Made by a program: the position numbers and the translations under genes
Notes under the pieces: generated by a model
Told to the model about the DNA's origin: nothing
What the model saw: only the letters and a program-made list of their open reading frames with translations
The model's database searches: none
In this document: one piece after another, positions 1 through 64,000 of the stretch
How positions within the stretch are numbered: the stretch's first letter is position 1
Layout of the letters: every line of letters begins with the position of its first letter
Sequence record: OR062945.1
DNA length: 64,000 nt
Reading direction: 5' to 3' (one strand)
DNA from: Escherichia phage 308Ecol101PP

Positions 1-210
1 GATAAAATCCACGGTGAAGAAGAGTTCGTTCCTCCGGCATGGAACGAAATAATGAAAATGGTTGAACGACGTGAAAATGCTGCCAAATCGGCAGCAAAAC
101 ATCCGTGCCCGGAATGTGGAACTATCCAAGTCCAACTGGTTAACTGGACCACTAATAACTTGAAATTGAAATGCCGTAAATGCTTCCACAAATTTGAGAG
201 AACATTATAA
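1..210 (+). CDS. hypothetical protein, C-terminal fragment with zinc-ribbon-like Cys pairs; 5' end lies outside the window
   Basis: Frame 1 is open from the window edge to TAA at 208-210; translation ends ...CPECG...CRKCFHKFERTL. Confidence 0.4.
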   Translation, partial: DKIHGEEEFVPPAWNEIMKMVERRENAAKSAAKHPCPECGTIQVQLVNWTTNNLKLKCRKCFHKFERTL

Positions 211-623
211 TGAGATATAGCCTTCGTTGTTTTATCGCAGCTTTAGTTTTTGCTATTATTCCATTCATTTGGAACAGCCAGAATACTTACATGGAAACTA
301 AAGTAATTCCTGTGGAGGTAGTGGAATTAATCTCAGGCCAATCTACAGGAAAATATTCTAAATTAGAATTTATTGCAGTCTATAAAGATGAGCAAGGACG
401 AGTTTTTGACAGGCGTGTATCGCCATCGTTTTATACGCTTCTGAATAAAGGTGATACGATAGCTATAGAAATTCGTGAGATGGATATCAAACAAACTACT
501 AAAGATAACTTGATTTGGTTCTTTGGTACAGTGTTGTTGGTTTCTATCTGTATCACAGGTTTTATTACATGTATTGTATTTGGCATTGCATATTTAATCG
601 ATGAAAGGAAAAATAATGTTTAA
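210..623 (+). CDS. hypothetical membrane protein
   Basis: 137-aa ORF with hydrophobic N- and C-terminal segments; start overlaps upstream stop (TAATG). Confidence 0.5.
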   Translation: MRYSLRCFIAALVFAIIPFIWNSQNTYMETKVIPVEVVELISGQSTGKYSKLEFIAVYKDEQGRVFDRRVSPSFYTLLNKGDTIAIEIREMDIKQTTKDNLIWFFGTVLLVSICITGFITCIVFGIAYLIDERKNNV

Positions 624-879
624 AGTGTACGGGTATGACTCTACTATTCATAAATGCATTTATTGCGATAATGCGAAACGATTGCTGACTGTTAAGAAAC
701 AACCATTCGAATTCATTAATGTTATGCCAGAAAAAGGTGTGTTCGATGATGAGAAAATTGCTGAGCTTCTGGTTAAGCTTGGTCGTGAATCACAAGTTGG
801 ATTGACTATGCCTCAAGTGTTTGCTCCTGATGGAACTTCGATCGGTGGCTTTGACCAACTACGAGAATATTTTAAATGA
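616..879 (+). CDS. nrdC: NrdC thioredoxin/glutaredoxin
   Basis: 87 aa starting MFKVYGYD with a CIYC redox motif; matches T4 NrdC in length and sequence from memory; start moved from track ATG 601 to ATG 616. Confidence 0.85.
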   Translation: MFKVYGYDSTIHKCIYCDNAKRLLTVKKQPFEFINVMPEKGVFDDEKIAELLVKLGRESQVGLTMPQVFAPDGTSIGGFDQLREYFK

Positions 880-1232
880 CATATTCATTAAATCTTAAAG
901 ATTTCCAAGATGTATACGAAGTTTGTGCCAATGAACTTGGTCCTGATGCTCCAACTATTATTGAAGTTTTAAATGTGCTCCCTTCATCATTAGCTTACGA
1001 AGCCAAATCATGTGGTTGGAACGACACTGTCGTTCGTGATGACCTTTACGTCCTGATGAACGATATGATGGTTAAAAAGGCAGAACCGGTTGCACCAATG
1101 GTTACCATTACCGTTGAAGAATATAATCGCCTGCAAGCCATTGAAGAGCTTCTGTGGAACATTGAATGTGACCTGCCATCCGGACTAGAATCCTGGATTG
1201 ATTATGAAGAGCTCAATAAACTCCGGGGTTAA
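876..1232 (+). CDS. hypothetical protein
   Basis: 118-aa ORF, start overlaps nrdC stop; acidic. Confidence 0.45.
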   Translation: MTYSLNLKDFQDVYEVCANELGPDAPTIIEVLNVLPSSLAYEAKSCGWNDTVVRDDLYVLMNDMMVKKAEPVAPMVTITVEEYNRLQAIEELLWNIECDLPSGLESWIDYEELNKLRG

Positions 1233-1360
1233 ACCGTGGTATTCGGCTCGATGGGAGACAGTCGAGCCAGACGTCGAAACAGTTTACAATGACGAAGAAA
1301 CGTGTTATGATGAACCTTCAATAAATGAATTAATTGATATGGAAATGGGAAGAGATTATT

Positions 1361-1531
1361 ATGCAAGTTAAATTATTGTACCGTTTATTAAAAAATGGCA
1401 AGCATGATTGGTATTTGCTTATTAAAACCGATCCGAATTTTTTCTCTGGACAACCATTTACAGTTCGTCCTACTAAACGTCAGCTTCGCAAAGCTAAACG
1501 TTCCCATCGTAACTTTTATAGAGAATATTGA
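1361..1531 (+). CDS. small basic protein with C-terminal RPTKRQLRKAKR tail
   Basis: Track ORF 1334..1531 begins at TTG; first ATG at 1361; the C-terminal motif recurs in three other small ORFs in the window. Confidence 0.4.
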   Translation: MQVKLLYRLLKNGKHDWYLLIKTDPNFFSGQPFTVRPTKRQLRKAKRSHRNFYREY

Positions 1532-1532
1532 T

Positions 1533-1946
1533 ATGAATATTTCTGAAACTCGCGGTAAATGGTTCAAGATTGTTAAAGAAGACGAAGAACTCCAAGATAA
1601 GTTTCCTGAATTAAAGAAAGATACGATCATCAAGGTAATTGGTACTACTACCGAAGATGGTTATGGCGACCATGGCATTATCGAAGTGATGTTGAACACA
1701 GGTGAGAAACTTTGCATCTATGACCGTGATACTTCTCTTTGGTGCTTCTGGGAATCCCATTCAATAGATGAACTCGAAGAAATTGACCAAGTAGTTTGTG
1801 ATGGTGGACTTGGCGAATTCGAAGGTGAACGTATTTCTTATGCTTTAGCTAAATTAGCCGCCCAAGAAAATAATGACGGTTATGAAGGTAATCTGATGCA
1901 AGCCGCAGCGGAATACATTGAATATTTAGAAAGACGTTTAAGTTAA
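1533..1946 (+). CDS. hypothetical acidic protein
   Basis: Track ORF 1395..1946; internal ATG at 1533 follows the stop of the preceding ORF. Confidence 0.45.
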   Translation: MNISETRGKWFKIVKEDEELQDKFPELKKDTIIKVIGTTTEDGYGDHGIIEVMLNTGEKLCIYDRDTSLWCFWESHSIDELEEIDQVVCDGGLGEFEGERISYALAKLAAQENNDGYEGNLMQAAAEYIEYLERRLS

Positions 1947-1955
1947 GGGCTTATT

Positions 1956-2135
1956 ATGAAAACTGCATTATTTTTTGGCGAAAGAACAAACGGTCAAAAA
2001 TCTTGGAAATTTGTTATAATTGGTGCTCCAAACAATCCGAACATGAGGACTTCAATCATTTCGGTAACACGTCCTACTAAAAGAATGATTCGCCAATACA
2101 AACGTTTCCATCGTGACTTTTATAACATTTATTAA
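1956..2135 (+). CDS. small protein with C-terminal RPTKRMIRQYKRFHRDFY tail (not in ORF track, 59 aa)
   Basis: Hand-translated ATG 1956 to TAA 2133-2135; its 3' end is about 75 percent identical at DNA level to the 3' end of 1361..1531. Confidence 0.4.
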   Translation: MKTALFFGERTNGQKSWKFVIIGAPNNPNMRTSIISVTRPTKRMIRQYKRFHRDFYNIY

Positions 2136-2137
2136 AT

Positions 2138-2145
2138 TATAAATA
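2138..2145 (+). promoter_or_regulatory. T4-type late promoter (TATAAATA) upstream of gene 49
   Basis: Exact TATAAATA about 29 nt upstream of the gene 49 ATG. Confidence 0.5.
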
Positions 2146-2168
2146 CCCTTATCTAATATGGTAAGGGT
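2145..2168 (+). promoter_or_regulatory. inverted repeat that can sequester the gene 49 ribosome-binding site
   Basis: Arms ACCCTTA (2145-2151) and TAAGGGT (2162-2168); the downstream arm contains the Shine-Dalgarno sequence. Confidence 0.45.
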
Positions 2169-2173
2169 TTATT

Positions 2174-2647
2174 ATGTTATTATCTGGCAAATTATACAAA
2201 GAAGAAAAACAAAAATTTTATGATGCACAGAATGGTAAGTGTCCTATTTGCCACCGTGAATTAGACCCTGATGTTCAAGGTAACCATCTTGACCACGACC
2301 ACGAATTAAACGGGCCAAAAGCAGGTAGAGTTCGTGGGTTACTCTGTAATCTGTGCAACGCAGCAGAAGGCCAAATGAAGCATAAGTTCAACCGTTCCGG
2401 TCTTAAAGGACGTGATGTCGACTACCTCGAATGGCTTGAAGCTCTTCTTGCTTATTTGAAACAAGATTATTCTGATAATAATATCCATCCTAATTTTGTT
2501 CCAGACAAAACTAAAGAGTTCTCAAGACTAGGTAAAGAGGAAATGATGGCTGAGATGCTTCAAAGAGGATTTGAATATAATGAATCTGATACCAAAACAC
2601 AATTAATAGCTTCATTCAAAAAGCAGCTTAGAAAGAGTTTAAAATGA
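2174..2647 (+). CDS. 49: endonuclease VII (Holliday junction resolvase)
   Basis: 157 aa, N-terminal CPIC...C...C zinc site and HLDHDHELNG motif; matches T4 gp49 from memory. Confidence 0.9.
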   Translation: MLLSGKLYKEEKQKFYDAQNGKCPICHRELDPDVQGNHLDHDHELNGPKAGRVRGLLCNLCNAAEGQMKHKFNRSGLKGRDVDYLEWLEALLAYLKQDYSDNNIHPNFVPDKTKEFSRLGKEEMMAEMLQRGFEYNESDTKTQLIASFKKQLRKSLK

Positions 2648-4461
2648 AAATTGAAAAAGAAATTGAAGGATTAATTCATAAAACTAATAAAGATCTTTTG
2701 AACGAGAATGCTAATAAAGATTCTCGTGTTTTTCCAACTCAACGGGACCTTATGGCTGGTATTGTGTCTAAGCACATTGCCAAAAATATGGTCCCGTCTT
2801 TTATTATGAAAGCACATGAAAGCGGAATTATCCATTTCCATGATATTGATTATTCCCCTGCTCTTCCATTTACTAATTGCTGTTTAGTAGATTTAAAAGG
2901 AATGCTTGAAAACGGGTTTAAGCTAGGTAATGCTCAAATTGAAACGCCTAAATCGATTGGTGTTGCTACTGCAATTATGGCACAAATTACCGCACAGGTT
3001 GCTTCACATCAGTACGGCGGAACGACTTTTGCTAATGTAGATAAAGTACTTTCTCCTTATGTTAAACGCACCTATGCAAAACATATTGAGGATGCAGAAA
3101 AATGGCAAATCGCTGATGCGTTGAATTATGCCCAATCTAAAACAGAAAAAGACGTATACGATGCATTTCAAGCTTATGAGTATGAAGTAAATACTCTTTT
3201 TAGCTCAAACGGTCAAACGCCTTTTGTAACAATTACATTTGGTACTGGAACTGACTGGACTGAACGAATTATTCAGAAAGCAATTCTTAAAAACCGCATT
3301 AAAGGCCTTGGTCGTGATGGAATAACTCCTATTTTCCCTAAACTTGTTATGTTCATTGAAGAGGGTGTCAATCTTTATAAAGACGACCCGAACTATGATA
3401 TTAAGCAGCTTGCTCTAGAGTGTGCAAGCAAAAGAATGTATCCTGATATTATTTCAGTTAAGAACAATAAAGCTATCACTGGTTCATCTATTCCTGTTTC
3501 TCCAATGGGTTGTCGTAGTTTCTTGAGTGTATGGAAAGATTCGACTGGAAATGAAATTCTTGATGGACGTAATAATCTTGGTGTTGTAACACTGAATCTT
3601 CCTCGTATTGCGTTAGATTCTTATATTGGAACACAATTCAATGAACAGAAATTTGTTGAGCTATTTAATGAACGAATGGATCTGTGTTTTGAAGCCTTGA
3701 TGTGTAGAATTAGTTCTTTAAAGGGTGTTAAAGCAACTGTTGCTCCTATTCTTTACCAAGAAGGTGCATTCGGGGTTCGTCTTAAACCTGATGACGATAT
3801 AATTGAGTTATTTAAAAACGGTAGAAGTTCAGTGTCCTTAGGATACATTGGTATTCACGAATTGAATATTCTTGTCGGTCGTGATATTGGACAAGAAATT
3901 TTAACTAAAATGAATGCTCGTCTTAAGCAGTGGACTGAAAGAACCGGTTTTGCTTTTAGCTTGTATTCTACTCCTGCTGAAAACCTGTGCTATCGCTTCT
4001 GTAAACTTGATACCGAGAAATATGGAAGTGTAAAAGATGTTACTGATAAAGGCTGGTACACTAATAGTTTCCATGTTTCAGTAGAAGAAAATATCACTCC
4101 GTTTGAAAAGATTTCTCGCGAAGCCCCATATCATTTCATTGCGACTGGCGGACATATTTCTTATGTTGAACTTCCTGATATGAAAAATAACCTAAAAGGT
4201 CTTGAGGCTGTATGGGATTATGCTGCACAACATTTAGATTATTTTGGTGTTAATATGCCAGTAGATAAATGTTTTACATGTGGAAGTACTCATGAAATGA
4301 CTCCTACTGAAACCGGATTTGTTTGTTCTATTTGTGGAGAAACTGACCCTAAAAAGATGAACACCATAAGAAGAACATGCGGTTATCTTGGAAATCCTAA
4401 CGAACGCGGATTTAATCTCGGCAAAAATAAAGAAATCATGCATAGGGTTAAACACCAATGA
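2644..4461 (+). CDS. nrdD: anaerobic ribonucleoside-triphosphate reductase
   Basis: 605 aa, C-terminal glycyl-radical region and CxxC zinc site (CFTCGS...CSICGE); uninterrupted ORF. Confidence 0.9.
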   Translation: MKIEKEIEGLIHKTNKDLLNENANKDSRVFPTQRDLMAGIVSKHIAKNMVPSFIMKAHESGIIHFHDIDYSPALPFTNCCLVDLKGMLENGFKLGNAQIETPKSIGVATAIMAQITAQVASHQYGGTTFANVDKVLSPYVKRTYAKHIEDAEKWQIADALNYAQSKTEKDVYDAFQAYEYEVNTLFSSNGQTPFVTITFGTGTDWTERIIQKAILKNRIKGLGRDGITPIFPKLVMFIEEGVNLYKDDPNYDIKQLALECASKRMYPDIISVKNNKAITGSSIPVSPMGCRSFLSVWKDSTGNEILDGRNNLGVVTLNLPRIALDSYIGTQFNEQKFVELFNERMDLCFEALMCRISSLKGVKATVAPILYQEGAFGVRLKPDDDIIELFKNGRSSVSLGYIGIHELNILVGRDIGQEILTKMNARLKQWTERTGFAFSLYSTPAENLCYRFCKLDTEKYGSVKDVTDKGWYTNSFHVSVEENITPFEKISREAPYHFIATGGHISYVELPDMKNNLKGLEAVWDYAAQHLDYFGVNMPVDKCFTCGSTHEMTPTETGFVCSICGETDPKKMNTIRRTCGYLGNPNERGFNLGKNKEIMHRVKHQ

Positions 4462-4928
4462 ATTATGATAGATTTTATCCTTGCGATTTTGTGAATGGCC
4501 CTGGTTGCAGGGTCGTTCTTTTCGTTACAGGTTGTTTGCATAAATGCGAAGGGTGTTATAATAAATCAACATGGAACGCTAGAAATGGTATTCCATTCAC
4601 GGGTGAAACACTAGAGCAATTAATTGAATGTTTGAATAATGATTATATAGAAGGATTAACTATAACTGGAGGAGACCCTCTCTATCCCGATAACAGAGAT
4701 GTTGTTCATTGCATTGCTCAAACAGTAAAAAATCTTTATCCCAATAAAAGCATTTGGTTGTGGACAGGATATAAGTTTGAAGATATTAAACAACTAGAAA
4801 TGCTTAAATATGTTGATGTTATTATTGATGGGAAGTATGAGAAAAATCTTCCGACTAAAAAGATGTGGCGAGGATCAGATAATCAGCGACTTTGGTCAAA
4901 TACCGATGGGGTGTGGAAACATGATTAA
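4458..4928 (+). CDS. nrdG: anaerobic RNR activating protein (radical SAM)
   Basis: 156 aa with Cys cluster CLHKCEGCYN; start overlaps nrdD stop (ATGA). Confidence 0.85.
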   Translation: MNYDRFYPCDFVNGPGCRVVLFVTGCLHKCEGCYNKSTWNARNGIPFTGETLEQLIECLNNDYIEGLTITGGDPLYPDNRDVVHCIAQTVKNLYPNKSIWLWTGYKFEDIKQLEMLKYVDVIIDGKYEKNLPTKKMWRGSDNQRLWSNTDGVWKHD

Positions 4929-5038
4929 ATTGAATTACATTATGGATACTATAAATGATATGATTTTTCGTTTTGGTCCAGAATTTTATTCGCAGTATAG
5001 TTTGGTGTTTATCAATGCTTAGTTAATTAAGGGTAAAT

Positions 5039-5254
5039 ATGTACAAATTTCGTAAAGGTTTAGCTGATTTTCTTACAACTGTAACGTTCTTTTTGTTTAT
5101 GGCAGTTGGAGCTATTTTTCTTATTCCTTTTACTGTTGTATTTTTCTTGATTAGTTTAATTTCTCCGGAAAAGGGTTTATCCTCCAGCGAATTCAATGAA
5201 CGTTTGGACAAAATTACTAATAAACTGAATTCTGTTCTTGATAAAAAGGCTTAA
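5039..5254 (+). CDS. hypothetical membrane protein
   Basis: 71 aa with one long hydrophobic segment. Confidence 0.45.
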   Translation: MYKFRKGLADFLTTVTFFLFMAVGAIFLIPFTVVFFLISLISPEKGLSSSEFNERLDKITNKLNSVLDKKA

Positions 5255-5256
5255 TT

Positions 5257-5574
5257 ATGATTAGTTTTGAGCGGTATGTGGTAGAGAGTTGGAAAGGTTT
5301 TGATATGTTCGGTAATGACTATTATTTTTACGAATGTAATCTAAATCCTAGTTTTTGGGCTGGACGTGAACGAGATCTCGAAGAAATTAATGCTCGTGCC
5401 GAATTGTTAGGTGAACTGCCTACGGTTTATTTTACCTTTGATGAATCTGGATTTGTTATCCAGGTTTATTTTCCTGAAGAAAACTCTGGTGAGGATTCTG
5501 TTAATCCTCCTTATTGGGCTTACCAAGGAATTATTTCTCGTGGAACAAAACTCGAACTTAAAGAACAAGATTGA
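5257..5574 (+). CDS. hypothetical protein
   Basis: 105-aa ORF immediately after previous stop. Confidence 0.45.
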   Translation: MISFERYVVESWKGFDMFGNDYYFYECNLNPSFWAGRERDLEEINARAELLGELPTVYFTFDESGFVIQVYFPEENSGEDSVNPPYWAYQGIISRGTKLELKEQD

Positions 5575-5863
5575 AATTTATGGCATCCCTGAAGAAGTAG
5601 GACGTTGTCCAGGATGTTATACTGTTACAAAACTTTTAAAGGAGCTCAATGCTCCTTATACATTTTATAAAGTCCTCACTAATAATGGTAAGATTGAATA
5701 CGACCGTCCTTTAATCGTATCTCTTGCTAAACGTGCAGGATTCACTTCACTTAATATTCGTTATCCTGTCATATTTTTAAATGATAAGAAACAAAAGAAT
5801 ATTGCAGAGTTTAAAAAGTCCTTGATTTCATTAGGATACGACTCTGATATCATAGAAGATTGA
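5570..5863 (+). CDS. nrdH: glutaredoxin-like protein (NrdH-like), start codon uncertain
   Basis: CPGC redox motif and glutaredoxin-like sequence begin at KIEIYGIPEEVGRCPGCY; no in-frame ATG/GTG/TTG near the homologous N-terminus (in-frame ATT at 5570). Confidence 0.55.
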   Translation: MEIYGIPEEVGRCPGCYTVTKLLKELNAPYTFYKVLTNNGKIEYDRPLIVSLAKRAGFTSLNIRYPVIFLNDKKQKNIAEFKKSLISLGYDSDIIED

Positions 5864-5889
5864 CCAGGTGCCGCCTGGTCTTCTTTATC
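5862..5889 (+). terminator. rho-independent terminator after nrdH
   Basis: Stem GACCAGG/CCTGGTC with loop TGCCG, followed by a T-rich tract. Confidence 0.55.
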
Positions 5890-5971
5890 TCATTTCTAAT
5901 ATAATCCATTGGAATCTTCACTTCACTATCTCCTTGTGCCCCTCTCAAATCGAAAATATTTTCATAAAACA

Positions 5972-6000
5972 GTTTACATCCTCAATAGATGTGTTAAGAT
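5972..6000 (+). promoter_or_regulatory. candidate early promoter (GTTTAC ... TAAGAT)
   Basis: -35-like GTTTAC and -10-like TAAGAT with 17-nt spacing. Confidence 0.35.
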
Positions 6001-6028
6001 TAAACCATCTACTATAGAGGAAAATAAA

Positions 6029-6211
6029 ATGACAATTGAAGATAAAGAAATTAAGGTCGACCAGTACTATTCTGTCAATGGTAATGCAGTACAGATAACC
6101 AGAGTTTCAAGCCTGGATGTTTGGTACCGTTCAATCAAATATCCAGAAATTGGTGAAATGCTTTGTGACCGTGGTATCTTCTGTTCAATTGCAAAGGAAA
6201 TTAAGCCATGA
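6029..6211 (+). CDS. hypothetical protein
   Basis: Track ORF 5909..6211; ATG at 6029 preceded by AGGAAAATAAA. Confidence 0.35.
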   Translation: MTIEDKEIKVDQYYSVNGNAVQITRVSSLDVWYRSIKYPEIGEMLCDRGIFCSIAKEIKP

Positions 6212-6456
6212 TTAGTTTAGATTCAAAGAAAGTTGTTCTAACTCTTAATGTAAACAACGAACGTCTGGTGTTCATTACCATTTCTGATTTGAACGTTGAA
6301 ATTGCTAATGGCGTCCGTACTTATCAAACGTATAAAACACATTGGGACTATATCCCAATGTTGACGCTTACTCAGCGTTTAGAATCAATTGGTCTTAAAG
6401 ACCTTTCAGTAAGTGAAGTGAATTTTATCAAACGCATTGTATCAATCAACCTCTGA
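6208..6456 (+). CDS. hypothetical protein
   Basis: 82-aa ORF, start overlaps previous stop. Confidence 0.4.
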   Translation: MISLDSKKVVLTLNVNNERLVFITISDLNVEIANGVRTYQTYKTHWDYIPMLTLTQRLESIGLKDLSVSEVNFIKRIVSINL

Positions 6457-6463
6457 GGTACTT

Positions 6464-6757
6464 ATGGGTAAAACGTATCGTCGTAAAGATTTGAAAGTTC
6501 GCGATTACGACTATTTTGGTAAGCGTAAAGCTCCTGACGGTGTTAGTCACAAAGACATGGTTGAAAACATTTTCCGCTCAGATAAATGGAAACGTATGAA
6601 AGGCGTTGATTCCGAAGTCAAGAACGAAATGAATCGACAACTCCGCAAAGAAGTTCGTAAGTTGAAAAAAGATGTTTACAGTAAAGAAGATTATGATTAT
6701 AATACTTCTCATACTGAAGCCAAACGTAAAGCTAACGAATGTTATCGTTACAGTTGA
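6464..6757 (+). CDS. hypothetical basic protein
   Basis: Track ORF 6437..6757; ATG 6464 preceded by GAGGTA; Lys/Arg-rich. Confidence 0.4.
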   Translation: MGKTYRRKDLKVRDYDYFGKRKAPDGVSHKDMVENIFRSDKWKRMKGVDSEVKNEMNRQLRKEVRKLKKDVYSKEDYDYNTSHTEAKRKANECYRYS

Positions 6758-6764
6758 GGAAATT

Positions 6765-6899
6765 ATGAATATCAAACGAATGCTTTTTAAGCAGGGATTA
6801 TATACTTTAAATGTTAATCCAAAGGGTGATACAACTAAATGGTCCGTAAATGACTGGATTAAGTTCATCGATGAAAATGGGGCGTGGAACACAAAATGA
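6765..6899 (+). CDS. hypothetical small protein (44 aa)
   Basis: Internal ATG of track ORF 6672..6899 with GAGGA Shine-Dalgarno. Confidence 0.3.
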   Translation: MNIKRMLFKQGLYTLNVNPKGDTTKWSVNDWIKFIDENGAWNTK

Positions 6900-7096
6900 A
6901 TCCTGAAAATATTGTGTCATGGCAACTTCGTGAAGAACGTGCCGAATTCTTTGCCAATATGAAACTCAACGGCGTTGAGGACGAAGACTTTTTACGTTGG
7001 TTCTGGATTTACAAATACAAAGAATGCCAGCACGCTGTACTACTGACTTGTGCAGCTATGTATGAAGGCTGGAAAGGCGCTAAAAAGTTCGGTTAA
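6896..7096 (+). CDS. hypothetical protein
   Basis: ATG 6896 overlaps previous stop (ATGA). Confidence 0.4.
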   Translation: MNPENIVSWQLREERAEFFANMKLNGVEDEDFLRWFWIYKYKECQHAVLLTCAAMYEGWKGAKKFG

Positions 7097-7099
7097 TAA

Positions 7100-7128
7100 T
7101 GTACAACGATAGGAAGACGTGTTATTAT
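7100..7128 (+). promoter_or_regulatory. candidate early promoter (TGTACA ... TATTAT) inside a 10-bp inverted repeat
   Basis: 17-nt spacing; arms GATAGGAAGA (7108-7117) and TCTTCCTATC (7129-7138) flank the -10. Confidence 0.45.
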
Positions 7129-7159
7129 CTTCCTATCGTCTTAAAATGAGGAAAATATC

Positions 7160-7399
7160 ATGGAACAAGAATTAGACGTTATTACATCGAAAAAACGTCT
7201 TGAAGTCGTAGTGAATGGCTCAACTATTAAGTTTGTATATGACACTTTAACTGATGCTATTACCGTTAGTTGTGGTGGAAAGGCTTTTAGTCTAGATTCT
7301 ACTGAAAACAAATACCCGTTCTATAAAGGTATCTTTGATATGGGTGTTGATATCAGTGTTCGTCAAGCAAACTATTTACATTATCTTATCACGGAATAA
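7160..7399 (+). CDS. hypothetical protein
   Basis: 79-aa ORF with GAGGAAAATATC upstream. Confidence 0.45.
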   Translation: MEQELDVITSKKRLEVVVNGSTIKFVYDTLTDAITVSCGGKAFSLDSTENKYPFYKGIFDMGVDISVRQANYLHYLITE

Positions 7400-7428
7400 T
7401 GCACAAACTCTTGAGAGCAGAGTATAAT
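7399..7428 (+). promoter_or_regulatory. candidate promoter (ATGCAC ... TATAAT) with 6-bp inverted repeat; element recurs at 52681
   Basis: TATAAT at 7423-7428 flanked by GAGAGC/GCTCTC; a near-identical 33-nt element lies at 52684-52716. Confidence 0.45.
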
Positions 7429-7467
7429 GCTCTCTCATTGGATAATAAAATAACCGAGGAAAATAAT

Positions 7468-7800
7468 ATGTCTACTAAAATCAAAAACGTAGTTAATTCT
7501 TTCGCTTTCGATAAAGTTGTTGCTCTTCTGGAATCCGGCAATATTGTTACTCCTCAAGTCCTTGACGCGTGGGAATTCCGTCTTTATGAAATCATGCAAA
7601 AACACGACCAGAAAATTGGACGTAATTCTATTCGTGAAATTCTAGTACAATATATTCTTTCTGAATTTGACGTTGCTGCATTTGGTGTTGAATCTAAAGC
7701 TTATCAGAAACATGAAATCTCTGAAAAGACTATCCGTCGTATGAAAAATCAACGTAAGAAAAAATTCGTTGACCTGAAAATTGTTAAGGCGGTAAAATGA
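7468..7800 (+). CDS. hypothetical protein
   Basis: Track ORF 7399..7800 starts inside the promoter element; ATG 7468 has GAGGAAAATAAT upstream. Confidence 0.45.
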   Translation: MSTKIKNVVNSFAFDKVVALLESGNIVTPQVLDAWEFRLYEIMQKHDQKIGRNSIREILVQYILSEFDVAAFGVESKAYQKHEISEKTIRRMKNQRKKKFVDLKIVKAVK

Positions 7801-8024
7801 GCGTATTAACAGAATCTTTGATTAATGACCTGCGTCTAGCTGGTTACGAAGTTGGTACAAATAGCCTAGGTCTTTCTCAGATTGAAGGGCTTGGATTTAT
7901 CCTAGAATATGAATTCAAACAATGGTGGCTATATGCTACGGCTGACGATGCGTTGAATATCGATTTCGTTGACCAATTTGATTCGTTGGATGATGCTCTT
8001 GAAGCAGCAAAGGAACTAGAATGA
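7797..8024 (+). CDS. hypothetical acidic protein
   Basis: 75-aa ORF, ATGA overlap with previous gene. Confidence 0.45.
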   Translation: MSVLTESLINDLRLAGYEVGTNSLGLSQIEGLGFILEYEFKQWWLYATADDALNIDFVDQFDSLDDALEAAKELE

Positions 8025-8290
8025 AATTAACTCGAATCAGTATAACTGAAGAAAAGCTGGGCGAATTTTATGTTGACGAATATATGAAAGTCACGTATTT
8101 TCCATTCGTTAAAGGTGTTGGTTTTTGGGAAACTCATGTATCTCAATTAAACGAAGGCGACTATAACGAAACACATGAGAACTTTTTAGATTTTCTTTAT
8201 AATGCCGGTCTTACTGAGCTTTATATCGATATCCATGAGTTCAAACGTTTAATGGAAAAAGTGTTTCAGGCTTATTGTTTGCTCCGATAG
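8021..8290 (+). CDS. hypothetical protein
   Basis: 89-aa ORF, ATGA overlap with previous gene. Confidence 0.45.
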   Translation: MKLTRISITEEKLGEFYVDEYMKVTYFPFVKGVGFWETHVSQLNEGDYNETHENFLDFLYNAGLTELYIDIHEFKRLMEKVFQAYCLLR

Positions 8291-8297
8291 TATCTCG

Positions 8298-8341
8298 TGC
8301 TTTAAGATAGGTCTCTAAATATTATGATATAATAGACCTAT
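8298..8341 (+). promoter_or_regulatory. promoter region upstream of gene 55 (TGCTTTA box; TATAAT at 8328-8333; inverted repeat ATAGGTCT/AGACCTAT)
   Basis: The -10 hexamer sits in the loop of an 8-bp inverted repeat; the MotA-box-like TGCTTTA is too far from this -10 to be its partner. Confidence 0.4.
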
Positions 8342-8362
8342 GAATTGAGCTAAGAGGTACTT

Positions 8363-8920
8363 ATGACTGAACAAAAACCTAAAAATAACTATGTGAATAA
8401 TAAAGAGCTTCTCGCCGCTATAATCGAGTGGAAAAAGGAGCTCTTAAATAATAAAGACCCAAACAAAATTATTCGTCAGAATGATACCATCGGTTTAGCA
8501 ATTATGCTTATCGCCGAAGGCCTGTCCAAACGTTTCAACTTTTCAGGATATACCCAGTCTTGGAAGCAGGAGATGATTGCAGATGGGATTGAAGCCTCTA
8601 TTAAGGGACTTCATAATTTCGACGAAACTAAGTACAATAACCCACATGCATACATAACTCGAGCTTGTTTTAATGCTTTTGTCCAACGTATCAAAAAAGA
8701 ACGTAAGGAAGTTGCAAAGAAATATAGTTACTTCGTTCATAATGTCTACGACAGTCATGACGATGATATGGTAGCGTTGGTAGATGAAACGTTTATTCAA
8801 GACATCTACGATAAAATGACGCATTATGAAGAATCCGCTTATAAAGCTCCTGGGGCTGAAAAGAAGGAAGTTGTTAGCGATTCGCCTAGTTTGGATTTTT
8901 TATATGAGGATGACAATTGA
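8363..8920 (+). CDS. 55: late-transcription sigma factor gp55
   Basis: 185 aa, same length as T4 gp55; matches T4 gp55 from memory. Confidence 0.9.
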
Positions 8921-9119
8921 CATCTCTAACTACTTAGAAGAACCTTTTGACGAAGCAATCCCTTATTTGGTAAAACTGTTGGGTCGTGAATTTAAGATTA
9001 ATTTTGACATCGACCCTTTGAACCCACATGACGTGTCATTTTCGATAAATGGGACTCCGGTTGAGTATGAGTTCTGTATTGAAGAGGATGGACGTTTTTA
9101 TTTTAATTTAATGAGATAA
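8910..9119 (+). CDS. hypothetical protein (start uncertain)
   Basis: Track ORF 8826..9119 overlaps gene 55; internal ATGs at 8904 and 8910. Confidence 0.35.
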
Positions 9120-9120
9120 T

Positions 9121-9444
9121 ATGACTACCGAGATTATTGAAAATAAAGAAGCAGAAGATGCAGTAGCTAAAATGCTACAAGAAATCCAAAAGAAAAATGA
9201 AGCTGAAGCACGTAAAAAATCCGAAAAGATTCTTAAAAAGAATCGTTTTGAACTAAACCGTCTTTATGCTCATGCTCAAGAAGCAGCAATTCAAAACAAC
9301 TTCGAAGCTTACGAATATGCTATTAAGAAATCTCGGGATATTCTACGACAACCATATAATGACAAGTTAATTAAAATCCAGTGGGTTACTACTCGTCAGG
9401 CTATTGAGGACATCATTAACGGCGCTAGTTCAAACAAAGTTTAA
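9121..9444 (+). CDS. hypothetical coiled-coil protein
   Basis: 107 aa, Lys/Glu-rich. Confidence 0.45.
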   Translation: MTTEIIENKEAEDAVAKMLQEIQKKNEAEARKKSEKILKKNRFELNRLYAHAQEAAIQNNFEAYEYAIKKSRDILRQPYNDKLIKIQWVTTRQAIEDIINGASSNKV

Positions 9445-9664
9445 ACGTCTGAAGCTGAACGCAGGGTTCACTCTTAAATTGGGAGGTCCTCTTTGTGTTA
9501 AAATCTCTGAAAAGGAATATCACGACGGTTCTATTACAGAAATTTGTCCGCCTATTGTAAAGGCAGACCCAAAACAACTCGTGTGGGTCGATTCATTTCA
9601 AGTTAAGAAATGGTGGAAACGATGAGAGAAATCGATTTAGGTATTTTCTGAGAGGTGATTATGC

Positions 9665-9838
9665 ATGACGAACGACCTGACCTCTGAAAATTTCGATAAA
9701 ATCCGTAAAGGCAAAGCAGAAAGAATGAGACGTTTTAAAGAGTCTTATGATAAAGCTAAAGCCGAAGGAACTATTACATACAAGCCCATTCGATTTAAAA
9801 GTTCAAATGAGCCTCTGTACGGTGTACTATGTGGATAG
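9665..9838 (+). CDS. hypothetical small basic protein (57 aa, not in ORF track)
   Basis: Hand-translated ATG 9665 to TAG 9836-9838 with GAGGTGA upstream; lies at the locus where T4 carries agt. Confidence 0.3.
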   Translation: MTNDLTSENFDKIRKGKAERMRRFKESYDKAKAEGTITYKPIRFKSSNEPLYGVLCG

Positions 9839-9862
9839 GAACTCTTCGGAGTTCCTTTTTTG
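9838..9862 (+). terminator. rho-independent terminator (UUCG tetraloop)
   Basis: GGAACTC-TTCG-GAGTTCC followed by TTTTTTG. Confidence 0.6.
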
Positions 9863-9907
9863 CTTTATAAACGGATGATAGAATGAATTAACTAATGAGG
9901 AAATAAT

Positions 9908-10927
9908 ATGAAAATTTTGCACTTAGGCGACTTCCATATCGGAGTCAAACAAGATGACCCATGGGTTCAAGATATTCAACGTGATGGTATTCGTCAAGCA
10001 ATTGAATACTCTAAGAAACACGGGATTAAAACTTGGATTCAGTACGGTGATTGGTTTGACGTCCGTAAAGCAATAACACATCGTACAATGGAATTCAATC
10101 GTGAAATCGTTGATATGATTTCTAAAGCAGGCATTCACGTTCATGTCACGATAGGAAACCACGACATGGCGTTTAAGAATACAATAACACCTAACACTGT
10201 TTCTGAATTGTTAACTCAATTTGAAAACTTTACTATTTATGAGCATCCAACTACTGTAGATTTTGACGGATGTCTGATTGATATCGTTCCATGGATGTGT
10301 GAAGAAAATACGGGTGAAATCTTAGAGCACATCAAGACTTCTTCTGCTGCGTATTGTGTTGGGCACTGGGAACTGAATGGCTTTTATTTCTATAAAGGAA
10401 TGAAGTCTCATGGGCTTGAACCTGATTTCTTAAAGACCTATAAACAAGTCTGGTCCGGCCACTTCCACACAATCTCTGAAGCTGCTAACGTCAAATATAT
10501 TGGGACACCATGGACCCTTACTGCAGGTGATGAGAACGACCCGCGCGGATTCTGGGTATTTGACACTGATGTTGAACGTATGGAATTTATTCCTAATGAA
10601 ACAACATGGCATCGACGAATCACTTATCCATTTAAAGGCAAAATCAATTATTCTGATTATACTAATCTAGCCGTACGTGTTATAGTATCAGAAATTGATT
10701 CAGAGTTGACTAAGTTTGAATCTGAACTTGAAAAAGTAGTTCACTCTCTTCGTATGGTTTCTAAAGTTGATAACAGTGTTGAATCTGATGACGACCAGGA
10801 AATCGAGATTAAATCACTTCAAGATATCATTAAAGAATATATTGACGCGATTCCAGATATCTCAGACGAAGACAGAGAAGCGCTGGTCAAATATTCCAAC
10901 GAACTTTATATTGAGGCAACACAATGA
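9908..10927 (+). CDS. 47: recombination nuclease subunit gp47 (Mre11-like)
   Basis: 339 aa, phosphoesterase motifs (DFHIG, GNHD, GHWE); matches T4 gp47 from memory. Confidence 0.9.
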   Translation: MKILHLGDFHIGVKQDDPWVQDIQRDGIRQAIEYSKKHGIKTWIQYGDWFDVRKAITHRTMEFNREIVDMISKAGIHVHVTIGNHDMAFKNTITPNTVSELLTQFENFTIYEHPTTVDFDGCLIDIVPWMCEENTGEILEHIKTSSAAYCVGHWELNGFYFYKGMKSHGLEPDFLKTYKQVWSGHFHTISEAANVKYIGTPWTLTAGDENDPRGFWVFDTDVERMEFIPNETTWHRRITYPFKGKINYSDYTNLAVRVIVSEIDSELTKFESELEKVVHSLRMVSKVDNSVESDDDQEIEIKSLQDIIKEYIDAIPDISDEDREALVKYSNELYIEATQ

Positions 10928-11181
10928 CTTTAGATGAATTTAACAATGCTGGACTCGGGCTTGAAGTTGAAATAGACGTTAAAGATGATGATGGATTCGA
11001 GAACACTATCAAGTATTGGATTGAGCCATTACGCGTTGAAGGCAATGAAGTTAAAGCAGTTCATGTCTGCACAGACTGGGCTATTGAATTTAGCTTTAAT
11101 ATAATGGACAACGATACTCCTGGCTCTATTCTTAAAATGGCTGAAGCGTGTATTGAGGACGCGTATAATGACGAAGACTGA
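10924..11181 (+). CDS. hypothetical protein (46.x locus)
   Basis: 85-aa acidic ORF between 47 and 46. Confidence 0.45.
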   Translation: MTLDEFNNAGLGLEVEIDVKDDDGFENTIKYWIEPLRVEGNEVKAVHVCTDWAIEFSFNIMDNDTPGSILKMAEACIEDAYNDED

Positions 11182-11407
11182 TTATGAAATCCATCGTCAT
11201 GAATTTAGTATTGGTGACGGTTATATTGGTGTCGTTGAATGGACTGAGAATTACGAGGAATCAACTCCTCGTTTCTTTGGAACAATGTATGTTACCTGTG
11301 AGTACGCGCCAGGTGTTGTTATTTATGCAGAACTAGATGAATATTTTGCTGATAGAGATGACATGTTAAAATATGTAGAGGACTTCATTCGAAGAGAATA
11401 CATATGA
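11168..11407 (+). CDS. hypothetical protein (46.x locus)
   Basis: Track ORF 11153..11407; ATG 11168 chosen to limit overlap. Confidence 0.4.
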   Translation: MTKTDYEIHRHEFSIGDGYIGVVEWTENYEESTPRFFGTMYVTCEYAPGVVIYAELDEYFADRDDMLKYVEDFIRREYI

Positions 11408-13092
11408 AATCATTTAAATTAAATCGTGTTCGTTATCAAAACATCATGTCGGTAGGTGGGAATCCTATTGACATCCAATTAGATAAAGTCCAAAAGACAT
11501 TAATCACTGGTAAAAATGGCGGTGGTAAATCTACGATGTTAGAAGCCATTACTTTCGGACTTTTCGGTAAACCATTTCGTGATGTTAAGAAAGGGCAAAT
11601 CATTAATAGCACGAACAAGAAAGAGCTCTTAGTTGAGCTTTGGATGGAATTCGATGGTAAAAAATACTTCATTAAACGTGGCCAAAAGCCCAATATTTTC
11701 GAAATCTCCGTTGACGGTGTTCGTCTCGATGAATCTGCCAGCAGTCGTGACTTCCAAGAAGAATTTGAACGTAGCATCGGAATGTCATACGCGTCTTTTA
11801 AACAAATCGTTGTGCTTGGGACGGCAGGGTATACCCCTTTCATGGCTCTTAGCACCCCTGCTCGTAGAAAACTTGTCGAAGACCTTTTAGAAGTCGGCAC
11901 ACTCGCCGAAATGGATAAAATCAATAAGTCTCAAGTTCGAGAACTTAATTCTCAGGGACAAGTTCTTGATGCCAAGAAAGATGGTATTATCCAACAAATT
12001 AAGATTTATAATGAGAATATCGAACGTCAAAAGAAATTATCTGGTGATAATGTAGCGCGTCTACAGAATATGTATGACGACCTAGCCAAAGAAGCTCGTT
12101 CATTAAAAGCAGAAATCGAAGAAGCTAATGAGCGACTACTTAATATCGTTCTTGATGAAGACCCTACTGAGGCATTCAACAAGATCGGACAAGAAGCATT
12201 CTTGATTAAATCTAAAATCGACTCATATAACAAAGTTATTAAGATGTATCATGACGGTGGTACATGTCCTACTTGTGCATCGCAGTTGCACCAGGGTGAT
12301 CCTATTGTCTCTAAGATTACCGATAAGCTTCACGAATGTAATCACTCATTCGAGCAACTTACATGTCACAGAGATAATCTGAGTGTCCTAGTGGACGAAT
12401 ATAGAGCTAATGTTAAGACTAAACAGGACCTTGCATCTGATATTCGTACCAAGAAACAAGCAATGATTGCCACTATTGATAAAGCTAAGAAAGTTAAAGC
12501 TGCAATAGAGCAAGCCTCAGCAGAATTTATCGACCATGCCGATGAGATAGCTTTGCTTCAAAAAGAACTTGATAAAATCATTAAAACAAAATCAGATATC
12601 GTTCTTGAAAAATACCATCGTGGTATTATCACAGATATGTTAAAAGATTCTGGTATTAAAGGTGCTATCATTAAAAAATATGTGCCTCTGTTCAACAAGC
12701 AGATTAACCATTATCTTAAAATCATGGAAGCTGATTACGTGTTTTCTATTGATGAAGAATTCAATGAATCTATAAAATCACGTGGCCGTGAAGAGTTCAG
12801 TTATGCTTCATTTAGTCAAGGCGAAAAAGCGCGTATCGATATCGCATTGTTGTTTACATGGCGAGATATTGCTGAAAAGGTCTCTGGTGTTAGAATCAAT
12901 ACATTAATTATGGACGAAGTCATGGATTCCGCGACTGATTCTGAAGGTATTAAAGCTATTTCAACAATTCTTAACTCTCTAACCGATGCAAACGTGTTTA
13001 TAATTAGTCACAGAGACCATGACCCACAAGCTTATGGACAACATCTTCAAATGAGCAAAGTTGGACGATTTACTGTAATGACTGTTTCATAA
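11404..13092 (+). CDS. 46: recombination nuclease subunit gp46 (Rad50/SbcC-like ATPase)
   Basis: 562 aa, Walker A GKNGGGKST, coiled-coil middle with CPTC zinc hook, C-terminal signature/Walker B. Confidence 0.9.
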   Translation: MKSFKLNRVRYQNIMSVGGNPIDIQLDKVQKTLITGKNGGGKSTMLEAITFGLFGKPFRDVKKGQIINSTNKKELLVELWMEFDGKKYFIKRGQKPNIFEISVDGVRLDESASSRDFQEEFERSIGMSYASFKQIVVLGTAGYTPFMALSTPARRKLVEDLLEVGTLAEMDKINKSQVRELNSQGQVLDAKKDGIIQQIKIYNENIERQKKLSGDNVARLQNMYDDLAKEARSLKAEIEEANERLLNIVLDEDPTEAFNKIGQEAFLIKSKIDSYNKVIKMYHDGGTCPTCASQLHQGDPIVSKITDKLHECNHSFEQLTCHRDNLSVLVDEYRANVKTKQDLASDIRTKKQAMIATIDKAKKVKAAIEQASAEFIDHADEIALLQKELDKIIKTKSDIVLEKYHRGIITDMLKDSGIKGAIIKKYVPLFNKQINHYLKIMEADYVFSIDEEFNESIKSRGREEFSYASFSQGEKARIDIALLFTWRDIAEKVSGVRINTLIMDEVMDSATDSEGIKAISTILNSLTDANVFIISHRDHDPQAYGQHLQMSKVGRFTVMTVS

Positions 13093-13118
13093 ACGCTTTA
13101 ACACGATGTGGTTATAAT
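13092..13118 (+). promoter_or_regulatory. candidate MotA-dependent middle promoter
   Basis: AACGCTTTA box, then 12 nt, then TATAAT (13113-13118). Confidence 0.4.
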
Positions 13119-13146
13119 GACCACATCAAATTAAATGGAGAACAAC

Positions 13147-13335
13147 ATGGAGTATTCAACTGGCCAACATCTTCTCGTTGTCCCTGAAATTAAAAAATAT
13201 GTTTTGACCAATACGTTTTCAGGTGAAGAACATATTGTTACTGAACAAATGCTCAAATCTGCTTTTAAAGATGAGTATAATAAAATAATGTCTAATCGCA
13301 ATTCCGCATGGACAGTTACCGACTTCTACGAATAA
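13147..13335 (+). CDS. hypothetical protein (45.2 locus)
   Basis: Track ORF 13135..13335; second ATG has GGAGA upstream. Confidence 0.4.
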   Translation: MEYSTGQHLLVVPEIKKYVLTNTFSGEEHIVTEQMLKSAFKDEYNKIMSNRNSAWTVTDFYE

Positions 13336-13347
13336 GAGAGAAATAAT

Positions 13348-13764
13348 ATGTTTACTACTGCTAAAGGTTTCACTGCTGCTGATCTGAAAGTTACTTCTAT
13401 CCGTACTGACGCTAACCCACATAACCATAATCGTGTTCGTAAAGCATGGGTCCTGCATTGTGATGACGCAAGTGCTAAAAAACTCCAATCTTTGCCACAA
13501 GAAACTCGTTTTATGATTTATGGTTTTATTGATAACGATGTATCTGATATGTGGATTCATCTGATGCGTAAGCACTATAAAGATTCTATTGAAGCCGGCG
13601 GAAAAATCGTTCTTGATAAAGATGGTTCTGAGCGTCTGGAAGATCTCTACTGTGTTGATGCCGACGAACAACTAATTGCAGCTGGTGAAATTGTTGCTTC
13701 TAAAATTCCAGAATATATTGAATCACTGCCTGAAGCTATTAAAAAGCAGATGGTTGCTGCATAA
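13348..13764 (+). CDS. rpbA: RNA polymerase binding protein RpbA (by position)
   Basis: 138 aa, directly upstream of gene 45 as in T4; no recognisable motif. Confidence 0.5.
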   Translation: MFTTAKGFTAADLKVTSIRTDANPHNHNRVRKAWVLHCDDASAKKLQSLPQETRFMIYGFIDNDVSDMWIHLMRKHYKDSIEAGGKIVLDKDGSERLEDLYCVDADEQLIAAGEIVASKIPEYIESLPEAIKKQMVAA

Positions 13765-13806
13765 TAAATTTGTTATAAACTTTGAATTGTCTTGAAAGGA
13801 AATAAA

Positions 13807-14493
13807 ATGAAACTGTCTAAAGATACTATCGCTATTCTGAAAAACTTTGCCTCTATTAACTCCGGCATTCTGCTGAGTCAAGGTAAATTTATTATGACTC
13901 GTGCAGTTAATGGCACCACTTATGCGGAAGCAAATATCTCTGATGAAATTGATTTTGACGTAGCACTTTATGATTTGAATAGCTTCTTAAGCATTTTGAG
14001 TCTAGTGTCTGATGATGCTGAAATTTCGATGCACACCGATGGCAATATTAAAATTGCAGATACACGTTCCACGGTTTATTGGCCTGCCGCTGACAAGAGC
14101 ACCATTGTTTTTCCTAATAAGCCAATTCAATTCCCAGTGGCTTCTGTGATTACTGAAATTAAAGCCGAAGACCTTCAACAATTGCTTCGAGTTTCACGTG
14201 GTCTTCAGATTGATACAATTGCTATTACAAATAAAGATGGTAAAATTGTTATCAACGGCTATAATAAAGTTGAAGATTCTGGACTAACTCGTCCTAAGTA
14301 TTCTTTGACTCTTACCGATTATGATGGTTCTAACAATTTTAACTTCGTAATCAATATGGCTAATATGAAAATCCAGCCAGGTAACTATAAAGTAATGTTG
14401 TGGGGAGCTGGTGATAAAGTTGCAGCCAAGTTTGAAAGCTCTCAAGTAAGTTATGTTATTGCGATGGAAGCCGATTCTACTCACGACTTCTAA
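13807..14493 (+). CDS. 45: sliding clamp gp45
   Basis: 228 aa starting MKLSKDT; matches T4 gp45 in length and sequence from memory; track start 13792 is TTG. Confidence 0.9.
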   Translation: MKLSKDTIAILKNFASINSGILLSQGKFIMTRAVNGTTYAEANISDEIDFDVALYDLNSFLSILSLVSDDAEISMHTDGNIKIADTRSTVYWPAADKSTIVFPNKPIQFPVASVITEIKAEDLQQLLRVSRGLQIDTIAITNKDGKIVINGYNKVEDSGLTRPKYSLTLTDYDGSNNFNFVINMANMKIQPGNYKVMLWGAGDKVAAKFESSQVSYVIAMEADSTHDF

Positions 14494-14496
14494 GTC

Positions 14497-14523
14497 AAAG
14501 CTTTACGTTTATTGTGATACGAT
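14497..14523 (+). promoter_or_regulatory. candidate MotA-dependent middle promoter upstream of gene 44
   Basis: AAAGCTTTA box, then 12 nt, then TACGAT. Confidence 0.4.
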
Positions 14524-14526
14524 TAT

Positions 14527-14542
14527 GGAGGAGAAATCCTCC
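14527..14542 (+). promoter_or_regulatory. 5' UTR hairpin upstream of gene 44
   Basis: GGAGG-AGAAAT-CCTCC inverted repeat 27 nt upstream of the start. Confidence 0.35.
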
Positions 14543-14568
14543 GGTTTAATGATAATGAGGAAAATTAC

Positions 14569-15531
14569 ATGATTACTATCAATTCCAAAGAACACATTCT
14601 AGAACAGAAATATCGTCCTTCTTCCATTGACGAATGTATTCTGCCTGCGTATGACCATGAAACATTCAAGTCTTTAGTATCTAAAGGAAAACTTCCTCAT
14701 ATTATTTTGCACTCTCCTTCTCCTGGTACAGGTAAAACAACCGTAGCAAAAGCATTATGTAATGATATCAATGCCGAAATGATGTTCGTCAACGGTTCTG
14801 ATTGTAAGATTGATTTTGTACGGGGACCGTTAACCGCATTCGCTCGTTCAGTCTCAATGGAAGGCAAGCCTAAAGTTATTGTTATTGATGAATTTGACCG
14901 TAGTGGCCTCGCCGAATCACAACGTCACCTTCGTACGTTTATGGAAGAATTCTCTAGTAACTGCTCTATTATTATTACTGCTAACAACATCGATGGAATT
15001 ATTGAACCATTACGTAGTCGTTGTCGAGTTATCGAATTCGGACGTCCAACCGAAGAAGATAAAATCTCGATGATGAAGAAAATGATTCATCGTATGGTTG
15101 AAATCTGTAAGAACGAAAATATCGAAATCGCTGATATGAAAGTTGTTGCAGCTCTGGTTAAAAAGAACTTCCCAGACTTTCGTCGAACAATTGGCCAATT
15201 AGACCAGTACTCGTCTAAAGGTGTTCTTGATGCGGGTATTTTGTCTATCGTAACTAATGACCGTGGCACAGTCTCTGATGTTATCGAAGCAATGAAGAAC
15301 AAAGATATCAAACAGCTTCGTGCATTAGCTCCAAAATATGCCGCAGATTATTCATGGTTCATCGATAAATTAGTTTCAGAATGTTATGACCAAGTTGCAC
15401 CTGGTAAAAGTATTATTTCGCTTTATGAAATTGCAGGCGAAAACAATAAGTTTCATGGATTAGCAAGTAATATTGAATTACATGTTATGTATATGCTTCT
15501 TCAACTGACCTGCGAACTGACTTGGAAATAA
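14569..15531 (+). CDS. 44: clamp loader large subunit gp44 (AAA+)
   Basis: 320 aa, Walker [11 protein letters not shown], Walker B VIVIDEFD. Confidence 0.9.
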
Positions 15532-15532
15532 T

Positions 15533-16096
15533 ATGAACTTATTCGATGATGACGTCCAGCTTAACGAGCACCAAATTGCATGGAAGTCTAATGACGCTGA
15601 TGCGATTCAAAAATGTGCTGATATGTTTAAAGAAAAACCTGAGAATGAATTCTTTAAAATCATTAATGCTATTAATGAAAAGAAATCTATGTCAATTGCT
15701 CAGGTCGACTACTCAAAATTTATGGTTGAGAACTCATTATCCCAGTTCCCAGAATGTATGCCAGCTGTTTACATGATGAACTTAGTCGGTTCTGAATTAA
15801 GTGATGAAGCGCACTTCAACTATATGATGGCGGCAATTCCGCGTGGTCGTCGATTCTCTAAATGGGCTAAACTAGTCGAAGACACTTCAGAGTTACTAGT
15901 TATCAAACTGTTGATGAAACATTACACAATCAACATGAATGATGCTACTGAGTATAAGCGGCTCCTTGAAAAAAATAACAAGTTGCCAATAGTCCTTAAA
16001 GAACTGAAGGCCATGGTCACTGATGAGTTTCTCAAAGAAGTTACAAAAAATGTGAAAGAACAAAAACAATTTAAAAAATTAGCATTGGAATGGTAA
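15533..16096 (+). CDS. 62: clamp loader small subunit gp62
   Basis: 187 aa, same length as T4 gp62, immediately after gene 44. Confidence 0.85.
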
Positions 16097-16098
16097 AA

Positions 16099-16467
16099 AT
16101 GATTGAAATTAAATTGAAGAACCCTGAAGATTTTCTGAAAGTCAAAGAGACTTTGACCCGTATGGGCATCGCTAATAACAAGGATAAAGTCCTTTACCAG
16201 TCTTGTCATATCCTCCAAAAGCAAGGTAAGTACTATATCGTCCACTTTAAAGAAATGCTGCGTATGGACGGACGTCAGGTTGATATTGACGGTGAAGACT
16301 ATCAGCGACGTGATTCGATTGCTCAGTTGCTTGAAGACTGGGGATTGATTGTTATTGAAGACTCTGCTCGTGAAGATCTGTTTGGCCTGACTAATAACTT
16401 CCGTGTTATCTCTTTTAAACAGAAAGATGACTGGACTTTGAAAGCAAAATATACAATTGGTAATTAA
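16099..16467 (+). CDS. regA: translational repressor RegA
   Basis: 122 aa starting MIEIKLKNPEDFLKVKETLTRMGIANNKDKVLYQSCHILQK; matches T4 RegA from memory. Confidence 0.85.
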   Translation: MIEIKLKNPEDFLKVKETLTRMGIANNKDKVLYQSCHILQKQGKYYIVHFKEMLRMDGRQVDIDGEDYQRRDSIAQLLEDWGLIVIEDSAREDLFGLTNNFRVISFKQKDDWTLKAKYTIGN

Positions 16468-16472
16468 AGCAA

Positions 16473-16491
16473 TGGGACTTCGGTCCCATTT
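16473..16491 (+). terminator. hairpin with UUCG tetraloop after regA (short U tract)
   Basis: TGGGAC-TTCG-GTCCCA followed by TTT, then TATAAT at 16496. Confidence 0.4.
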
Positions 16492-16548
16492 GGAGTATAA
16501 TAAGTTCATCAACAAACAAAAGACAATAACTCGTCTAAAGGAAATTAA

Positions 16549-19260
16549 ATGAAAGAATTTTACTTAACGGTTGAACAGATTGGTGATTCAATTTTTGAAC
16601 GTTACATCGATTCTAACGGCCGTGAACGTACTCGTGAAGTAGAATATAAACCATCACTGTTTGCTCATTGTCCAGAAAGTCAGGCTACGAAATATTTCGA
16701 TATCTACGGTAAGCCGTGTACTCGTAAGTTGTTCGCCAATATGCGTGATGCCTCCCAATGGATTAAACGCATGGAAGATATCGGACTTGAAGCACTTGGC
16801 ATGGATGATTTCAAATTGGCGTATTTGTCTGACACTTATAACTATGAAATCAAATACGACCATACAAAAATTCGTGTGGCTAACTTCGACATCGAAGTAA
16901 CATCTCCGGACGGGTTCCCTGAGCCGTCACAAGCAAAACATCCGATTGATGCTATCACTCATTATGACTCAATTGATGACAGGTTTTATGTATTTGACCT
17001 TTTGAATTCTCCATATGGTAATGTAGAAGAATGGTCTATTGAAATCGCTGCTAAGCTTCAAGAACAAGGCGGTGATGAAGTTCCATCTGAAATTATCGAT
17101 AAAATCATTTATATGCCGTTCGATAACGAAAAAGAATTGTTGATGGAATATCTCAACTTCTGGCAACAGAAAACTCCTGTCATTTTGACTGGATGGAACG
17201 TTGAGTCATTTGATATTCCATATGTGTATAACCGAATCAAGAATATTTTTGGCGAATCTACTGCGAAACGTTTATCACCACATCGTAAAACTCGTGTTAA
17301 AGTTATCGAAAACATGTATGGTTCTCGTGAAATCATTACATTGTTCGGTATCTCTGTTCTTGATTACATTGACCTTTACAAAAAATTCTCTTTTACCAAT
17401 CAACCATCATATTCTCTGGATTACATTTCAGAATTTGAATTGAACGTTGGTAAACTGAAATATGACGGCCCTATTTCTAAGCTTCGTGAAAGCAATCACC
17501 AACGATATATTTCTTATAACATTATCGACGTGTATCGTGTATTGCAAATTGATGCTAAACGTCAGTTCATCAACTTGAGTTTGGACATGGGTTATTATGC
17601 TAAGATACAGATTCAATCTGTGTTTAGCCCAATTAAAACATGGGATGCTATTATTTTTAATAGCCTTAAAGAGCAGAACAAGGTGATTCCACAAGGTCGT
17701 TCTCACCCGGTTCAACCTTATCCCGGCGCTTTTGTTAAGGAACCTATTCCAAATCGATACAAATATGTAATGAGTTTCGACCTTACATCTCTGTATCCAA
17801 GTATTATTCGCCAAGTGAATATTAGCCCAGAAACAATAGCAGGAACGTTTAAAGTAGCTCCACTACATGATTATATTAACGCAATCGCTGAACGTCCTTC
17901 TGATGTGTACAGTTGTTCTCCTAACGGCATGATGTATTATAAAGACCGTGACGGTGTTGTTCCAACTGAAATCACTAAAGTCTTTAATCAACGTAAAGAA
18001 CATAAAGGTTACATGCTTGCAGCTCAACGTAATGGCGAAATAATTAAAGAGGCATTGCATAATCCTAATCTTTCTGTTGACGAACCATTAGATGTTGATT
18101 ATCGTTTCGACTTCAGTGATGAGATTAAAGAAAAGATTAAAAAGTTGTCTGCTAAATCTCTTAATGAAATGTTGTTTAGAGCTCAACGTACTGAAGTTGC
18201 AGGTATGACTGCCCAAATTAACCGTAAATTGCTTATCAACTCACTTTATGGTGCACTTGGCAACGTTTGGTTCCGTTATTATGATTTGCGTAATGCTACT
18301 GCAATCACAACATTCGGGCAAATGGCTTTACAGTGGATTGAACGTAAAGTTAATGAATATCTGAATGAAGTTTGTGGCACAGAAGGTGAAGCTTTCGTTC
18401 TTTATGGTGATACAGACTCTATTTACGTATCTGCTGATAAAATTATCGATAAGGTTGGTGAATCTAAATTCCGTGATACCAACCATTGGGTAGACTTCTT
18501 AGATAAGTTTGCACGTGAACGTATGGAACCAGCTATTGATAGAGGTTTCCGTGAAATGTGTGAATACATGAACAATAAACAACACTTAATGTTCATGGAC
18601 CGAGAAGCTATCGCTGGGCCTCCACTCGGTTCTAAAGGTATTGGTGGATTCTGGACTGGTAAGAAACGTTATGCATTAAACGTGTGGGATATGGAAGGAA
18701 CCAGATACGCTGAGCCTAAACTCAAAATCATGGGTCTAGAGACTCAGAAATCTTCGACTCCTAAAGCAGTACAGAAAGCTCTTAAAGAATGTATTCGTCG
18801 TATGCTTCAAGAAGGTGAAGAATCATTACAAGAATATTTTAAAGAGTTTGAAAAAGAATTCCGTCAATTGAATTATATTAGCATCGCGTCGGTATCTTCT
18901 GCGAATAACATTGCTAAATATGATGTAGGTGGATTCCCTGGTCCTAAATGCCCGTTCCATATTCGTGGAATTCTGACGTATAACCGGGCTATCAAAGGTA
19001 ATATCGATGCACCGCAAGTTGTAGAAGGTGAAAAAGTATATGTTCTGCCTTTACGTGAAGGAAACCCATTCGGTGATAAATGTATCGCATGGCCTTCTGG
19101 TACTGAAATCACAGATTTAATTAAAGACGATGTACTTCATTGGATGGACTACACTGTTCTCCTTGAGAAGACATTTATTAAACCACTTGAAGGATTCACA
19201 TCAGCAGCGAAACTCGATTACGAGAAGAAAGCATCTCTGTTCGATATGTTCGATTTTTGA
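16549..19260 (+). CDS. 43: DNA polymerase gp43 (family B, with 3'-5' exonuclease)
   Basis: 903 aa; exonuclease motif FDIEV, polymerase motifs DLTSLYPSI, KLLINSLYG and YGDTDS; N-terminus matches my memory of RB69 gp43. Confidence 0.95.
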   Translation: MKEFYLTVEQIGDSIFERYIDSNGRERTREVEYKPSLFAHCPESQATKYFDIYGKPCTRKLFANMRDASQWIKRMEDIGLEALGMDDFKLAYLSDTYNYEIKYDHTKIRVANFDIEVTSPDGFPEPSQAKHPIDAITHYDSIDDRFYVFDLLNSPYGNVEEWSIEIAAKLQEQGGDEVPSEIIDKIIYMPFDNEKELLMEYLNFWQQKTPVILTGWNVESFDIPYVYNRIKNIFGESTAKRLSPHRKTRVKVIENMYGSREIITLFGISVLDYIDLYKKFSFTNQPSYSLDYISEFELNVGKLKYDGPISKLRESNHQRYISYNIIDVYRVLQIDAKRQFINLSLDMGYYAKIQIQSVFSPIKTWDAIIFNSLKEQNKVIPQGRSHPVQPYPGAFVKEPIPNRYKYVMSFDLTSLYPSIIRQVNISPETIAGTFKVAPLHDYINAIAERPSDVYSCSPNGMMYYKDRDGVVPTEITKVFNQRKEHKGYMLAAQRNGEIIKEALHNPNLSVDEPLDVDYRFDFSDEIKEKIKKLSAKSLNEMLFRAQRTEVAGMTAQINRKLLINSLYGALGNVWFRYYDLRNATAITTFGQMALQWIERKVNEYLNEVCGTEGEAFVLYGDTDSIYVSADKIIDKVGESKFRDTNHWVDFLDKFARERMEPAIDRGFREMCEYMNNKQHLMFMDREAIAGPPLGSKGIGGFWTGKKRYALNVWDMEGTRYAEPKLKIMGLETQKSSTPKAVQKALKECIRRMLQEGEESLQEYFKEFEKEFRQLNYISIASVSSANNIAKYDVGGFPGPKCPFHIRGILTYNRAIKGNIDAPQVVEGEKVYVLPLREGNPFGDKCIAWPSGTEITDLIKDDVLHWMDYTVLLEKTFIKPLEGFTSAAKLDYEKKASLFDMFDF

Positions 19261-19300
19261 TATAATGACATGGACGGTAAACTAATTAAATGAGAGAAAT

Positions 19301-19936
19301 ATGAAAACTACTCCTATTACTATCGCTATTGACGCAATCATAAAACAAGCTTCTTCTTTGGCCGCTATGGCCAAAGTAATTAGTCAAAACCCTGCTCGTT
19401 ATAATGCTATTCTAGAAACTCTTCGACGCCCAGGACTTAGTAATTATGAAAGCCGAGTAATTATTACAGGTGTTGGTAAGAATGCTAATATTGCAACTAA
19501 AGCTTCTGAGACATTTGCTTCACTTGGTATCCCGAGTATGTACTTGAACACTGGGCATTATTCTCACGGTGATGCAGGATTCATTGCGCCTAATGATGTG
19601 TTGATTCATATTAGTCGTTCTGGTAAAACTGAAGAAATGATAGGCGTGGCTAAGCATCTTAAAATGATTCGTCCGAACGTCAAACAGATTCTGTTGCATT
19701 GTAACCCGGACATTCCACAAGAATACGAAGCTCTTTTTGATTATACGTTCTGTACAGGCATCGCAGTAGAGGTTGATGAGAATTCTCTGGCTCCGACCAT
19801 GTCCACTACATTGTTGTTAGCGCTTATCGATACGTTTGCTATCAACCTTTCGTCTGAACGTGGATTTACCTCTAATGACTTCCTTAAGTTCCACCCTGGT
19901 GGTGCACTAGGTGCCATGTTACGAGGCGAACAATGA
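19301..19936 (+). CDS. SIS-domain sugar-phosphate isomerase (KdsD/GutQ-like or GmhA-like, no CBS domains)
   Basis: 211 aa; SIS-like pattern GVGKNANIA...SRSGKTEE and C-terminal HPGGALG, characteristic of arabinose-5-phosphate isomerase SIS domains. Confidence 0.7.
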   Translation: MKTTPITIAIDAIIKQASSLAAMAKVISQNPARYNAILETLRRPGLSNYESRVIITGVGKNANIATKASETFASLGIPSMYLNTGHYSHGDAGFIAPNDVLIHISRSGKTEEMIGVAKHLKMIRPNVKQILLHCNPDIPQEYEALFDYTFCTGIAVEVDENSLAPTMSTTLLLALIDTFAINLSSERGFTSNDFLKFHPGGALGAMLRGEQ

Positions 19937-20076
19937 AAGCAATAACAATAGGACTTTTACTATTGATGCTTGTCATGACTATCTACTGGAGCTTAACGGC
20001 TCCAGTAATGATTCCGACTCTTATAATCGGATGGATTATGATTGGACTACAAGCAAAGTATGAATGCTTTAACTAG
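19933..20076 (+). CDS. hypothetical small membrane protein (47 aa, not in ORF track)
   Basis: Hand-translated ATG 19933 (ATGA overlap) to TAG 20074-20076; almost entirely hydrophobic. Confidence 0.35.
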   Translation: MKAITIGLLLLMLVMTIYWSLTAPVMIPTLIIGWIMIGLQAKYECFN

Positions 20077-20117
20077 AATAGTGTACAATACTCCTACTTA
20101 CCAATGAGGACCACAAC

Positions 20118-21803
20118 ATGAAAAAAGCTGTTATTCTTGGTGCTGGACTGGCAACTCGTTTGTATCCAATAACGCATCATATTCCTAAGGTGCTTGTTAA
20201 CTATAAACAAGACACTATTCTGAGCAATTTGTATACAATTTATTCTGACCTTGGCGCAGATGAAATTATTGTAGTAGTTCATTCAAAATTTGCTGAAACT
20301 GTTCGAGCTTATTGTGAGCAAGAAGGGTTCAATGTGACTATTCGTACAGTTGATGAAGCGTATGGTTCTGCTTATGCTCTTGCTAAATTGCACAAAGATT
20401 TAGACGGCCATAATGTAATTGTTAACTGGTGTGATATTATTCCTGATTTTGGTTCGTGGTCTTGGAATGTTAACGCAATCTATGTTAAGGGTGACGAATG
20501 TCGATATAATTTCGACGGTGAAAATATCACTAATGTAGGTTCAACAGGTGGTAATGTTGTAGGAATTTATCAGTTCAAAGACTGGGAATTCTATATGGGT
20601 TCTACTGATGAGGAAATTCATGAATACTGCAAAGGACGTGATTTCGTAGAATTCCTTTACGGCAGCGCATTCAATAAATCAGAGCTTATGAATCTAATTG
20701 ATTTAGGTGATATGCCTAAACTTGAAAAAGCTCATGAAGTTCGTGAACTTAATCGTAGTTTTAATGCAGTTGAAATTGGTGAAGAAACTGTAACTAAATT
20801 CGCATTAACCGAACAGGGCCGAGCTCTTCAGAAAGATGAGATTTCATGGTATCTTAAAGTGAAATCAGATTCAGTTCCTCAGTTAGTTTCTGTTAATGAA
20901 AATAACTTTGAAATGGAACGCATTAAAGGTAAGCCGGCATTTGAATATATTAAATCCAAATCAAGTCTTGCTCGTCCACAAATTGTTGATGCAATTTTAG
21001 ATGCACTGAAATTCAGCACAGACACTTATTTTGTAAGTCCTGAAACTGTTCGTCGTGATTTCACTAAAGAATTCTATACTAAAGTTATTGATCGTTGTGA
21101 AAGTATTCAACCATTGATTGATTCATTTGGTAAAATCACACATGTGAACTACACTAAGATTGGGCGTCTGAAGCCAATGTTGAAACAAGCTTTAGAACAC
21201 CTTATTCGTTATCATAACCGTTCTCAGGGACAGTACTCTGTTATTCATGGTGACCCGAACTTCAGTAATACTATGATTACTGATAATGGTGAAGTCAAGT
21301 TTATCGACCCTCGTGGATATTTTGGTGAAACCAAGATTTATGGGCCAAAATTGTATGATGAAGCTAAAGTGCTTTACGCTGTTTCAGGTTATGATGAATT
21401 CAACGCTAATCCGACTTGGGGACAGTTTACTATTGATGAAACAACTTGTAATGTGACTATTAACATCAATCCGTTAGTTTACAAATATGGAAAGATGAGT
21501 TCGTTTAACGAGTATCATCATTTGGCAGTGGCAATTATCTGGATTGCATTAGGTGGTTATTTCAAGAATAATCCACTTAAAGCGGTAGCCGCATATTATA
21601 AAGGTATGGAACTTCTGACTAAGCAATTACGTAATATGGGCCGTGTACTTCAGGACGGCACTATTAGTTATGATGTAGCAGAACCTGTAACGGCTACTCT
21701 GATTACAAAAAATCCTGGTAAATGGGTACTAACTGATAAAGAAACTGGTGTTTCTTATCGTCCAATCGGTGGCGATATCACTCATCAATGGGAACGAATC
21801 TAA
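20118..21803 (+). CDS. bifunctional sugar-1-phosphate nucleotidyltransferase / kinase-fold protein
   Basis: N-terminus ILGAGLATRLYPIT resembles the G-x-G-T-R motif of sugar nucleotidyltransferases; C-terminal HGDPNFSNTMI...KFIDPRG resembles the catalytic loop of APH/choline-kinase-fold kinases. Confidence 0.7.
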   Translation: MKKAVILGAGLATRLYPITHHIPKVLVNYKQDTILSNLYTIYSDLGADEIIVVVHSKFAETVRAYCEQEGFNVTIRTVDEAYGSAYALAKLHKDLDGHNVIVNWCDIIPDFGSWSWNVNAIYVKGDECRYNFDGENITNVGSTGGNVVGIYQFKDWEFYMGSTDEEIHEYCKGRDFVEFLYGSAFNKSELMNLIDLGDMPKLEKAHEVRELNRSFNAVEIGEETVTKFALTEQGRALQKDEISWYLKVKSDSVPQLVSVNENNFEMERIKGKPAFEYIKSKSSLARPQIVDAILDALKFSTDTYFVSPETVRRDFTKEFYTKVIDRCESIQPLIDSFGKITHVNYTKIGRLKPMLKQALEHLIRYHNRSQGQYSVIHGDPNFSNTMITDNGEVKFIDPRGYFGETKIYGPKLYDEAKVLYAVSGYDEFNANPTWGQFTIDETTCNVTININPLVYKYGKMSSFNEYHHLAVAIIWIALGGYFKNNPLKAVAAYYKGMELLTKQLRNMGRVLQDGTISYDVAEPVTATLITKNPGKWVLTDKETGVSYRPIGGDITHQWERI

Positions 21804-22189
21804 TGCACCGTGTAAAAAACATGCTTAATCTTTGTTTTGATGTCGATGATTGTATAACAGAGTGGAATAACAATCGTGATTACGTGAACTTCAAACCAGA
21901 CGTCGAAATGGTGTCTGCCATTAATGCCCTGTATGATGCAGGGCATACCATAACGCTTTACACTGCTCGCGGTATGAAGTCAGTAGGTCCTGGTCGTATA
22001 GCAATTGACATTCTCCCAAGTCTGATTCAGAACTTGGCAAACATTGGATTGAAGTACCATAATTTGCTAACACATAAACCAGTATATGATTGGATTATCG
22101 ACGACAAAGCTATGCGTCCTGACGAATTCAAAGCTCTTATGAATAAAGGCGAATTCGAAACATTTAAATCATATAAACCGAATCTATAA
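21803..22189 (+). CDS. HAD-superfamily phosphatase
   Basis: 128 aa with HAD motif I (FDVDDCIT); TAATG overlap with upstream gene; track start 21788. Confidence 0.6.
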   Translation: MHRVKNMLNLCFDVDDCITEWNNNRDYVNFKPDVEMVSAINALYDAGHTITLYTARGMKSVGPGRIAIDILPSLIQNLANIGLKYHNLLTHKPVYDWIIDDKAMRPDEFKALMNKGEFETFKSYKPNL

Positions 22190-22235
22190 TAATTTAAGTA
22201 AGACCTGCAAAAACCATCGCATCAATTAACGTGGG

Positions 22236-23411
22236 ATGCAAAAAAAAAAAATGAATACTTTTAAAATCGGAACGAATTTTGATTTAGCTCTTCTTGATAA
22301 AATCGTAGAGCTCAATAAAACTTATCCTAATAGCTTGATAAACGAAGTATACGGCTCTACAAGAGAAATGGCTTTTGTAGCAGCCAGACCTGATTTTAGG
22401 CTTCCTGACGTTGACAAAAAGATGTTAGAAGATTACGTTAAACGTTGTAACGAATTAGGTATTTGCTTTAACTATACACTCAACACGATAAATCCTGGTT
22501 CAAAAAGAGAACTAGTTGAGTGGAAGAAGAAAGCTATTCAGGATTATGTTCAGTATCTTTGGTCAATAGGCGTATGGCGTATTACTATCGCTAACCCTGT
22601 TGTTATGGAAATTGTTCGTGAAGTCAATAAAGACATTGAGATTGAAGTTTCAACAATTCTACATGTCGATGCTGTAACTCAAATCAAATACTTGCATGAC
22701 CAATATAATATCAAAAAGGTCTGCTGTGGAATTCATAAGAACCGTTCAGTTTCTTTCCTGAAACGTGCAGCAGAGTTTTGTAATAAGAACAATATAATAT
22801 TTGAAGTTCTTGTAAATGAGTTCTGTTCTAATGCTGGTAAAGGGTACACAACACATTGTAGCTATCGTGACTCTTGCTATATTTTCCATAGCACCGATGT
22901 TACAGTAGATGATGCCAAATCCTTAAATGGATATCCAATGCAACACTGTATTAAAGCTCGTGATACAGATCCATTTAACTGGTTGAGAACTCGTTTTGTT
23001 CGTCCTCAAGATTTGAAACTTTATAATGATATTGGTATCACTCAATTTAAAGTTTCAGGACGTACAGGTAGCACCGACTACATTTTAAAAGTTCTTGAAG
23101 CTTACGCTTCTGAAAAGTTTGAAGGTAATTTGTTGGAATTGTGGAAGCCTTTAGAGACCATTTTCACTCTTGAAAATGAGACTGAGTTTTCACATACGGT
23201 AAATATTGAAACCTCTTTGTTAGACGGCTTTTTAGAAAAAAGGTGGTTCAAACATCCAGATTTCGATTGTGCTAATGAAATCTGCGGGACGACGTGTACA
23301 TATTGTGAAAGATATTATAAACGTCAGTTATCTAAAAATGGGTTATCAGAAAACTCTATATCTATTATTGATATAACTAACTCTGATGACGCTTTGAGGT
23401 ACCCAGAATGA
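22236..23411 (+). CDS. hypothetical Cys-rich protein (start at ATG 22236 or 22251)
   Basis: 391 aa with many Cys (CCGIH, EFCSNAG, HCSYRDSC, CANEICGTTCTYCE); an A12 tract lies between the two candidate ATGs. Confidence 0.5.
   Translation: MQKKKMNTFKIGTNFDLALLDKIVELNKTYPNSLINEVYGSTREMAFVAARPDFRLPDVDKKMLEDYVKRCNELGICFNYTLNTINPGSKRELVEWKKKAIQDYVQYLWSIGVWRITIANPVVMEIVREVNKDIEIEVSTILHVDAVTQIKYLHDQYNIKKVCCGIHKNRSVSFLKRAAEFCNKNNIIFEVLVNEFCSNAGKGYTTHCSYRDSCYIFHSTDVTVDDAKSLNGYPMQHCIKARDTDPFNWLRTRFVRPQDLKLYNDIGITQFKVSGRTGSTDYILKVLEAYASEKFEGNLLELWKPLETIFTLENETEFSHTVNIETSLLDGFLEKRWFKHPDFDCANEICGTTCTYCERYYKRQLSKNGLSENSISIIDITNSDDALRYPE
22240..22251 (+). repeat. homopolymeric A12 tract at the 5' end of the Cys-rich gene
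   Basis: ATGCAAAAAAAAAAAATG read directly from the sequence. Confidence 0.8.
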
Positions 23412-23493
23412 TTTCTAGAAAAACTTTTAACCACCAACTTAACGAAGAGATTTTGACTATTAAAATTAACAGCAACGAACAAATTCTTAAAAA

Positions 23494-23513
23494 GGCCCTT
23501 ATGGGCCTGTTTG
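23494..23513 (+). terminator. candidate weak terminator hairpin
   Basis: GGCCC-TTAT-GGGCC followed by TGTTTG. Confidence 0.3.
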
Positions 23514-23645
23514 AAACTAAAGCGGCTAAAGTGATTAAAGAAACCTGTTCAACTAGAATACTACGCTGATGCATTTCTTCATAGTGTTCTTGGAAATATC
23601 GATGCTGAAGCTTTACGTTATATCAACATCGCTAAGAAATTCAAA

Positions 23646-23671
23646 TAAGCTTTATGAATTGAGTATATAAT
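23646..23671 (+). promoter_or_regulatory. candidate MotA-dependent middle promoter upstream of gene 42
   Basis: AAGCTTTA box, then 11 nt, then TATAAT (23666-23671). Confidence 0.4.
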
Positions 23672-23689
23672 AACTGTATTGAGGTAAAC

Positions 23690-24406
23690 ATGGGAAAACA
23701 TAACACAATGAAATATATTAAAGCCGCAGATTTTCAATCCGCATTTAAAGCTGTCAATCGTGAAATTTTAGAAAATCCACAGTTCGTTACTGATTCTCGT
23801 ATTGGACGTTGTAATGAAATTGGGTCTATGACAGTAGTTGTTGATACCCCTTCATCATTCAAAATGACCGACCCACGTATTAATCGCATCTCTTATGAAT
23901 ATGCTGAAGATTTCTGGAAATTTATGATTTCTGGTGGTACTGATGCAAAAGAAGCATTTAAGGCATATCCTAACGTTGCTAAATTTATTTCTAAACCTAA
24001 ATCAGACGCTTTGCCTGCAAACTTCAACACTTTCTATGGTCCACGAATTGCGGCCCAGTTACCAGCTCTTCTCAAAGAACTTAAAGAGAAACCTAATTCA
24101 CGAAGAGTTGTGTTTCAAATTCTTGAAAGTTCAGATCAGGCTTTGCTTGATTCGGATGAAACGCTTGAATATCCATGTACTGACTCAGTGACTTATTATA
24201 TTCGTGATGGTAAGCTTTATACCCACTGTCATATGCGTTCTCAGAACTGTGCTGTTGTTATGCAGTTGGATTTTTATCTCCAAGGAAAATTACTTCATTA
24301 TATCGCTAACGAATGTGGTGTAGAAGTTGGTGATTATACTCATACCATGGTAAGTGCCCATGTGTTTGAACGTGATTTTGATTATGTTAAAGGATTCCTT
24401 GACTAA
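23690..24406 (+). CDS. 42: dCMP hydroxymethylase (thymidylate-synthase fold)
   Basis: 238 aa; TS-family pattern SRRVVFQIL ... YPCTDS (catalytic Cys) ... QLDFY (Asp 31 residues after the Cys, as in cytosine-specific members). Confidence 0.7.
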   Translation: MGKHNTMKYIKAADFQSAFKAVNREILENPQFVTDSRIGRCNEIGSMTVVVDTPSSFKMTDPRINRISYEYAEDFWKFMISGGTDAKEAFKAYPNVAKFISKPKSDALPANFNTFYGPRIAAQLPALLKELKEKPNSRRVVFQILESSDQALLDSDETLEYPCTDSVTYYIRDGKLYTHCHMRSQNCAVVMQLDFYLQGKLLHYIANECGVEVGDYTHTMVSAHVFERDFDYVKGFLD

Positions 24407-25305
24407 TGGCTATTTTCCGCGTACCTATCTTGAGTATGCGGTCTTATGAAACTGGACAGTATGCTATCCTTAAGGATGGCAACTTCCAACTTCATTTGCA
24501 CCGTGCTAATCCGGGTGATGTGATTACATATCCACGTAATGCATCTGATATTAAAGAATGCGAACGTCTTTTTCCAGAATTTAAGTTTGTTCCATTATGG
24601 TATAAAGATAACGCGTATAACACTCGTAAATATTTCTGGTCTGAAAATGAATTTGTGGTTGATTCATTAATTGCTTATTATGATTGTGATTTTCTAATCA
24701 CAGATATCACTGGATATGACGGCGCTTTTGATGTGGAATTCAATTTCAATATCACTGCAGACCCTAATAAACCACGTTTTTATATTGACGAATTCTTAAA
24801 AACCGACATGTTGTCGGTTAATCGTTCACTTCAAACTACTGTGTTGAATGAACGTCAAAAAGAAGTGCTGGTTAACGCAGGTGCAGATGGTAATAAGATT
24901 ATCGTAACCCAGAAAGTTATACGTCCTTCCATCATGCAGCGTCTTGTAGGTGATTTGGCTCCTATTCATCTAGATGGTATTTTTCATCCATTTCGAATTA
25001 GTGACCCGTGCTATCGTTTTGAACAAGTGGTTGAATGTGCAATTCAATTAGGTCAACCGCTTTATATAACTGATCCAAATAATAGTTTCGACAGAAATAA
25101 GTATCCTGAAGAAGCGCTGATTCGAATTTTTAATCCAACTAAAACTGAGTACTATCAAATTCTTAAAGGACGTCCGAAGATTCAATATTTCGAAAATCCT
25201 GAAGAAGTATTCCATCCAGGTCTTGGTGAGTTCATCTACTTTAATGCTTTAATTTCTTCGCCGTATAATATACCTAAATACGAAGATGTCGTAATCGAGG
25301 AATAA
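24406..25305 (+). CDS. hypothetical protein at the locus where T4 encodes beta-glucosyltransferase
   Basis: 299 aa, TAATG overlap with gene 42; no resemblance to T4 beta-GT that I can see. Confidence 0.5.
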   Translation: MAIFRVPILSMRSYETGQYAILKDGNFQLHLHRANPGDVITYPRNASDIKECERLFPEFKFVPLWYKDNAYNTRKYFWSENEFVVDSLIAYYDCDFLITDITGYDGAFDVEFNFNITADPNKPRFYIDEFLKTDMLSVNRSLQTTVLNERQKEVLVNAGADGNKIIVTQKVIRPSIMQRLVGDLAPIHLDGIFHPFRISDPCYRFEQVVECAIQLGQPLYITDPNNSFDRNKYPEEALIRIFNPTKTEYYQILKGRPKIQYFENPEEVFHPGLGEFIYFNALISSPYNIPKYEDVVIEE

Positions 25306-25306
25306 A

Positions 25307-25855
25307 ATGGTTAAAATTATTTTAGTAGATGGCCCGGATAATGCCGGTAAAACAACTTTCATTAATGACATAATGGAAATTAGTGAAAGATATGTAAAGA
25401 TTGATTTCCCTAAACGAACAGTTGATGGACGTTTCGATGTTAAGTCTCGAAATGAAGTTGGCTGTTTCGAAACGATGTTGAATTATTTAGACCCTACTAA
25501 GATTTATCTGTTAGACCGTGGATATATTAGTAACTGGGTTTATGGACGTATTCGACAAGATGCGGACTCGGTTCTTGACGTTTATGAACAGGATTATGTT
25601 CGTCTTTGCCAAAACCATGATGTGTTCACAATTATTTTAACACGTAACGAAATGACTGAAAGTTTTGAAGACGACCTTATTACTTTGTCTTCATTCGGTT
25701 TTAATACAGTCATTTCATATTTTGAAGAGTTTGCAATTCATAACAAAATCCAAACGTATCAATTACTTAATCATGACGGTGCTAACAAAGTTATAGGATT
25801 TAATGCAAGCGAACGTAATTATTTGATTACAGAAATTATCAAATGGGCTCGTTAA
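25307..25855 (+). CDS. P-loop nucleotide kinase, thymidylate-kinase-like
   Basis: 182 aa; Walker A VDGPDNAGKTT and DRGY motif as in the Tmk family. Confidence 0.55.
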   Translation: MVKIILVDGPDNAGKTTFINDIMEISERYVKIDFPKRTVDGRFDVKSRNEVGCFETMLNYLDPTKIYLLDRGYISNWVYGRIRQDADSVLDVYEQDYVRLCQNHDVFTIILTRNEMTESFEDDLITLSSFGFNTVISYFEEFAIHNKIQTYQLLNHDGANKVIGFNASERNYLITEIIKWAR

Positions 25856-25873
25856 GAGCCTGTTTAAAGTTTT

Positions 25874-25901
25874 AAATGCTGTATAACCCTTAGTATATAA
25901 T
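25874..25901 (+). promoter_or_regulatory. candidate middle promoter upstream of uvsX
   Basis: AAATGCTGTA box-like element, then 12 nt, then TATAAT (25896-25901). Confidence 0.35.
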
Positions 25902-25954
25902 CGTCTTATCTTTTAAACATGAGTAAAATATAATGATGCCTATGGAAAAATACA

Positions 25955-27127
25955 ATGTCTGATTTAAAATCTCGTCTGATTAAAGCTTCTACTTCTAAAA
26001 TGACTGCAGACTTGACTAAGTCTAAGCTGTTTAATAATCGTGATGAAGTCCCTACTCGTATTCCGATGTTGAATATTGCATTAGGTGGTGCACTGAATGC
26101 CGGGTTGCAATCAGGCTTAACTATTTTTGCTGCTCCTTCTAAACACTTTAAAACGTTGTTTGGGCTGACCATGGTTGCAGCATATATGAAGAAATATAAA
26201 GATGCAATTTGTTTGTTCTATGATTCAGAATTTGGTGCTTCAGAATCTTATTTTCGTTCAATGGGTGTTGATTTAGACCGTGTAGTTCATACTCCTATTC
26301 AATCTGTCGAACAACTTAAAGTTGATATGACTAATCAGCTTGACGCGATTGAACGTGGTGATAAAGTTATTATCTTTATCGATTCAATCGGTAATACTGC
26401 ATCTAAGAAAGAAACCGAAGATGCGTTGAACGAGAAAGTCGTAGGTGATATGTCTCGTGCTAAGGCACTTAAATCTCTTTTCCGTATTGTGACCCCGTAT
26501 CTGACTATTAAAGATATTCCGTGTGTTGCAATTAACCATACAGCAATGGAAATCGGCGGATTGTATCCTAAAGAGATTATGGGCGGTGGTACAGGTATTC
26601 TTTATTCTGCCAACACGGTATTTTTTATCTCTAAACGTCAGGTTAAAGAAGGCACAGAATTGACCGGTTATGACTTCACGTTGAAAGCAGAAAAATCTCG
26701 AACCGTTAAAGAAAAATCTACTTTCCCAATCACGGTTAATTTTGATGGTGGTATCGACCCATTCAGTGGCTTGTTAGAAATGGCAACTGAAATTGGTTTT
26801 GTAGTTAAGCCTAAAGCCGGGTGGTATGCTCGAGAATTCCTTGACGAAGAAACAGGCGAAATGATTCGTGAAGAAAAATCATGGCGTGCTAAAGCTACTG
26901 ATTGTGTAGAATTCTGGGGACCGTTGTTTAAACACAAACCTTTCCGAGACGCAATTGAAACTAAATATAAACTAGGTGCTATCTCTTCTATTAAAGAAGT
27001 TGATGACGCTGTTAATGACCTTATTAATTGCAAAGCAACAACTAAAGTTCCGGTTAAAACTTCTGATGCACCGTCTGCAGCAGATATAGAAAACGACCTT
27101 GACGAAATGGAAGATTTCGATGAATAA
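25955..27127 (+). CDS. uvsX: RecA-like recombinase UvsX
   Basis: 390 aa; N-terminus and RecA-fold core match T4 UvsX from memory. Confidence 0.9.
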   Translation: MSDLKSRLIKASTSKMTADLTKSKLFNNRDEVPTRIPMLNIALGGALNAGLQSGLTIFAAPSKHFKTLFGLTMVAAYMKKYKDAICLFYDSEFGASESYFRSMGVDLDRVVHTPIQSVEQLKVDMTNQLDAIERGDKVIIFIDSIGNTASKKETEDALNEKVVGDMSRAKALKSLFRIVTPYLTIKDIPCVAINHTAMEIGGLYPKEIMGGGTGILYSANTVFFISKRQVKEGTELTGYDFTLKAEKSRTVKEKSTFPITVNFDGGIDPFSGLLEMATEIGFVVKPKAGWYAREFLDEETGEMIREEKSWRAKATDCVEFWGPLFKHKPFRDAIETKYKLGAISSIKEVDDAVNDLINCKATTKVPVKTSDAPSAADIENDLDEMEDFDE

Positions 27128-27461
27128 TCTCGATGATTTAAATCTAGAAATCGTTGATGAATCCCCTTCTTCGGAAGGGGAAGACATTCGCAAAGAACGA
27201 GTGTTTAATGAATCTCTTAAAATTATCCGTTCAGCAATGGAAAATGTCATTCAAGAGATTCTGATTACACTTGAAGACGGTTCTCATCATATAGTCTATA
27301 TTACAAAACTAGACTGGGTTGATGGTAAAATCGTAATGGACTTTGCAGTTCTTGACCAGGATAGAAAAGCAGAACTTGCACCACATGTTGAAAAATGTGT
27401 TACAATGCAAGTACAACAAGCTTTTAATGAACGGACCAAGAAAAAATTTAAATTCTTTTAA
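27120..27461 (+). CDS. 40: gp40 head vertex assembly chaperone (by position)
   Basis: 113 aa between uvsX and 41; track ORF begins at TTG 27099, first ATG at 27120. Confidence 0.5.
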   Translation: MNNLDDLNLEIVDESPSSEGEDIRKERVFNESLKIIRSAMENVIQEILITLEDGSHHIVYITKLDWVDGKIVMDFAVLDQDRKAELAPHVEKCVTMQVQQAFNERTKKKFKFF

Positions 27462-27470
27462 GGAGTTATC

Positions 27471-28913
27471 GTGGTAGAAATTATTTTGTCTCATCTAGTA
27501 TATGACCAGGCTTATTTTTCTAAGGTCTGGCCTTATATGGATTCTGAGTATTTTGAGCGTGGACCGGCAAAAAATGTCTTTAAAATTATAAAGAGCCACG
27601 TTAACGAATATAATGCAATGCCATCTATCAATGCGTTAAAGGTGGCTTTAGATAACAGTTCTTTAACTGAAGCCGAATATAAAGGAACTTCAGACCTAAT
27701 TGAAAAATTGGCTGATACTCCTGAAGACCATGAATGGTTGGTTAAAGAAACTGAGAAATATGTCCAGCAAAAAGCGATGTATAATGCTACGTCCAAAATC
27801 ATTGAGATTCAGTCTAATGCTGAATTACCTCCAGAACAACGTAACAAGAAAATGCCTGATGTAGGAGCTATTCCTGATATTATGCGTCAAGCACTTTCAA
27901 TTTCGTTTGATAGTTATGTTGGGCATGACTGGATGGAAGACTATGAAGCACGCTGGCTTTCTTATCTAAACAAAGCACGTAAGGTCCCGTTCAAATTAAA
28001 CATTCTGAATAAAATCACTAAAGGTGGTGCTGAAACCGGTACACTGAATGTTTTAATGGCTGGTGTTAACGTTGGTAAATCTTTAGGCCTTTGTTCACTT
28101 GCTGCAGATTATCTTCAAACAGGTCATAACGTTCTTTATATTTCTATGGAAATGGCTGAAGAAGTTTGCGCTAAGCGTATAGATGCAAACATGCTTGACG
28201 TATCACTTGATGATATTGATGATGGTAACGTATCTTATGCTGAATATAAAGCCAAGATGGAAAAATGGCGTTCAAAATCCACATTAGGACGTTTAGTAGT
28301 TAAACAGTATCCTACTGGCGGAGCTAATGCTAATACATTCCGTGCATTGCTTAATGAATTGAAACTCAAGAAGAACTTTGTGCCATCTGTAATCATGGTT
28401 GATTACTTAGGTATTTGTGGGTCTTGTCGTATCAGAGTTTACACTGAAAATAGTTACACATTAGTTAAAGCTATCGCAGAAGAACTTCGTGCATTAGCAG
28501 TAGAATCTGAAACAGTTCTATGGACTGCAGCTCAAGTAGGACGTGCAGCATGGGATGCTTCGGATATGAACATGAGCGATATTGCAGAATCAGCAGGTTT
28601 ACCAGCAACGGCAGATTTCATGTTGGCCGTAATTGAAACCGAAGAACTTGCACAAGCCGAACAACAACTTATCAAACAAATCAAATCACGATACGGCGAT
28701 AAGAATAAGTGGAATAAATTCCTGATGGGTGTACGTAAAGGCAACCAGAAATGGATTGAGATTGAGCAAGAAGGCATGAACACATCTAACACAGTAAATG
28801 AAAACGCAGGTGCTCAGATGCGTCAGGCAGAGGTGAATCGTACGGAACGCGTAGGTAAAGCCAAAGCAACACGTGCTGACCTAGATAGCTTAGCCAATGA
28901 GTTAAAATTTTAA
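27471..28913 (+). CDS. 41: replicative DNA helicase gp41 (DnaB-like)
   Basis: 480 aa, GTG start with AGGAG upstream, Walker A GVNVGKS; matches T4 gp41 from memory. Confidence 0.9.
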   Translation: MVEIILSHLVYDQAYFSKVWPYMDSEYFERGPAKNVFKIIKSHVNEYNAMPSINALKVALDNSSLTEAEYKGTSDLIEKLADTPEDHEWLVKETEKYVQQKAMYNATSKIIEIQSNAELPPEQRNKKMPDVGAIPDIMRQALSISFDSYVGHDWMEDYEARWLSYLNKARKVPFKLNILNKITKGGAETGTLNVLMAGVNVGKSLGLCSLAADYLQTGHNVLYISMEMAEEVCAKRIDANMLDVSLDDIDDGNVSYAEYKAKMEKWRSKSTLGRLVVKQYPTGGANANTFRALLNELKLKKNFVPSVIMVDYLGICGSCRIRVYTENSYTLVKAIAEELRALAVESETVLWTAAQVGRAAWDASDMNMSDIAESAGLPATADFMLAVIETEELAQAEQQLIKQIKSRYGDKNKWNKFLMGVRKGNQKWIEIEQEGMNTSNTVNENAGAQMRQAEVNRTERVGKAKATRADLDSLANELKF

Positions 28914-28919
28914 TAAAAA

Positions 28920-28938
28920 GGAGACTTCGGTCTCCTTT
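28920..28938 (+). terminator. hairpin with UUCG tetraloop after gene 41
   Basis: GGAGAC-TTCG-GTCTCC followed by TTTCGGGG. Confidence 0.45.
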
Positions 28939-28942
28939 CGGG

Positions 28943-28972
28943 GTTTACATCTTCCTCTAGGCATGATACGAT
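28943..28972 (+). promoter_or_regulatory. candidate early promoter (GTTTAC ... TACGAT)
   Basis: 18-nt spacing. Confidence 0.4.
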
Positions 28973-29001
28973 GTACTTACACCAACCAAGAGGAAAACAT
29001 T

Positions 29002-29376
29002 ATGAATATGTCTCAAGCAATTTTTACTGCAATCACCGAAAACACAACTGTTGAAGTAGTTTCTCCACTGGCAACCTACGTTATTCTTGCTCCTAAAACT
29101 ATTGTATCTCGTATGGAAAACATGGGCAAACGTATCGTACAAATTGTTGGAGCCGGAAATCAAAAACTTGATTATCTGCGAACCATCAAAGCTTATGAAC
29201 ATTTCCAACTCGAAAAAGGTTCTCCTATCCAGGTAGAACTCGTAAATGGTGATATCGTTCGAGCAATGTTCCATCATTTCTATGCATTGAATGACCCATC
29301 TAAAGCAGTTCGTTTAATTGCATACGACGCAAACCAAACCGAAATCAACGCAGATGTATCTAAATTACGTTTTTAA
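29002..29376 (+). CDS. hypothetical protein
   Basis: Track ORF 28963..29376 starts in the promoter; ATG 29002 has AGAGGAAAA upstream. Confidence 0.45.
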   Translation: MNMSQAIFTAITENTTVEVVSPLATYVILAPKTIVSRMENMGKRIVQIVGAGNQKLDYLRTIKAYEHFQLEKGSPIQVELVNGDIVRAMFHHFYALNDPSKAVRLIAYDANQTEINADVSKLRF

Positions 29377-29405
29377 GTTTACTTCTCCAGTAGTTGTGTT
29401 ATTAT
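29377..29405 (+). promoter_or_regulatory. early promoter (GTTTAC, 17 nt, TATTAT) inside a 12-bp inverted repeat
   Basis: Arms CTCCAGTAGTTG (29385-29396) and CAACTACTGGAG (29414-29425); the downstream arm contains the Shine-Dalgarno sequence of the next gene. Confidence 0.5.
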
Positions 29406-29431
29406 AGACCTATCAACTACTGGAGAACAAA

Positions 29432-29749
29432 ATGAAAACCATCGATTGTAAAGCAGAATTTAAGATTTTTTATCACGGTTCAAGTAGTTCAGCTAACATC
29501 GAAAACATGCTTTGTCCTCCTGAGGAAACAGGAGTTCTGTCTGAAACCGGACGTAAGAAAAACTTGGATCGTGTATTCTTTACTGAAGATATCGGTTTAG
29601 CAAAGATTTATGCAGGACGAGCAGCACGCTCTTATGGAGGTGAACCACGTCTCTATCGAGTAATTTCTCCGGTAGACGTAGTTCAAATGAATGATACTAA
29701 AGGTGCTACAGTTTATCACGCTGAATGGGCATTTTGTGAGGAAATATGA
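29432..29749 (+). CDS. hypothetical protein
   Basis: 105-aa ORF. Confidence 0.45.
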   Translation: MKTIDCKAEFKIFYHGSSSSANIENMLCPPEETGVLSETGRKKNLDRVFFTEDIGLAKIYAGRAARSYGGEPRLYRVISPVDVVQMNDTKGATVYHAEWAFCEEI

Positions 29750-29937
29750 GCAAATTAACTAAAGTTACTTTTATAGGTTGGTTTAAAAGCGGTGAGATGT
29801 TCACTAAAGATATCATGTTATCAGGTGATCGCGAAGAAATCGAGTGGGTTACGGTACAACTTGCTGAAGTGAACAACGCATTAGTTAAAGCATTTGTTAA
29901 TGACGAGAAAGTTTTTGAAGCTGATTTCAGAGGATAA
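29746..29937 (+). CDS. dmd: Dmd-like antitoxin (inhibitor of host RnlA/LsoA RNase toxins)
   Basis: 63 aa with pattern FIGWFKSGEMFTK...LAEVNNALVKAF, which resembles T4 Dmd as I remember it; sits between 41 and 61. Confidence 0.65.
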   Translation: MSKLTKVTFIGWFKSGEMFTKDIMLSGDREEIEWVTVQLAEVNNALVKAFVNDEKVFEADFRG

Positions 29938-29938
29938 T

Positions 29939-30151
29939 ATGTATTCAACTGTGTTTAAACCATCAACATACGAATTTGCATCAACTACACAATGGAAAGC
30001 TCTTATTCTGGAAGGATGGGAACTAATGATGGACTGTGAAGCATCTGAAAAGTTTCCGCACGGCAAAGTGGACTTCGTTAAATTTGCTGTACGTCCGACT
30101 AAACGACAGATTCGTCAAGAAAAACGCAAATTTCGCAAAAGTTTAAAATAA
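29939..30151 (+). CDS. small protein with C-terminal RPTKRQIRQEKRKFRK tail
   Basis: Track ORF 29894..30151; ATG 29939 follows the dmd stop; third member of the RPTKRQ-tail family. Confidence 0.4.
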   Translation: MYSTVFKPSTYEFASTTQWKALILEGWELMMDCEASEKFPHGKVDFVKFAVRPTKRQIRQEKRKFRKSLK

Positions 30152-30153
30152 CT

Positions 30154-30183
30154 GTTTACAAGCACCACATACTGTGTTACTAT
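30154..30183 (+). promoter_or_regulatory. candidate early promoter (GTTTAC ... TACTAT)
   Basis: 18-nt spacing. Confidence 0.4.
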
Positions 30184-30211
30184 CTTTTTATCAACTACAG
30201 AGGAAATTAAA

Positions 30212-30580
30212 ATGAAAAAATTAATCGCTTTAGCAATGGTATTTGGATTAACCGGATGTGGTGCCCATGGCTTTATCCCTAATAACGTTGGCCAATTGAT
30301 TTACAATCCGAATGTTAAACAATATGAACAACCTAAAGTTGAAGTGGAAGACCCGGTTACTGTAGGTAATCGAATGATTCAAGCTGATGCCCATGCTCAA
30401 CGTTATCGTGACTCTGATACTGTAGCTGTGTCAAAGGAACAGCGCGTTAAAGAACATTGCTTACAGGCTACTGAAATCGCATTCATTCGCTATGTTGAAA
30501 CAACCGGTAAAGAGCCTACCCAGAAACAAATCGCGAATAACTACGTCCAGTGTATTGAACGTTTAAACAAATTTAATTAA
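30212..30580 (+). CDS. putative lipoprotein
   Basis: Signal peptide with lipobox LTGC (MKKLIALAMVFGLTGC). Confidence 0.55.
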   Translation: MKKLIALAMVFGLTGCGAHGFIPNNVGQLIYNPNVKQYEQPKVEVEDPVTVGNRMIQADAHAQRYRDSDTVAVSKEQRVKEHCLQATEIAFIRYVETTGKEPTQKQIANNYVQCIERLNKFN

Positions 30581-30641
30581 TTGGTTTACGCCAAAGTTAA
30601 AACAAGATGCTATAAACATAACAAATCAAGAGGAAATTAAC

Positions 30642-30890
30642 ATGGAATTATTCGTGGCTAGTTCAGTAGCAGTTTTAATCGCAGGTATTGGTTCAATCAT
30701 CATTTACATGTTGCCTTGGGTAATCGCACTTATTCGTGGCACAAAAAGCACAACAGCAATCTTCTTTGTATCTTTACTCTTTAACTGGACGATGATTGGT
30801 TGGATTGGAACTTTAATTTGGTCTATTGTTGCCGAAAAGAAATCTGCTCAGCAGCCTCAACAAGTAATTATTATTCGCGAAAAAGAATAA
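30642..30890 (+). CDS. hypothetical inner-membrane protein
   Basis: 82 aa with two hydrophobic helices. Confidence 0.5.
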   Translation: MELFVASSVAVLIAGIGSIIIYMLPWVIALIRGTKSTTAIFFVSLLFNWTMIGWIGTLIWSIVAEKKSAQQPQQVIIIREKE

Positions 30891-30894
30891 ACTT

Positions 30895-30924
30895 GTTTAC
30901 ATTATAGATGGACTATAGTATAGT
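30895..30924 (+). promoter_or_regulatory. candidate early promoter (GTTTAC ... TATAGT) with palindromic -10 region
   Basis: 18-nt spacing; GGACTATAGTATAGTAGTCC. Confidence 0.4.
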
Positions 30925-30953
30925 AGTCCTATCAAATCAACTAAGGAGTTAAA

Positions 30954-31247
30954 ATGAAAAAGTTATCATTGGCAGCAATCTTACTCGCAGTATCATGTGC
31001 ACCAGCTCCAGTTACGGCAGGTTATGATAAAGACCTCTGTGAGTGGTCAATGACTGCAAATCAAGAAGATGTTGAACAACAAATCTTCTCTGATATCATG
31101 AACATCACTAAACGAGACCGTCCTAATATGGTTAATAAAGTTGTTGAACAACTTAAGTCCGGTGGTATCATGCAGTACAATTATGTTTTGTATTGTGACC
31201 CTAATTTCGATAACAAAGATATCGTAACCGAAATCACAGGTGAATAA
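30954..31247 (+). CDS. sp: Spackle-like periplasmic protein (superinfection exclusion)
   Basis: 97 aa with signal peptide MKKLSLAAILLAVSCAPAP; T4 Sp is also 97 aa and encoded near dmd and 61. Confidence 0.6.
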   Translation: MKKLSLAAILLAVSCAPAPVTAGYDKDLCEWSMTANQEDVEQQIFSDIMNITKRDRPNMVNKVVEQLKSGGIMQYNYVLYCDPNFDNKDIVTEITGE

Positions 31248-31248
31248 T

Positions 31249-31899
31249 ATGATTTATTACATGCACAAAAACGCGCCATTTAAATATGGTAAATTTCCTA
31301 ATGCACAATGTTATAATATAACGCCGAATGAAAATAATAACGGTTATCATATTGGTGTAATTTTTGTAATTGTTAAAGATAACGAAATCGTTGCCTGGGC
31401 TGATTTTAAAGGTACAACGTATGATGTTAATCCGGTGCCTTTCACATATTACAATATAATGGATTTGGCATATGATTATAATTGGTTTAATCATGACGCG
31501 TTGGCTCATATTGAAGGTGTAGGATTTGACATCTCTTATTCTAGCTATTCATTATGTCCTATGAGCCGAGCTCACGGTAAAGATGCATCATATCTTTCAT
31601 TTCGGAAACGTGTAAACTTCAAACGTAGTACAGAGTATGTCGGTGGACTCTTTGTTAAAGATAATAAAATAACCCGTATTAGTTATCCTTTAAGTGTAGG
31701 TCAAAAAGATGTTGATGTTGATTTAGACTTAACTGAAAATAACATTAATCATATTGCTTCTGTATATTTTGATATCGATGAAAAAATTGTAGTGTGTGGA
31801 TACGAATTACCACCTGAAGAAAAGGCTGAAGCAATTGAAGTCGAATTAGAAATTTCTGTTGATGACCAAATATTTAATGCATTTATGAATCGAGGTTAA
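31249..31899 (+). CDS. hypothetical protein
   Basis: 216 aa; noticeably AT-rich codon usage. Confidence 0.45.
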   Translation: MIYYMHKNAPFKYGKFPNAQCYNITPNENNNGYHIGVIFVIVKDNEIVAWADFKGTTYDVNPVPFTYYNIMDLAYDYNWFNHDALAHIEGVGFDISYSSYSLCPMSRAHGKDASYLSFRKRVNFKRSTEYVGGLFVKDNKITRISYPLSVGQKDVDVDLDLTENNINHIASVYFDIDEKIVVCGYELPPEEKAEAIEVELEISVDDQIFNAFMNRG

Positions 31900-31900
31900 A

Positions 31901-32098
31901 ATGACTACTGCAATTTGCACTGGTTCTAAAATTAGTGTTTTTACAAGTTTTGAAGATTATGAAGTTGTTTCAAAACACCAATACCATATTAGCGTAAAAG
32001 CTAATGATGGTGTAATTTGGAATATTCCACAGTATGAAGGCACTACATATGAAGTCACAGATATAAATGGTGACAAAGCAATCTTTGTAATTGATTAA
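31901..32098 (+). CDS. hypothetical protein
   Basis: 65-aa ORF. Confidence 0.4.
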   Translation: MTTAICTGSKISVFTSFEDYEVVSKHQYHISVKANDGVIWNIPQYEGTTYEVTDINGDKAIFVID

Positions 32099-32117
32099 AT
32101 ATACTCAGGAGGTACCT

Positions 32118-32585
32118 ATGGGTATTATTAACACTGCAATAGATTCTGTTTACGCATATAAGTTTATTCGACTAATGCAAAAACCTTTTACCGAATGGAA
32201 AGCATACGAAGCCAAAATCATCGATGAACGTGGAAGTGTTCTTAAACGTCCTTCTACTCCCGAAGAGAAAGCGGCGTATACACCTTTTCATGCTTCAGTT
32301 CGTTCAATGAAGCGAATGATGAGCACTGTTCCAGGTCTTAATGGAATGGCCTCAATGATGTCTGCCTGGAGTGCTGTAGCTTCACGCTATAACATTACGG
32401 AAGAACAGCAGAAAGAAATATTTAAAGAACTCCCTTTATTTGAGGATATGGTTGCTGGTGATTCAGGTGGCAGCCCTCAAGCTATTGCATCAGGAACAAC
32501 TACAGGTGCAGTCGTAAATAAAGGTCCAGAACAAATTCCTTCCAAGAAAAGAAAGCGAATTAAAGTAAATATTAATAAGTTGTGA
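32118..32585 (+). CDS. hypothetical protein
   Basis: Track ORF 32091..32585; ATG 32118 has AGGAGGTACCT upstream. Confidence 0.45.
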   Translation: MGIINTAIDSVYAYKFIRLMQKPFTEWKAYEAKIIDERGSVLKRPSTPEEKAAYTPFHASVRSMKRMMSTVPGLNGMASMMSAWSAVASRYNITEEQQKEIFKELPLFEDMVAGDSGGSPQAIASGTTTGAVVNKGPEQIPSKKRKRIKVNINKL

Positions 32586-32624
32586 TATGATGGCCTTATT
32601 AATTTAAGGCCTCTGGAGAATACT

Positions 32625-33647
32625 ATGGCTGAATGGATAGATAATGAATTTGCTTATCGTGCGTTTTCTCACCTACCTCGTTTTAGACAAATCAATAATT
32701 CAAGCACATTTAAATTAACATTTCGTTGTCCAGTTTGTGGCGACTCCCAGACAGATGCAATGAAAGCTCGTGGATGGTATTATGGCGGTACTCCTGGTAA
32801 TGTACATTGCTATAATTGTCAATACCACAATACAATTTCCGGATACTTAAAAGAATATGACGAAGAGCTTTATCGCGAATATCTAATGGAAGTTCGTAAA
32901 GAAAAAGCTAGAATGGAACCAAAGATTGAAAAGGTTCCTGAAGCTAAGCCGGAGCCAGAGAAAAAGACTATAAATTCTTTACCGTCTTGTTCTCGTCTGG
33001 ACAAGCTGCCTGAAGAGCATCCTATTGTGAAATATGTTAAGTCTCGATGCATTCCTAAAGAATCATGGAACAGATTATGGTTCACATTAGAATGGCCTAA
33101 ATTGGTCAACAAGATTCAACCTGGTACGTATAAGAAAGAGATTCCCGAACCACGTTTAGTGATTCCTATTTTTAATAAAGATGGGAAGGCCGAGTCATTC
33201 CAAGGGCGTGCACTTCGTAAAGATGCTCCTCAGAAATATATCACTATTAAAGCGTTTGAGTCTGCAACAAAAATTTATGGTGTTGAACGTGTTAAGGAAG
33301 GAGACGTCTGGGTAATGGAAGGCCCTATTGATAGTTTATTCATACCCAATGCAATCGCTATTACAGGCGGCTCAATAGATTTAGATGTGGTACCATTTAA
33401 AGAACGTCGGGTATGGGTAATGGATAATGAACCTAGGCATCCGGATACTATAGCTCGCATGAAGCGATTAGTTGATGCAGGCGAACGTGTCATGTTCTGG
33501 GACCGAGCTCCATGGAGATCAAAGGATGTGAATGATATGGTAATGAAAGAAAATGCAACACCACAAGAAATTTTAGAATATATGAAACAGAATATTTCAA
33601 GTGGGTTGCATGCTAAAATGAGATTATCTCGTTATTCGAAGATTTAA
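32625..33647 (+). CDS. 61: DNA primase gp61
   Basis: 340 aa, N-terminal zinc ribbon CPVCGDS...CYNC, TOPRIM core; matches T4 gp61 from memory. Confidence 0.9.
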   Translation: MAEWIDNEFAYRAFSHLPRFRQINNSSTFKLTFRCPVCGDSQTDAMKARGWYYGGTPGNVHCYNCQYHNTISGYLKEYDEELYREYLMEVRKEKARMEPKIEKVPEAKPEPEKKTINSLPSCSRLDKLPEEHPIVKYVKSRCIPKESWNRLWFTLEWPKLVNKIQPGTYKKEIPEPRLVIPIFNKDGKAESFQGRALRKDAPQKYITIKAFESATKIYGVERVKEGDVWVMEGPIDSLFIPNAIAITGGSIDLDVVPFKERRVWVMDNEPRHPDTIARMKRLVDAGERVMFWDRAPWRSKDVNDMVMKENATPQEILEYMKQNISSGLHAKMRLSRYSKI

Positions 33648-33841
33648 ACAAGCCCTATAATAGCAAAGGCCAAATCAACTACAGTATCCAATGGAACAGA
33701 AGGAACTATAATACCATTAGCAACTAACAATGGTGCAATCCCGAAGTTCCATGAAATAATGCCACCTACAACTATTGCGGCGATAGCAGTTTTCTTTTTA
33801 TTGCCTTTAATAGCGTTTATTAACGATGGAAGTTTAAACAT
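33644..33841 (-). CDS. hypothetical small membrane protein encoded antisense to the surrounding early genes
   Basis: 65 aa, hydrophobic; AGGAGATATT Shine-Dalgarno on the minus strand; near-consensus late-promoter-like AATAAATAA upstream. Confidence 0.4.
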   Translation of the reverse strand: MFKLPSLINAIKGNKKKTAIAAIVVGGIISWNFGIAPLLVANGIIVPSVPLDTVVDLAFAIIGLV

Positions 33842-33929
33842 AATATCTCCTTAGTTACCTATTATTTATTACGCTTTATAAAATTAATGTTAGAATTAAC
33901 TCTCTTATACTGAATTGAAAGGAAAAATA

Positions 33930-34451
33930 ATGGCACACTTTAACGAATGTTCACAACTTATTTCTGGTGTTGATAAAGCAGAAGAAGCTTATTTTAATGC
34001 TCTGATTCACGAAGATAAAGACCCACTTCAGGTAATGCTTGATATGCAGAAATCTTTACAGGTTCGTTTGGCAAATGACAAGCCTGAACATAACAAACAT
34101 CCTGATGAATTGGCCACTGCAGGCGACGTTGTTGATTGGCTGCGTAATCAGAAAGATTATATTGATGATGAATTCCGTGAACTGCTGACTTCACTTGGTG
34201 GTATGAGCAATGGTGAAAAAGCCGCCAGCAGTGTATGGAAGCCGTGGAAAGCACAACATGCTGAATATCGTAATCGTCGTATCGATGAACTGTCTCCTGA
34301 AGACCAGCTTGAAATTAAATTTGAGATGATTGATATTCTGCACTTCGTTCTGAACATGTTCCAAGGTCTGGGTCTTTCTGCTGAAGAAATCTTTAAACTG
34401 TATTATCTGAAGAATGCTGAAAACTTTGCTCGTCAAGACCGAGGTTATTAA
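33930..34451 (+). CDS. 56: dCTP/dUTP pyrophosphatase gp56 (MazG-like)
   Basis: 173 aa starting MAHFNE with acidic MazG-type helices; track start 33915 is TTG. Confidence 0.75.
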   Translation: MAHFNECSQLISGVDKAEEAYFNALIHEDKDPLQVMLDMQKSLQVRLANDKPEHNKHPDELATAGDVVDWLRNQKDYIDDEFRELLTSLGGMSNGEKAASSVWKPWKAQHAEYRNRRIDELSPEDQLEIKFEMIDILHFVLNMFQGLGLSAEEIFKLYYLKNAENFARQDRGY

Positions 34452-34624
34452 TGGCTCGTTTAAATAAACGTCAGCTTAAGAAAGCTCATAAGAAACGTAT
34501 TGACCAACTATTTAAAAATGATAACAGTGAGCTTATTTGTAAGCTCCTGTCTAATCAGCTTCAGCATGTTAGTCAATTATCAGACCATCTACATATGGTT
34601 GATTGGGTTGCAAATGAAACTTGA
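34451..34624 (+). CDS. hypothetical small basic protein (57 aa, not in ORF track)
   Basis: Hand-translated; N-terminus MARLNKRQLKKAHKKR resembles the RPTKRQ tail motif. Confidence 0.3.
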   Translation: MARLNKRQLKKAHKKRIDQLFKNDNSELICKLLSNQLQHVSQLSDHLHMVDWVANET

Positions 34625-34838
34625 TTTTTATGCATGGCAAAAAGCCGGGAGACCGGCTAATAAAGCATTCGGCTCTGATGGATATAATACTAGACTCCAC
34701 TGGAAATTTAATACTCCAGATGATTATTCTCCGGTAATAATTAACGGTGATGTTGTTATATTAGCTAAATTCGGATATTTTATTGTCCCGAAGAAATTCA
34801 TTATAAATACACCTGTAATTAAACAACAAAGGAGTTAA
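34614..34838 (+). CDS. hypothetical protein
   Basis: Internal ATG of track ORF 34500..34838. Confidence 0.3.
   Translation: MKLDFYAWQKAGRPANKAFGSDGYNTRLHWKFNTPDDYSPVIINGDVVILAKFGYFIVPKKFIINTPVIKQQRS
34802..34809 (+). promoter_or_regulatory. T4-type late promoter (TATAAATA) upstream of soc
   Basis: Exact TATAAATA about 31 nt upstream of the soc ATG. Confidence 0.55.
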
Positions 34839-34840
34839 TT

Positions 34841-35077
34841 ATGGGTGGTTATGTAAACATCAAAACCTTTACGCATCCTGCTGGTGAAGGTAAAGAAGTT
34901 AAAGGTATGGAAGTTTCTGTGCCGTTTGAGATTTATTCAAACGAACATCGGATTGCAGATTCTCATTACCAAATCTTTCCATCAGAAAAGGCAGCTTATT
35001 CTACTGTAGTTTCTGATGCAGCTGACTGGAAAACTAAGAACGCTGCAATGTTTACCCCTACACCAGTAAGTGGTTAA
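34841..35077 (+). CDS. soc: small outer capsid protein Soc
   Basis: 78 aa with GYVNIKTF...YQIFPSEKAAYSTV, matching T4 Soc from memory; has its own late promoter. Confidence 0.7.
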   Translation: MGGYVNIKTFTHPAGEGKEVKGMEVSVPFEIYSNEHRIADSHYQIFPSEKAAYSTVVSDAADWKTKNAAMFTPTPVSG

Positions 35078-35086
35078 ATAATTTAA

Positions 35087-35113
35087 GGAATCCTTCGGGG
35101 TTCCTTTTTTTTT
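35087..35113 (+). terminator. rho-independent terminator (UUCG tetraloop) after soc
   Basis: GGAATCC-TTCG-GGGTTCC followed by T9. Confidence 0.7.
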
Positions 35114-35122
35114 GTTTCTACA

Positions 35123-35152
35123 GTTTACAAACACTAAAAACTGTGTTAAGAT
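35123..35152 (+). promoter_or_regulatory. candidate early promoter (GTTTAC ... TAAGAT)
   Basis: 18-nt spacing. Confidence 0.4.
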
Positions 35153-35180
35153 ATTCTTACTTACTCAAGAGGAGAATAAT

Positions 35181-35408
35181 ATGTTAAATCGTTGGATTAA
35201 ACCTAATAACACATTAGGTGCTTTGATTGCTCAAGAAGTTTCGTTGAAATACGGTCTTGGATATTACGATGATGTAGTCGTACACTCATTCATGATGGAT
35301 GGTGAAGACGTCAAATTTAATGCCGAAATCCGTTGGGATGATGGTGGTGTTCGTTTTGTTCGAGGAACAATTAATGCTTACGATACTGAAGAAGTTGTTT
35401 GCTGTTAA
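35181..35408 (+). CDS. hypothetical protein
   Basis: Track ORF 35112..35408; ATG 35181 has GAGGAGAATAAT upstream. Confidence 0.4.
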   Translation: MLNRWIKPNNTLGALIAQEVSLKYGLGYYDDVVVHSFMMDGEDVKFNAEIRWDDGGVRFVRGTINAYDTEEVVCC

Positions 35409-35421
35409 ACCAGGCGAAGGT

Positions 35422-35610
35422 ATGATGCCTATTCCTGATACACACGAAAAAAGTTGGGAATACATTGGTGACGGCATGATGGAAGAAGTTATTCGTCCTA
35501 AGTCTGCTTCAAACTCTTCAAGTTATAATCATTCATACGTATCGTCTTGGCCCGGTGATTCTGGGTCAAGTTATTCTGATTGTGGTTCAAGCTCAGGGAG
35601 CTGCGAATGA
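35422..35610 (+). CDS. hypothetical Ser-rich protein
   Basis: Internal ATG of track ORF 35299..35610 after the previous stop. Confidence 0.35.
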   Translation: MMPIPDTHEKSWEYIGDGMMEEVIRPKSASNSSSYNHSYVSSWPGDSGSSYSDCGSSSGSCE

Positions 35611-35786
35611 ACAAGATAGTTAAATGGTTTAAAAGCTGGGACGATGGTGTCGGTCCAGAAGATTGGCTGGATGTTCTTGAAGAGAATATGGCTAAAGAAT
35701 TCCAGAAACATGAAGAAAAGCTCGTCGAAGATGAAGGCGAACGTATTGTAAAACTTTATATGGGTGAACCATCGAGGAAATTATAA
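35607..35786 (+). CDS. hypothetical protein
   Basis: ATGA overlap; track ORF 35580..35786. Confidence 0.4.
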   Translation: MNKIVKWFKSWDDGVGPEDWLDVLEENMAKEFQKHEEKLVEDEGERIVKLYMGEPSRKL

Positions 35787-36250
35787 TGGATGCTATGCTA
35801 TTTAAAATGTATTTGCTTGAAGCCAAGTCATTTAAACATATACCAGTGGAAGATAAGACTCCACTAGAAATAGCTATTCTAATTAACAAAAGTCTAAATA
35901 ATCCGCAATATATCGTAGAAGAATTCTGCAAATTGCAGATTCCTAAAGGTTACAAAATTCGTGTAGAGCGAGTTGGAGCTATTACTCGTTCTAAAAATTC
36001 TCCGTTTAGTCTTGAAGAAGGCATAAAGGACTTAGGTTATGAATCTACGGAAAATGCCGTTTATGTGAATCCTGAAAAGCGTTTAGACCTGTTTGAAAAG
36101 CGAGACCATAAGTATTTTGCCAAAAAATACTTTATTACATCATTAGCAGATTTAATCCATTTGCAACGAGCTATTTGGAAATTTTTTAAGACAAAAGGTG
36201 TAGCACTAGAAACATTCTCTGAACCGGCTAGTTTTTATCTAGGTGAATAA
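35786..36250 (+). CDS. hypothetical protein
   Basis: 154-aa ORF. Confidence 0.5.
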   Translation: MDAMLFKMYLLEAKSFKHIPVEDKTPLEIAILINKSLNNPQYIVEEFCKLQIPKGYKIRVERVGAITRSKNSPFSLEEGIKDLGYESTENAVYVNPEKRLDLFEKRDHKYFAKKYFITSLADLIHLQRAIWKFFKTKGVALETFSEPASFYLGE

Positions 36251-36431
36251 TATGGACCTTATGAGTATGTTTGACGAGCCTGAAGTTGAGGCTCCTAAAG
36301 TGCATCGTAGTGAACTTATTGATGAACTAGATAGTATTATACAACGACACGGCTTTAGTTTACCTGTTGAAGCCCTGAAAGACCTTGCATCTTATTATGA
36401 CGACCCTCCACCATGGAGTCCTTGGAAATGA
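36243..36431 (+). CDS. hypothetical acidic protein
   Basis: 62-aa ORF. Confidence 0.4.
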   Translation: MNNMDLMSMFDEPEVEAPKVHRSELIDELDSIIQRHGFSLPVEALKDLASYYDDPPPWSPWK

Positions 36432-36592
36432 AAGAGAAATTGAAAGAGAAATTCTTACTAGAAATCAAGGAAAAAGACTTTGAGACATGGTATCGAATGG
36501 TGAAAGGGCTGACATTGCTTTTTAAAGCATCGTTATTCATGTTAGAACAACCTGGTCCTGATGGGCCTTTAGTAGGAAAGCTTAAAAAGTAG
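36428..36592 (+). CDS. hypothetical protein (54 aa, not in ORF track)
   Basis: Hand-translated ATG 36428 (ATGA overlap) to TAG 36590-36592. Confidence 0.3.
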   Translation: MKEKLKEKFLLEIKEKDFETWYRMVKGLTLLFKASLFMLEQPGPDGPLVGKLKK

Positions 36593-36620
36593 TTTACATT
36601 CCCTCCTCTCGTGTTATGAT
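36592..36620 (+). promoter_or_regulatory. early promoter (GTTTAC, 17 nt, TATGAT) upstream of modA
   Basis: Hexamers read directly. Confidence 0.45.
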
Positions 36621-36647
36621 AGGCTTATCTTTAAATGGAGGTCTATC

Positions 36648-37229
36648 ATGACATGTCAATCTGAACTTCAAGAACGTGAATACCTAACAAATCTGATTGA
36701 TAGCAAATTCACCCGCCAAGAACAAAACATTCTCTGGGCTTGCACCGATTCTAAGGAAGACCCAGATTTCCACTATGAATTAGACCATCTTGTTCGTAAG
36801 CATATGACTTCTACAGTACCAGTAGAACTCTACCGTGGTGTAACTCCAGAAGAAGTAGAACGTCTTTCCCTTCTTTCTGTGGGATGCCATTGGTCTCCTG
36901 GACGAGTAACATCGTTCACAACTGATTTCAGTACAGCTCGTCAATTCTCCGGGAGATGGGAATATCAGACGTACACTATTCTTAGTCTCAGGAATGCTCC
37001 GTTCATTTTTGATTACTACCAAAACATGGTTAACATTGTACTCGCCGGAAAGAACCCTAAGCATGTTATGGAAGAAACTCGTATCGATGTCCTAGATATG
37101 ATTGAATCTGAGCAAGAGTACATGGTCTCAGGTATCTCTAGATTTGAGATTGTGGAAATTGAAGACTTAGAATATGACCCTTTATCTCGGTTATACAAAA
37201 TCATTCATTTGAAAATGTTGAATTTTTAG
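36648..37229 (+). CDS. modA: ADP-ribosyltransferase ModA-like
   Basis: 193 aa with ART R-S-ExE pattern (LYRGV ... SFTTDFSTA ... ESEQEYM); T4 modA and modB are adjacent as here. Confidence 0.7.
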   Translation: MTCQSELQEREYLTNLIDSKFTRQEQNILWACTDSKEDPDFHYELDHLVRKHMTSTVPVELYRGVTPEEVERLSLLSVGCHWSPGRVTSFTTDFSTARQFSGRWEYQTYTILSLRNAPFIFDYYQNMVNIVLAGKNPKHVMEETRIDVLDMIESEQEYMVSGISRFEIVEIEDLEYDPLSRLYKIIHLKMLNF

Positions 37230-37258
37230 TGTACAAACTCTTCCGATGATGATACTAT
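37229..37258 (+). promoter_or_regulatory. candidate early promoter (GTGTAC ... TACTAT)
   Basis: 18-nt spacing. Confidence 0.4.
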
Positions 37259-37286
37259 ACCTTTATCAACCATAGGAGAAACCTAA

Positions 37287-37895
37287 ATGTTTATGCCGTA
37301 TAACGAGTGTGAAATTGAAGAAATGGTTCGTCGTGCTCAAAACCCCGAATATCAAGATGTATTGCAGTACGAAATTGATAGTCAATTCAGCGATAATGAA
37401 CAAAGCGTCCTTTGGCAGTGTATGGAAAACAAGCCAGACTGTATTCAACAGGAGTTAAGTTCAATCGTTCGTAGAAATTGGACGTCTTCTGTTCCTGAGA
37501 CAATGTATCGTGGAATCTCTAAGAAAACTATGGCCACACTCGATGATAAAGGCATTGGTAGTATTATTAAATTTGACAGAGTAATGAGCTTCAGCCCAGT
37601 GTTCGGTGTAGCGCGTAACTTTGCTTCGTATAATTTTTACGGAACATTTAATATGTTCTGCATCAAAGATGCACCATTTGCTTTCAACTTCCGTGAACAT
37701 ATGCTTAATATGATTCTGGCTGCACCATCTTGTGAGTTCAATGGAGCTTTCCCTGAAGCGACAAGACGGTCTAATGCTAGACTTATATCTGACGAATGTG
37801 AATTTATGCTCCCTATAGGGACTACACTGCGTGTAGATTCTATTATTCAAGATGGACGTTATACAATCTGGAATCTGTCTATTGTCAGTTACTGA
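37287..37895 (+). CDS. modB: ADP-ribosyltransferase ModB-like
   Basis: 202 aa with ART pattern (MYRGIS ... SFSPVFGVA ... SDECEFM); paralogous to the upstream gene. Confidence 0.7.
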   Translation: MFMPYNECEIEEMVRRAQNPEYQDVLQYEIDSQFSDNEQSVLWQCMENKPDCIQQELSSIVRRNWTSSVPETMYRGISKKTMATLDDKGIGSIIKFDRVMSFSPVFGVARNFASYNFYGTFNMFCIKDAPFAFNFREHMLNMILAAPSCEFNGAFPEATRRSNARLISDECEFMLPIGTTLRVDSIIQDGRYTIWNLSIVSY

Positions 37896-37969
37896 CTGAA
37901 TTGGAATAACCGGATGGAACTCAGAACCATTATAACACATAAAAAATTAAAGCATTTTATGAAAAAAGA

Positions 37970-37998
37970 GTGTACACTACCTGAGGGCATGATATTAT
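37970..37998 (+). promoter_or_regulatory. candidate early promoter (GTGTAC, 17 nt, TATTAT)
   Basis: Hexamers read directly. Confidence 0.4.
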
Positions 37999-38048
37999 AA
38001 GCTTATCAGCTAAACGACCTTAACGTCCGTAAGACAGAGGAAAATATT

Positions 38049-38795
38049 ATGTTATCAAATAATAAAATTAACAAAATTAATCGTCGTCTTGACCACACCA
38101 GAGCTTCTGCGAAGAGACGCTCTAAGGATTTTAACTTAGACTTTAATTACCTTAAAAACATTCTTGATCAAAAGGTCTGTGCTTACTCAGGTGAATCTTT
38201 TAATAACTCTGTTGAAGGTGAGAAATTATCCTTAGAACGTTTTAATAATGATATAGGCTACATTAAAGGTAATGTTATCCCGGTTAAGAAAAAATATAAC
38301 ACGGCTCGTTCTGATTTAACATTAGAAGAACTTATTGAGAAACGCGATGCCATTGCAAGACGTATCGCTAATCCTTCGGCCCGTAAAGTAGAGAAACTTA
38401 ATCTCGACGAGAAGAAATGGGCCCAAATTAAAAAGGTTTATGGTACTATTTTAAAAATCCGAGCAAAACGTGAAAATCGTGTTAAGCATATGGCGAACAT
38501 GATGAAAAATCAACCTTTATCTAACGAATCTAAACTTAGAATTGTTGCTTTGAAAGCACGCATTAATGGCTCACATCAAGCAGAAGGCCATGAACTTACT
38601 AAACTCAACGTTCTTCTTAAAGGCTCTGACTGGAAAACTAAAACTAAATTAACTGACGCTGAATCGCTTTTCGATACATATGATAAAGTTATCCAAGGTC
38701 TGCAACGTTTTGAAAAGATTGGTTTCATTGGTAAATTAAAATTGAAACGTGGCTTACCACTTAGCGCATCATTATTCCAACTGATTAAAGGTTAA
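38049..38795 (+). CDS. srd: Srd-like protein (by position between modB and dda)
   Basis: 248 aa basic protein; assignment rests on synteny only. Confidence 0.4.
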   Translation: MLSNNKINKINRRLDHTRASAKRRSKDFNLDFNYLKNILDQKVCAYSGESFNNSVEGEKLSLERFNNDIGYIKGNVIPVKKKYNTARSDLTLEELIEKRDAIARRIANPSARKVEKLNLDEKKWAQIKKVYGTILKIRAKRENRVKHMANMMKNQPLSNESKLRIVALKARINGSHQAEGHELTKLNVLLKGSDWKTKTKLTDAESLFDTYDKVIQGLQRFEKIGFIGKLKLKRGLPLSASLFQLIKG

Positions 38796-38797
38796 TT

Positions 38798-39109
38798 ATG
38801 GTTTATGTATATGCAATAGTTTATCGAGATATGGAAGGATTTACTGTCCCGGTTCCACTTGATGAGCATCGTCCTGCAGTATTTTTTAGAAAGGATATTG
38901 CAGATAAAGTTTTCGATACTTTGAAAACACAGTATAAAACAGATTTAAAAATGGGAGTTCTAAGAATGGTTGAAACTCCGCGTAAGTTCTGGTTTAATAA
39001 GCTTGAAATGAAACACGTTAAACTAGATGCGGAGACGCAAAGATTGTATCAACGAATCCTGGACACAGGCCGTATTGTTAGTATTCCAATTGCAGGGACT
39101 TTACGATGA
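38798..39109 (+). CDS. hypothetical protein (dda.1 locus)
   Basis: 103-aa ORF. Confidence 0.45.
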   Translation: MVYVYAIVYRDMEGFTVPVPLDEHRPAVFFRKDIADKVFDTLKTQYKTDLKMGVLRMVETPRKFWFNKLEMKHVKLDAETQRLYQRILDTGRIVSIPIAGTLR

Positions 39110-40419
39110 CATTTGATGATTTGACTGAAGGCCAGAAAAACGCCTTCAACGTTGTTATGGAAGCTATTAAAGAAAAGAAACATCATGTAACTATTAATGG
39201 ACCTGCTGGTACAGGTAAAACAACCCTTACTAGATTCATCGTTGAAGCCCTTATTTCTTCTGGAGAATCAGGTATTATTTTAGCAGCCCCTACACATGCT
39301 GCTAAAAAGGTTCTAAGCAAACTTGCTGGTCAAGAAGCATCGACTATTCATAGCATTCTTAAAATCAACCCAACTACATACGAAGAAAACGTATTGTTTG
39401 AACAGAAAAAGGTTCCAGACTTAGCCTTGTGTCGTGTACTGTTATTTGATGAAGCGTCAATGTGCGACCGTTCTCTGTTTAAAATAATGTTAGCTAGTAT
39501 CCCTAAATGGTGTACAGTAATTGGAATCGGCGACCGATGCCAGATTCGTCCGGTAGACCCAGGCGAATCAACTGCGTATCTAAGTCCTTTCTTCACTCAC
39601 AAAGACTTCGTGCAATGCAACCTTACAGAAGTTAAACGTAGCAATGCACCAATTATTGATGTTGCGACTGATATTCGTAATGGCAAATGGATTTACGATA
39701 AAGTAGTTGATGGGCACGGCGTTCATGGATATACAGACCTTAAATCGTATATGATGAACTATTTTAACGTCGTTAAAACTCCTGAAGACCTTTTCGAAAA
39801 TCGAATGATGGCATTCACAAATAAGTCGGTGGACAAGTTAAATTCAATTATTCGCCGAAAACTTCTTGAAACAGAAAAACCATTTATTAAAGACGAAGTC
39901 ATTGTTCTACAAGAGCCATTTACTAAGACATATAAGCTAGACGGTAAAAATATGACCGAAATGCTTTTCAATAATGGGCAATTCGTTCGTATTCGAGATG
40001 CTGTAGAAACGTCTACATTCGTTAAAGCACGTGGTGTTTCAGGCGAATATATGATACGATACTGGAATCTTACAGTAGAAACATATGGTGATGATGAAGA
40101 ATACGTCCGAGAGGATATAAAGGTTATTTCTTCTGAAGAAGAGCTTTATAAATTCAATTTGTTTTTGGCTAAGACCGCAGAAACATACAAATTCTGGAAT
40201 AAAGGTGGTAAAGCTCCATGGAGCGAATTCTGGGATGCTAAACGTATGTTCACTAAGGTGAAGGCACTACCAGTATCAACCTTCCATAAGGCCCAGGGTA
40301 TGTCTGTTGACACAGCCTTTGTTTATACACCGTGTATCCATTATGCCGATTCAGAATTAGCTAAACAGTTATTGTATGTCGGCACAACTCGTGGTCGGTT
40401 TGACGTCCATTTTATTTGA
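39106..40419 (+). CDS. dda: DNA helicase Dda (SF1)
   Basis: 437 aa, Walker A GPAGTGKTT, Walker B LLFDEASM. Confidence 0.85.
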   Translation: MTFDDLTEGQKNAFNVVMEAIKEKKHHVTINGPAGTGKTTLTRFIVEALISSGESGIILAAPTHAAKKVLSKLAGQEASTIHSILKINPTTYEENVLFEQKKVPDLALCRVLLFDEASMCDRSLFKIMLASIPKWCTVIGIGDRCQIRPVDPGESTAYLSPFFTHKDFVQCNLTEVKRSNAPIIDVATDIRNGKWIYDKVVDGHGVHGYTDLKSYMMNYFNVVKTPEDLFENRMMAFTNKSVDKLNSIIRRKLLETEKPFIKDEVIVLQEPFTKTYKLDGKNMTEMLFNNGQFVRIRDAVETSTFVKARGVSGEYMIRYWNLTVETYGDDEEYVREDIKVISSEEELYKFNLFLAKTAETYKFWNKGGKAPWSEFWDAKRMFTKVKALPVSTFHKAQGMSVDTAFVYTPCIHYADSELAKQLLYVGTTRGRFDVHFI

Positions 40420-40428
40420 GAGAAAATT

Positions 40429-41106
40429 ATGAGCACTGACGTTATTATAGATTTTGAAACATTCGGCAATACATCAAAAGCGGCTGTTATTGACCTTGCG
40501 GTTATTGCATATAATTCCGACCCTGAAGTTGTTGAATCATTTGAAGAACTTGTTCAACGAGGTAAGCGAATTAAATTTAATTTAGCTTCTCAGAAAGGGA
40601 AGCGAGTTTTCGCTAAATCCACTATGAAATGGTGGAAAGAACAATCGGCTGAAGCACGTAAAAACTTGGCTCCGTCTGAAGACGATGTCACTACGCTTGA
40701 AGGCATCAAAATCTTTTTAGATTATTGCCGAGCTAATAAAGTTGACCAATGGAAATCACAGATGTGGTGCCGTGGTATGAGCTTTGACTTCCCGATCTTG
40801 GTCGATTTGATTCGTGACCTCTATCGTGATGAAGGTGTTCTTGAACCAGATATTGATACTGATAAATTAGAACCGGTTAAATTCTGGGCTCAACGCGATA
40901 TTCGTACGGCAATCGAAGCTTACTCGTTGACACGAGGATTAAGTATGTGTCCATTACCGATGGGTACGCTAAAAGGATTCGTTGCCCATGATAGTGTTCA
41001 TGATTGTGCTAAAGATATTTTGATGTTAAAATATGCTCAGCGTTATGCGCTTGGTCTTGAAGATGTCCCTGAGAATCCTGACCCGTTAAGTGTAAAACAG
41101 CGATAA
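40429..41106 (+). CDS. dexA: exonuclease A (DnaQ-like 3'-5' exonuclease)
   Basis: 225 aa with exo motif IIDFETFG; T4 DexA is 227 aa. Confidence 0.8.
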   Translation: MSTDVIIDFETFGNTSKAAVIDLAVIAYNSDPEVVESFEELVQRGKRIKFNLASQKGKRVFAKSTMKWWKEQSAEARKNLAPSEDDVTTLEGIKIFLDYCRANKVDQWKSQMWCRGMSFDFPILVDLIRDLYRDEGVLEPDIDTDKLEPVKFWAQRDIRTAIEAYSLTRGLSMCPLPMGTLKGFVAHDSVHDCAKDILMLKYAQRYALGLEDVPENPDPLSVKQR

Positions 41107-41111
41107 AATCA

Positions 41112-41141
41112 GTTTACAACCAAGGACGGTTGGAGTATAAT
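41112..41141 (+). promoter_or_regulatory. early promoter (GTTTAC, 18 nt, TATAAT)
   Basis: Hexamers read directly. Confidence 0.5.
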
Positions 41142-41171
41142 CTTTCTATCTTAACCAAACGGGAAACAATT

Positions 41172-41666
41172 ATGAATATCAATACTACGTCTACTTACAT
41201 CCTGAAAGACGAAAAACAAATCAACTGGTACGGTGCTTCAGTGCGAGCTTATGAAAAGTTTTGTGAAATTTTAGGTGCCACTCAAGGTAATAGTTTCACT
41301 ATTGTTAACTTCATCAAACAAGTTGAAGGCCCTTGGTTATTCTTAGAAATTAAAAATTCATACGGTACAATTTCTACTACTGCCCTTCCGAGCACCGACT
41401 TTGAACTCTTGATTGAAGAAGCACCTGTTAAAGATGGTCTCCACTTTGATATGGATATCGTTTGTATGTACGGTACTCTGATTAAGCCTATTGAGCCTAC
41501 TGATTTATTGTGTAAATATGTTTCAATTCGACGCCCATTCGATGGTCCAGTAAATGGATGGGTAACTGACCAGTGGATTGAAGATGGGGTTGAACTTCTG
41601 AACGTTGTTCATGCCGGTGATTTTAGTGTGGTTCCGCGTAGTGCTGTGGTTAATATCCTTAATTAA
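41172..41666 (+). CDS. dexA.1-family paralog A
   Basis: Track ORF starts at TTG inside the promoter; ATG at 41172; C-terminal module GWVTDQWIEDGVELLNVVHAGDFSVVP shared with the next two genes. Confidence 0.5.
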   Translation: MNINTTSTYILKDEKQINWYGASVRAYEKFCEILGATQGNSFTIVNFIKQVEGPWLFLEIKNSYGTISTTALPSTDFELLIEEAPVKDGLHFDMDIVCMYGTLIKPIEPTDLLCKYVSIRRPFDGPVNGWVTDQWIEDGVELLNVVHAGDFSVVPRSAVVNILN

Positions 41667-41668
41667 TG

Positions 41669-41698
41669 TTGTACATCCAAGGATGGATGGAGTATAGT
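41669..41698 (+). promoter_or_regulatory. candidate early promoter (TTGTAC ... TATAGT)
   Basis: 18-nt spacing. Confidence 0.4.
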
Positions 41699-41726
41699 GA
41701 ATTCAATTTAAACAAAGAGAGAAATT

Positions 41727-42257
41727 ATGATTACTATTGGTGAAATCCTTCGTGTATCTCCTGCTTCTCGTTCTAAAGCTGCAGGTCGTCTGGTTGAAGT
41801 AGCAGGACTTCGTACTAACGGCATGGGACGTGTTAAAGAAGTTAAAGTTCGAATCATCCCCAGTTTTGGCGGACAAGACGCCCAGTATGCTTACGTAAGT
41901 CCTAAATTCCTGGAAAAACATATACGAGTCCAATTTGCTTCAAGCGAAGAAGTTGCACCTGCACACTTTGCTTCTGTTGAAGAAGTTGAATCACGTGATG
42001 GATACGTATGTGAATCCACTGAGCCTAATGTACAGTTCAAATGGGCCCTTTGCAAAGGCGTTGAATTTATAACCGATAAAGAATTTGATTACATCGACGA
42101 ATACGGTTATCCAAGCAAAACTGATATTATGTGTGGCTTCATTAGTGACCAATGGGTTGAAGATGGTGAAAAGTTATACAATATCGTATTCTTAGGTGAC
42201 TTCCGAGTTGTTAAAGAATCTGAAATCACTCGCTATGTGTCTCCTCGTAAAGCTTAA
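41727..42257 (+). CDS. dexA.1-family paralog B
   Basis: 176 aa; N-terminal ASRSKAAGRLVEV and C-terminal GFISDQWVEDGEKLYNIVFLGDFRVV shared with paralog C. Confidence 0.5.
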   Translation: MITIGEILRVSPASRSKAAGRLVEVAGLRTNGMGRVKEVKVRIIPSFGGQDAQYAYVSPKFLEKHIRVQFASSEEVAPAHFASVEEVESRDGYVCESTEPNVQFKWALCKGVEFITDKEFDYIDEYGYPSKTDIMCGFISDQWVEDGEKLYNIVFLGDFRVVKESEITRYVSPRKA

Positions 42258-42266
42258 GGAATTATT

Positions 42267-42686
42267 ATGAATATTGTAAATCTCTCTACAGGTGATTACG
42301 TATATGTATCTGTTGCTTCTCGCTCTAAAGTTGCCGGGAAGTTGGTTGAAGTTCTTTCTGTGAGTGATCCGGTTTTTGGTCGTAACCAAGTTAAAGTTCG
42401 TGACGCTGATGGCAACATTGGTTACGTTAAAAGCCAATTCATTGAACCGGAAGAAAAAGCGTTCAAATGGAAACTGTGCAGGTCTGTTTTAGTTGTAAAA
42501 GACCATGAATTTACTATTGCTGCTGCAACTGACGGGTCTCCATGGTCAACGAATCAAGTTGCTGGTTTTATTTCGGACCAATGGGTAGAAGATGGTGTTA
42601 AGCTTTATAACATCGTTTTCGCTGGACAGTTCATGGTAGTTCCTGAGTTCCAAATCAAAAAATATTGTCCAGCATCTTTTGCATAA
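42267..42686 (+). CDS. dexA.1-family paralog C
   Basis: 139 aa; ASRSKVAGKLVEV ... GFISDQWVEDGVKLYNIVFAGQFMVV. Confidence 0.5.
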   Translation: MNIVNLSTGDYVYVSVASRSKVAGKLVEVLSVSDPVFGRNQVKVRDADGNIGYVKSQFIEPEEKAFKWKLCRSVLVVKDHEFTIAAATDGSPWSTNQVAGFISDQWVEDGVKLYNIVFAGQFMVVPEFQIKKYCPASFA

Positions 42687-42690
42687 AGTT

Positions 42691-42719
42691 GTTTACTTCT
42701 CCTCTGGATTTGGTATTAT
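42691..42719 (+). promoter_or_regulatory. early promoter (GTTTAC, 17 nt, TATTAT) inside a 10-bp inverted repeat
   Basis: Arms TCTCCTCTGG (42698-42707) and CCAGAGGAGA (42731-42740); the downstream arm contains the Shine-Dalgarno sequence. Confidence 0.5.
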
Positions 42720-42745
42720 ATCCATATCAACCAGAGGAGAATAAT

Positions 42746-43270
42746 ATGTTAGTTTACCGCGTAGAACGTAGTTTTTGTACTCAACGTGAATCATTACCAG
42801 GAATTGCTATCGAAGATGGTAAAGCCGTCAGAATTTGGGAAACCTCTTGGAATAAAGAACCTCGCTCGCCATACGGCTGGTCGGGCACCGACAACTCTGA
42901 AGAAACATGGGAGTTCCTTGATAAGCATGGAATACTCTCAGGTAACTTCTACCATCATGGCGACAACTATAATGTCCCTAATCGTCCTACAGTAAATGAA
43001 GACAAACTCCTTGAACAAAATATCTTAAGATACTATAGAATTGATCACACATTTGAATTGAGTGAAGATTGGGCTCAAGGGTTCTATTTTGGATTTGAAA
43101 GTGTTGACGCGGTTTATGCATGGTTTGATGACCAGGTGGATGTTGAACTCTTGAAAGCTAAAGGATACTACATCGCGGTCTATGAAGCACCTGATTTCAT
43201 CCTCGGAAGTTGTCAATTAATGTTTAGACGTTCATTGGCAGAACAAGTTGATTTTATTTTGCTAAAATGA
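42746..43270 (+). CDS. hypothetical protein
   Basis: Track ORF 42665..43270 starts upstream of the promoter; ATG 42746 follows the Shine-Dalgarno sequence. Confidence 0.45.
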   Translation: MLVYRVERSFCTQRESLPGIAIEDGKAVRIWETSWNKEPRSPYGWSGTDNSEETWEFLDKHGILSGNFYHHGDNYNVPNRPTVNEDKLLEQNILRYYRIDHTFELSEDWAQGFYFGFESVDAVYAWFDDQVDVELLKAKGYYIAVYEAPDFILGSCQLMFRRSLAEQVDFILLK

Positions 43271-43299
43271 TGTACAACAACTATGGCCTATGATACTAT
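43271..43299 (+). promoter_or_regulatory. candidate early promoter (TGTACA, 17 nt, TACTAT)
   Basis: Followed by the TAGACCTATCAA motif. Confidence 0.4.
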
Positions 43300-43327
43300 A
43301 GACCTATCAAAACAAGAGGAGAATATT

Positions 43328-43555
43328 ATGAAACGTCAAATCATTAAAAACGTAACTACTGATTCAAACATCGATGAGTTTGAAGATGTTCTGTTTAATC
43401 CTGATTTAGTTGTTGTACAGAAAAACTGGACCGAATTTTTATGCTACACCGAAGTGGTTTACGTTTACGAAAAACTCGGTGATGAAATGCCTATCTATGG
43501 TATCTTCCGTGAAATCACTGAAAACGGTACAACTTATTGGAAGGAAACTTATTAA
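43328..43555 (+). CDS. hypothetical protein
   Basis: Track ORF 43283 starts inside the promoter; ATG 43328 has AGAGGAGAATATT upstream. Confidence 0.4.
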
Positions 43556-43965
43556 TGGCTAATAAATTCCGCGTTAACTCATGGTACCAATTTATAGATA
43601 AACGTACCCAAAAAGAGTTTATTAAAAACCACACTGATAATGGGATTTATGCACGACGTCTTGGCATGGAACCATTTAAAGTATTAGATGTTGACCATCT
43701 TGGCCGTCCTACTAAAATTGTGACATCTACTGGCACGGTTGGATACGCAACAGGCGGTGATATTCTTGATGAAAACTTTATCTGGCTCTCTACTAGTGAA
43801 GCAGAGTTTTTTGATGAAGTGGGAAATCCATATCAAGCGTCCGAAGAGCAAGATTCTGGTGAACTTGACGAATTGACTGAATTTCCTGTGACGACGATTA
43901 CTATCGAAAATAACGACCAGGCATGGTCTTTGTATCAAATGTTGAAAGCACATTTTAAGGAATAA
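43555..43965 (+). CDS. hypothetical protein
   Basis: TAATG overlap; 136 aa. Confidence 0.45.
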
Positions 43966-43967
43966 TA

Positions 43968-44147
43968 ATGCCGTTATACGACTATAAATGTCAATCTGAA
44001 GATTGTGGCCATGAATATGAAAAAATTAAAAGGATTTCTGAACGAGAAAACGATGTTTGTCCTGAATGTCATCGTCTGTCTACTCGTCGGGTTTCTGCTC
44101 CTAAACATGTGAACGGTGGTTTTTACGACTTACTTAAGAAGGGTTAA
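43968..44147 (+). CDS. small zinc-ribbon protein (59 aa, not in ORF track)
   Basis: Hand-translated MPLYDYKCQSEDCGHEYE...CPECH; two CxxC pairs, FmdB-like zinc-ribbon pattern. Confidence 0.5.
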   Translation: MPLYDYKCQSEDCGHEYEKIKRISERENDVCPECHRLSTRRVSAPKHVNGGFYDLLKKG

Positions 44148-44149
44148 TT

Positions 44150-44572
44150 ATGGCTTTTAAAGGTTTTGAAGTTGGTAAGAAATATCGTATTATCAAAGGA
44201 CAGGAAGATAATTTCTTGAGAATTCTTAATACGACTGGTAAACGTCTTAACACTACTCTGCATACAGTTTTATTATCAAGAGATTTTATCGTAGAAGAGA
44301 TGATTGGTTACGGTGTTTCAATGATTGCCGCTGAAACCGATGGACCTGGACGTACAATCATTAGTATGCAAGGTGATATTCTGATTTATGGTGCAGAATT
44401 TAAATTCTTTGAAGAAGTTCCGGAACCAGATACAACTGTCGATTTCAAAAAAGGCTCTATAGAATTTGTTGATGGTTCGGTGATCGTATCAGGCGATGTG
44501 GTCATTACAGTTAAAAGTGAACAAGGGCGTTTGGCTGCAATTGATGCACTTCAGAAAATTAAATTTAAATAA
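44150..44572 (+). CDS. hypothetical protein
   Basis: 140-aa ORF followed by a strong terminator. Confidence 0.5.
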   Translation: MAFKGFEVGKKYRIIKGQEDNFLRILNTTGKRLNTTLHTVLLSRDFIVEEMIGYGVSMIAAETDGPGRTIISMQGDILIYGAEFKFFEEVPEPDTTVDFKKGSIEFVDGSVIVSGDVVITVKSEQGRLAAIDALQKIKFK

Positions 44573-44590
44573 GGGCTTCGGCCCTTTTTG
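44573..44590 (+). terminator. rho-independent terminator (UUCG tetraloop)
   Basis: GGGC-TTCG-GCCC followed by T5. Confidence 0.6.
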
Positions 44591-44635
44591 CTTTAGATTT
44601 CGGATGATAGAATACCTTCATAACGAGGAGACAAC

Positions 44636-46453
44636 ATGATTAAAAATGAAATTAAGGTATTGTCAGATGTAGAACATATTAAGAAACGTAGTGGCATGTA
44701 TATTGGTTCTTCGGCCAAAGAAGCCCACGAGCGTTTTTTGTTTGGTAAATATCAACAAGTTGAATATGTTCCTGGTCTGGTTAAATTAATCGATGAGATT
44801 ATTGACAACTCGGTTGATGAAGCTATTCGTACATCATTTAAGTTTGCAAATAAAATCGATGTGCAAATTAAAAATAATCAAGTTTCGGTGGAAGATAACG
44901 GACGTGGTATTCCTCAAGGTTTAGTTACCGACCAAACAGGTGAACAAATTCCTGGGCCTGTAGCAGCCTGGACTATTCCAAAGGCTGGTGGTAACTTTGG
45001 TGATGACTCTGAACGCAAGACTGGCGGTATGAACGGCGTCGGGAGTAGTTTAACTAATATCTTCTCTACGTTGTTTACAGGCATAACGTCAGATGGCGAA
45101 AATGAAATCACTGTTAACTGTTCAAACGGAATGGAAAACAAATCGTGGTCTTCTAAGAAATCTAAAGGTAAAGGCACTAAAGTAATCTTCACTCCTGATT
45201 TCTCTTCGTTTGAAGAACATAATTTATCTCAAATTTATTTAGATATTACTTTAGACCGACTTCAAACATTGGCAGTCGTTTATCCTGATATCAAGTTCAC
45301 ATTTAATGGTAAAAAGGTTGATGGTAATTTTAAACGATTTGCTAAACAATTTGGCGAAGATAACATCATTCAAGAAAATGATAAAGTCTCTATAGCATTC
45401 ACAACATCACCAGATGGCTTCCGTCATTTAACTTATGTGAATAACATCCATACTAAAAATGGTGGTCATCATGTTGAATGTGTAATGGATGATATCTGCG
45501 AACATCTTTTGCCGGGTATTAAAAAGAAATATAAGGGTATTGAAGTCACTAAAGCTCGTGTTAAAGAATGTCTCACAATGTTGATGTTTATTAGAGACAT
45601 GAGCAACATGCGTTTTGATTCTCAGACTAAAGAACGTTTAACGTCAACGTATGGTGATATTCGTAATCATATCCAATTGGATGCTAAGAAAATTGCTCAG
45701 GCACTTCTTAAAAACGAAGCCTTGATTATGCCTATTGTTGAAGCAGCATTAGCTCGTAAATTGGCAGCAGAAAAGGCTGCAGAAACTAAAGCAGCTAAAA
45801 AGGCAACTAAAGCTAAGGTTCATAAGCATATTAAAGCTAACCAATGTGGTAAAGATGCAGATACGACATTGTTCTTAACAGAAGGTGATTCGGCAATTGG
45901 TTATCTCATTGATGTTCGTGACCGTGAACTACACGGCGGATTCCCATTACGTGGTAAGGTGATGAATAGCTGGGGTATGTCATATGCTGATATGATGAAG
46001 AACAAAGAGCTCTTTGATATCTGTGCTATCACAGGTCTTATTCTTGGTGAAAAGGCAGAGAACACGAACTATCGTAATATTGCAATTATGACCGATGCCG
46101 ATCATGACGGTCTTGGAAGTATTTATCCGGCTTTGCTTGCTTTCTTTAGTAATTGGCCTGAATTGTTTGAACAAGGACGTATTCGCTTTGTTAAAACGCC
46201 TGTAATTATTGCACAAATTGGCAAAACTCAAAAATGGTTTTATACTGTAGCTGAGTATGAAGAAGCTAAAGATACACTTCCTAAGCATAGTATTCGATAC
46301 ATCAAGGGATTAGGCTCCCTTGAAAAGTCAGAATATCGTGAAATGATTCAGAACCCTGTGTACGACGTAGTTAAACTTCCTGAAAATTGGAAAGAACTCT
46401 TTGAAATGTTGTTGGGTGATGATTCAGAACTTCGTAAAGAATGGATGTCCTAA
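44636..46453 (+). CDS. 39: DNA topoisomerase II large subunit, GyrB-like, unsplit (covers T4 gp39 plus gp60)
   Basis: 605 aa; N-terminal GHKL ATPase and C-terminal TOPRIM (IAIMTDADHDGLGSIYP), the part T4 encodes separately as gene 60. Confidence 0.85.
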   Translation: MIKNEIKVLSDVEHIKKRSGMYIGSSAKEAHERFLFGKYQQVEYVPGLVKLIDEIIDNSVDEAIRTSFKFANKIDVQIKNNQVSVEDNGRGIPQGLVTDQTGEQIPGPVAAWTIPKAGGNFGDDSERKTGGMNGVGSSLTNIFSTLFTGITSDGENEITVNCSNGMENKSWSSKKSKGKGTKVIFTPDFSSFEEHNLSQIYLDITLDRLQTLAVVYPDIKFTFNGKKVDGNFKRFAKQFGEDNIIQENDKVSIAFTTSPDGFRHLTYVNNIHTKNGGHHVECVMDDICEHLLPGIKKKYKGIEVTKARVKECLTMLMFIRDMSNMRFDSQTKERLTSTYGDIRNHIQLDAKKIAQALLKNEALIMPIVEAALARKLAAEKAAETKAAKKATKAKVHKHIKANQCGKDADTTLFLTEGDSAIGYLIDVRDRELHGGFPLRGKVMNSWGMSYADMMKNKELFDICAITGLILGEKAENTNYRNIAIMTDADHDGLGSIYPALLAFFSNWPELFEQGRIRFVKTPVIIAQIGKTQKWFYTVAEYEEAKDTLPKHSIRYIKGLGSLEKSEYREMIQNPVYDVVKLPENWKELFEMLLGDDSELRKEWMS

Positions 46454-46495
46454 GCTCCTTCTGGAGCTTCATTTTAATTTTAATAAGGCTTAATT

Positions 46496-47596
46496 ATGAA
46501 AGTTATGTTTATCCCATCTCGCGCAGTCCCATTTAATCCTGACCGTGTACAAGGTGGTCTTGAAGCAGTACATTTAAATGTGTTGAAATATCTTGTGTCC
46601 ATCGGTGCTGATATTGATTATATCGGCTTTGATAATGACACGTTTGGTGACTGGAAAGTTACACACCATCCTGTTGGTCATCTGACTAAATTTAGTCTAG
46701 GTATGAGTTATACTATGGCTCGTAAGATTGTTGAACTAGCCGGCATCCATGAATACGATTTTGTTGTTACTATGGAACCGACTAAACTAACCGTTCAGGC
46801 AATTAAAGACGCAGGTCTCTCTAAAGTTCATAAGAATTTTATGGCAACACCATTTGAACCGGTATCTCGTGGCATTGTTCAAATTTGGGACCAGACTATT
46901 CAAATTCATAAGAATGGTGGTAAGAGTTATGCTCCTACTAAAGCCTTCCGTGAATTTGAACGCAAATATTGTTATATGACTTCAGGTCTGACTGACAAAA
47001 TTGATTATGATTATTGGCGAGCAAATCCGTTGTTTGAAGCCGAAGATTATCCGGTTATTTGTTTGAATGAGAAACCTGAAGTTCTTCCGGCGACTGATCT
47101 GATTATTAGTGCACAACGTTATGACACTAAAATGCGTCGTACTGATGTTGCTCTTGAAGCGATTAAAGCACTAGGCGAAAATGGTGTAGGATACTGTCCA
47201 AGCAAATGGGCACCACCAGCTAAATATCCTGTTATTATTGATGCTCCACACAGTGAAATCATGGAACGTCTTAAAACAGCTAAAGCGCTTATTAATACGT
47301 GTCCTGACACAGGTACGGTAGAGAATAGTTCTATTGAAGCCATCTCTAAAGGTGTCCCTGTAATCCAGTTAGTTTTTAAGGATTATCCTCATGCGACATT
47401 CGAATACGACCCAGATACTGTGCGTGTAGAAATTGATTCCTCTACTCCTAAGAAAGAAGTAGTTGCGCTTTACACAAAAGCTGTATTAGAATTCACTGAC
47501 ACATACGAAGCTCGAGTTAAACGTGCTGAAGCAGTATGGAAGAAGTATAACCGAGATGCAGTTGTTGCGATGTGGGATAAAATCTTCACAGCGTAA
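46496..47596 (+). CDS. GT-B fold glycosyltransferase (GT4-like), candidate DNA glycosyltransferase
   Basis: 366 aa; C-terminal E-x7-E-type motif VENSSIEAISKGVPVIQ typical of GT4 retaining glycosyltransferases; N-terminus MKVMFIPSRAVPFNPDRVQGG. Confidence 0.6.
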   Translation: MKVMFIPSRAVPFNPDRVQGGLEAVHLNVLKYLVSIGADIDYIGFDNDTFGDWKVTHHPVGHLTKFSLGMSYTMARKIVELAGIHEYDFVVTMEPTKLTVQAIKDAGLSKVHKNFMATPFEPVSRGIVQIWDQTIQIHKNGGKSYAPTKAFREFERKYCYMTSGLTDKIDYDYWRANPLFEAEDYPVICLNEKPEVLPATDLIISAQRYDTKMRRTDVALEAIKALGENGVGYCPSKWAPPAKYPVIIDAPHSEIMERLKTAKALINTCPDTGTVENSSIEAISKGVPVIQLVFKDYPHATFEYDPDTVRVEIDSSTPKKEVVALYTKAVLEFTDTYEARVKRAEAVWKKYNRDAVVAMWDKIFTA

Positions 47597-47612
47597 ATCC
47601 TGAATCGCCTGA

Positions 47613-47663
47613 GGCACTATTACACATAAGATGATAAATTATATGGTCTTTAGTAATAGTGCC
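47613..47663 (+). repeat. 11-bp inverted repeat with 29-nt loop between the glycosyltransferase gene and rIIA.1
   Basis: GGCACTATTAC (47613-47623) and GTAATAGTGCC (47653-47663). Confidence 0.5.
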
Positions 47664-47688
47664 CTAGGAATCTACTGAAGAGAATATT

Positions 47689-47889
47689 ATGAGAACATAT
47701 AACGTGGACTTGGAACTTTTTGATAAAGCAGTGCTCCGGGAATTCCGGCTTATCCAAAGATTTTTTGATATCGAGTCAGCAGAGTCCTTTAAAGAACGCT
47801 TTAAAGAAATTCGATATAAAATACAAACCGATACAGCTACTAAAGAAGAACTTCTTGAAGTAGCAGAAATTTTTAAACGTAACTTGTGA
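47689..47889 (+). CDS. hypothetical protein (rIIA.1 locus)
   Basis: 66-aa ORF immediately upstream of rIIA. Confidence 0.45.
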   Translation: MRTYNVDLELFDKAVLREFRLIQRFFDIESAESFKERFKEIRYKIQTDTATKEELLEVAEIFKRNL

Positions 47890-47901
47890 TGAGAGAAAAA
47901 T

Positions 47902-50115
47902 ATGATTATTGAAACGGCTAAAGAAACGATTATTGGTTCAGGCGGTAAGAGCACAGCATTTACTATTCAAGGCAATAGCAAAGTTTATAAGATTTTGTCT
48001 AATGACCTTTATACAAACAAAGAATTGGCTTGTGTACGTGAATTAATCACAAACTGTATTGATGGGCAAATTCTTAATGGTTGCACTGATAAGTTTATTG
48101 TTCAGGCTCCAGGTCGTTTAGACCCACGTTTTGTAGTTCGTGATTTTGGACCTGGTATGAGTGATTTCACTATTCGTGGTAATGACGAAGAGCCAGGAAT
48201 TTATAACTCATATTTTGCTTCAACTAAAACATCGAGTAACGATTTCATTGGTGGATTCGGACTCGGCTCTAAAGCTCCATTAGCATATACTGATACGTTT
48301 AACCTTACGTCTTATCATAATGGTGAAGTTCGTGGTTACGTAATCTACCAAGATGACACAGGTCCACAGATTAAGCCGACCTTTGTAGATAAGATGGGTC
48401 CTGATGACCGTACGGGTGTAGAAGTAGTTGTACCGGTTAACCCGGAAGATTTTGAAAAGTTTGCATCCGAAATTGCATATGTTATGCGTCCTCTAGGTGA
48501 TATTGCAGAAGTTCGTGGTGTTAAAGATATTAAATACTTCCCAGAATTTGATGATGTATATTTGGCCAAGGAAGCTCCATGGGGTGAACGTGGTAATATC
48601 ATGGCTGTTTATGGCGGTATTGTATATCCAATCGGAAGTGTTATTAAAGAACAAACATGGATGATGACACGATGCACTACAGCTTATATTAAATTCCCAA
48701 TGGGTGAACTAGATGTTGCTCCGTCTCGCGAAGCATTGTCATTTGATAAACGTACAGTAGCAAATATCCATAAACGCGTTGCAGAAATCGATGCTAAATT
48801 GTTCGCTGAAGATTCTAAGAAATGGATTGATTGTAAATACCCACGACATGTGTTCCGCGAAATTGATTCTCTTGGCTATACCGCTCGTAAATACATGGAA
48901 AAGGCCGGGTCTAATATTGAATCACTGAAATACTCTAAAGAACAACTAACTTATTCTGAGTTGTACAAACGTTTTAAAATGGGACCTGAGTGGTGTAATC
49001 TTGGTGTCGTATACGATATCGTTGAATCCCCTCGTCTTCGTCGTATTCGTGAAAGTGGTAGCTCATCATCAACCATTTCAATTAACAGCCTGATTGGCAT
49101 TAACATTAAAAACGTTGAAATTGTTATTGACGATGTTAAGGGACGCGTTCCATTAATGCGAGCTCTTAATTCAATTGAAATGTCTAAAGACGAGGTTAAA
49201 TTATCCGGTAAAGTTCCACGCGGTTTTGGTAAAAGCGTACTATTCGTTGACCCTACAGACGAAGATGCAATGAAACTTCTGGAACGCCTTAAAGTTATCT
49301 TTGATGGCGACAACATTAACATGTACAAGACTTCAGAGCTTTTACAAATCGTTAAGCCATGGATTGAAGTCAGGAAACGGACTAATGAGCCTCGTCCTAA
49401 ATCCCCGAGTGCTCATCGATTCTTTAAGAATGAAAACGATGTTTGGGTATCAGAAGACCTCTTTATTCCGGCAAGTGAAGCAGATGAAATCCAAGGTTAT
49501 GCTATAGTTCGTAATCGTTCTAATGCTGAATGTCTTGACGCAGATAAAGGTTGGTTGAACTATGACTCCAATTTCTTGACCCGTATTGCTGATTTGTCAG
49601 GTATTAAAGAGTTCACTGTAGTTCGTCCACAGATTGCTAAGAAAGTTCGTAAACTTGGTGAAGTAGAATGCTTGTTCGAAAAATCAATTAATGACTATAT
49701 TACGCTAATTGATAAAGTGGATTATGATGAGTATGTATCACCAAGTCGTAGAGCACAGCCTTATTTGAATCATATTACTCGTAACGAAGAGCTTAACTTC
49801 CTTAGTAAGTATTTTAGCTCTAAGAACAAAGAAATCAGTAAAGACTTTGCAAAACTCTCAACAGTAAATAATCGTTGGGGATGGAATCGATTCGCAGGTG
49901 CTACTAATACAGACCTGAATAAGAAGTTAGAATTGTGTGCTAAAATTTTCGATAAGCTTAAAGATAATGCTTACGATAATGATGATAAAATGGTTATTGA
50001 ATTCGAAACCAATTATCATATTGTGTCAGAATACATGGGACGACGTGGTACTCTTTCCAAAGAACAGGTCGCTCAAATCGTTAAATTCATGAAGGCCGTG
50101 GAAGCGGCCAAATAA
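47902..50115 (+). CDS. rIIA: rIIA protein
   Basis: 737 aa (T4 rIIA about 725 aa), N-terminal ATPase-like region, position upstream of rIIB. Confidence 0.8.
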   Translation: MIIETAKETIIGSGGKSTAFTIQGNSKVYKILSNDLYTNKELACVRELITNCIDGQILNGCTDKFIVQAPGRLDPRFVVRDFGPGMSDFTIRGNDEEPGIYNSYFASTKTSSNDFIGGFGLGSKAPLAYTDTFNLTSYHNGEVRGYVIYQDDTGPQIKPTFVDKMGPDDRTGVEVVVPVNPEDFEKFASEIAYVMRPLGDIAEVRGVKDIKYFPEFDDVYLAKEAPWGERGNIMAVYGGIVYPIGSVIKEQTWMMTRCTTAYIKFPMGELDVAPSREALSFDKRTVANIHKRVAEIDAKLFAEDSKKWIDCKYPRHVFREIDSLGYTARKYMEKAGSNIESLKYSKEQLTYSELYKRFKMGPEWCNLGVVYDIVESPRLRRIRESGSSSSTISINSLIGINIKNVEIVIDDVKGRVPLMRALNSIEMSKDEVKLSGKVPRGFGKSVLFVDPTDEDAMKLLERLKVIFDGDNINMYKTSELLQIVKPWIEVRKRTNEPRPKSPSAHRFFKNENDVWVSEDLFIPASEADEIQGYAIVRNRSNAECLDADKGWLNYDSNFLTRIADLSGIKEFTVVRPQIAKKVRKLGEVECLFEKSINDYITLIDKVDYDEYVSPSRRAQPYLNHITRNEELNFLSKYFSSKNKEISKDFAKLSTVNNRWGWNRFAGATNTDLNKKLELCAKIFDKLKDNAYDNDDKMVIEFETNYHIVSEYMGRRGTLSKEQVAQIVKFMKAVEAAK

Positions 50116-50124
50116 GGAAACATT

Positions 50125-51072
50125 ATGTACAATATTAAATGCTTGTCCCAAGAAGAACAGTTAGAAGCTTACGGCCTGGTTGAATCAGGCAAATGGACTC
50201 GTAAAGAAATTGCCGATTACTTCGACATTTCAACAGATACTCTTCGTAAGATTGTTAAGAATTTTAAAGCAGAAGGCGTTGTCCCTGAAGCAAACGATGC
50301 CTCTTATGTAATCGAAGAAGTTCCAGAAAATGATGAACCTATTATCGGCGGACATCGTCCTGAAATCGTATGGAACGCGTCATCTAAATTTATTTCAATT
50401 ATTGAAGGACGCGTAGCATACAATGCGACTCCATCAAGTCATGCAAATTTTGAAGAAATTAAAGCTAATCTGGTCGCAGGAAACCTTAGTAAAGCTGTCG
50501 AACTTATTAACATCAAGAAAGCTATTAGTAAGTTTGTTGACGGTAATGTTGTTATTGAAGGTGGTAGTTTATTTTATCAAGGTATAGAGATTCGTTCTGG
50601 CCTGGTTAATCGTATTATTGATTCTATGGAAAAAGGCGAAGACTTTAAATTCTATCTACCGTTCCTTGAAAACCTGTTAGAAAACCCAAGCGAAAAAGCT
50701 GTACAACGTTTATTCGACTTCTTGGTTGCAAATGATATTGAAATCACTGAAGATGGGCATTTCTACGCGTGGAAAGTAGTTCGTAAAGATTATTTAGATT
50801 GCTATAGCGGTACATTTGATAACTCACCAGGTAAAGTTGTTTCAATGCCTCGTACTCGTGTTAACGATGATGATACACAAACCTGCTCCCGTGGTCTACA
50901 TGTTTGCGCTAAATCGTATATTCGTTACTTTGGTTCTAGCTCAGATAAAGTTGTTAAGGTTAAAGTTCATCCACGTGATGTTGTGTCCATCCCAGTTGAC
51001 TATGGCGATGCTAAGATGCGTACTTGTCGTTATGAAGTAATTTCAGACGTTACTGAATTATTTGCAGAATAA
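50125..51072 (+). CDS. rIIB: rIIB protein
   Basis: 315 aa (T4 rIIB 312 aa), by position after rIIA. Confidence 0.75.
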   Translation: MYNIKCLSQEEQLEAYGLVESGKWTRKEIADYFDISTDTLRKIVKNFKAEGVVPEANDASYVIEEVPENDEPIIGGHRPEIVWNASSKFISIIEGRVAYNATPSSHANFEEIKANLVAGNLSKAVELINIKKAISKFVDGNVVIEGGSLFYQGIEIRSGLVNRIIDSMEKGEDFKFYLPFLENLLENPSEKAVQRLFDFLVANDIEITEDGHFYAWKVVRKDYLDCYSGTFDNSPGKVVSMPRTRVNDDDTQTCSRGLHVCAKSYIRYFGSSSDKVVKVKVHPRDVVSIPVDYGDAKMRTCRYEVISDVTELFAE

Positions 51073-51077
51073 TAATT

Positions 51078-51100
51078 GGGGACTTCGGTCCCCTTTTTTT
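51078..51100 (+). terminator. rho-independent terminator (UUCG tetraloop) after rIIB
   Basis: GGGGAC-TTCG-GTCCCC followed by T7. Confidence 0.7.
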
Positions 51101-51114
51101 CTTTAGGGGTAATT

Positions 51115-51402
51115 ATGATTCATCCATTTGACGTATCAGAATCCAAAATTGCTAATCTTCGTGGTCATCATAAGTGTAAATCAGTTTATTGTGCTAAATT
51201 GGTAAAACATCCTGGCGATGCACACTATGGTTGGTTAGAATGCGACGAAGTTGTTATTGAAATCCCACCGGTAGATGCAGAATATCTTGAAGAAGGTGAC
51301 CGCATTTATTTTGGCGAACTACACATCAGAGGTATCTATGGTAAAGACGAACTTGGGACTGTTGAGACTGAAGAATCTTCCGACATTTATCCTGTCGAAT
51401 GA
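51115..51402 (+). CDS. hypothetical protein
   Basis: Track ORF 51076 begins inside the terminator; ATG 51115 has TAGGGGTAATT upstream. Confidence 0.4.
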   Translation: MIHPFDVSESKIANLRGHHKCKSVYCAKLVKHPGDAHYGWLECDEVVIEIPPVDAEYLEEGDRIYFGELHIRGIYGKDELGTVETEESSDIYPVE

Positions 51403-51418
51403 GTTTTTGACTAGTGAA

Positions 51419-51895
51419 ATGAAGGTGAAGATTGCTGACACTGCTCGGTATTCCCTGAGCCAAAATCCTGACCAAAACAAAGAAGATGTAGTTCGACGTT
51501 GTAAGGTTGCGGTCTTTGCAGAGTATGTAGTAGCAAATTGGCTAGACGGATATGTTAATAAAGGTATTGAAGACGTAGAAGACCCGTACACGTATGCATG
51601 GGACGTGTTAGCCCATCCCAAGTATTGTGGAATTCGTGTAGAAGTCAAGACACACCAGATAGATTCTAAATGGATTTCTGTTACCACAGGATACAGTGGT
51701 GATTATCCAGGTGGCAACGGAATCAACATAGGGCCCTTCTTGAACCATCGAGTCGCAGATTGCATTATTATATTAGATGTCAAAGAAACCTCACCTGACG
51801 TCTTCTCTTATTCTATAAAGTTCGTGGGAGACCATGAAGACCTAAAGAAAATCGTCCGCAAGAGCAACTACAACGGGTGGTATCTTCAACTTTAA
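51419..51895 (+). CDS. hypothetical protein at the T4 denB position (start uncertain)
   Basis: Internal ATG of track ORF 51275..51895 after the previous stop. Confidence 0.4.
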   Translation: MKVKIADTARYSLSQNPDQNKEDVVRRCKVAVFAEYVVANWLDGYVNKGIEDVEDPYTYAWDVLAHPKYCGIRVEVKTHQIDSKWISVTTGYSGDYPGGNGINIGPFLNHRVADCIIILDVKETSPDVFSYSIKFVGDHEDLKKIVRKSNYNGWYLQL

Positions 51896-51907
51896 TTTCA
51901 TAAAAGT

Positions 51908-51937
51908 GTTTACAACTAAGTAGGACTATGATATAGT
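51908..51937 (+). promoter_or_regulatory. candidate early promoter (GTTTAC ... TATAGT) with palindromic -10 region
   Basis: 18-nt spacing; TAGGACTATGATATAGTAGTCCTA. Confidence 0.45.
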
Positions 51938-51963
51938 AGTCCTATCTAAAAGAGGATAACATC

Positions 51964-52227
51964 ATGAAATTTAAATTTTTCTACGCAAAACATAAAGTAA
52001 CAGGCGAATTTGTTTCAATGTACAACACTGCAGATGACGAAGGGATGATTTATACCCATTTGGGTCTATCTCATTGGGACTCAGACGTGCCTTATATGTC
52101 ATCTGAAGCCGAAATAACTCGTCTGGTTAATGGACATATGAACTACCATTTTAGTGTTATTCTTTCTAAAGACCTTAAAGAGGTTATCAACAAAGGATAT
52201 ATGGAACTCGCGGAAGTTGAGATATGA
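51964..52227 (+). CDS. hypothetical protein
   Basis: 87-aa ORF with AGAGGATAACATC upstream. Confidence 0.45.
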   Translation: MKFKFFYAKHKVTGEFVSMYNTADDEGMIYTHLGLSHWDSDVPYMSSEAEITRLVNGHMNYHFSVILSKDLKEVINKGYMELAEVEI

Positions 52228-52419
52228 GCTCTAAAATGTGGATCGGAATATGGTTGCTTAGTATCCCTATGATTTGTATAGTATTTTCAATTGTATTGAG
52301 GTACTTATGAAAAATGCACTTATTATTGTACTAAGAACAATTTGTGATACGGGTTTTTACATCGCATGTTCGTTCACTGGATCATGGTTGGCTTTAACAT
52401 ATTTTAATGTAATTTAATT

Positions 52420-52449
52420 GTTTACAACAAGGTAGGATTATGGTATAGT
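52420..52449 (+). promoter_or_regulatory. candidate early promoter (GTTTAC ... TATAGT)
   Basis: 18-nt spacing; GTAGGA/TCCTAC palindrome. Confidence 0.45.
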
Positions 52450-52477
52450 AGTCCTACTGAAACATGAGGAACACAAA

Positions 52478-52678
52478 ATGGCTAAGCTTTTTAAAGATGT
52501 TGAAATTGGTGAAAAATTTGTTCTGAATAATGGTCAGCAGCTTATTCGTGTAGCTTCTATCGCCGGACAAACTCATAACTGTATCGCCACAACGTGTTGG
52601 ACTCGATTCTTTATTGAAGATGACACTGAATGTTTAACTATTGAAGAGCTTTTTGAACGTTCTGATATAGCCGAATAA
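52478..52678 (+). CDS. hypothetical protein
   Basis: 66-aa ORF with GAGGAACACAAA upstream. Confidence 0.45.
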   Translation: MAKLFKDVEIGEKFVLNNGQQLIRVASIAGQTHNCIATTCWTRFFIEDDTECLTIEELFERSDIAE

Positions 52679-52680
52679 AA

Positions 52681-52716
52681 TTGTACAAACTCTTGAGAGC
52701 AGAGTATAATGCTCTC
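52681..52716 (+). promoter_or_regulatory. candidate promoter (TTGTAC, 18 nt, TATAAT) with GAGAGC/GCTCTC inverted repeat; copy of the 7399 element
   Basis: 33 nt near-identical to 7402-7434. Confidence 0.45.
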
Positions 52717-52754
52717 ATGGATTACAAAAACATTAATCAATTGAGGAAATTAGC

Positions 52755-53201
52755 ATGTCCAAATATTTAACTCGTAAAGACCTTCTGGCAGTTGGCGGTG
52801 AAGTTGTTGCAGTAGTTCGTAATGGCGAATACGGTTCTGAAGTTTCTAAAGAGTTTCGTTCTCGTGAAGGTTTTTACTTCTTTGTTAAAGGTTCATCTGA
52901 CTGGCGTCAAGTTGCAGCACGATTCTTTGTAGGACGTCAACGTTCTAAACAAGGGTTGGATGCAATTCTTTCTCACATTCGTCAAGGCCGTTCGCAACTA
53001 GCCCGTACTATGGGCACTAACAATATTGAATATGATGTAATCTTTGTTGCAGCTAAGAACATGAAACCCCTGACTACTGGTTATGGTAAAGGACAATTGG
53101 CTCTGGCATTCACTCGCAATCATACATCAGAATATCAAACACTCACTGAAATGAACCGTCTTCTGGCAGATAATTTCAAATTCGTTCTGCAGAGTTACTA
53201 A
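52755..53201 (+). CDS. ndd: nucleoid disruption protein Ndd
   Basis: 148 aa with [13 protein letters not shown]...[14 protein letters not shown]...[13 protein letters not shown]...[12 protein letters not shown]; matches T4 Ndd from memory. Confidence 0.75.
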
Positions 53202-53209
53202 TTTATACG

Positions 53210-53240
53210 GGCCTATTAAGTTAGGCCTTTAATTTATTTT
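53210..53240 (+). terminator. rho-independent terminator after ndd
   Basis: GGCCTA-TTAAGT-TAGGCC followed by a T-rich tract. Confidence 0.5.
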
Positions 53241-53253
53241 TGAGGTAATTAAA

Positions 53254-53403
53254 ATGGTAGCATGGATTATTGCATTGCTGTGTTGGTCGTTTTTATTCGT
53301 TAACACTTTAGTTACAGGCGAAACAACAGTATTTCAACAGGCTGTGTCACAAGGTACCTTAGCGGTCTTAGCTCTTCTTAACGTATTAAAAGGCGAGCAA
53401 TGA
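53254..53403 (+). CDS. hypothetical small membrane protein (49 aa, not in ORF track)
   Basis: Hand-translated, hydrophobic; GAGGTAATT upstream. Confidence 0.35.
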   Translation: MVAWIIALLCWSFLFVNTLVTGETTVFQQAVSQGTLAVLALLNVLKGEQ

Positions 53404-53540
53404 TTAAGAAAATCTTAGCAGGAGCCTTCGGGCTCTTGTTTTTGCTTACGGTTCTGTACTACGGTGTGATGTTTGGGCTAATCCAAGTAGTGCTTTTCAT
53501 TTCAGATGTTATAATGGTTATTCGTTCATTAATATGGTGA
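53400..53540 (+). CDS. hypothetical small membrane protein (46 aa, not in ORF track)
   Basis: Hand-translated, hydrophobic; ATGA overlap with previous. Confidence 0.35.
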   Translation: MIKKILAGAFGLLFLLTVLYYGVMFGLIQVVLFISDVIMVIRSLIW

Positions 53541-53544
53541 AAAT

Positions 53545-54870
53545 ATGCAATTGAATTCTCGTAATCTAAAAAGTATTATTGATAACGAAGCCTTAGCATA
53601 TGCGATGTACACCGTTGAAAACCGTGCAATCCCAAACATGATTGATGGATTTAAGCCGGTTCAACGTTTTGTGGTTCATCGTGCGTTAGATTTGGCTCGT
53701 GGTAATAAAGAAAAATTTCATAAACTTGCGTCAATTGCAGGCGGTGTTGCAGATTTAGGTTATCACCATGGTGAATCTTCTGCACAAGATGCAGGTGCAT
53801 TGATGGCTAACACATGGAACAACAACTATCCGTTGTTAGATGGCCAAGGCAACTTTGGTTCTAGAACAGTCCAAAAAGCTGCAGCATCTCGTTATATTTT
53901 TGCTCGTGTAAGTAAAAATTTCTATAACGTATATAAAGATACTGAATATGCTCCAGCTCATGAAGATAAAGAACACATTCCACCAAAATTCTATCTTCCT
54001 ATTATTCCGACAGTTCTTTTGAATGGTGTCTCTGGTATTGCAACCGGTTACGCAACAAATATTCTGCCTCATAGTTTTAAATCAGTCAAAAAGGCTGTAT
54101 TACAAGCTCTTCAAGGTAAAAATGTCACTAAGCCAAAAGTTGAATTCCCGGAATTCCGTGGTGAAGTACATGAAGTTGATGGGCGTTATGAGATTCACGG
54201 AACATATAAGTTCACATCTCGCACTCAAATGCAGATAACTGAAATCCCGTATAAATTCGACCGTGAAACGTATGTGAGTAAGGTTCTTGACCCGTTGGAA
54301 GACAAAGGTCTAATCTCATGGGAAGATGATTGCGGTGAACACGGCTTTGGATTTAAGGTGAAGTTCCGTAAAGAGTACTCGCTTCCTGATGATGAAGAGC
54401 TACGTCATGAAAAAATCATGAAAGATTTTAGTCTCATCGAACGTCGTTCACAAAACATCACAGTGATTAATGAAAAGGGTAAATTAGCGGTCTATGATAA
54501 CGTAGTAGACTTAATCAAAGATTTTGTTGAAGTCCGTAAGACTTACGTTCAGAAACGTATTGACAACAAAATCCTTGAATCTGAAAAAGCATTTAAACTT
54601 GCTTTTGCTAAGGCGCACTTCATCAAAAAAGTTATCAACGGTGAAATTGTGATTCAAGGCAAGACTCGTAAAGCTTTGACTGAAGAGCTAGCACAAATCG
54701 AAATGTATAAAGAACATGTCGATAAACTGGTAGGTCTTAACATCTTCCATATCACTTCCGATGAAGCACGTAAATTAGCAGAAGAAGCTAAAGCTAAGAA
54801 AGAAGAAAATGAGTATTGGAAGTCTACTGATGTTGTGACAGAGTACACTAAAGACTTGGAGGCACTTTGA
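53545..54870 (+). CDS. 52: DNA topoisomerase II medium subunit gp52 (GyrA-like)
   Basis: 441 aa (T4 gp52 about 442 aa), GyrA-like N-terminal region. Confidence 0.85.
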   Translation: MQLNSRNLKSIIDNEALAYAMYTVENRAIPNMIDGFKPVQRFVVHRALDLARGNKEKFHKLASIAGGVADLGYHHGESSAQDAGALMANTWNNNYPLLDGQGNFGSRTVQKAAASRYIFARVSKNFYNVYKDTEYAPAHEDKEHIPPKFYLPIIPTVLLNGVSGIATGYATNILPHSFKSVKKAVLQALQGKNVTKPKVEFPEFRGEVHEVDGRYEIHGTYKFTSRTQMQITEIPYKFDRETYVSKVLDPLEDKGLISWEDDCGEHGFGFKVKFRKEYSLPDDEELRHEKIMKDFSLIERRSQNITVINEKGKLAVYDNVVDLIKDFVEVRKTYVQKRIDNKILESEKAFKLAFAKAHFIKKVINGEIVIQGKTRKALTEELAQIEMYKEHVDKLVGLNIFHITSDEARKLAEEAKAKKEENEYWKSTDVVTEYTKDLEAL

Positions 54871-54946
54871 GTGCCCTAGCCTTAGGATTTCTCAGTGCAA
54901 TAGCTGCACTAGTGATTTGGCTGTATTGGTTGGACAAACATGATTA

Positions 54947-54967
54947 GGGAGCTTCGGCTCCCTTTTG
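54947..54967 (+). terminator. rho-independent terminator (UUCG tetraloop) after gene 52
   Basis: GGGAGC-TTCG-GCTCCC followed by TTTTG. Confidence 0.6.
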
Positions 54968-54989
54968 TGCATTTTTTTTTCACAAAACA

Positions 54990-55018
54990 GTTTACATGTG
55001 CTTCAAACATGATATTAT
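54990..55018 (+). promoter_or_regulatory. early promoter (GTTTAC, 17 nt, TATTAT) upstream of motA
   Basis: Followed by the TAGACCTATCAA motif. Confidence 0.5.
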
Positions 55019-55057
55019 AGACCTATCAAATCAAAACAACCAAATTGGAGAAATAAA

Positions 55058-55690
55058 ATGTCTAAAGTTACTTACATCATCAAAGCTTCTGAAAACGCTC
55101 TGAATGAAAAAACTGCTGCAATAATGGTTTATATCATTAAGAACAACTTCACCACTGCTGCCAATGTCCGTGAAGCTCTGGAAGCAGAATACAATGCATC
55201 GGTTGTTAACTCTAACATTGGTGTATTGATTAAGAAAGGTTTAGTCGAAAAATCTGGTGATGGACTTGTAGCAACAGGCGAAGCAATGGATATTATCCAA
55301 AAAGCTGCAGACCTCTTTGCCCAAGAAAATGCTCCAGAACTTCTTCAGAAACGTAACACTAGAAAAGCACGTGGAGTTACTCCTGAAATGCATGAATTAG
55401 CAAACTTTGTTTTTGAAAATATTAAAGATAAAGTTGAAGTTAAAGAAATTGGTGAAAACCGTAGTAACTTGGAAGTTCGATTCGCTAAACGAGTTCTAGG
55501 CATTCGCCAAATTGAAATTCGACGAGATGGCGCTCTTAGAATCTTTGCATACAACATGTCAGAAACTGAATCAAAGCTGTTTACTTCTCTTGAAAATGAT
55601 GTTAAGATTAAGATCGGTGGTAAATATACTTACATTGACTTCCCTAATGTGTCCAAAGAAATCATTACCCTTGTAACTAACGTACTGTGA
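55058..55690 (+). CDS. motA: middle-transcription activator MotA
   Basis: 210 aa starting MSKVTYIIKAS with SNIGVLIKKGLVEKSGDGL; matches T4 MotA from memory. Confidence 0.85.
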   Translation: MSKVTYIIKASENALNEKTAAIMVYIIKNNFTTAANVREALEAEYNASVVNSNIGVLIKKGLVEKSGDGLVATGEAMDIIQKAADLFAQENAPELLQKRNTRKARGVTPEMHELANFVFENIKDKVEVKEIGENRSNLEVRFAKRVLGIRQIEIRRDGALRIFAYNMSETESKLFTSLENDVKIKIGGKYTYIDFPNVSKEIITLVTNVL

Positions 55691-55700
55691 GGAATACATA

Positions 55701-56030
55701 ATGAATAAGCTGAATATTATTAACGAACTTCGTAAATGTGCAGAACCTACTCAGGAAGGATGGGATATTTGGTACCACGGGGCTTATTTAGGGACAATTG
55801 TAAAGATTAAAGCAGGCCAATATACGGTTATTCGTGAAAATAATGACGCGCCATTTGGCCTTCGTAAAAACTACATGGCAGCGATCAGTTCATTTGTTGA
55901 TGCAGCTTACGAAATCTATAAAGAAGATTATAAAGAATATCAACAGTCACAACCGGTTATTCGTTCGATTGGTGTAAATAAACAAGCACAAAAATCTATT
56001 TGGCAACGTATTAAGGAATGGTTTAAATGA
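55701..56030 (+). CDS. hypothetical protein
   Basis: 109-aa ORF. Confidence 0.45.
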
Positions 56031-56488
56031 AAACTTTTAAAGAACGTTTAGCTCTGTTAGATAAAGCTTTGTCGCGTGAGACTCCGGAAAGTCTAGCTGC
56101 TAAATTAGCTTCTTACGGTGGTGAATATACAGAACAAAATGTTTTAGATGAAGTTCCTGAAATCTGTTGGCAGACTCTGTATTGGGATGAAAACCAAAAG
56201 TATCAACGACGAATTGTCTGCGCAGCCAACCGTTTTAAATTAAAAGATGGACGAACTCTTATTATTCCAGGTGCTCGTCATTACTCTAAAGATATGGCTG
56301 AAGTACTTGATATAGTTGGTCCTCAATTAGTCTCGCAACAAGTTTGTGGCGACGACCAAGGCTTTATCGACCAATACTCTAATTACTGGACGCGTGAAGA
56401 AGCAATGATTATTGCAACGTATGCTGGACAGGTACGTATTGAACGTGGCGGAAGTGAGAAAGAACTTTATTCAGAGGACCTTTATTAA
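56027..56488 (+). CDS. hypothetical protein
   Basis: 153-aa ORF. Confidence 0.45.
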
Positions 56489-56769
56489 TGAATATTAAAC
56501 AACTCCAGATTGATGCTATTGAAGCCCACATTAATCATATCAAACGCCTGAATGCTATGATGGAAGAAAATTATGGTATGTATGCTAATCAGCCTGGTTG
56601 GGATGCTTTAGACCATCCTTATTTGGTTAATTTATGTAAAGGTGACACGTTAGCAATTATTCGTGATGGGTTAAAACCTTTCTTGCGTGACATGTATATT
56701 AAAATGAACGAAGAAATTATTAGCTCGTTGCAATATCAATTAAGGAAATTAGACGATGAGAATAATTGA
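56488..56769 (+). CDS. hypothetical protein
   Basis: 93-aa ORF. Confidence 0.45.
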   Translation: MNIKQLQIDAIEAHINHIKRLNAMMEENYGMYANQPGWDALDHPYLVNLCKGDTLAIIRDGLKPFLRDMYIKMNEEIISSLQYQLRKLDDENN

Positions 56770-56980
56770 TTCTAAAGTAGATTATTTTAATTCCGTTAAT
56801 GATAAGAATAAAGCTTTAATTCGCCACTTTATTACTGAGATGGGTTATACCGACTCTAAAGATTTGAAAGAGCACATTATCGAATGTTCTGTGGCTAAAA
56901 AGTTTTCTTTCACAGACAAATGTTTAAACGAGGTTATAAAGCATTATGAACAATCTTGTAGCAAAACACGATTTCAATAA
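56756..56980 (+). CDS. hypothetical protein
   Basis: 74-aa ORF. Confidence 0.4.
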   Translation: MRIIDSKVDYFNSVNDKNKALIRHFITEMGYTDSKDLKEHIIECSVAKKFSFTDKCLNEVIKHYEQSCSKTRFQ

Positions 56981-57054
56981 GGCTTCCGTCCATAAGGACA
57001 AAAAGAAATCAGAACTTCAATCTAAACGTAAACAAAAACATAAGGGTAAAGACT

Positions 57055-57354
57055 ATGCTTACTAAAATCAAAGAAAATCCTGCCACTGAACTTGTTATTC
57101 GATGTGAAGAACTTGCAGAGCTTTATCAGGTTAACCGAGAAGTGTGTCGTAGTGTTATCGTAGATATGGAAGATGAAGTCTGTTCTCGAATTGAGTTTAG
57201 TGTTGATTTCAGTCATTCTAAACCCGGTGAAATCACTATCGTATTTGGTTCTGACTACACTGAAGAACAGGCTCTTAATGTCTTAGAATATGAAATGTCA
57301 TTCTTTGACATACAGGACTACATTGATAGTTATAAGGAACAATATGAGTCATAA
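57055..57354 (+). CDS. hypothetical strongly acidic protein (possible DNA mimic)
   Basis: 99 aa, Asp/Glu-rich throughout; lies between motA and asiA where T4 carries arn. Confidence 0.4.
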   Translation: MLTKIKENPATELVIRCEELAELYQVNREVCRSVIVDMEDEVCSRIEFSVDFSHSKPGEITIVFGSDYTEEQALNVLEYEMSFFDIQDYIDSYKEQYES

Positions 57355-57505
57355 TCTTCAGAACGTAGTAGAGGCCGAACGTGAGCGTGAGGCTTTAGTC
57401 TATAATGAACTATTAGTTCAGTTCTTGGCCTTACACTCGTACGAACAGGAAGACTATACCAATTACGTTAAAAGCGTAGAAAAAGCTGTTTACAATCAAC
57501 ACTGA
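57344..57505 (+). CDS. hypothetical protein (53 aa)
   Basis: Internal ATG of track ORF 57290..57505. Confidence 0.3.
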   Translation: MSHNLQNVVEAEREREALVYNELLVQFLALHSYEQEDYTNYVKSVEKAVYNQH

Positions 57506-57551
57506 TAATGGTACTATATCCATATCAACTAAGTGGAATGAATAAAACGTT

Positions 57552-57824
57552 ATGAATAAAGACATTGAAATCGTACGTGAAATTATTACTATTGCTTCTA
57601 TTTTGATTAAATTCTCTAGGGAAGATATTGTTGAAGACCGAGCAAGTTTCATCGGATTCTTGAATGAGATTGGAATTAAAAAAGATGGTCGGCAGCTAAA
57701 TCAGAATTCTTTTAGAAAACTAATTACAAATTTAACTGCCGAAGAAAAGAAAACACTGATTAGTGAATTCAATGAAGGTTTTGAAAATATTTATCGTCAT
57801 TTAGCGATGTATTCTAACAACTAA
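57552..57824 (+). CDS. asiA: anti-sigma70 factor AsiA
   Basis: 90 aa, MNKDIEIVREIITIASILIKFSREDIVE...; matches T4 AsiA from memory. Confidence 0.85.
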   Translation: MNKDIEIVREIITIASILIKFSREDIVEDRASFIGFLNEIGIKKDGRQLNQNSFRKLITNLTAEEKKTLISEFNEGFENIYRHLAMYSNN

Positions 57825-58484
57825 TTATTTAGCCCTTCCTAGTATTCGGATCGCTTGGTTGCATATAGCCGCTAAGCGATCTTCCTCAAGTATATTACTC
57901 CCCTTATACCAATACATCGTCACAGTTCCGGCATAGATGTTATCCAAATTAAAGTATGGACAACTATACATATAAGAAAGTTCGGCAGTCTTAGATTTTG
58001 TAGGCAAAAATGCAAATTCTGATTTAGATGAGAAATGACGGCCACTTAAATGAATTATATATTCATTGGCCGTTTTATCCACCGGGAATCCGCCAAGGGA
58101 CTTTTCAGAAATTGTGCTAGGTAGTTTGCCTTCATAAGCTATAAGGTCGACAAAATAATTTAAGTTTTTAGGTCTGAAAGAATACACAGCACTAAAATCT
58201 GCACCAGATGAGATATGAACTATTTGCAGTTGTTCTAGAGCCGCAGATTCAAAACGTAAAGCTCGTTCTTTTTGGATTATTTCAGTATAAGTATCATACT
58301 TAGCTCTTACATAATAATCCAGCAAAATACTTCCTTTGTACCATATTAGTGCCATTAGGAACAAAAGAATAATTACCGCTACTCGGGACATTAAAACCTT
58401 TCCGGTAGCGTTATCTTTGAAAATACGATCTAGCAACCCAAATAGAATATCACTAAGCGAAAATGATACTTTTGGTGTTGCCAT
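57825..58484 (-). CDS. t: holin T
   Basis: 219 aa with a single N-terminal transmembrane helix and large C-terminal domain; T4 T is 218 aa. Confidence 0.85.
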   Translation of the reverse strand: MATPKVSFSLSDILFGLLDRIFKDNATGKVLMSRVAVIILLFLMALIWYKGSILLDYYVRAKYDTYTEIIQKERALRFESAALEQLQIVHISSGADFSAVYSFRPKNLNYFVDLIAYEGKLPSTISEKSLGGFPVDKTANEYIIHLSGRHFSSKSEFAFLPTKSKTAELSYMYSCPYFNLDNIYAGTVTMYWYKGSNILEEDRLAAICNQAIRILGRAK

Positions 58485-58493
58485 AATACCTCC

Positions 58494-59045
58494 TTACTTA
58501 AAGATATTTATAATCGCTTTGATAATAGATTTGTTTTCAAGGTCAGGGAATTTAGGGAATTCGCCGCCAAGATGTTCATGTTTTTCTAAAAGGGCAAAGA
58601 ATTTTTTGAGCTCTTTAAATTTTCGTTTTTCTTCTCTATTAGCAACCTCTGCGTCAATAAGAGAACTTAAAACACTGAATAATTTATAGAGTTCATGAAT
58701 TTTCTTATCACGTTGAACTACGCGTTTATATGCTTCATCTTCCTTCCACCCGTCGTCGGTCCAAATGTCAAATTCACCGGGTTCTTCTGTAGTAACATTT
58801 TGAAGAGCACCTGGAGTGTCAATAACAATTTTTTGCTTATCATAAGTCCATACTGTTTTTCCACGATGGTCTTCAACATATACCCATTCTTGTTCGCGTT
58901 CATCAAATACAACAGCATAGCCTTCTTTAGGGTCTAAAGGTTTTTTTGGTGTCGAATGAGCCGGAAATCCTACGCCTTTTAATGGTTTATAATTTTCTTC
59001 TTTGTAAAATTCTTTAGTGTCAAAATAATAGTGATAGAGTTTCAT
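58494..59045 (-). CDS. 38: gp38 tail fibre assembly chaperone (T4 type)
   Basis: 183 aa, MKLYHYYFDTKEFYKEENYKP...; same length as T4 gp38. Confidence 0.8.
   Translation of the reverse strand: MKLYHYYFDTKEFYKEENYKPLKGVGFPAHSTPKKPLDPKEGYAVVFDEREQEWVYVEDHRGKTVWTYDKQKIVIDTPGALQNVTTEEPGEFDIWTDDGWKEDEAYKRVVQRDKKIHELYKLFSVLSSLIDAEVANREEKRKFKELKKFFALLEKHEHLGGEFPKFPDLENKSIIKAIINIFK
58505..58512 (-). promoter_or_regulatory. T4-type late promoter (TATAAATA on minus strand) for t, inside the 3' end of gene 38
   Basis: Plus-strand TATTTATA 21 nt upstream of the t start. Confidence 0.5.
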
Positions 59046-59077
59046 ATTATAAAAAAGGGACAGAAGTCCCTTCTCCT
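59046..59077 (-). promoter_or_regulatory. structured translation-initiation region of gene 38 (hairpin between Shine-Dalgarno and AUG)
   Basis: Minus strand reads AAGGAGAA-GGGAC-TTCT-GTCCC-TTTTTTATAAT-ATG; the hairpin sits between the Shine-Dalgarno sequence and the start codon. Confidence 0.5.
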
Positions 59078-62000
59078 TATGCTAAACGAACGATATAGTT
59101 AAAAGCAACGTTTTTAACTGTGTTTTCTGTATTTCCTGTGGCATTTACAGTTATTGTATGACCATGAGAACCAATCGCTACCGAATGAGAGTGGGCACCA
59201 ATACCTACAGTATGTGTATGGGCACCAATACCAACGGTGTGGGCATGGTTACCTGTGGTACTTGTAGTTCCTGACCAACTATGAGTGTGGGCACCATCTG
59301 AAGAAGTTTTGGCCATATTCGACGCTGCAGTAGCACCGCTCACGGATCCAGTGATTTTAGCGTTGCCGTTTGGTCCCGCACTATTGTATCCATCATAGAA
59401 TATGCTAGTGGGTACGCCGCCTTGTATCTGAGGGCCTGAACGCGCGTGTTGGTGCGCACCAGCGGAACCAGTATTACCACTCACTGTATGGTTATGATTA
59501 CCAGTGGTATTGCTGGTCTTAGTACCATAGTCGAAGCTACTTGTCGTCTTAGTACCATAATCAAAACTTGACGTGGTCTTAGTACCCAAATCTGTGCTTG
59601 ATGCACTTGCACTATGGCTATGTGACTTAACACCGTCTGCTTCTGTACTTAGTACAGCACGCCCGGATGGTTTACCCTTGATAGTTTGACCACGCATATC
59701 AGGCAGAGCGCCGGAAGGATACACCGCAGCTAACTTAGGATACAAGCCAGCATCAAATGTTTGACCTTCCATTATGGCATAACCTTCAGGAGGTGTATCA
59801 GTAGGCCAAGGAATCGGAGCACCAATTGGATAACTTGAGACAATATCTGTCTTAAGGTTATTTATTGTGGTATTCAAGTTAGCAAAATTACCAGAACCAC
59901 CAGTAATATTACCATCAGTACCGAATTGAGCATTACCAACTTTTAATGGTTTAGTAATATCGACAGAATCAGAGTTTAATGCAATACCATGTGAATATGT
60001 GTAGCTGTGCATACGAACGACGTTGCCGCCATCGCCAATACCTAAATACCATTTCGGAACATCTGCTTTACGTCCTTGAATGAAGTTAGAAGACTCTTGT
60101 GTTGGAGCATTTATTCTAATAGCATCTGATGCCATATTTACTGTTATGCGTTGACCAGCCGTAGTACCAGTTGTATCTACTTTAAATCTACCACCGCCGA
60201 TATCTACTACATGGTCCATAGAAACTTGGCCATCGCCTAAATTGATATAAAACGGGCGAAGATTACTTATTCCACCACTTTCACCGGCATCTTTAGGAGT
60301 CGGAATAATGTACAGACTTGTTTCTGAACGTCGGAAAATAGCGCCGTATTCAGCGTTCCAAATTCTTAATGCGTCGGCTGTTCCACCGAATTTAGCTTGG
60401 CCGTTTACAGATAATCCATTATTTGCAACTAAACTTGATTCGCTAACAATAGAACCGGCCGATATAATACCACCACCCACACGTAAAGCGCCGGAAATTC
60501 TGAATTGAAGAGCACCGACAGTTTCAGAACCCGTCGGTGCTAAACGTTGAGAATAAAAATGATAGCCCTGGCCATCATACAATTCAAATACGGTTTCACG
60601 ATTACCGGCGGTGGAGTCGAATGCATTACCCCAGGCTTTCATAGTCAGATAACTTTTATTTTGTCCTGAACGGGTCCCGGCGTTCCACTGGATAGTTCTC
60701 GAGCCATCAACTTTGCTAGGGGCGCCAAATTTAAGGCCTTCGGTATTATTAGAACTATTTAAAAATAATTCGTTGTCTAATTTAACAGGTTGGATAGAAG
60801 AAATAGTGCCGTCAGCATAAAACTGTACATTATTAGAGCCAGTTACCAATTTCAAAATACCCGGATTAACTTCCATGCCTTCTTGAGTATTAATATTAGT
60901 TTTGCCTTTACCACGGAAATAGTGGTTCATTTTTCCGCCAGAATTATATCCAATATGGGTTTGACCATCTCCAGCAGAGTTTTCATCAGCCTGAGTTTGG
61001 ACTGATAAAAGAGCGGCGTTGGTTCCAGGCATAATCCATGTGGTTCCTTGGTCTTCTGAACGTCCAAATAAACCTTTGCGAGTACTACGGAAACTGTCAG
61101 GAGTAATAGAAGCAACAGAATTCCCTGAACCAACTAAATCATAAACACCGGTTTTTTTGTATGATAGCCCCGTCCCGTTATCGCCTAGAGCTAAATAAAC
61201 ACCGAATCCTAAAGCGGCACCATTACCATAGTCGCTTGACGGGTATCCTGCAGTCACAGTACCGATGGCCAGGCTATTGCGGATAATCATTCTGCCGTCA
61301 TTACGAATACCATATAATTTAAATGATGGTGTATTACCAGACCACCAAGAAACTTCATCAGCCTGGCCTGTTTGTGCAGTAACAATTTCATGATACATTG
61401 TACTACCGGATTTAGCTCGCACTTTACGAAGATAGTTTACACCATTCGTTTCGCCGGTGCCTGGATATACATAATTAACTAATGAATCTGTATCATATAC
61501 ACCAAAGGCTTTGCCACCGTGGATAACTGTATCAGCTGCAATGCGTTTAGTTACTAACGAATCTGATGCTAAAATACGGTTGGCTTGAAATTCACCGCCG
61601 TTTATAGAACGGAAATAGAATTCGCTATTAACGGTGCTTCCTGTTCCTTGTCTAACTCTAAGACGTATTTCACCATCAGTTGTAGTTTGAGGACGAGCAT
61701 ATATAACGCCTCGTTCAGTGCCATCAGCATTTTCAAACCATAAATGGGCATTTGATGTTTCACCAGGTGAAGCTCTTGTATAAAACGAACCTTGCAATGC
61801 TCTAAAAGTTTGAGCTGAAATACTAGTACCAGCGGTAATCTGGCCACTTGTGGAAAAATTTCCAAAATTGTTTATTGGCCCATTAACACGTAAAGTTCCA
61901 TTAATAGTAACGTTGCCGTCAACCTGGCCACCTTTAGCAAAGCCTAGGCTAATAATATTACCGAGGTCATCTTTAGTAAAAAGAGTTCGATCTTTTAAGT

Positions 62001-62094
62001 TTATCGCTAATTCGCCTTCGGCTAATTGTGCTGCAGTAGGATTAACTCCTGCCACTTTGCTTCTTTTAAATTGTATCTGTTTTAATGTAGCCAT
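59077..62094 (-). CDS. 37: long tail fibre distal subunit gp37 (receptor-binding)
   Basis: 1005 aa; C-terminal His-x-His repeats ([24 protein letters not shown]) and Gly/Ser/Thr-rich repeats. Confidence 0.85.
59150..59245 (-). repeat. tandem DNA repeats encoding the HxH motifs of the gp37 tip
   Basis: Repeated GGGCACCAATACC...GTGTG units readable in the plus-strand sequence. Confidence 0.5.
59515..59605 (-). repeat. three imperfect 30-33-nt tandem repeats inside gene 37
   Basis: GTCTTAGTACCATA... repeated three times, encoding [11 protein letters not shown] three times. Confidence 0.6.
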
Positions 62095-62102
62095 AAGTCC
62101 TC

Positions 62103-62765
62103 TTAATAATAGCCGAAATCTTGAACAGAATCTTTAATTACAATCTGGTCGAAACGAGGAACATGATTAGCCTCAGACGCCGGATTCTGTGAGAAAAAGT
62201 TTGGTGCTGTTAAAGTACCAATCATGGTATCGCCAGAACGCAATACACGGGAATTTGTGTTATCCGTAACAATATTTATTCGTCCATCAACATAATCTTT
62301 TCGTGTGAGATCATTTGCTGCAACCGGAGCAGTAGCGTTAGAACGGACAGGACCAATTGCATAAAAACCGCCCTTAGTGCTGATATCACCGGTACGAGCG
62401 TTAATAACAACAGTTCGGTCTGCTGAACCTTGTGATGACTTAAAACCAATACCATTCCACGAAACGATGTCAATATTTGCCATATCAAAAGTAGCTGCAT
62501 CACCGTTACCTGGATAAACACCACACTGTTGACTACTACCTACAGTAGGAACATGTACGCCTCCATTAAATCGAACAGTTGCAGCGTAAGTACCACCATT
62601 AGCTTTAGAAACGAAATCGTTATCAGCAGCTTGTGGTTTATTATATTCTGAATAGAGTTTAAACGTTTTATACAGGACGTCATCACCTGCTGGCATTAAA
62701 GGGAAATTACCTTGATGCCATATAACGGCACCGCCAGTTGTACTACCAGCTTTTAAATCGGCCAT
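62103..62765 (-). CDS. 36: long tail fibre distal connector gp36
   Basis: 220 aa (T4 gp36 221 aa), directly upstream of gene 37. Confidence 0.8.
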
Positions 62766-62789
62766 AGTTGTCTCCTTATATGTATACCA

Positions 62790-62797
62790 TATTTATA
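62790..62797 (-). promoter_or_regulatory. T4-type late promoter (TATAAATA on minus strand) upstream of gene 36
   Basis: Plus-strand TATTTATA about 25 nt upstream of the gene 36 start. Confidence 0.5.
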
Positions 62798-62822
62798 CAA
62801 AAATGGGAGACCGAAGTCTCCC
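62798..62822 (-). terminator. rho-independent terminator (UUCG tetraloop, minus strand) after gene 35
   Basis: Minus strand reads GGGAGAC-TTCG-GTCTCCC followed by ATTTTTG. Confidence 0.55.
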
Positions 62823-62827
62823 TAAAT

Positions 62828-63955
62828 TTATTCTGATGCTTCTTTAAATTCTTGTCCAAATACCTTACCAGTATCAGTTGAAGATTGAGTAGGTAATGTC
62901 ATTATGTCTGGAGCACTTAAAGATTCTGAAACATAATTTACACGAATACCATTTACACCAAACTCAGCAGGTTTTGAAACACTTCCATTACATGATACTT
63001 CAGTGAATATAACGTTTCTTAATCCACCTTGCCCGACTGGAGCTGTACGATAACAATAAATCGTGTACCCATCAGCTCCAGCAGGAATTTCTATATAGTC
63101 TTCATATATCTTCCATTCACCTGCGCCCCCATCAAAGTTTATATCCTTAAATGAAATAGGTGAAGTAGAAGGAGATTTAAAGAACCGAATAGAAAGTCGT
63201 GTCGTCCCTTGTGCTAACAAATCAGCATCAGCCATTAGTTGGAATTTCATATAAAGGAAATCTCCAGGCTTCAATTTATACCCAGCGAGAGGTGTAATAA
63301 GGGACGTTGTAGGCATCCTTTTAATTTCATTATTAGTACCTCCAACAGCAGATAAAAATGTGTCTGTCGATTCGTACGTACGACTAGGGAAGCCGGTAGC
63401 ACCAATATCATCGATCGTGTCGTACACAACATCAAGTGGTGTACTATAGTCGGTTGAAGTTTTCTTATTACTATACTTAATATGTTCTAGTGCTATAGCA
63501 TTCTTACCAGAAATATAAAATGCTGAATAAGAAATGTCCACTATATTTAAAACTTGTTGAGCTAATGGAATAACAGAACTCCCAGCTTTAGTAAACCATG
63601 CGAGAACTTCGGGTGGAAAGTTTGTTTTAGCATTAGTAACAAGAGCAAATATAAAATTTGAAGCGTATGTGTCCATGTAAGTAACGAATGCGCTTGACGT
63701 GGCGTCGTTTTCAGTAGAGAAATTATATGTCTTAGATTCAACTACTGCACCTGTTGTAGGATTTATTACACGAACGTTTAATCCAACAGAAAAAACCTGG
63801 GACCCAAGTGGATTATCTTGGAACTTAATATAAGCAGGAGATGTTGATAGCGGGCAAGAGCCCGCTATGCTTAATTTAAATCGTACTGAATTGCTTTCCG
63901 ATAAAAATGGCGTTTGGACGTATCCTTGTCCAAACTTAGCCATAAATTTTTCCAT
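62828..63955 (-). CDS. 35: long tail fibre proximal connector gp35
   Basis: 375 aa (T4 gp35 372 aa), by position upstream of 36. Confidence 0.8.
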   Translation of the reverse strand: MEKFMAKFGQGYVQTPFLSESNSVRFKLSIAGSCPLSTSPAYIKFQDNPLGSQVFSVGLNVRVINPTTGAVVESKTYNFSTENDATSSAFVTYMDTYASNFIFALVTNAKTNFPPEVLAWFTKAGSSVIPLAQQVLNIVDISYSAFYISGKNAIALEHIKYSNKKTSTDYSTPLDVVYDTIDDIGATGFPSRTYESTDTFLSAVGGTNNEIKRMPTTSLITPLAGYKLKPGDFLYMKFQLMADADLLAQGTTRLSIRFFKSPSTSPISFKDINFDGGAGEWKIYEDYIEIPAGADGYTIYCYRTAPVGQGGLRNVIFTEVSCNGSVSKPAEFGVNGIRVNYVSESLSAPDIMTLPTQSSTDTGKVFGQEFKEASE

Positions 63956-63964
63956 AATACCTCT

Positions 63965-64000
63965 TATTCAATCCACTCAAATTTAACAGTTTTATTCACA
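63965..64000 (-). CDS. 34: gp34 long tail fibre proximal subunit, C-terminal fragment
   Basis: Open minus-strand frame ending ...EWIE-stop at 63965-63967; assignment by synteny only. Confidence 0.3.

Follow-up and report, generated by a model that had tools for sequence, protein, structure and literature searches.

The five genes that occupy positions 29746-31247 of the 64-kb window (the whole stretch of DNA that was analysed) correspond, judged by their sequences, to dmd, tifA, imm.1, imm and sp of phage RB69, a well-annotated set of two anti-toxin genes and superinfection-exclusion genes. The region is very probably the RB69-type (Mosigvirus) form of the variable early-gene block that T-even phages carry between their helicase gene (41) and primase gene (61). 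DNA comparison identifies the source as an RB69-like Mosigvirus, ~98% identical to RB69 across the full stretch, and ~150 further Mosigvirus genomes are also 98% identical over its whole length. In agreement with the initial placement of the block between helicase and primase, gp41 lies upstream (27471-28913) and gp61 downstream (32625-33647), as in the RB69 annotation. The preliminary description had listed five ORFs and read them as an anti-defence region combining anti-toxin with envelope-targeted exclusion functions; all five were found at these coordinates on the + strand (as is every gene and promoter located below), and this general reading is right and agrees with published work (PMC9391042). 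The cluster is also conserved in related phages, being kept in 154 phage records. Each ORF scores above the cut-off of its curated Pfam family, and likewise in PHROG, while an NCBIfam search with the proteins returned no useful match for any of them and an Rfam search only a sub-threshold chance match. The matching ORFs in the RB69 record are named dmd, 61.4, imm.1, imm and sp, and the five proteins are 98–100% identical to their RB69 counterparts and 33–67% identical to those of T4. Four of the five ORFs already carry names and mechanisms; Imm.1 is the exception. No observation counts against the identity of any of the five genes.

The first gene of the block, dmd (gene 61.5; 63 aa, 29746..29937), encodes the Dmd-like antitoxin recognised at the outset, as supported by a match to PF17587 (75.6 bits against a cut-off of 27, 4e-21) and by near-identity to the solved RB69 Dmd 5i8j, from which it differs by one residue (V51 here, I in RB69). 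It also matches 5hy3, the T4 Dmd bound to RnlA, at 8e-18 and is 56% identical to T4 Dmd. From these likenesses, Dmd is predicted to act as antitoxin to the RNases RnlA/LsoA, which it would bind and neutralise, a function shown for its homologues. The next gene, tifA (gene 61.4; 70 aa, 29939..30151), matches DUF7279 (PF23945, 72.1 bits against 24.5, 3.5e-20); it starts 1 nt past the dmd stop, and a Shine-Dalgarno sequence is present. Its product had been labelled an "RPTKRQ-tail protein", and RPTKRQ is indeed present at residues 52-57, with a P53-T54 cap ahead of a basic helix at the C-terminus (RPTKRQIRQEKRKFRKSLK), but the label is out of date: this is TifA, already characterised as an inhibitor of ToxN. 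Its sequence matches that of RB69 TifA at 100% identity, and experiments have shown the RB69 protein to inhibit ToxN and to bind RNA (PMC9391042, PMC10853763); identity to T4 TifA is 57%. Being identical to the protein tested elsewhere, TifA here probably has both activities and would bind ToxN and RNA, neutralising the ToxIN abortive-infection system as shown for homologues. The published P53-T54 numbering (PMC10853763) fits the 70-aa ORF. A longer, 85-aa version with a TTG start (29894-30151) was rejected on the strength of this numbering, the Shine-Dalgarno sequence of the 70-aa ATG ORF and the RB69 annotation.

Upstream, the block is adjoined by a homologue of ORF040c (105 aa, 29432..29749) with an ADP-ribosyltransferase fold, whose stop codon overlaps the dmd start (ATGA). 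Gene spacing indicates that dmd and tifA are co-transcribed with ORF040c, which heads the operon. No sequence link between ORF040c and Arr came out of a profile search of PDB sequences; their kinship is visible at the level of the fold only. As a second possibility, the analogy with the anti-CRISPR AcrF11 suggests that this widely conserved protein may itself be a counter-defence enzyme.

The downstream end of the block is formed by sp (gene 61.3; 97 aa, 30954..31247), which was correctly described as encoding a secreted Spackle-like protein: it matches T4_Spackle (PF25676, 145 bits against 27, 1.1e-42) as well as PDB entries 6x6o (1.4e-39, residues 1-97) and 7cn6 (1e-39), is 66% identical to T4 Sp and carries a signal peptide (residues 1-22, cleavage VTA|GYDKD) that leaves a mature protein starting at G23 with the conserved cysteines C29 and C81. 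The mature start at G23, the C29-C81 disulfide and the mechanism of gp5 tail lysozyme inhibition have been reported for Spackle (PMC7677548). The protein encoded here is thus predicted to be Spackle, the periplasmic inhibitor of the gp5 tail lysozyme; it would be exported, cleaved after residue 22 and inhibit the lysozyme domain of the gp5 tail spike of an incoming phage. The next gene of the island 3' of sp is adfA (gene 61.2, anti-DarT factor A; 31249..31899; PF23813, 4.5e-121), with H164 in place of the R164 of RB69; its mechanism and the meaning of the residue-164 allele have been described (PMC11257639). The dmd-tifA-adfA set was named the "anti-TA island" in 2022 (Srikant et al., PMC9391042), and the same features are found here, with dmd and tifA in one operon and adfA nearby, between genes 41 and 61.

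The transcription signals divide the region into several units. The window has 18 copies of the motif GTTTAC-N16-18-TANNNT where 2.84 would be expected, far more than chance would give; 17 of the 18 are on the + strand and four lie within 28943-30924. From early promoters of this type, host sigma-70 RNA polymerase would transcribe the region straight after infection. A promoter scan and a motif search both identified a T4-type early promoter ahead of ORF040c (TTTACT-16-TATTAT, 29378..29405), which probably drives the ORF040c-dmd-tifA unit, one ahead of imm.1 (TTTACA-17-TACTAT, 30155..30183), which is similar to the one that precedes imm.1 in T4 (CTGTTTACAAG...TACTAT...TATCAACTAC), and one ahead of sp (TTTACA-17-TATAGT, 30896..30924). 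The sequence 5' of imm (GTTTACG, a 20-nt spacer and TATAAA; 30585..30616) is promoter-like but non-canonical, and was left uncalled by the promoter scan. Among the five genes, only imm.1 and sp have a canonical early promoter of their own, and the earlier claim that promoter-like sequences precede each gene is not confirmed: imm has only the non-canonical one, and dmd and tifA have none, given their spacing (the overlap with the upstream ORF and the 1-nt gap). The region would then comprise three or four units, namely ORF040c-dmd-tifA, imm.1, sp-adfA and imm, the last being transcribed by read-through from imm.1 or from a weak promoter of its own. The first promoter lies within a stem-loop (29383-29427) built on a 19-nt inverted repeat (RNA fold dG -22.1 kcal/mol, z -4.73), the region upstream of sp forms a short hairpin that overlaps the promoter (fold z -2.76), and those upstream of imm.1 and imm contain the promoter motif but no stable stem in the RNA fold. 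PeSL (promoter-early stem-loop) elements, described in variable regions, combine an early promoter TTTACW-N17-TAYWAT with a stem-loop (PMC4122927); the architecture upstream of ORF040c matches them, and that upstream of sp fits moderately.

Why these genes lie side by side is a separate matter. We lean slightly towards the reading that the "island" is no functional unit and that its genes have become neighbours by recombination accident in a hyperplastic 41-61 region, where PeSLs allow harmless insertions and deletions. T4 and most other T-even genera keep dmd-tifA-sp-adfA here and have imm.1-imm elsewhere or not at all, only 154 Mosigvirus records have the six-gene arrangement, and tifA is cleanly deleted in related contigs and has been lost by some Mosigviruses. 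The promoter/leader cassettes between the genes, moreover, are related to one another (direct repeats D1 and D3; likeness to T4 promoters), one of them folds into a strong PeSL-like hairpin, and shuffling by way of PeSLs has been documented in T4-type phages (PMC2839356, PMC4122927). On the other hand, every gene has an early-expressed host-interaction function, and the trio dmd, tifA and adfA is kept together in different genera, which suggests a selective advantage to co-location or co-regulation. What the position of imm.1-imm in T4 and the loss of tifA in some Mosigviruses do establish is that the cluster is not a fixed unit. Promoter-bearing cassettes would recombine readily in such a plastic region, so that anti-toxin and exclusion genes could end up together, and no coupled mechanism need be assumed between the two sets. 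This reading concerns the meaning of the clustering only and is compatible with the gene functions assigned to the RB69-type block.

Hydrophobicity analysis, a form of the signal peptide and topology check proposed in the preliminary description, gives the lipobox of Imm.1, two hydrophobic segments in Imm and the signal peptide of Sp. The lipoprotein and the membrane protein between tifA and sp had both been left with no assigned function, which stands for the former, Imm.1, but not for the latter, which is Imm. The gene imm (82 aa, 30642..30890) encodes an inner-membrane superinfection immunity protein that matches Imm_superinfect (PF14373, 57.2 bits against 27.9, 1.5e-15) and phrog_1039 (1e-30) and is 65% identical to T4 Imm; the two hydrophobic segments (residues 1-34 and 38-64) agree with its earlier description as a two-helix protein. 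By these matches it is assigned as Imm, the classical superinfection immunity protein, which in the inner membrane would stop the DNA entry of later-arriving T-even phages, as shown for homologues.

The gene preceding it, imm.1 (30212..30580), encodes a predicted lipoprotein of 122 aa that matches DUF5481 (PF17578, 38.4 bits against 27, 1.7e-9) and phrog_1754 (1.8e-28) and is 33% identical to T4 Imm.1 (E 6e-20). Its N-terminus (MKKLIALAMVFGLTGC) has an h-region at residues 3-18 and the LTGC lipobox noticed at the outset, with Cys16 and a Gly at +2; this fits the pattern of an SPase II substrate, [LVI][ASTVI][GAS]C preceded by an n-region with positive charge and a hydrophobic h-region. As there is no Asp at +2, Imm.1 is probably sorted to the outer membrane. 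The lipobox is kept in four of five lineages (LTGC here, LAGC in T4, LVGC in P0005 and TTGC in P0004, the last retaining the cysteine without fitting the strict pattern), and the homologue in P0002 has LAGF and lacks the cysteine. Imm.1 is also predicted to have a helical C-terminal domain with invariant C83 and C114. Relatives are few: a word-indexed search found three proteins, an exhaustive HMMER search of 1.8 billion representatives seven, and viral contigs yielded seven loci, all of Mosigvirus or Tequatrovirus types. With so narrow a family no deep alignment is possible, and an AF2 model from five sequences (pLDDT 66) is confident only for a helical hairpin at residues 75-120. Comparison of this model with the PDB in Foldseek gave nothing below E = 2.5, a sequence search of the PDB gave no match, and a literature search on DUF5481 or T4 imm.1 found no paper.

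At each of 11 additional loci that were examined, imm follows imm.1 at a distance of 10-65 nt, and the pair occurs in three contexts: between gp43 and gp42, between tifA and sp, and after a Phage_FRD3 gene. Because imm.1 is directly upstream of imm in all three, the two genes appear to move as one cassette. This, the conservation of the lipobox, the assignment of canonical early promoters to imm.1 and sp only, and the co-transcription of dmd and tifA with ORF040c are the additions of the present analysis. The phage groups with Imm.1 are exactly those in which Imm shares 60% identity or more with the Imm encoded here (154 and 502 records with Imm.1; 153 and 502 with Imm), and ~380 further phage records contain an Imm relative with no detectable Imm.1.

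Since imm.1 and imm travel together between genome positions, we propose, tentatively and at less than even odds, that Imm.1 is an overlooked third component of T-even exclusion, an outer-membrane-anchored periplasmic lipoprotein that works with inner-membrane Imm. It would be exported and lipidated at Cys16, and in the periplasm it would assist Imm in superinfection exclusion; it might, for example, contact the incoming tail tip or position Imm at entry sites. If true, such cooperation would explain the movement of both genes as one cassette through T-even genomes. Several observations count against the proposal. The missing cysteine in P0002 implies that not every member of the family is lipid-anchored, many phages with an Imm relative have no detectable Imm.1, and the model is confident over the C-terminal hairpin only and has no informative fold match. 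In addition, plasmid-borne Imm alone reportedly excludes T4 (Lu and Henning, 1989), in which case Imm.1 would not be required for exclusion.

The same features can be read differently. Small phage-encoded superinfection-exclusion lipoproteins that are made early and act on the envelope include Llp of T5 and Cor of phi80/N15. It is conceivable, though we consider it unlikely, that Imm.1 is independent of Imm and is an outer-membrane, envelope-modifying lipoprotein of this kind, which would block the phage's own receptor or another envelope component and halt the adsorption of further phages or the loss of progeny on cell debris. By the +2 rule of E. coli, a lipobox that lacks Asp at this position predicts sorting to the outer membrane, the protein is small with two invariant cysteines, frequent in small periplasmic proteins, and between T4 and RB69 Imm.1 diverges much faster (33% identity) than do Imm and Sp (65% and 66%), which would fit adaptation to a variable partner such as a receptor. 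This is offset by the lack of sequence or fold similarity between Imm.1 and any solved protein, by the lineage that lacks the lipid-anchor cysteine and by the strict adjacency to imm in every context, which points to a link with Imm and not to independent action; we know of no receptor-blocking activity of Imm.1. It is very improbable that Imm.1 is instead a lysis-timing or lysis-inhibition accessory acting in the periplasm with Spackle: Spackle mutants affect lysis inhibition (PMC7677548), imm.1-imm adjoin sp in this phage and Imm.1 is predicted to face the periplasm, but imm.1 lies away from sp and the lysis genes in T4 and other phages, and the family searches gave no similarity to RI, RIII or spanins.

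For the most part, then, the block re-discovers annotated, largely characterised RB69-like genes and adds little. Imm.1, in contrast, is small, easily testable and, in ~650 sequenced T-even phages, always coupled to imm; if it takes part in exclusion, this would round off the account of how T-even phages shut competitors out at the cell envelope. The H164 allele of AdfA, and the fact that some relatives have lost tifA, also predict the sensitivity of this phage to the DarTG1 and ToxIN defences, which matters for the choice of phages in therapy.

Among known systems, Llp and Cor are related to Imm.1 by functional analogy, with no sequence or fold similarity detected. The anti-TA island of T4 has the same plan as here: an early promoter precedes a dmd-tifA operon, sp and adfA follow, and the whole lies between genes 41 and 61. 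T4 differs in having neither ORF041c nor ORF040c upstream of dmd, in a TifA with a 15-residue C-terminal extension that is missing here, and in lacking imm.1-imm between tifA and sp. T4 imm.1-imm has both genes arranged as here, an Imm.1 with a lipobox and a similar upstream promoter, but is placed between genes 43 and 42, and the two genes are separated by 11 nt in T4 against 61 nt here, with a GTTTAC motif in between. The closest likeness is to RB69 (AY303349, 18.6-20.2 kb) and other Mosigvirus genomes, which have the genes in this order, at these lengths and with these intergenic promoters, and with few substitutions relative to RB69, for example in Dmd and AdfA.

The stretch at 29746-31247 carries five closely spaced open reading frames (ORFs), all on the plus strand, and every one scores above the gathering threshold of a curated protein family: Dmd (29746-29937, 63 aa; PF17587, 75.6 bits), TifA (29939-30151, 70 aa; DUF7279, PF23945, 72.1 bits), Imm.1 (30212-30580, 122 aa; DUF5481, PF17578, 38.4 bits), Imm (30642-30890, 82 aa; Imm_superinfect, PF14373, 57.2 bits) and Spackle, the product of sp (30954-31247, 97 aa; T4_Spackle, PF25676, 145 bits). 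The gene after sp encodes the anti-DarT factor A, AdfA (31249-31899, plus strand; PF23813, 4.5e-121). The PHROGs calls for the five (in order Dmd, unknown, unknown, 'immunity to superinfection' and 'spackle periplasmic') agree with Pfam. The 1.9 kb around the cluster shows 98% DNA identity to RB69 and about 150 other Mosigvirus genomes, and the RB69 record, which places exactly these ORFs between gene 41 (helicase) and gene 61 (primase), names them dmd, 61.4, imm.1, imm and sp; 61.2 (adfA) comes next. The proteins are 98-100% identical to their RB69 counterparts, whereas identity to T4 is 56% for Dmd, 57% for TifA, 33% for Imm.1, 65% for Imm, 66% for Spackle and 67% for AdfA. The five-gene cluster of the preliminary description is therefore real, with all five ORFs and their family matches in place, and its broad reading as an anti-defence region matches the published 'anti-TA island', a term covering dmd, tifA and adfA together (PMC9391042). 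The genes so described are known and already named.

Dmd, the classical phage antitoxin against RnlA and LsoA (cited in PMC9391042), is here one residue off the solved RB69 protein (PDB 5i8j) and is related to the T4 Dmd of the RnlA complex (5hy3). The small protein with the RPTKRQ tail is TifA (formerly 61.4), with 100% identity to RB69 TifA, the most potent of the T4, T2, T6 and RB69 proteins that inhibit the ToxN toxin; tifA and dmd are co-operonic (Srikant et al. 2022, PMC9391042). RB69 TifA binds RNA via a basic C-terminal helix with a P53-T54 cap (Guegler et al. 2023, PMC10853763), and the 70-aa ORF has this pair exactly at positions 53-54, in ...AVRPTKRQIRQEKRKFRKSLK. The two-helix membrane protein, wrongly taken to have no assigned function, is identified by family matches and the RB69 annotation as Imm, the T-even superinfection immunity protein, and has two hydrophobic segments. 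Spackle matches over its full length the solved T4 protein (6x6o, 7cn6), an allosteric inhibitor that binds the lysozyme domain of the gp5 tail spike (PMC7677548); the signal peptide, G23 as the mature start and the C29/C81 cysteine pair are all retained here. Its signal peptide (30954-31019, plus strand) also holds a cysteine in a lipobox-like setting (AVSC here, LASC in T4). The accepted cleavage site, after residue 22, lies downstream of this motif, which is presumably unused, since the published mature protein begins at G23 (PMC7677548).

Imm.1 starts with a textbook lipoprotein signal (MKKLIALAMVFGLTGC; h-region 3-18, lipobox, Cys16). The lipobox position reads LAGC in T4 and LVGC in one distant homologue (P0005); another (P0004) retains the cysteine in a motif, TTGC, that departs from the strict lipobox pattern, and a third (P0002) has LAGF and then AHA|S, an ordinary signal peptide. 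Together, these signals suggest that the predicted periplasmic location is conserved and the predicted lipid anchoring nearly so. In E. coli, the presence or absence of Asp at +2 bears on the membrane to which a lipoprotein is sorted; no Imm.1 member has Asp there, so the protein is predicted by this rule to be anchored in the outer membrane. The alignment conserves YNPxxKxY, YRxS and two cysteines, C83 and C114, both borne by a helical hairpin (residues 75-120) that is the confident part of an otherwise weak AlphaFold model (pLDDT 66). Searches of the PDB by fold and by sequence found no relative of Imm.1, and a literature search turned up no publication about it. With 7 representatives among 1.8 billion proteins, the family is very small; it is confined to T-even phages and occurs in 656 phage records, 154 of Mosigvirus type and about 502 of Tequatrovirus type. 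The RefSeq records NC_000866 (T4), NC_054931 (T2) and NC_018855 (HX01) label Imm.1 'iduronate sulfatase', which looks like a propagated mis-annotation, as no family match backs that name for this 122-125-aa protein.

What is new here is the behaviour of imm.1 and imm as a mobile pair. In 11 of the 11 further loci examined, imm lies 10-65 nt 3' of imm.1, and the pair occupies three settings: it lies between genes 43 and 42 in T4 and in the viral contig loci L004 and L005, between tifA and sp in Mosigvirus, and behind a Phage_FRD3 gene in contig locus L007. Within the same identity bands the record counts are mirrored (154 and 502 for Imm.1, 153 and 502 for Imm), and the imm.1 promoter resembles that of T4. 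This strict adjacency, the three settings, the mirrored counts and the T4-like promoter lead us to suggest, tentatively, that Imm.1 might act with Imm in the envelope. Against such coupling, about 380 phage records contain an Imm relative without detectable Imm.1. Plasmid-borne Imm alone was reportedly enough for exclusion in the work of Lu and Henning in 1989.

In the window, 18 copies of the T4-type early motif GTTTAC-N16-18-TANNNT are present where 2.84 would be expected, 17 of them on the plus strand; four, at 28943, 29377, 30154 and 30895, lie upstream of ORF041c and ORF040c (two ORFs preceding dmd), imm.1 and sp, respectively. Because the dmd start overlaps the ORF040c stop (ATGA) and tifA begins 1 nt past dmd, both genes rely on the promoter at 29378-29405. 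Upstream of imm, GTTTACG and TATAAA are separated by a 20-nt spacer, an arrangement that the promoter scan did not call, and read-through that starts at the imm.1 promoter may transcribe imm, as in T4, whose imm.1 and imm are separated by 11 nt. The promoter-like sequence previously ascribed to each gene thus holds for imm.1 and sp but not for dmd and tifA, which share that of ORF040c, while imm has just the uncalled elements. Directly past the gene 41 stop and ahead of the next early promoter, a GC-rich hairpin (28917-28940, plus strand; GGAGAC-TTCG-GTCTCC, then TTTC) looks like a terminator; the scan did not call it, probably owing to the short T run.

AdfA carries His at RB69 position 164, which is Arg in RB69 and Bas47. 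The R164H change reportedly enables RB69 AdfA to bind DarT1 and neutralise it, H164 being the neutralising allele (PMC11257639), so this phage is predicted to be DarTG1-resistant. Further downstream, a single 155-aa ORF (32118-32585, plus strand), the same in Bas47, stands where the RB69 reference record has two coding sequences (RB69ORF032c and 61.1). The RB69 translation agrees over the first 51 residues only, which suggests that this record either differs by a frameshift or contains a sequencing error; the C-terminal third of the ORF matches T4 gp61.1.

As to why anti-toxin and exclusion genes lie together, we saw no evidence for a mechanism common to both. We think instead that they are co-located through a permissive, recombination-prone early region, a reading based on four observations. 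The six-gene arrangement occurs only in the 154 Mosigvirus records, whereas dmd-tifA-sp-adfA occupies the gene 41-61 locus in Tequatrovirus, Dhakavirus and other genera. Two closely related viral contigs (L008 720-793 and L009 2926-3000, against window 29938-30151) have a clean ~206-bp deletion that removes tifA and brings dmd directly to the imm.1 promoter; in GenBank, O157 typing phage 6 and LF82-3 align in two pieces with a corresponding coverage of 92%. The sequences between the genes are promoter/leader cassettes related to one another. Finally, a 19-nt inverted repeat surrounds the -10 box of an early promoter (29378-29432, plus strand; dG -22.1 kcal/mol, z -4.7) and pairs the spacer CTTCTCCAG with the ORF040c Shine-Dalgarno region; such a strong stem-loop would mask the ribosome-binding site on read-through transcripts and leave it free on those begun at its own promoter. 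This stem-loop around promoter and ribosome-binding site resembles the design of the PeSL (promoter-early stem-loop) elements, proposed to mediate modular shuffling in T4-type phages (PMC2839356, PMC4122927).

Follow-up and report, generated by a model that had tools for sequence, protein, structure and literature searches.

The ToxN inhibitory factor A (TifA) of phage RB69 neutralizes the type III toxin ToxN (eLife 2022, PMC9391042; NAR 2023, PMC10853763), and most of the work of Guegler et al. (NAR 2023, PMC10853763) was performed with this RB69 protein. Our search of the literature on the TifA mechanism found no primary work later than these two papers. [quoted passage not shown] Its Pro-Thr-capped basic α-helix, and not a disordered tail, binds RNA: for RNAs of 15-45 nt, the KD of synthesized TifA-RB69 ranges from 2.3 µM to 360 nM, and the P53A/T54A and K55A/R56A/R59A variants lose both RNA co-purification and ToxN neutralization (PMC10853763). 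The N-terminal sheet and a loop of ~20 residues are described as facing ToxN and as adapted to individual homologues of it (PMC10853763), the published ToxN-TifA interface being derived from medium-confidence AlphaFold models together with genetics. The authors consider the helix as a common RNA-binding module, with variable regions tuning the target specificity (PMC10853763).

In phage T4, dmd and tifA form a two-gene operon with a promoter upstream of dmd, and a further promoter is noted downstream of tifA (PMC9391042). The two genes are co-transcribed, and the operon lies within an "anti-TA island" (PMC9391042) that also holds adfA (61.2), which counters DarTG. Both products neutralize host endoribonuclease toxins, RnlA being the target of Dmd and ToxN that of TifA; overexpressed dmd fails to overcome toxIN, and tifA alone succeeds (PMC9391042).

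The tifA gene of phage 308Ecol101PP

We analyzed a 64,000-nt stretch of phage 308Ecol101PP (hereafter the window), in which the ORF at 29939..30151 and its surroundings comprise the following features:

29378..29405 (+), promoter-like (G)TTTACT-16-TATTAT with TG (consensus scan; context AAGTTTACTT...TGTTATTAT), candidate early promoter of ORF040c-dmd-tifA
29432..29749 (+), RB69ORF040c homologue, 105 aa, putative first cistron; PHROG 2110 (unknown function)
29746..29937 (+), dmd, antitoxin against RnlA/LsoA, gene immediately before tifA in the operon; Pfam PF17587 (E 4e-21) and RB69 annotation
29929..29934 (+), Shine-Dalgarno sequence AGAGGA of tifA, read from the sequence, in the 3' end of dmd, 4 nt before the ATG
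29939..30151 (+), tifA, orthologue of RB69 gp61.4, ATG ORF encoding the 70-aa ToxN inhibitory factor A
30089..30148 (+), motif VRPTKRQIRQEKRKFRKSLK, Pro53-Thr54 helix cap and basic α-helix, the RNA-binding element, assigned from AlphaFold2, published variants, and conservation
30155..30183 (+), promoter-like TTTACA-17-TACTAT (consensus scan), 3' of tifA and 5' of imm.1, putative 3' boundary of the dmd-tifA unit

The present analysis establishes the identity of the gene, its motif, its synteny, its predicted fold, and its family membership. The 70 codons of 29939..30151 encode MYSTVFKPSTYEFASTTQWKALILEGWELMMDCEASEKFPHGKVDFVKFAVRPTKRQIRQEKRKFRKSLK, a product 100% identical to RB69 gp61.4 (NP_861728.1) and to the TifA-RB69 sequence given in Table S2 of PMC10853763. 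At the DNA level, tifA differs from its RB69 counterpart by two nucleotides, one at a synonymous third position and one in the stop codon (TAA vs TAG). The 1.3-kb neighborhood of the gene shares 97.8-98.2% DNA identity with RB69 (97.8%) and other Mosigvirus phages, and the whole 64,000-nt stretch is, judged by its sequence, that of an RB69-like Mosigvirus. Pfam analysis of the product reports DUF7279 (E 3.5e-20, 72.1 bits) and PHROG analysis family 2375 (E 1.4e-29). The protein is ~57% identical to the T2/T4-type TifA, and TifA-like sequences are found in 639 phage records, mostly of T-even-like phages. A longer version of 85 aa, starting with a TTG at 29894 and overlapping dmd, was discarded in favor of the ATG at 29939, since the Shine-Dalgarno sequence, the RB69 annotation, and the experimentally used protein all fit the latter. 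On these matches, 29939..30151 is tifA (formerly 61.4), an already characterized phage anti-toxin gene, and nothing in the sequence of the locus contradicts this identity. The practical value of the assignment resides in annotation, since Pfam and PHROG give the family as of "unknown function" and most sampled GenBank records with a TifA-like sequence still say "hypothetical protein" for tifA. Among the phage records with such a sequence, one (H94, PV390659.2) carries the label "DNA polymerase" at this place, apparently through misannotation.

The C-terminal end of TifA is formed by VRPTKRQIRQEKRKFRKSLK, of which the motif quoted in the preliminary description, VRPTKRQIRQEKRKFRK, covers residues 51-67 (nt 30089..30139). 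This segment carries R52-P53-T54-K55-R56...R59...K62-R63...R66, and 10 of the 19 residues from R52 onward are K or R. Positions R52, T54, K55, R59, K62, and R66 do not vary among 17 family members, and P53 and R63 hardly do. The AlphaFold2 model of TifA (mean pLDDT 78.6) comprises three β-strands (residues 2-6, 27-33, and 43-49) followed by a helix (residues 55-69) with a pLDDT of about 90, the confidence being lowest over residues 10-25, and agrees with the published topology in its strands, its helix, and this low-confidence stretch. Since the published P53/T54 and K55/R56/R59 variants lose function, the RPTKRQ tail is the RNA-binding element, defined by experiment, of a known counter-defense protein. 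A profile search of PDB sequences returned no match at E<=1, and Foldseek, given the TifA model, retrieved nothing from the PDB below E 2.5.

The dmd neighborhood

The dmd TAA stop codon occupies 29935-29937 and the tifA ATG begins 1-2 nt later, which agrees with the preliminary description, where the third protein carrying the motif had been placed immediately downstream of dmd. A functional link with Dmd had also been raised there, in the form of co-expression or interaction. Co-transcription is indeed already established (PMC9391042), whereas Dmd and TifA are not reported to interact physically, and neither activity depends on such a contact.

The RB69 genes run in the order 41 – ORF041c – ORF040c – dmd – gp61.4 – imm.1 – imm – sp – 61.2 … 61. 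In the window, the stop codon of ORF040c overlaps the start codon of dmd (ATGA), and the only promoter-like plus-strand sites that the consensus scan places nearby are those at 29378-29405 and 30155-30183, their count not exceeding the shuffled expectation. From this overlap and the position of these two sites, we infer that ORF040c, dmd, and tifA form a three-cistron unit in RB69-like phages, both this operon and its precise promoter being predictions for 308Ecol101PP. ORF040c probably opens the unit, with its translation probably coupled to that of dmd by the ATGA. As the T4 operon is described as dmd and tifA alone, ORF040c may be an addition of the RB69 lineage; placed as it is, it is also a candidate for inclusion in the "anti-TA island". 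Pfam, NCBIfam, and PDB sequence searches return nothing for it. A resemblance to small ADP-ribosyltransferases finds no support in these searches, and we make no such claim.

In RB69-like phages, the interval from tifA to sp holds imm.1 (30212..30580, +; lipoprotein-like, DUF5481) and imm (30642..30890, +; superinfection immunity), both of which have similar T4 genes according to the RB69 record. A GTTTAC-type promoter-like sequence stands before each of them.

Two short DUF7279 members beside pin

The preliminary description had noted the same motif in a pair of proteins encoded near gene 49, some 28 kb away. The region concerned is organized as follows:

1361..1531 (+), short DUF7279 paralogue, RB69ORF089c homologue, 56 aa, directly upstream of pin; DUF7279 E 1.1e-14, PHROG 3272 E 5.8e-27, JS09 annotation
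1533..1946, pin; Pfam Inhibitor_I24 E 3.4e-47
1956..2135 (+), short DUF7279 paralogue, RB69ORF087c homologue, 59 aa, between pin and gene 49; DUF7279 E 1.8e-14, PHROG 3272 E 1.8e-30

Both short proteins, referred to below as ORF089c and ORF087c, contain the RPTKR motif. A six-frame scan of the window finds RPTKRQ only in tifA and at 1334..1531, and RPTKRM at 1956..2135, so that the distance of 28 kb was given correctly. The DUF7279 scores of TifA, ORF089c, and ORF087c (72.1, 54.5, and 53.8 bits, respectively) all exceed the gathering score of this Pfam family (PF23945; 24.5 bits). A custom HMM, built from the three window ORFs and seven published TifA homologues and run against the 964 stop-to-stop six-frame segments, retrieves the three proteins at E 2e-28 to 5e-17 and, in the window, no further DUF7279 member below E 0.5. 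Pairwise BLASTP aligns TifA with the two short ORFs at E 8e-7 and 5e-5, over 14-19 helix residues only, while ORF089c and ORF087c are full-length paralogues of each other (36% identity, E 4e-11). Taken together, the DUF7279 scores, the BLASTP alignments, and the HMM scan place the kinship of the three ORFs far beyond chance. In PHROG, TifA falls into phrog_2375 and the short pair into phrog_3272, with weaker cross-matches linking the two, and no NCBIfam model matches any of the three. The family is a small one: when 1.84 billion cluster representatives (50% identity) were searched with a profile, only 26 scored E<=1e-3, nearly all of 60-130 aa and displaying [RK]PT[KR][KR]Q. We found no paper naming DUF7279, and the word "paralog" is absent from both TifA papers (PMC9391042, PMC10853763).

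The AlphaFold2 model of ORF087c, the sole short paralogue modeled, has a pLDDT of 88 and exhibits strands at residues 2-9, 15-22, and 31-36, followed by a helix (residues 42-58) after P40-T41. The predicted topology, a three-stranded sheet and a C-terminal helix, is therefore common to TifA and ORF087c. Given the DUF7279 membership of the three proteins, their positions, and this shared predicted fold, the earlier view of a dispersed family, as opposed to a local duplication, is borne out. A BFVD search with the ORF087c model retrieves uncharacterized phage proteins only (best E 0.018, TM up to 0.82). The connection between strands 1 and 2 counts 5 residues (10-14) in the ORF087c model vs ~20 (7-26) in that of TifA, and ORF087c is thus devoid of most of this stretch. 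Both short paralogues lack the N-terminal region and long loop of TifA, to which a role in recognizing ToxN has been attributed, as well as its synteny with dmd.

The two short ORFs are, by their substitution patterns, genuine genes: among four Mosigvirus genomes, ORF087c has a dN/dS of 0.04-0.09 with dS up to 0.85, indicating strong purifying selection, and the ORF089c protein is identical, the differences being all synonymous. ORF087c-like sequences are present in 358 phage records (Mosigvirus, some Tequatrovirus, and Dhakavirus). The T4 pin-49 region contains no DUF7279 member at E<=0.01, and 41 nt separate pin from gene 49 in this phage.

What these genes do may be approached through their likeness to TifA. 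Since the helix has been viewed as a common RNA-binding module and the variable regions as tuning the specificity, ORF089c and ORF087c would most simply be TifA-like RNA-binding adaptors with different protein partners. Alternatively, the three DUF7279 genes might be redundant ToxN inhibitors whose dispersal merely raises dosage. Dosage does matter, as T4 escapes from plasmid-borne toxIN through dmd-tifA amplification (PMC9391042), and redundancy would also suit the PT-capped basic helix motif present in all three proteins and the predicted fold common to TifA and ORF087c. However, outside the helix, to which the BLASTP alignments are confined, the short paralogues retain almost nothing of TifA, and the strand 1-2 stretch mostly missing from ORF087c belongs to the TifA region that faces ToxN according to the published work. 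Their charge differs too, the N-terminal part being acidic in TifA (pI 5.1) and basic in the two paralogues (pI 9.7 and 11.1). Moreover, in the tested homologue panel, made up of proteins of 73-98 aa that are more TifA-like, six already neutralize no tested ToxN or TenpN (PMC10853763). Redundancy is therefore improbable, and we retain the reading of the short paralogues as adaptors with other partners. It is possible, if still tentative, that ORF089c and ORF087c act as second and third TifA-like counter-defense factors, which would keep the RNA-binding helix as a "glue" and trap other host RNA-targeting defense nucleases with β-sheet surfaces of their own; other type III toxins (such as TenpN or CptN), divergent ToxN clades, or unrelated RNases may be the candidate targets. 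If this were true, the RNA-dependent toxin inhibitors of RB69-like phages would form a small multigene family distributed over two accessory-gene islands. With the tifA finding itself already known, these two conserved short paralogues beside pin are the only element that is modestly new.

Other features of the nrdC-pin-49 accessory region can be mentioned. Just upstream of 49.1 and the short pair, the RB69ORF091c homologue (876..1232, +; 118 aa) has no Pfam match, and phrog_3402 ("antitoxin from a toxin-antitoxin system") matches its C-terminal half (residues 64-118) with E 1.2e-32, which suggests that this region may also hold anti-TA genes. Among the four Mosigvirus genomes, dS reaches 0.15 in pin and 0.09 in ORF089c; the value of ORF087c (up to 0.85) is several-fold higher than both, which suggests that recombination has left a mosaic boundary between pin and ORF087c. 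Lastly, an inverted repeat, ACCCTTA ... TAAGGGT (2140..2173, +), ends a few nucleotides before the gene 49 start codon and is annotated as a putative terminator in other Mosigvirus records; presumably, it resembles the T4 hairpin reported to regulate gene 49 translation.

Action against ToxN and comparison with known systems

Regarding function, ToxN neutralization, RNA binding, and the mutational need for the motif are drawn from the literature on the identical RB69 protein. The 29939..30151 gene needs no fresh explanation, its motif being the RNA-binding helix by which T-even phages beat ToxIN abortive infection. We hold with high confidence the combined reading in which tifA is an early counter-defense gene, TifA traps ToxN on RNA, and the short paralogues would be adaptors. 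In such a scheme, tifA would be transcribed early, probably together with ORF040c and dmd, from the upstream promoter. Phage-induced host shut-off would free ToxN, the endoribonuclease of the type III toxin-antitoxin system, from its toxI RNA antitoxin. The TifA helix would bind RNA with little sequence preference, while the face formed by the sheet and the loop would contact ToxN. TifA, ToxN, and RNA would then assemble, mainly on 16S rRNA, into a large ribonucleoprotein complex; as ToxN would be inert inside it, phage transcripts would survive and abortive infection would fail.

TifA could also be conceived as coating or chaperoning RNA non-specifically, so as to protect it from any RNase, with no dedicated protein target. 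The basic helix indeed shows similar affinities for RNA, ssDNA, and dsDNA that are unrelated in sequence (PMC10853763), and the motif is the only part strongly common to all DUF7279 members. Such a coating activity, however, would hardly account for the selectivity observed: the T2, T4, T6, and RB69 TifA proteins neutralize ToxN at least 81% similar to E. coli ToxN but not distant ToxN or TenpN, and the six other homologues mentioned above neutralize none of the tested toxins. In addition, TifA co-precipitates ToxN, and ToxN point mutants at K111, Y115, and L118 escape TifA, all of which makes coating without a dedicated target very improbable. The natural antitoxin of ToxN is itself an RNA and some phages escape ToxIN with a toxI-like RNA, and yet the chance that the active product is a toxI-like pseudo-antitoxin RNA instead of the 70-aa protein, or that the ORF is spurious, is practically negligible. 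Indeed, a recoded tifA with 46 of 85 codons changed is reported under the heading "TifA is a protein inhibitor of ToxN" (PMC9391042), chemically synthesized and purified TifA binds RNA and amino-acid substitutions abolish its function (PMC10853763), the protein sequence is kept across 57%-identical orthologues, and no Rfam family matches anywhere in the 64-kb window. The reading of TifA as a protein that traps ToxN on RNA is hence the one with which the known systems are compared below.

The closest of these is RB69 TifA itself (gp61.4; NP_861728.1; UniProt Q7Y5A0 according to PMC10853763), which has the same sequence, dmd-adjacent position, PT-capped helix, and predicted fold as the 308Ecol101PP protein, the two nucleotide differences being silent and the protein-level difference nil. 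The TifA proteins of T4, T2, and T6 (gp61.4, 85 aa) share the dmd-tifA locus, the VRPTKRQIRQ motif, and the anti-ToxN function, with 56-57% identity. They differ by a C-terminal extension of ~15 aa (…LEKQFVTCDYAEILK), which is absent from the TifA of both 308Ecol101PP and RB69. The Dmd protein (T4 gp61.5), encoded in the same operon and "anti-TA island", is like TifA small and early, and neutralizes a host endoribonuclease toxin. However, it belongs to an unrelated sequence family (PF17587) and directly inhibits RnlA, for which it is not known to need RNA, whereas TifA requires RNA as a third partner. Finally, the authors of PMC10853763 drew an analogy with the HIV-1 Vif-APOBEC3-RNA "molecular glue". 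With sequence and fold unrelated to those of TifA, this resemblance is one of mechanism only: in both cases, a viral antagonist depends on RNA for engaging a host antiviral enzyme and rendering it inactive.

Follow-up and report, generated by a model that had tools for sequence, protein, structure and literature searches.

Transcription of the T4 genome follows a polarity rule that bears directly on the gene considered here: early and middle transcripts all share one polarity, whereas late transcripts can run in either direction (PMC2988020). A T4 late promoter consists of an 8-bp box spanning about -13 to -6 and lacks a -35 element, and among 50 late promoters that have been listed, 32 are perfect and 9 carry an A at -13, which is the commonest variant (PMC2988020). 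In RB69 and its relatives, the base at -13 of the late promoter is A or T (PMC1524935).

The closest described relative of the gene examined in this study is RB69ORF029w (NP_861719.1), which is grouped in PHROG 2024 and in pVOG VOG1982 and is described there as a 'hypothetical protein'. Other systems offer comparisons of a looser kind. T-even phages possess the T holin together with the RI and RIII antiholins, and in bacteria AcrZ, MgrB and KdpF are small bitopic membrane-protein regulators.

We analysed a stretch of 64,000 nucleotides from Escherichia phage 308Ecol101PP (OR062945.1), called the window below. A first-pass annotation of the window, made from its letters alone, had pointed to a short hydrophobic ORF on the minus strand between the genes for primase (gene 61) and dCTPase (gene 56), and had proposed that it is a small membrane-protein gene preceded by a sequence like the late promoter consensus. 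In our reading, which we consider probable, this ORF is a genuine ortholog of RB69ORF029w whose product would be a late, 65-amino-acid bitopic inner-membrane protein, perhaps acting as a small membrane modulator.

Results and discussion

The ORF is a catalogued gene under purifying selection

When positions 32600-34500 were used as a megablast query, 709 phage records were matched, and the top matches, with 97-98% identity over the full length, were Mosigvirus coliphages such as moha, Shf125875 and JS09. The window therefore represents an RB69-like (Mosigvirus) T-even coliphage. The 65-codon ORF is present as first described, beginning with ATG and encoding the product MFKLPSLINAIKGNKKKTAIAAIVVGGIISWNFGIAPLLVANGIIVPSVPLDTVVDLAFAIIGLV (Table 1). 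Its product is 97% identical to that of RB69ORF029w, which has the same position, the same strand and the same 4-nt overlap with gene 61; we find no substantive difference between the two and regard them as the same gene in sister Mosigvirus phages. The match to phrog_2024 (E=1.4e-26) aligns residues 1-65 with profile positions 1-65. Orthologs in Shf125875, moha and phage 55 are annotated as hypothetical or 'putative transmembrane' proteins, and an identical protein already exists in both NCBI and UniProt (AHV82735.1, A0A060BDL0). The ORF is thus an ordinary, already catalogued gene annotated as a hypothetical protein, and its recognition as such adds little that is new. The labels 'soc.2' and 'virion structural protein', which we also considered, were given to the ORF that follows gene 56.

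Table 1. Positions of the genes and signals discussed in the text (numbering of the window)
Feature	Position	Strand	Basis or context
DNA primase gene 61	32625..33647	+	phrog_47 E=9e-102; annotated in relatives
TTAA shared by the convergent stop codons of gene 61 and the ORF (4 nt)	33644..33647	.	sequence
ORF, RB69ORF029w ortholog, 65 aa, predicted small membrane protein, PHROG 2024	33644..33841	-	ORF list, profile match, RB69 annotation, dN/dS
Shine-Dalgarno AAGGAG	33847..33852	-	5 nt before ATG
Late-promoter-type box AATAAATA, A at -13	33863..33870	-	motif scan; predicted start about 33857
Candidate MotA-type middle promoter of gene 56, tacGCTTTA, N12, TAGAAT	33870..33896	+	sequence, consensus from PMC1524935
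dCTPase gene 56	33930..34451	+	phrog_173 E=1e-45; annotated in relatives
Perfect TATAAATA	2138		before gene 49 ORF
Perfect TATAAATA	34802		before soc
Perfect TATAAATA	58512	-	before minus-strand ORF, tail-fibre end of window
Perfect TATAAATA	62797	-	before minus-strand ORF, tail-fibre end of window

The 3′ end of the ORF had been said to overlap the primase stop codon, and the four nucleotides TTAA are indeed common to both genes. It had also been described as the only minus-strand gene in about 57 kb, and this holds as well: the next credible minus-strand genes of the window begin at about 57.8 kb, where the ORFs are large (183-1005 amino acids) and are taken to be tail-fibre genes. In moha, which is 98% identical, 91 features are annotated over 50 kb, and the orthologous coding sequence moha_156 is the only one of them on the minus strand. 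A scan of the minus strand of the early block in the window revealed no second combination of a late-box variant, a Shine-Dalgarno (SD) sequence, an ATG and an ORF.

To measure selection, the ORF was compared with its relatives by the Nei-Gojobori method, using 12 orthologs. The window and RB69 differ by 9 synonymous and 2 non-synonymous changes (omega 0.065), and the window and lineage L008 by 12 synonymous and 3 non-synonymous changes (omega 0.07). For the more divergent ESCO47 ORF, dS is 1.30 and dN is 0.13 (omega 0.10), and omega is 0.058 for L011; overall, dN/dS is about 0.05-0.15. Differences among orthologs are distributed over codon positions 1:2:3 as 1351:495:2035. Because merely 4 nt of the ORF overlap another gene, this signal of selection can be assigned to its own reading frame. 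Purifying selection together with conservation across genera strongly supports the conclusion, drawn from sequence comparison, that the ORF is a real protein-coding gene.

These data bear on the simplest alternative, which is that the ORF has arisen by chance in AT-rich DNA or is the untranslated remnant of a decaying gene. It is short, lacks matches in Pfam, NCBIfam and PDB, and goes unannotated in the RefSeq records of T4 and T2, all of which might be expected of a spurious frame. However, dN/dS is about 0.1, and tblastn found the ORF in 692 phage records, in 685 of which the frame is intact at a coverage of at least 80%; moreover, its motifs and its SD are kept across genera in which the intergenic DNA is otherwise scrambled. 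The dN/dS values and the pattern of codon-position differences contradict a chance ORF, and we give almost no credence to either form of this alternative.

Fixed position of the family in Tevenvirinae

A profile search of 5.8 billion proteins returned 75 family members, all of 60-67 amino acids except for fragments, and further, distant members of 60-68 amino acids came from an exhaustive HMM search that covered 1.84 billion cluster representatives. Across lineages, the length of the ORF ranges from 60 to 69 amino acids. The distant members, and also a paralog described below, match PHROG 2024 as well (E 3e-13 to 5e-31). The family is present in seven named genera of Tevenvirinae, namely Mosigvirus, Tequatrovirus (T4), Gaprivervirus (CJ20, VR26), Gelderlandvirus (STP4-a), Moonvirus (CF1), Jiaodavirus (JD18) and Kanagawavirus (KLB31), and in metagenomic contigs. 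An IMG/VR locus search with a single protein query recovered two near-identical loci only.

We examined synteny in the window, RB69, T4, CJ20, ESCO47, VR26, STP4-a, CF1, JD18, KLB31 and five metagenomic contigs. In all cases, the family gene lies on the strand opposite to its neighbours, is convergent with the 3′ end of the primase gene and is located on the gene 56 side. The TTAA overlap of stop codons with gene 61 recurs in T4, RB69, STP4-a, CF1, KLB31 and L019. In the other lineages, 8-19 nt separate the ORF from the primase gene, and in L017 this gap holds a GC-rich hairpin.

The first-pass annotation had noted that the ORF sits where T4 carries dam. The statement is only partly right, and the ORF cannot be viewed as a replacement for dam, since T4 carries both. 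The T4 homologue, which has 66 amino acids and about 52% identity, is encoded at 17738..17938(+) of NC_000866.4 between dam and gene 61, within a 309-bp gap to which the T4 RefSeq record assigns no coding sequence. It resembles the ORF in its lysine-rich, WNF, P, HG and VD motifs and in the TTAA overlap of its stop codon with that of gene 61, as well as in its signals, which comprise an AGGAGG SD and the box GATAAATA. It differs in that dam is interposed between its promoter region and gene 56. No NCBI accession corresponds to the exact T4 protein, and the RefSeq records of T2 and HY01 show no feature at the homologous position.

Full-text searches, together with a T4 omics paper, yielded nothing on the ORF or its T4 homologue, nor on antisense or late transcription at dam/61, and full-text searches returned no transcript, protein or phenotype data for any family member. 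Proteomic, CRISPRi and transcriptomic studies of T4 that use the RefSeq gene list are blind to the homologue at 17738..17938(+). The present analysis goes only slightly beyond the databases, its sole additions being the unannotated T4 homologue and the overlap of predicted late and middle promoters described below.

Signals suggestive of late expression

The minus strand upstream of the ORF reads GTAATAAATAATAGGTAACTAAGGAGATATTATG. A good SD had been claimed for the ORF and is readily seen: the minus strand carries TAAGGAGATATTATG, with AGGAG at 33851..33847, 5 nt before the ATG. The upstream box that had been likened to the late consensus is AATAAATA, which agrees with TATAAATA at 7 of 8 positions and starts 29 nt before the ATG. 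We compared these signals in 13 lineages, between which the intergenic DNA can otherwise hardly be aligned. AGGAG or GGAGG occurs at the same offset from the ATG in all 13, and NATAAATA ([ACG]ATAAATA) is found 20-30 nt before the ATG in 10; the remaining lineages have the variants ATTAAATA (two lineages) or TATTAATA (one lineage) at the position of the box. In every lineage except L013, which has the TATTAATA variant, the base at -13 differs from the consensus T, so the promoter may be weak.

The background frequency of such boxes in the window is low. WATAAATA occurs 7 times in the 64 kb, as against 16.8 +/- 3.8 times in dinucleotide shuffles, and it appears to be avoided, because every one of the 100 shuffles contained at least 7 copies. 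Five of the seven WATAAATA sites directly precede an SD and an ATG, among them all four perfect TATAAATA sites. The variant AATAAATA is present in three copies in the window, and only the copy belonging to the ORF is followed by an SD and an ATG. Between 32900 and 34100, a scan of both strands detected neither sigma-70 promoters nor intrinsic terminators. The ORF should be expressed late, because the early and middle transcripts of T4 all run in the other direction; with this polarity rule, the conserved box of the late type and the SD, late transcription is a well-supported inference from sequence.

A useful comparison is provided by soc, a small late gene that lies only a few hundred bases from the ORF, within the early block that also contains it, and that likewise has a late box and an SD (in the window, the gene starts at 34841 downstream of its box). 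The soc box is perfect, however, the gene has the polarity of the early genes, and its product is a soluble capsid decoration protein, whereas the ORF has the opposite polarity, a box with A at -13 and a predicted membrane product.

The late box of the ORF abuts or overlaps another candidate signal. On the plus strand, tacGCTTTA (33870-33878) and TAGAAT (33891-33896), spaced 12 nt apart, together form what appears to be a MotA-type middle promoter of gene 56, and TGCTT(A/C)A and TATAAT are found at the homologous place in T4, VR26 and L017. In VR26, CJ20, ESCO47 and L011, CATAAATA takes its first two bases from AAGCA, which is TGCTT read on the other strand, and such sharing would explain why the base at -13 is not T in these four. 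The T4 RefSeq record notes that the gene 56 transcript primes the replication origin oriA. That the late promoter and the gene 56 middle promoter interact functionally is speculation.

This arrangement raises the question of whether the selected function resides in RNA, either as a late antisense transcript extending into gene 61 and the early genes upstream of it or as a late shut-off of the gene 56 promoter, the peptide being secondary. About 57 kb contain no other unit on the opposite strand, the ORF runs towards the primase stop codon in every lineage examined, and its late box lies against or within the MotA box of the promoter that in T4 makes the oriA primer. Furthermore, the absence of a terminator or stable structure after the ORF makes read-through into antisense primase RNA likely; the 3′ end of the ORF transcript was predicted to be without structure (z=0.29). 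Against an RNA function stand the strong purifying selection on amino acids, with residues invariant across genera, the perfect placement of the SD in 13 of 13 lineages and the retention of a length of 60-69 amino acids, none of which an RNA-only role would need. The L017 hairpin between the convergent genes likewise argues against obligatory read-through. A role at the RNA level cannot explain the amino-acid conservation of the ORF, and we judge it improbable as the selected function, although read-through into gene 61, with no terminator behind the ORF to stop it, could plausibly add an antisense effect. One far-sub-threshold Rfam match to a miRNA within 33000-34500 was taken as chance.

A predicted bitopic membrane protein

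The proposal that the ORF encodes a membrane protein agrees with predictions from hydropathy, from charge distribution and from an AlphaFold model that contains a 27-residue helix. The model, built with 14 sequences, has a mean pLDDT of 81 and places helices at residues 3-11, 15-41 and 51-62. Throughout the family, the hydrophobic core has a Kyte-Doolittle value of 1.5-2.7 over 19 residues, its N-terminal flank carries 4-6 Lys/Arg residues (net charge +1 to +6) and its C-terminal flank has a net charge of 0 to -2. By the positive-inside rule, these flank charges predict an N-in/C-out topology. The C-terminal 22 residues of the ORF product are also hydrophobic (Kyte-Doolittle 1.95, compared with 1.1-1.5 for the tail of distant members), and a two-helix hairpin is therefore possible.

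Fifteen positions are invariant in the 14 sequences: M1, L4, L7, A10, K12, W31, N32, F33, P37, G43, P47, V55, D56, A60 and L64. W31, N32, F33 and P37 fall in the predicted transmembrane helix, and G43, P47, V55 and D56 fall in the tail. The resulting pattern consists of a basic N-terminus, WN[FYL] in the hydrophobic core, Pro 4 residues further on, [HNY]G, Pro and one or more acidic residues, and distant members display the same pattern as the ORF product.

Searches of family and structure libraries gave no relative beyond the family. The window protein has no match in Pfam, where relatives produced sub-threshold noise only, and none in NCBIfam; a hit of one distant member to AaeX in NCBIfam (E=0.013) was dismissed as noise. 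PADLOC contains no relative of the ORF product. The best E value in a sequence profile search of PDB was 0.9, and the best Foldseek match of the model in PDB had E=8.5. Foldseek against BFVD retrieved only the family itself, of which one member is labelled 'Holin'.

Could the protein be a holin, a pinholin or a protein of the antiholin type that either makes the inner membrane permeable or controls the T holin? Holins and antiholins such as T4 T and RI, or those of classes II and III, are small late proteins with a transmembrane segment, and the ORF product resembles them in size, in its probable timing and in having at least one transmembrane segment (predicted helix 15-41); it shows no sequence relationship to any of them. 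The conjunction of a small hydrophobic product with a promoter of the late type fits such a role, one UniProt entry for a homologue in the T4 group is named 'Holin', and distant members give faint matches to phrog_11161 (E=0.012) and PF11351 (E=0.1). These matches are far below significance, however, and the name is a single automatic one set against hundreds of 'hypothetical protein' entries. The C-terminus, ...VVDLAFAIIGLV, is hydrophobic, lacks K/R and has a net charge of about -2, whereas holins typically end in a charged, hydrophilic domain. The ORF is also situated among replication genes and outside a lysis cassette (no lysis genes appear in the surrounding 50 kb of annotation), and T-even phages are already equipped with a holin and antiholins. 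Given the lack of a charged C-terminal tail, of a lysis cassette and of a family match, we did not file the protein as a holin, an identity that we consider unlikely, although a lysis-related role is possible.

Genes surrounding the ORF include Imm, Spackle, Dmd and a 61.2/AdfA-type gene recognized by an AdfA-family match. This neighbourhood, along with the frequent use of small membrane proteins in such roles, would suit a membrane superinfection-exclusion or anti-defence factor comparable to imm, sp, dmd or the 61.2/AdfA-type gene. The neighbours, however, belong to the early genes and lie on the other strand, and factors of this kind are usually needed early. Likewise, the lack of a PADLOC-related or other family match speaks against an exclusion or anti-defence factor, and genus-wide conservation at a fixed position is more in keeping with a housekeeping accessory gene than with an arms-race gene. 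We find this assignment unlikely.

Our preferred reading, a small membrane-embedded modulator made late in infection, can be set out as follows. The ORF would be transcribed by gp55-RNA polymerase from the AATAAATA box, giving a leader of about 16 nt that includes the strong AAGGAG site. The lysine-rich N-terminus of the product (KGNKKK) would remain in the cytoplasm, a single long transmembrane helix of about residues 15-41 would contain the W31-N32-F33...P37 residues, and the short acidic and hydrophobic C-terminal tail (HG/NG...P...D..VD) would be periplasmic or interfacial. With low confidence, we suggest that the product acts as a modulator, that the polar Asn/Trp face of the helix binds to another copy of itself, to the paralog where one is present, or to a larger phage or host membrane protein, and that this binding serves a step late in infection that involves the envelope, for example lysis timing or envelope integrity.

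The model for this function, which we likewise hold with low confidence, is small membrane proteins in general. AcrZ, MgrB and KdpF share with the ORF product a size class of 50-70 amino acids and one transmembrane helix; the analogy is functional only, with no homology involved. By comparison with that class, the conserved polar and aromatic positions of the ORF helix could bind a larger membrane protein.

It is also conceivable, if doubtful, that PHROG 2024 represents an overlooked late inner-membrane component that has a role in lysis timing or the lysis-inhibition signal, and/or that its late promoter, which overlaps the MotA box of the gene 56 (oriA-type) middle promoter, is a switch turning the latter off late in infection. 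Were this true, the gene would be one that annotation-based screens in T4 cannot see. As the lone, putatively late unit of opposite polarity in about 57 kb of early genes, the ORF makes a compact and easily deleted test case, and a deletion phenotype in lysis, in the envelope or in the promoter switch would bring a new component to a well-studied phage system.

A second family member in some phages

Some phages carry a paralog of 66-67 amino acids (MGT[VL]FYQIWKL...; PHROG 2024 E=8e-20), which we found in 109 phage records. In ESCO47 and L011 it lies upstream of the ortholog and overlaps it by 8 nt, whereas in VR26 it is found on the downstream side, separating the ortholog from the primase gene. 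In the window, the gap of 88 bp between the ORF and gene 56 is too small to hold a paralog. In CJ20 the paralog is broken by a nonsense codon at codon 2, and at least one copy of the family must therefore be dispensable.

A homolog of the small membrane-protein gene in T4

The homolog of the small gene in T4 is absent from the reference annotation of that phage. The dam/61 gap in T4 measures 309 bp and contains an intact ORF of 66 codons that is homologous to the small gene, preceded upstream by AGGAGG and GATAAATA. The T4 RefSeq record carries no CDS within this gap, the exact 66-aa protein is without an NCBI accession, and the RefSeq records of T2 and HY01 are likewise without a feature at this position.

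Coordinates of the features discussed
Feature	Location	Strand	Remark
66-aa homolog of the small gene	T4 locus L004 3239..3439 (NC_000866.4 17738..17938)	+	intact ORF
Paralog of the small gene	L010 1305..1508
Paralog of the small gene	L011 2805..3008
Paralog of the small gene	L015 3207..3407
Paralog of the small gene	L006, about 2700
GCTT of MotA-type gene 56 promoter	window 33873-76	+
TAGAAT of MotA-type gene 56 promoter	window 33891-96	+
Gene 49 (endonuclease VII) ORF	window 2174..2647		157 aa
DNA polymerase gene	window 16549..19260

A paralogous small membrane protein

A second small membrane protein, 66-67 aa long and paralogous to the first, begins MGT[VL]FYQIWKL and matches PHROG 2024 (E=8e-20). 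It occurs in 109 phage records, a few of which give it a wrong product name such as 'DNA packaging ATPase'. The paralog lies upstream with an overlap of 8 nt in ESCO47 and L011 and downstream in VR26, and in CJ20 its second codon is a nonsense codon that interrupts the frame.

Flanking signals of the small gene

In the window, a minus-strand late-type box stands back to back with the plus-strand MotA-type middle promoter of gene 56 (33863-33896). The box and the promoter share 2 nt in VR26, CJ20, ESCO47 and L011 (AAGCA/CATAAATA), and the T4 annotation gives the homologous promoter of gene 56 as the oriA primer promoter. At the other end, the small gene of the related locus L017 does not overlap its primase neighbour, and between their convergent stops lies a GC-rich hairpin (AGGGGGTTACACCCCT, 4205..4235) that could serve as a bidirectional terminator; the window lacks an equivalent hairpin (local fold z=0.29).

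Late-promoter words and other neighbourhoods

Only four copies of TATAAATA are present in the whole window (2138+, 34802+, 58512- and 62797-), and WATAAATA occurs 7 times versus about 17 expected; outside gene starts, the late-promoter word is avoided. Directly before the gene 49 ORF, a hairpin (CCCTTATCTAATATGGTAAGGG) comes after a perfect TATAAATA (2138-2176), much as a late promoter and a hairpin are arranged at T4 gene 49.

Immediately after the DNA polymerase gene, window 19301..22189 holds the ORFs of a sugar-nucleotide gene set. The moha annotation names them as an arabinose-5-phosphate isomerase with a SIS domain, a bifunctional protein resembling GlmU and a protein of 'capsule biosynthesis'; T4 is not known to have such a set at this position. 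In the block that precedes the primase gene, imm, sp, dmd and 61.2 form an exclusion and anti-defence gene cluster, and a weak Pfam AdfA match falls in a relative's ORF at the gene 61.2 position (window 31240..31899; L011 4667..5029).

Follow-up and report, generated by a model that had tools for sequence, protein, structure and literature searches.

The window analysed here is a stretch of 64,000 nucleotides from Escherichia phage 308Ecol101PP (sequence record OR062945.1), with a nucleotide identity of 98-99% to many Mosigvirus genomes. An initial annotation, made from the letters alone, had placed a tandem pair of ADP-ribosyltransferases (ARTs) at 36648-37895. These coordinates proved exact: two intact open reading frames (ORFs) of the plus strand lie there, 57 nt apart, and the features of the locus are as follows.

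35505: MotA-type site upstream of modB
36592..36620, plus strand: P1, predicted T4-type early promoter of the modB-like gene (-35 GTTTAC at 36592-36597, 17-nt spacer, -10 TATGAT at 36615-36620)
36610..36655, plus strand: RNA hairpin, with the extended -10 of P1 and the next bases as its 5' arm, and the Shine-Dalgarno sequence GGAGG, a spacer and the AUG of ORF1 as its 3' arm
36648..37229, plus strand: ORF1, modB counterpart, R-S-ExE ADP-ribosyltransferase of 193 aa (R63, S89, E155, E157)
37229..37258, plus strand: P2, predicted early promoter of the modA-position gene (-35 GTGTAC at 37229-37234, 18-nt spacer, -10 TACTAT at 37253-37258)
37287..37895, plus strand: ORF2, modA-position gene, R-S-ExE ADP-ribosyltransferase of 202 aa (R75, S101, E170, E172)
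37970..37998, plus strand: P3, predicted early promoter of srd (-35 GTGTAC, -10 TATTAT, predicted +1 at A38005)
38049-38795: srd, the next gene after ORF2

Both genes encode stand-alone proteins of about 200 aa between modA.2/mrh and srd-dda of a T4-like genome, and the T4 order mrh - modB - modA - srd - dda.1 - dda is retained, as it is in RB69 and Dhakavirus. No third Mod relative was found within the window by tblastn. An antisense ORF at 37461-37940 (159 aa) gave no PHROG match and was taken as a chance reading frame. ORF1 and ORF2 are paralogues, as the initial annotation has it, and share 33% identity across 147 aa (E = 1e-27). ORF1 is 99.0% identical to RB69 ModB (NP_861709), and ORF2 is 94.5% identical to RB69 ModA (NP_861708). 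We consider it highly probable that the locus is best explained as modB and modA of a Mosigvirus (an RB69-type T4-like coliphage), encoding ARTs of the Mod family and served by T4-type early promoters. The pair itself is nothing new: RB69-type phages already have it annotated as modB-modA, with promoter predictions dating from 2006.

The alignment with T4 ModA and ModB that had been proposed as a check gave significant matches in BLASTP, from E = 8e-28 for ORF1 with ModB (38% identity; ModB is the best T4 match of ORF1) to E = 2e-20 for ORF2 with ModA (30% identity over 199 aa, 72 bits), and the catalytic residues align. Furthermore, both proteins match PHROG 832 (RNA polymerase ADP-ribosylase), ORF1 at 7e-38 and ORF2 at about 1e-37, and all homologues bear a precomputed PF26816 assignment. 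A tblastn search with ORF2 detected relatives in 1078 records of phages, T4-like ones for the most part. General libraries were of no help: local Pfam-A assigned ORF1 to no family and matched ORF2 to DUF6597 only below threshold, and NCBIfam matched neither protein, nor even T4 ModA and ModB themselves, so that neither library is able to test Mod membership. A sequence search of the PDB found no Mod structure for either protein, in agreement with a 2025 statement that there is no crystal structure of ModB; its nucleophosmin matches (E = 0.02) were rejected as spurious. With Pfam-A, NCBIfam and the PDB sequence search all blank, the family assignment rests on phage-specific resources and on the fold.

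The AlphaFold2 (AF2) models of both proteins are of high confidence (pLDDT 90.1 for ORF1 and 96.0 for ORF2), and their top PDB matches in Foldseek are all ART toxins of the R-S-E clade (E = 4e-6 to 1e-4, probability 1.00): Certhrax, iota/CDTa, C3 and Tre1 for ORF1; HopU1, C3, CDTa and Vis for ORF2. The ORF2 model superimposes on the predicted structure of a Tequatrovirus ModA with a TM score of 0.86, and on predicted phage Mod proteins with scores of 0.85-0.86. The motifs read LYR63G, S89-F-T and E155-Q-E157 in ORF1, and MYR75G, S101-F-S and E170-C-E172 in ORF2. The R-S-ExE signature attributed to both proteins in the initial annotation is indeed present, and R63-G64, S89 and E155-x-E157 as well as R75-G76, S101 and E170-x-E172 are invariant in alignments of 17-31 homologues. 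The ExE motif is the arginine-specific signature of the R-S-E clade. The catalytic residues of both ORFs also align with R73 and E173 of T4 ModB, which have been reported as essential. By sequence similarity, motif, modelled fold and position, ORF1 and ORF2 are members of the Mod family within this clade; their enzymatic activity, their timing and, above all, the share of targets between the two are predictions.

Tandem paralogues often subfunctionalise, and one of the copies might be a catalytically dead pseudo-enzyme kept for binding only. We regard this as very improbable. The loss of catalytic residues named beforehand as the contrary outcome was not found: R, S and both Glu are kept in each protein and invariant in both lineages (31 sequences). 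Moreover, both models are high-confidence ART folds, and both genes are full length relative to RB69.

Assigning the two proteins to ModA and ModB is less straightforward. The label of a ModA/ModB-like pair stands as to homology, synteny, residues and fold, but not as to order, since the ModB-like gene comes first and the modA-position gene second. Taking ORF1 as modB and ORF2 as modA agrees with the annotation of RB69; at the sequence level, however, both proteins are closer to T4 ModB than to T4 ModA. ORF2 aligns with T4 ModB at 31% identity (E = 6e-33, 104 bits in BLASTP, versus the 72 bits with T4 ModA), RB69 ModA behaves in the same way (109 bits versus 72), and T4 ModB itself finds ORF2 as its best match in the window. 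In other genera that have a single copy, the Mod protein is roughly equidistant from ORF1, ORF2 and T4 ModB, and far from T4 ModA. A neighbour-joining tree of Kimura distances did not separate ModA and ModB orthology and gave T4 ModA a long branch; nor could the two lineages be told apart by isoelectric point or net charge. The ModA label of ORF2 is hence based on position and on the best matches of T4 ModA itself, not on a reciprocal best hit. Public records reflect this, the second gene being named modB in some and modA in others (Mosigvirus, Dhakavirus, Gaprivervirus). Both proteins being nearer to T4 ModB, the second gene is inconsistently named and the target specificities of T4 are not simply transferable.

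These observations allow for a division of labour unlike that of T4, in which both proteins are active ARTs but ORF2 functions like ModB or acts on other targets; only the fast-evolving ModA of Tequatrovirus would then have specialised in modifying RNA polymerase alpha exclusively. The scores of ORF2 and RB69 ModA, the choice of ORF2 by T4 ModB, the placement of the single-copy proteins, the long branch of T4 ModA and the use of both names for ORF2 all speak for it. On the other side, ORF2 adjoins srd, the modA position, in all two-copy genera; T4 ModA has its nearest relatives outside Tequatrovirus in the ORF2 group, and ORF2 is its only match in the window; the alignment of ORF2 with T4 ModA is full length with few gaps; and the TM score of 0.86 was obtained against a Tequatrovirus ModA. 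We hold this division of labour to be the less probable reading, and retain ORF2 as the modA counterpart. To our knowledge, the T4 functions (modification of RNA polymerase alpha versus S1, EF-Tu and trigger factor, and RNAylation) have been assigned by experiment in T4 only. According to PMC10468400, the specificity of ModA for Arg265 has no known sequence determinant. From sequence comparison, the roles of RNA polymerase enzyme and translation-factor enzyme may be divided between the two genes otherwise than in T4.

The initial annotation also had each gene preceded by its own early promoter, and this holds as a prediction. A generic sigma-70 scan reported P1 (10/12 with a TG extension) and the TG extension of P3, but it found 17 sites in the region where 19.3 were expected, that is, no enrichment, and it missed P2. 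Since it was both unenriched and blind to P2, we replaced it with a position weight matrix (PWM) specific to the window, trained on 13 other such sites with P1, P2 and P3 held out. The held-out sites scored 24.4, 23.7 and 21.3 bits, respectively, whereas no site in five shuffled windows exceeded 9.8 bits. The matrix is overfitted and insensitive, as it misses the obvious modB promoters of T4 and Dhakavirus. The three sites share the form GT(T/G)TAC-N17/18-TAnnnT and show the elements of T4-type early promoters (PMC1524935, PMC2988021), namely an A-rich upstream stretch, a -35 box, TGn and a TAnnnT -10, with G at the third -35 base in P2 and P3. P1 has TGT before its -10 and a predicted +1 at A36627. 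P2 shares its first base with the end of the ORF1 stop codon, has TGA before its -10, and its predicted +1 is A37265. For each ORF, 21-22 nt separate the predicted +1 from the start codon. P3 bounds the gene pair downstream, and its T4 counterpart before srd scores 30.3 bits.

All three sites were predicted in RB69 by Nolan et al. 2006. P1 differs by one base from the RB69 site (Pe:13466, likewise a prediction), P2 is identical to the published Pe:12829, and P3 corresponds to Pe:12088. The counterpart of P2 in Dhakavirus IME281 reaches 29.5 bits and carries the canonical GTTTAC. Directly upstream of ORF1 and of ORF2, no motif of a middle or late promoter was found. No terminator-like site was found in the gap between ORF1 and ORF2, in that between ORF2 and srd, or after ORF2; in RB69, no terminator is predicted between modB, modA and srd.

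P2 might not work at all, leaving the P1 transcript, with ORF2 in second place, as the sole source of ORF2 expression, as for T4 modA. P2 has GTGTAC instead of GTTTAC as its -35 and an imperfect -10 (TACTAT), the generic scan did not report it, and with no terminator between the genes, read-through from P1 would suffice for ORF2. We nevertheless find this unlikely. The held-out score of P2 equals that of P1 and lies far above the shuffles; like the other early promoters of the window, the site carries a TGn extension and, in its start region, the motif ATCAA; it is identical in RB69, where its HMMER score is 24.1; and a canonical version occupies the same gap in Dhakavirus. Furthermore, the 57-nt gap that holds P2 has been kept, whereas in T4 modA overlaps modB by 4 nt, is without a promoter of its own, and our scan finds nothing between the two genes. 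P2 is thus best read as a promoter of ORF2 in its own right.

A further feature lies at the start of ORF1. There, AUCAUG at the modB start is exactly complementary, in antisense, to the P1 -10 hexamer TATGAT, and the Shine-Dalgarno (SD) sequence pairs with the bases that follow that hexamer. The resulting hairpin folds at -22.5 kcal/mol (z = -6.1), as well as which none of 200 shuffled sequences folded. Its 5' arm (36610-36626) lies upstream of the predicted +1 at 36627 and its helix includes the SD and the AUG, so that the arrangement is that of a hairpin sequestering the translation initiation region. The computed probability that the ORF1 AUG is unpaired is 0.00 in a read-through RNA versus about 0.4 in an RNA started at P1. 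The same design recurs in 19 sequences of the lineage (z from -3.2 to -8.2) and is kept, with compensatory changes, in at least 10 genera of T4-like phages. Alignment with MAFFT/RNAalifold misaligned the arms and was replaced by a count anchored on the AUG: of the pairs at 14 stacked positions, 90% are canonical, and compensatory changes occur at 10 of these positions, in an ungapped register chosen for each sequence, which favours pairing. The -10 hexamer lies exactly opposite AUCAUG in 13 of the 17 unique arm pairs, and T.G wobbles in the arms point to the sense-strand RNA. No hairpin was found at the start of ORF2.

We propose, with about even confidence, that translation of the toxic ModB-type enzyme is tied to P1: RNA entering from upstream would be locked, only P1-started RNA would be translated, and the enzyme would be made only within the first minutes of infection. 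The hairpin might instead be no translational gate but a terminator, a stabiliser of the 3' end of the upstream transcript, or a modulator of RegB cleavage at GGAG. Indeed, in Krischvirus Ec_Makalu_001 a U run comes after the equivalent stem-loop, which carries a terminator annotation, and Nolan et al. give a modB<--56 terminator for RB49. As for RegB, the GGAG of T4 modB is a RegB site in vivo while the RNA was noted to resist RegB in vitro, which a stable structure presumably explains (PMC1702504); Durand et al. 2006 give this structure of the T4 modB RNA no more than a passing mention. In the window, the SD sequences of both ORFs contain GGAG but neither matches the strong RegB consensus GGAGRAYARAA. 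Against a role as terminator, no U tract follows the stem in the window or in most genera. The exact opposition of the -10 and AUCAUG is what sequestration of a start codon requires, and the design matches the established mechanism of T4 e, soc, 49 and I-TevI (PMC3014915). We accordingly judge these other roles less probable, and a gate on modB translation remains our preferred reading.

Altogether, ORF1 and ORF2 are predicted to be single-domain, arginine-specific mono-ADP-ribosyltransferases of about 200 residues, in which the Arg and Ser-x-Ser/Thr motifs would bind NAD+ and the second Glu of ExE would catalyse the step that places ADP-ribose on an arginine residue of a host protein. The products would appear in the first minutes of infection, driven by strong sigma-70 promoters resembling the early ones of T4, P1 giving modB and, by read-through, modA, P2 extra modA RNA, and P3 srd. 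In T4, proteomics places ModA and ModB among the early proteins. By analogy with T4, the enzymes would reprogram host transcription (Arg265 of RNA polymerase alpha) and translation (S1, EF-Tu and trigger factor), and RNAylation with NAD-capped RNA may add to this. As an additional proposal, in read-through RNA from delayed-early or middle promoters (for example the MotA-type site at 35505) the P1 -10 region would pair with the SD and AUG of modB, restricting its translation to P1-initiated transcripts. The practical value of the analysis is modest: it flags the inconsistent naming of the second gene as modA or modB in public records. Proteins of the RB69 type, about 30-38% identical to the T4 enzymes, offer comparison material for why ModB, and not ModA, RNAylates. 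The hairpin between promoter and start codon would be a small addition to post-transcriptional control in T4-like phages and, if true, the first early-promoter version of the e/soc/49/I-TevI mechanism.

Among known systems, the closest is the ModB/ModA pair of RB69 (Mosigvirus), with the same gene order, intergenic sequences and all three promoter sites. The few substitutions in the pair fall mostly in the N-terminal third of ORF2, and RB69 ModA is annotated from the second ATG, at 200 aa versus 202 aa for ORF2, in which an alternative start lies at 37293. ORF1 resembles T4 ModB (P39423), which ADP-ribosylates S1, EF-Tu and trigger factor and RNAylates S1 and L2, in being the first of the pair after modA.2, in its R-S-ExE motif and in the promoter-plus-hairpin upstream; it differs in length (193 versus 207 aa) and lacks part of the insertion before ExE. 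The attachment of NAD-capped RNA to host proteins by ModB, cited in the initial annotation, is real for the T4 enzyme (PMC10468400). ORF2 resembles T4 ModA (P39421), which ADP-ribosylates Arg265 of both RNA polymerase alpha subunits, in being second of the pair and next to srd, in the length of the loop before ExE and in R-S-ExE. T4 Alt and the R-S-E toxins VIP2, C2, C3 and iota have in common with the Mod pair the catalytic fold and the R / S-x-S / ExE residues, but sequence identity is only 10-18%; Alt is a head-packaged protein of about 680 aa and the toxins carry delivery domains, whereas each Mod consists of a single free-standing domain of about 200 aa and is synthesised after infection.

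As regards the hairpin, the review that describes those of T4 e, soc, 49 and I-TevI (PMC3014915) does not have modB among its examples. In these genes, longer RNAs started upstream hide the SD and/or the AUG, and a promoter inside the 5' arm yields an RNA that is without the arm and is translated (PMC3014915). The geometry at P1 and ORF1 is the same. The embedded promoter, however, is a late one in e, soc, 49 and I-TevI, where translation is delayed, whereas at modB it is an early one and would restrict translation to the earliest RNAs.

The genes and predicted T4-type early promoters of the locus are, in order (bits are weight-matrix scores):

35786-36250, Mrh-like protein, upstream of the pair (Pfam T4_MRH, 7e-38)
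36592 (+), P1, early promoter before ORF1 (24.4 bits)
36648-37229 (+), ORF1, the modB counterpart, 193 aa
37229 (+), P2, early promoter before ORF2 (23.7 bits)
37287-37895 (+), ORF2, the gene in the modA position, 202 aa
37970 (+), P3, early promoter before srd (21.3 bits)
38049-38795, Srd, downstream of the pair (PHROG 1400, 1e-99)

ORF1 and ORF2 are separated by 57 nt. Two conserved small ORFs (within 36243-36592) also precede ORF1, and Srd is followed by Dda.1 (PF25693) and the Dda helicase, so that the pair is flanked by T4 early-region genes. T4 transcribes modB, modA, srd, dda.1 and dda in that order, and RB69, the type Mosigvirus, is annotated with modB (193 aa) then modA (200 aa), as in T4. 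Across 36400-38100 the nucleotide sequence shares 98-99% identity with many Mosigvirus genomes (PTK, APCEc01 and JK45 among them), and 153 records match it at 90% identity or more. Given the shared order and the identity of ORF1 and ORF2 to RB69 ModB (NP_861709, 99.0%) and ModA (NP_861708, 94.5%), the finding correctly recovers genes that were already annotated. In ORF2 two ATGs lie in frame, at 37287 and 37293 (MFMPYN...); RB69 ModA is annotated from the second (200 aa), but we favour the first because GGAG lies 8 nt before it and 14 nt before the second. A 159-aa ORF antisense to ORF2 (37461-37940, -) lacks a PHROG family and was treated as a chance frame. The modA.2-type small ORF (36243-36592 region) is labelled 'molybdenum ABC transporter, periplasmic molybdenum-binding protein ModA' in several public genomes, an annotation error due to name collision.

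By BLASTP, ORF1 matched T4 ModB (38% identity, E = 8e-28) and ModA (26%, 8e-10), ORF2 matched T4 ModB (31%, 6e-33) and ModA (30% over 199 residues, 2e-20), and the two matched each other (33%, 1e-27); both also matched PHROG 832 (RNA polymerase ADP-ribosylase) at ~1e-37. The R-S-ExE signature that the initial annotation had attributed to both proteins does not vary in three alignments of homologues (17, 19 and 31 sequences), the residues being R63-G64, S89 and E155/E157 in ORF1 and R75-G76, S101 and E170/E172 in ORF2. Within the R-S-E clade, the arginine-specific form of the motif is ExE (C2, iota and VIP2 toxins) and not QxE (C3 toxins). Alignment with T4 ModB (R73, S99, E171/E173) and T4 ModA (R72, S96, E163/E165), part of the check proposed by that annotation, left the catalytic residues intact; R73 and E173 of T4 ModB are reported to be necessary for NAD binding and catalysis (PMC10468400). 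AlphaFold2 models (pLDDT 90.1 for ORF1 and 96.0 for ORF2) gave R-S-E ADP-ribosyltransferases (ARTs) as all leading Foldseek matches in the PDB (Certhrax, CDTa, iota Ia, C3, VIP2, Tre1, HopU1, Vis and XopAI), and among predicted viral structures the ORF2 model matched phage ModA and ModB proteins at TM 0.85-0.86. A PDB sequence search and the literature yielded no solved Mod structure. The family is small: a profile search over 1.84 billion representative proteins returned 119 matches at E <= 1e-3, of which 15 reached E <= 1e-30. Most of these proteins are 160-230 aa long, and some matches are ART domains that form part of very large proteins. With ORF2, tblastn found relatives in 1078 phage records, for the most part T4-like phages. 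A tblastn search of the window showed no third Mod paralogue. The sequences and models are thus consistent with both proteins being ARTs of the Mod family, which is already recognised within the RSE clade; together with the RB69 identities, this confirms the tandem pair as an observation and supports its interpretation.

Elsewhere in the window, a 105-aa ORF (29432-29749, +), just upstream of dmd (29746-29937), carries the motifs FYHGS ... VFFTED ... LYRV, which we take to recall H-Y-type (Arr-like) ARTs. Its counterpart in phage 348Ecol098PP is annotated 'putative ADP-ribosyl transferase'; it matches PHROG 2110 (function not assigned, 3e-60) and gave no Pfam or PDB sequence match. It may be a third ART-like gene.

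Position says that ORF1 is modB and ORF2 modA; the sequence evidence is less clear. Both ORF2 and RB69 ModA score higher against T4 ModB than against T4 ModA, and ORF2 is the best match of T4 ModB within the window. ORF2 is also the sole match of T4 ModA there, and the ORF2 group contains the best relatives of T4 ModA outside Tequatrovirus; by mean distance T4 ModA lies nearest this group, yet on a long branch, and a neighbour-joining tree did not resolve ModA/ModB orthology. Tequatro-, Mosig-, Dhaka- and Gaprivervirus carry two Mod genes, of which the second is always ORF2- or ModA-like; Gelderland-, Karam-, Winkler-, Kanagawa-, Marfa-, Jiaoda- and Krischvirus carry one, which shows roughly the same similarity to ORF1, to ORF2 and to T4 ModB and is distant from T4 ModA. 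Read most simply, the gene was duplicated once, in the common ancestor of the genera with two copies, after which ModA diverged rapidly on the T4 branch; ORF2 is probably the ModA orthologue. Public records reflect the ambiguity: ORF2 is named modA in RB69, IME281 and VR26, and modB in 348Ecol098PP and, for VR5, in UniRef. Since no sequence determinant of target choice or RNAylation is known (PMC10468400), any targets assigned to ORF1 and ORF2 are inferred.

The predicted early promoters of the window read a-rich / GTTTAC / N17-18 with TGn / TAnnnT / nnCCT-ATCAA and lie without exception on the + strand, 20-50 nt ahead of a start codon, in agreement with the published description for T4 and RB69 (PMC1524935, PMC2988021). 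A two-block weight matrix was trained on 13 window sites with P1, P2 and P3 held out, and its maximum over five shuffled windows was 9.8 bits. RB69 intergenic sequences are virtually identical to those of the window, and the early promoters predicted there by Nolan et al. 2006 (Pe:13466, Pe:12829 and Pe:12088) sit exactly before modB, modA and srd. An early promoter for each gene, as initially annotated, is hence supported as a prediction; it is not new, and neither is the pair, given the RB69 annotation, the promoters published in 2006 and the recognised Mod family. In Dhakavirus IME281 the two genes are laid out in the same way, and the 54-nt gap between them holds a canonical GTTTAC promoter (29.5 bits), whereas in T4 the modB stop overlaps the modA start (ATGA) and a scan found no promoter between them. 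No terminator-like site was found in the ORF1-ORF2 or ORF2-srd gap, nor is one predicted between modB, modA and srd in RB69, so ORF2 should be transcribed from both P1 and P2.

Directly upstream of ORF1 and ORF2 we found no MotA-type or late promoter motif. One of nine MotA-box matches on the window + strand, TGCTTCA-N12-TATAAT (35505-35529), fits the middle-promoter consensus and could be a source of middle-mode read-through RNA into modB. Just upstream of P1, a 5-bp stem, GGTCC-TGAT-GGGCC (36554-36567, +), lies inside the 3' end of a small ORF (36413-36592); its RB69 counterpart is the weak TransTerm terminator 'modB<--RB69ORF020c', and it would lower read-through into modB.

A feature absent from the initial annotation is a 46-nt hairpin at the modB start (36610-36655, +; -22.5 kcal/mol, z = -6.1), matched by none of 200 dinucleotide shuffles. 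The P1 extended -10, with the sequence that follows it, forms the 5' arm, and GGAGG, the spacer and the ORF1 AUG form the 3' arm. All 19 lineage sequences examined have this arrangement ahead of their first or only Mod gene (z -3.2 to -8.2), with the exception that the Krischvirus stem spans the SD only; at least 10 genera of T4-like phages share it. Counted in an ungapped register anchored on the AUG, 17 unique arm pairs showed 90% canonical pairs over 14 stacked positions, with double-sided compensatory changes at 10 of them. Shuffling partners among sequences (1000 trials) gave a mean pairing of 0.75 and a maximum of 0.84, and sliding the register gave 0.35-0.58. The -10 hexamer TATGAT lies exactly opposite AUCAUG in 13/17 arm pairs. 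T.G pairs are frequent, so the hairpin would work only as sense-strand RNA. At the other early promoters examined in the window no comparable structure was found (z -2.4 to +1.3). At P3/srd (37985-38055, +), the -10 region CATGATATTAT can pair with the srd start region AATATTATG in a long-range stem that closes a 44-nt leader (-14.7 kcal/mol, z = -2.4); this resembles the modB arrangement in weaker form. Three further early promoters (30895-30935, 51908-51950 and 52420-52460, +) carry a near-palindrome centred on the -10, (T)AGGACTAT-N3-5-ATAGTAGTCCTA, which may bind a protein or, in read-through transcripts, form an RNA hairpin.

Because the predicted +1 is at 36627, P1 transcripts would lack the 5' arm. 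The computed unpaired probability of the ORF1 AUG is 0.00 in RNA entering from upstream vs ~0.4 in P1-initiated RNA, and accessibility of the ORF2 ribosome-binding region differs little between the two (mean 0.47 vs 0.53). Only in read-through transcripts should the hairpin close off the ribosome-binding site of modB. That it restricts ModB translation to P1 transcripts is a proposal to which we give an even chance; such a limit would fit the reported lethality of over-expressed ModB. Alternatively, the hairpin could be a terminator, as the equivalent stem is annotated in the Krischvirus genome Ec_Makalu_001, or a stabiliser, or it could modulate RegB cleavage. Durand et al. 2006 reported that the GGAG of T4 modB is cut by RegB in vivo and that modB RNA resists RegB in vitro, presumably through a stable structure (PMC1702504); the existence of an RNA structure had therefore been noticed, and in the literature searched we found no account of it as conserved or as linked to the promoter. 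Translational restriction by the modB hairpin would have its parallel in T4 e, soc, 49 and I-TevI, in a review of which modB is not listed: the geometry of those hairpins is the same, but the promoter inside the arm is late, whereas at modB it is early (PMC3014915).
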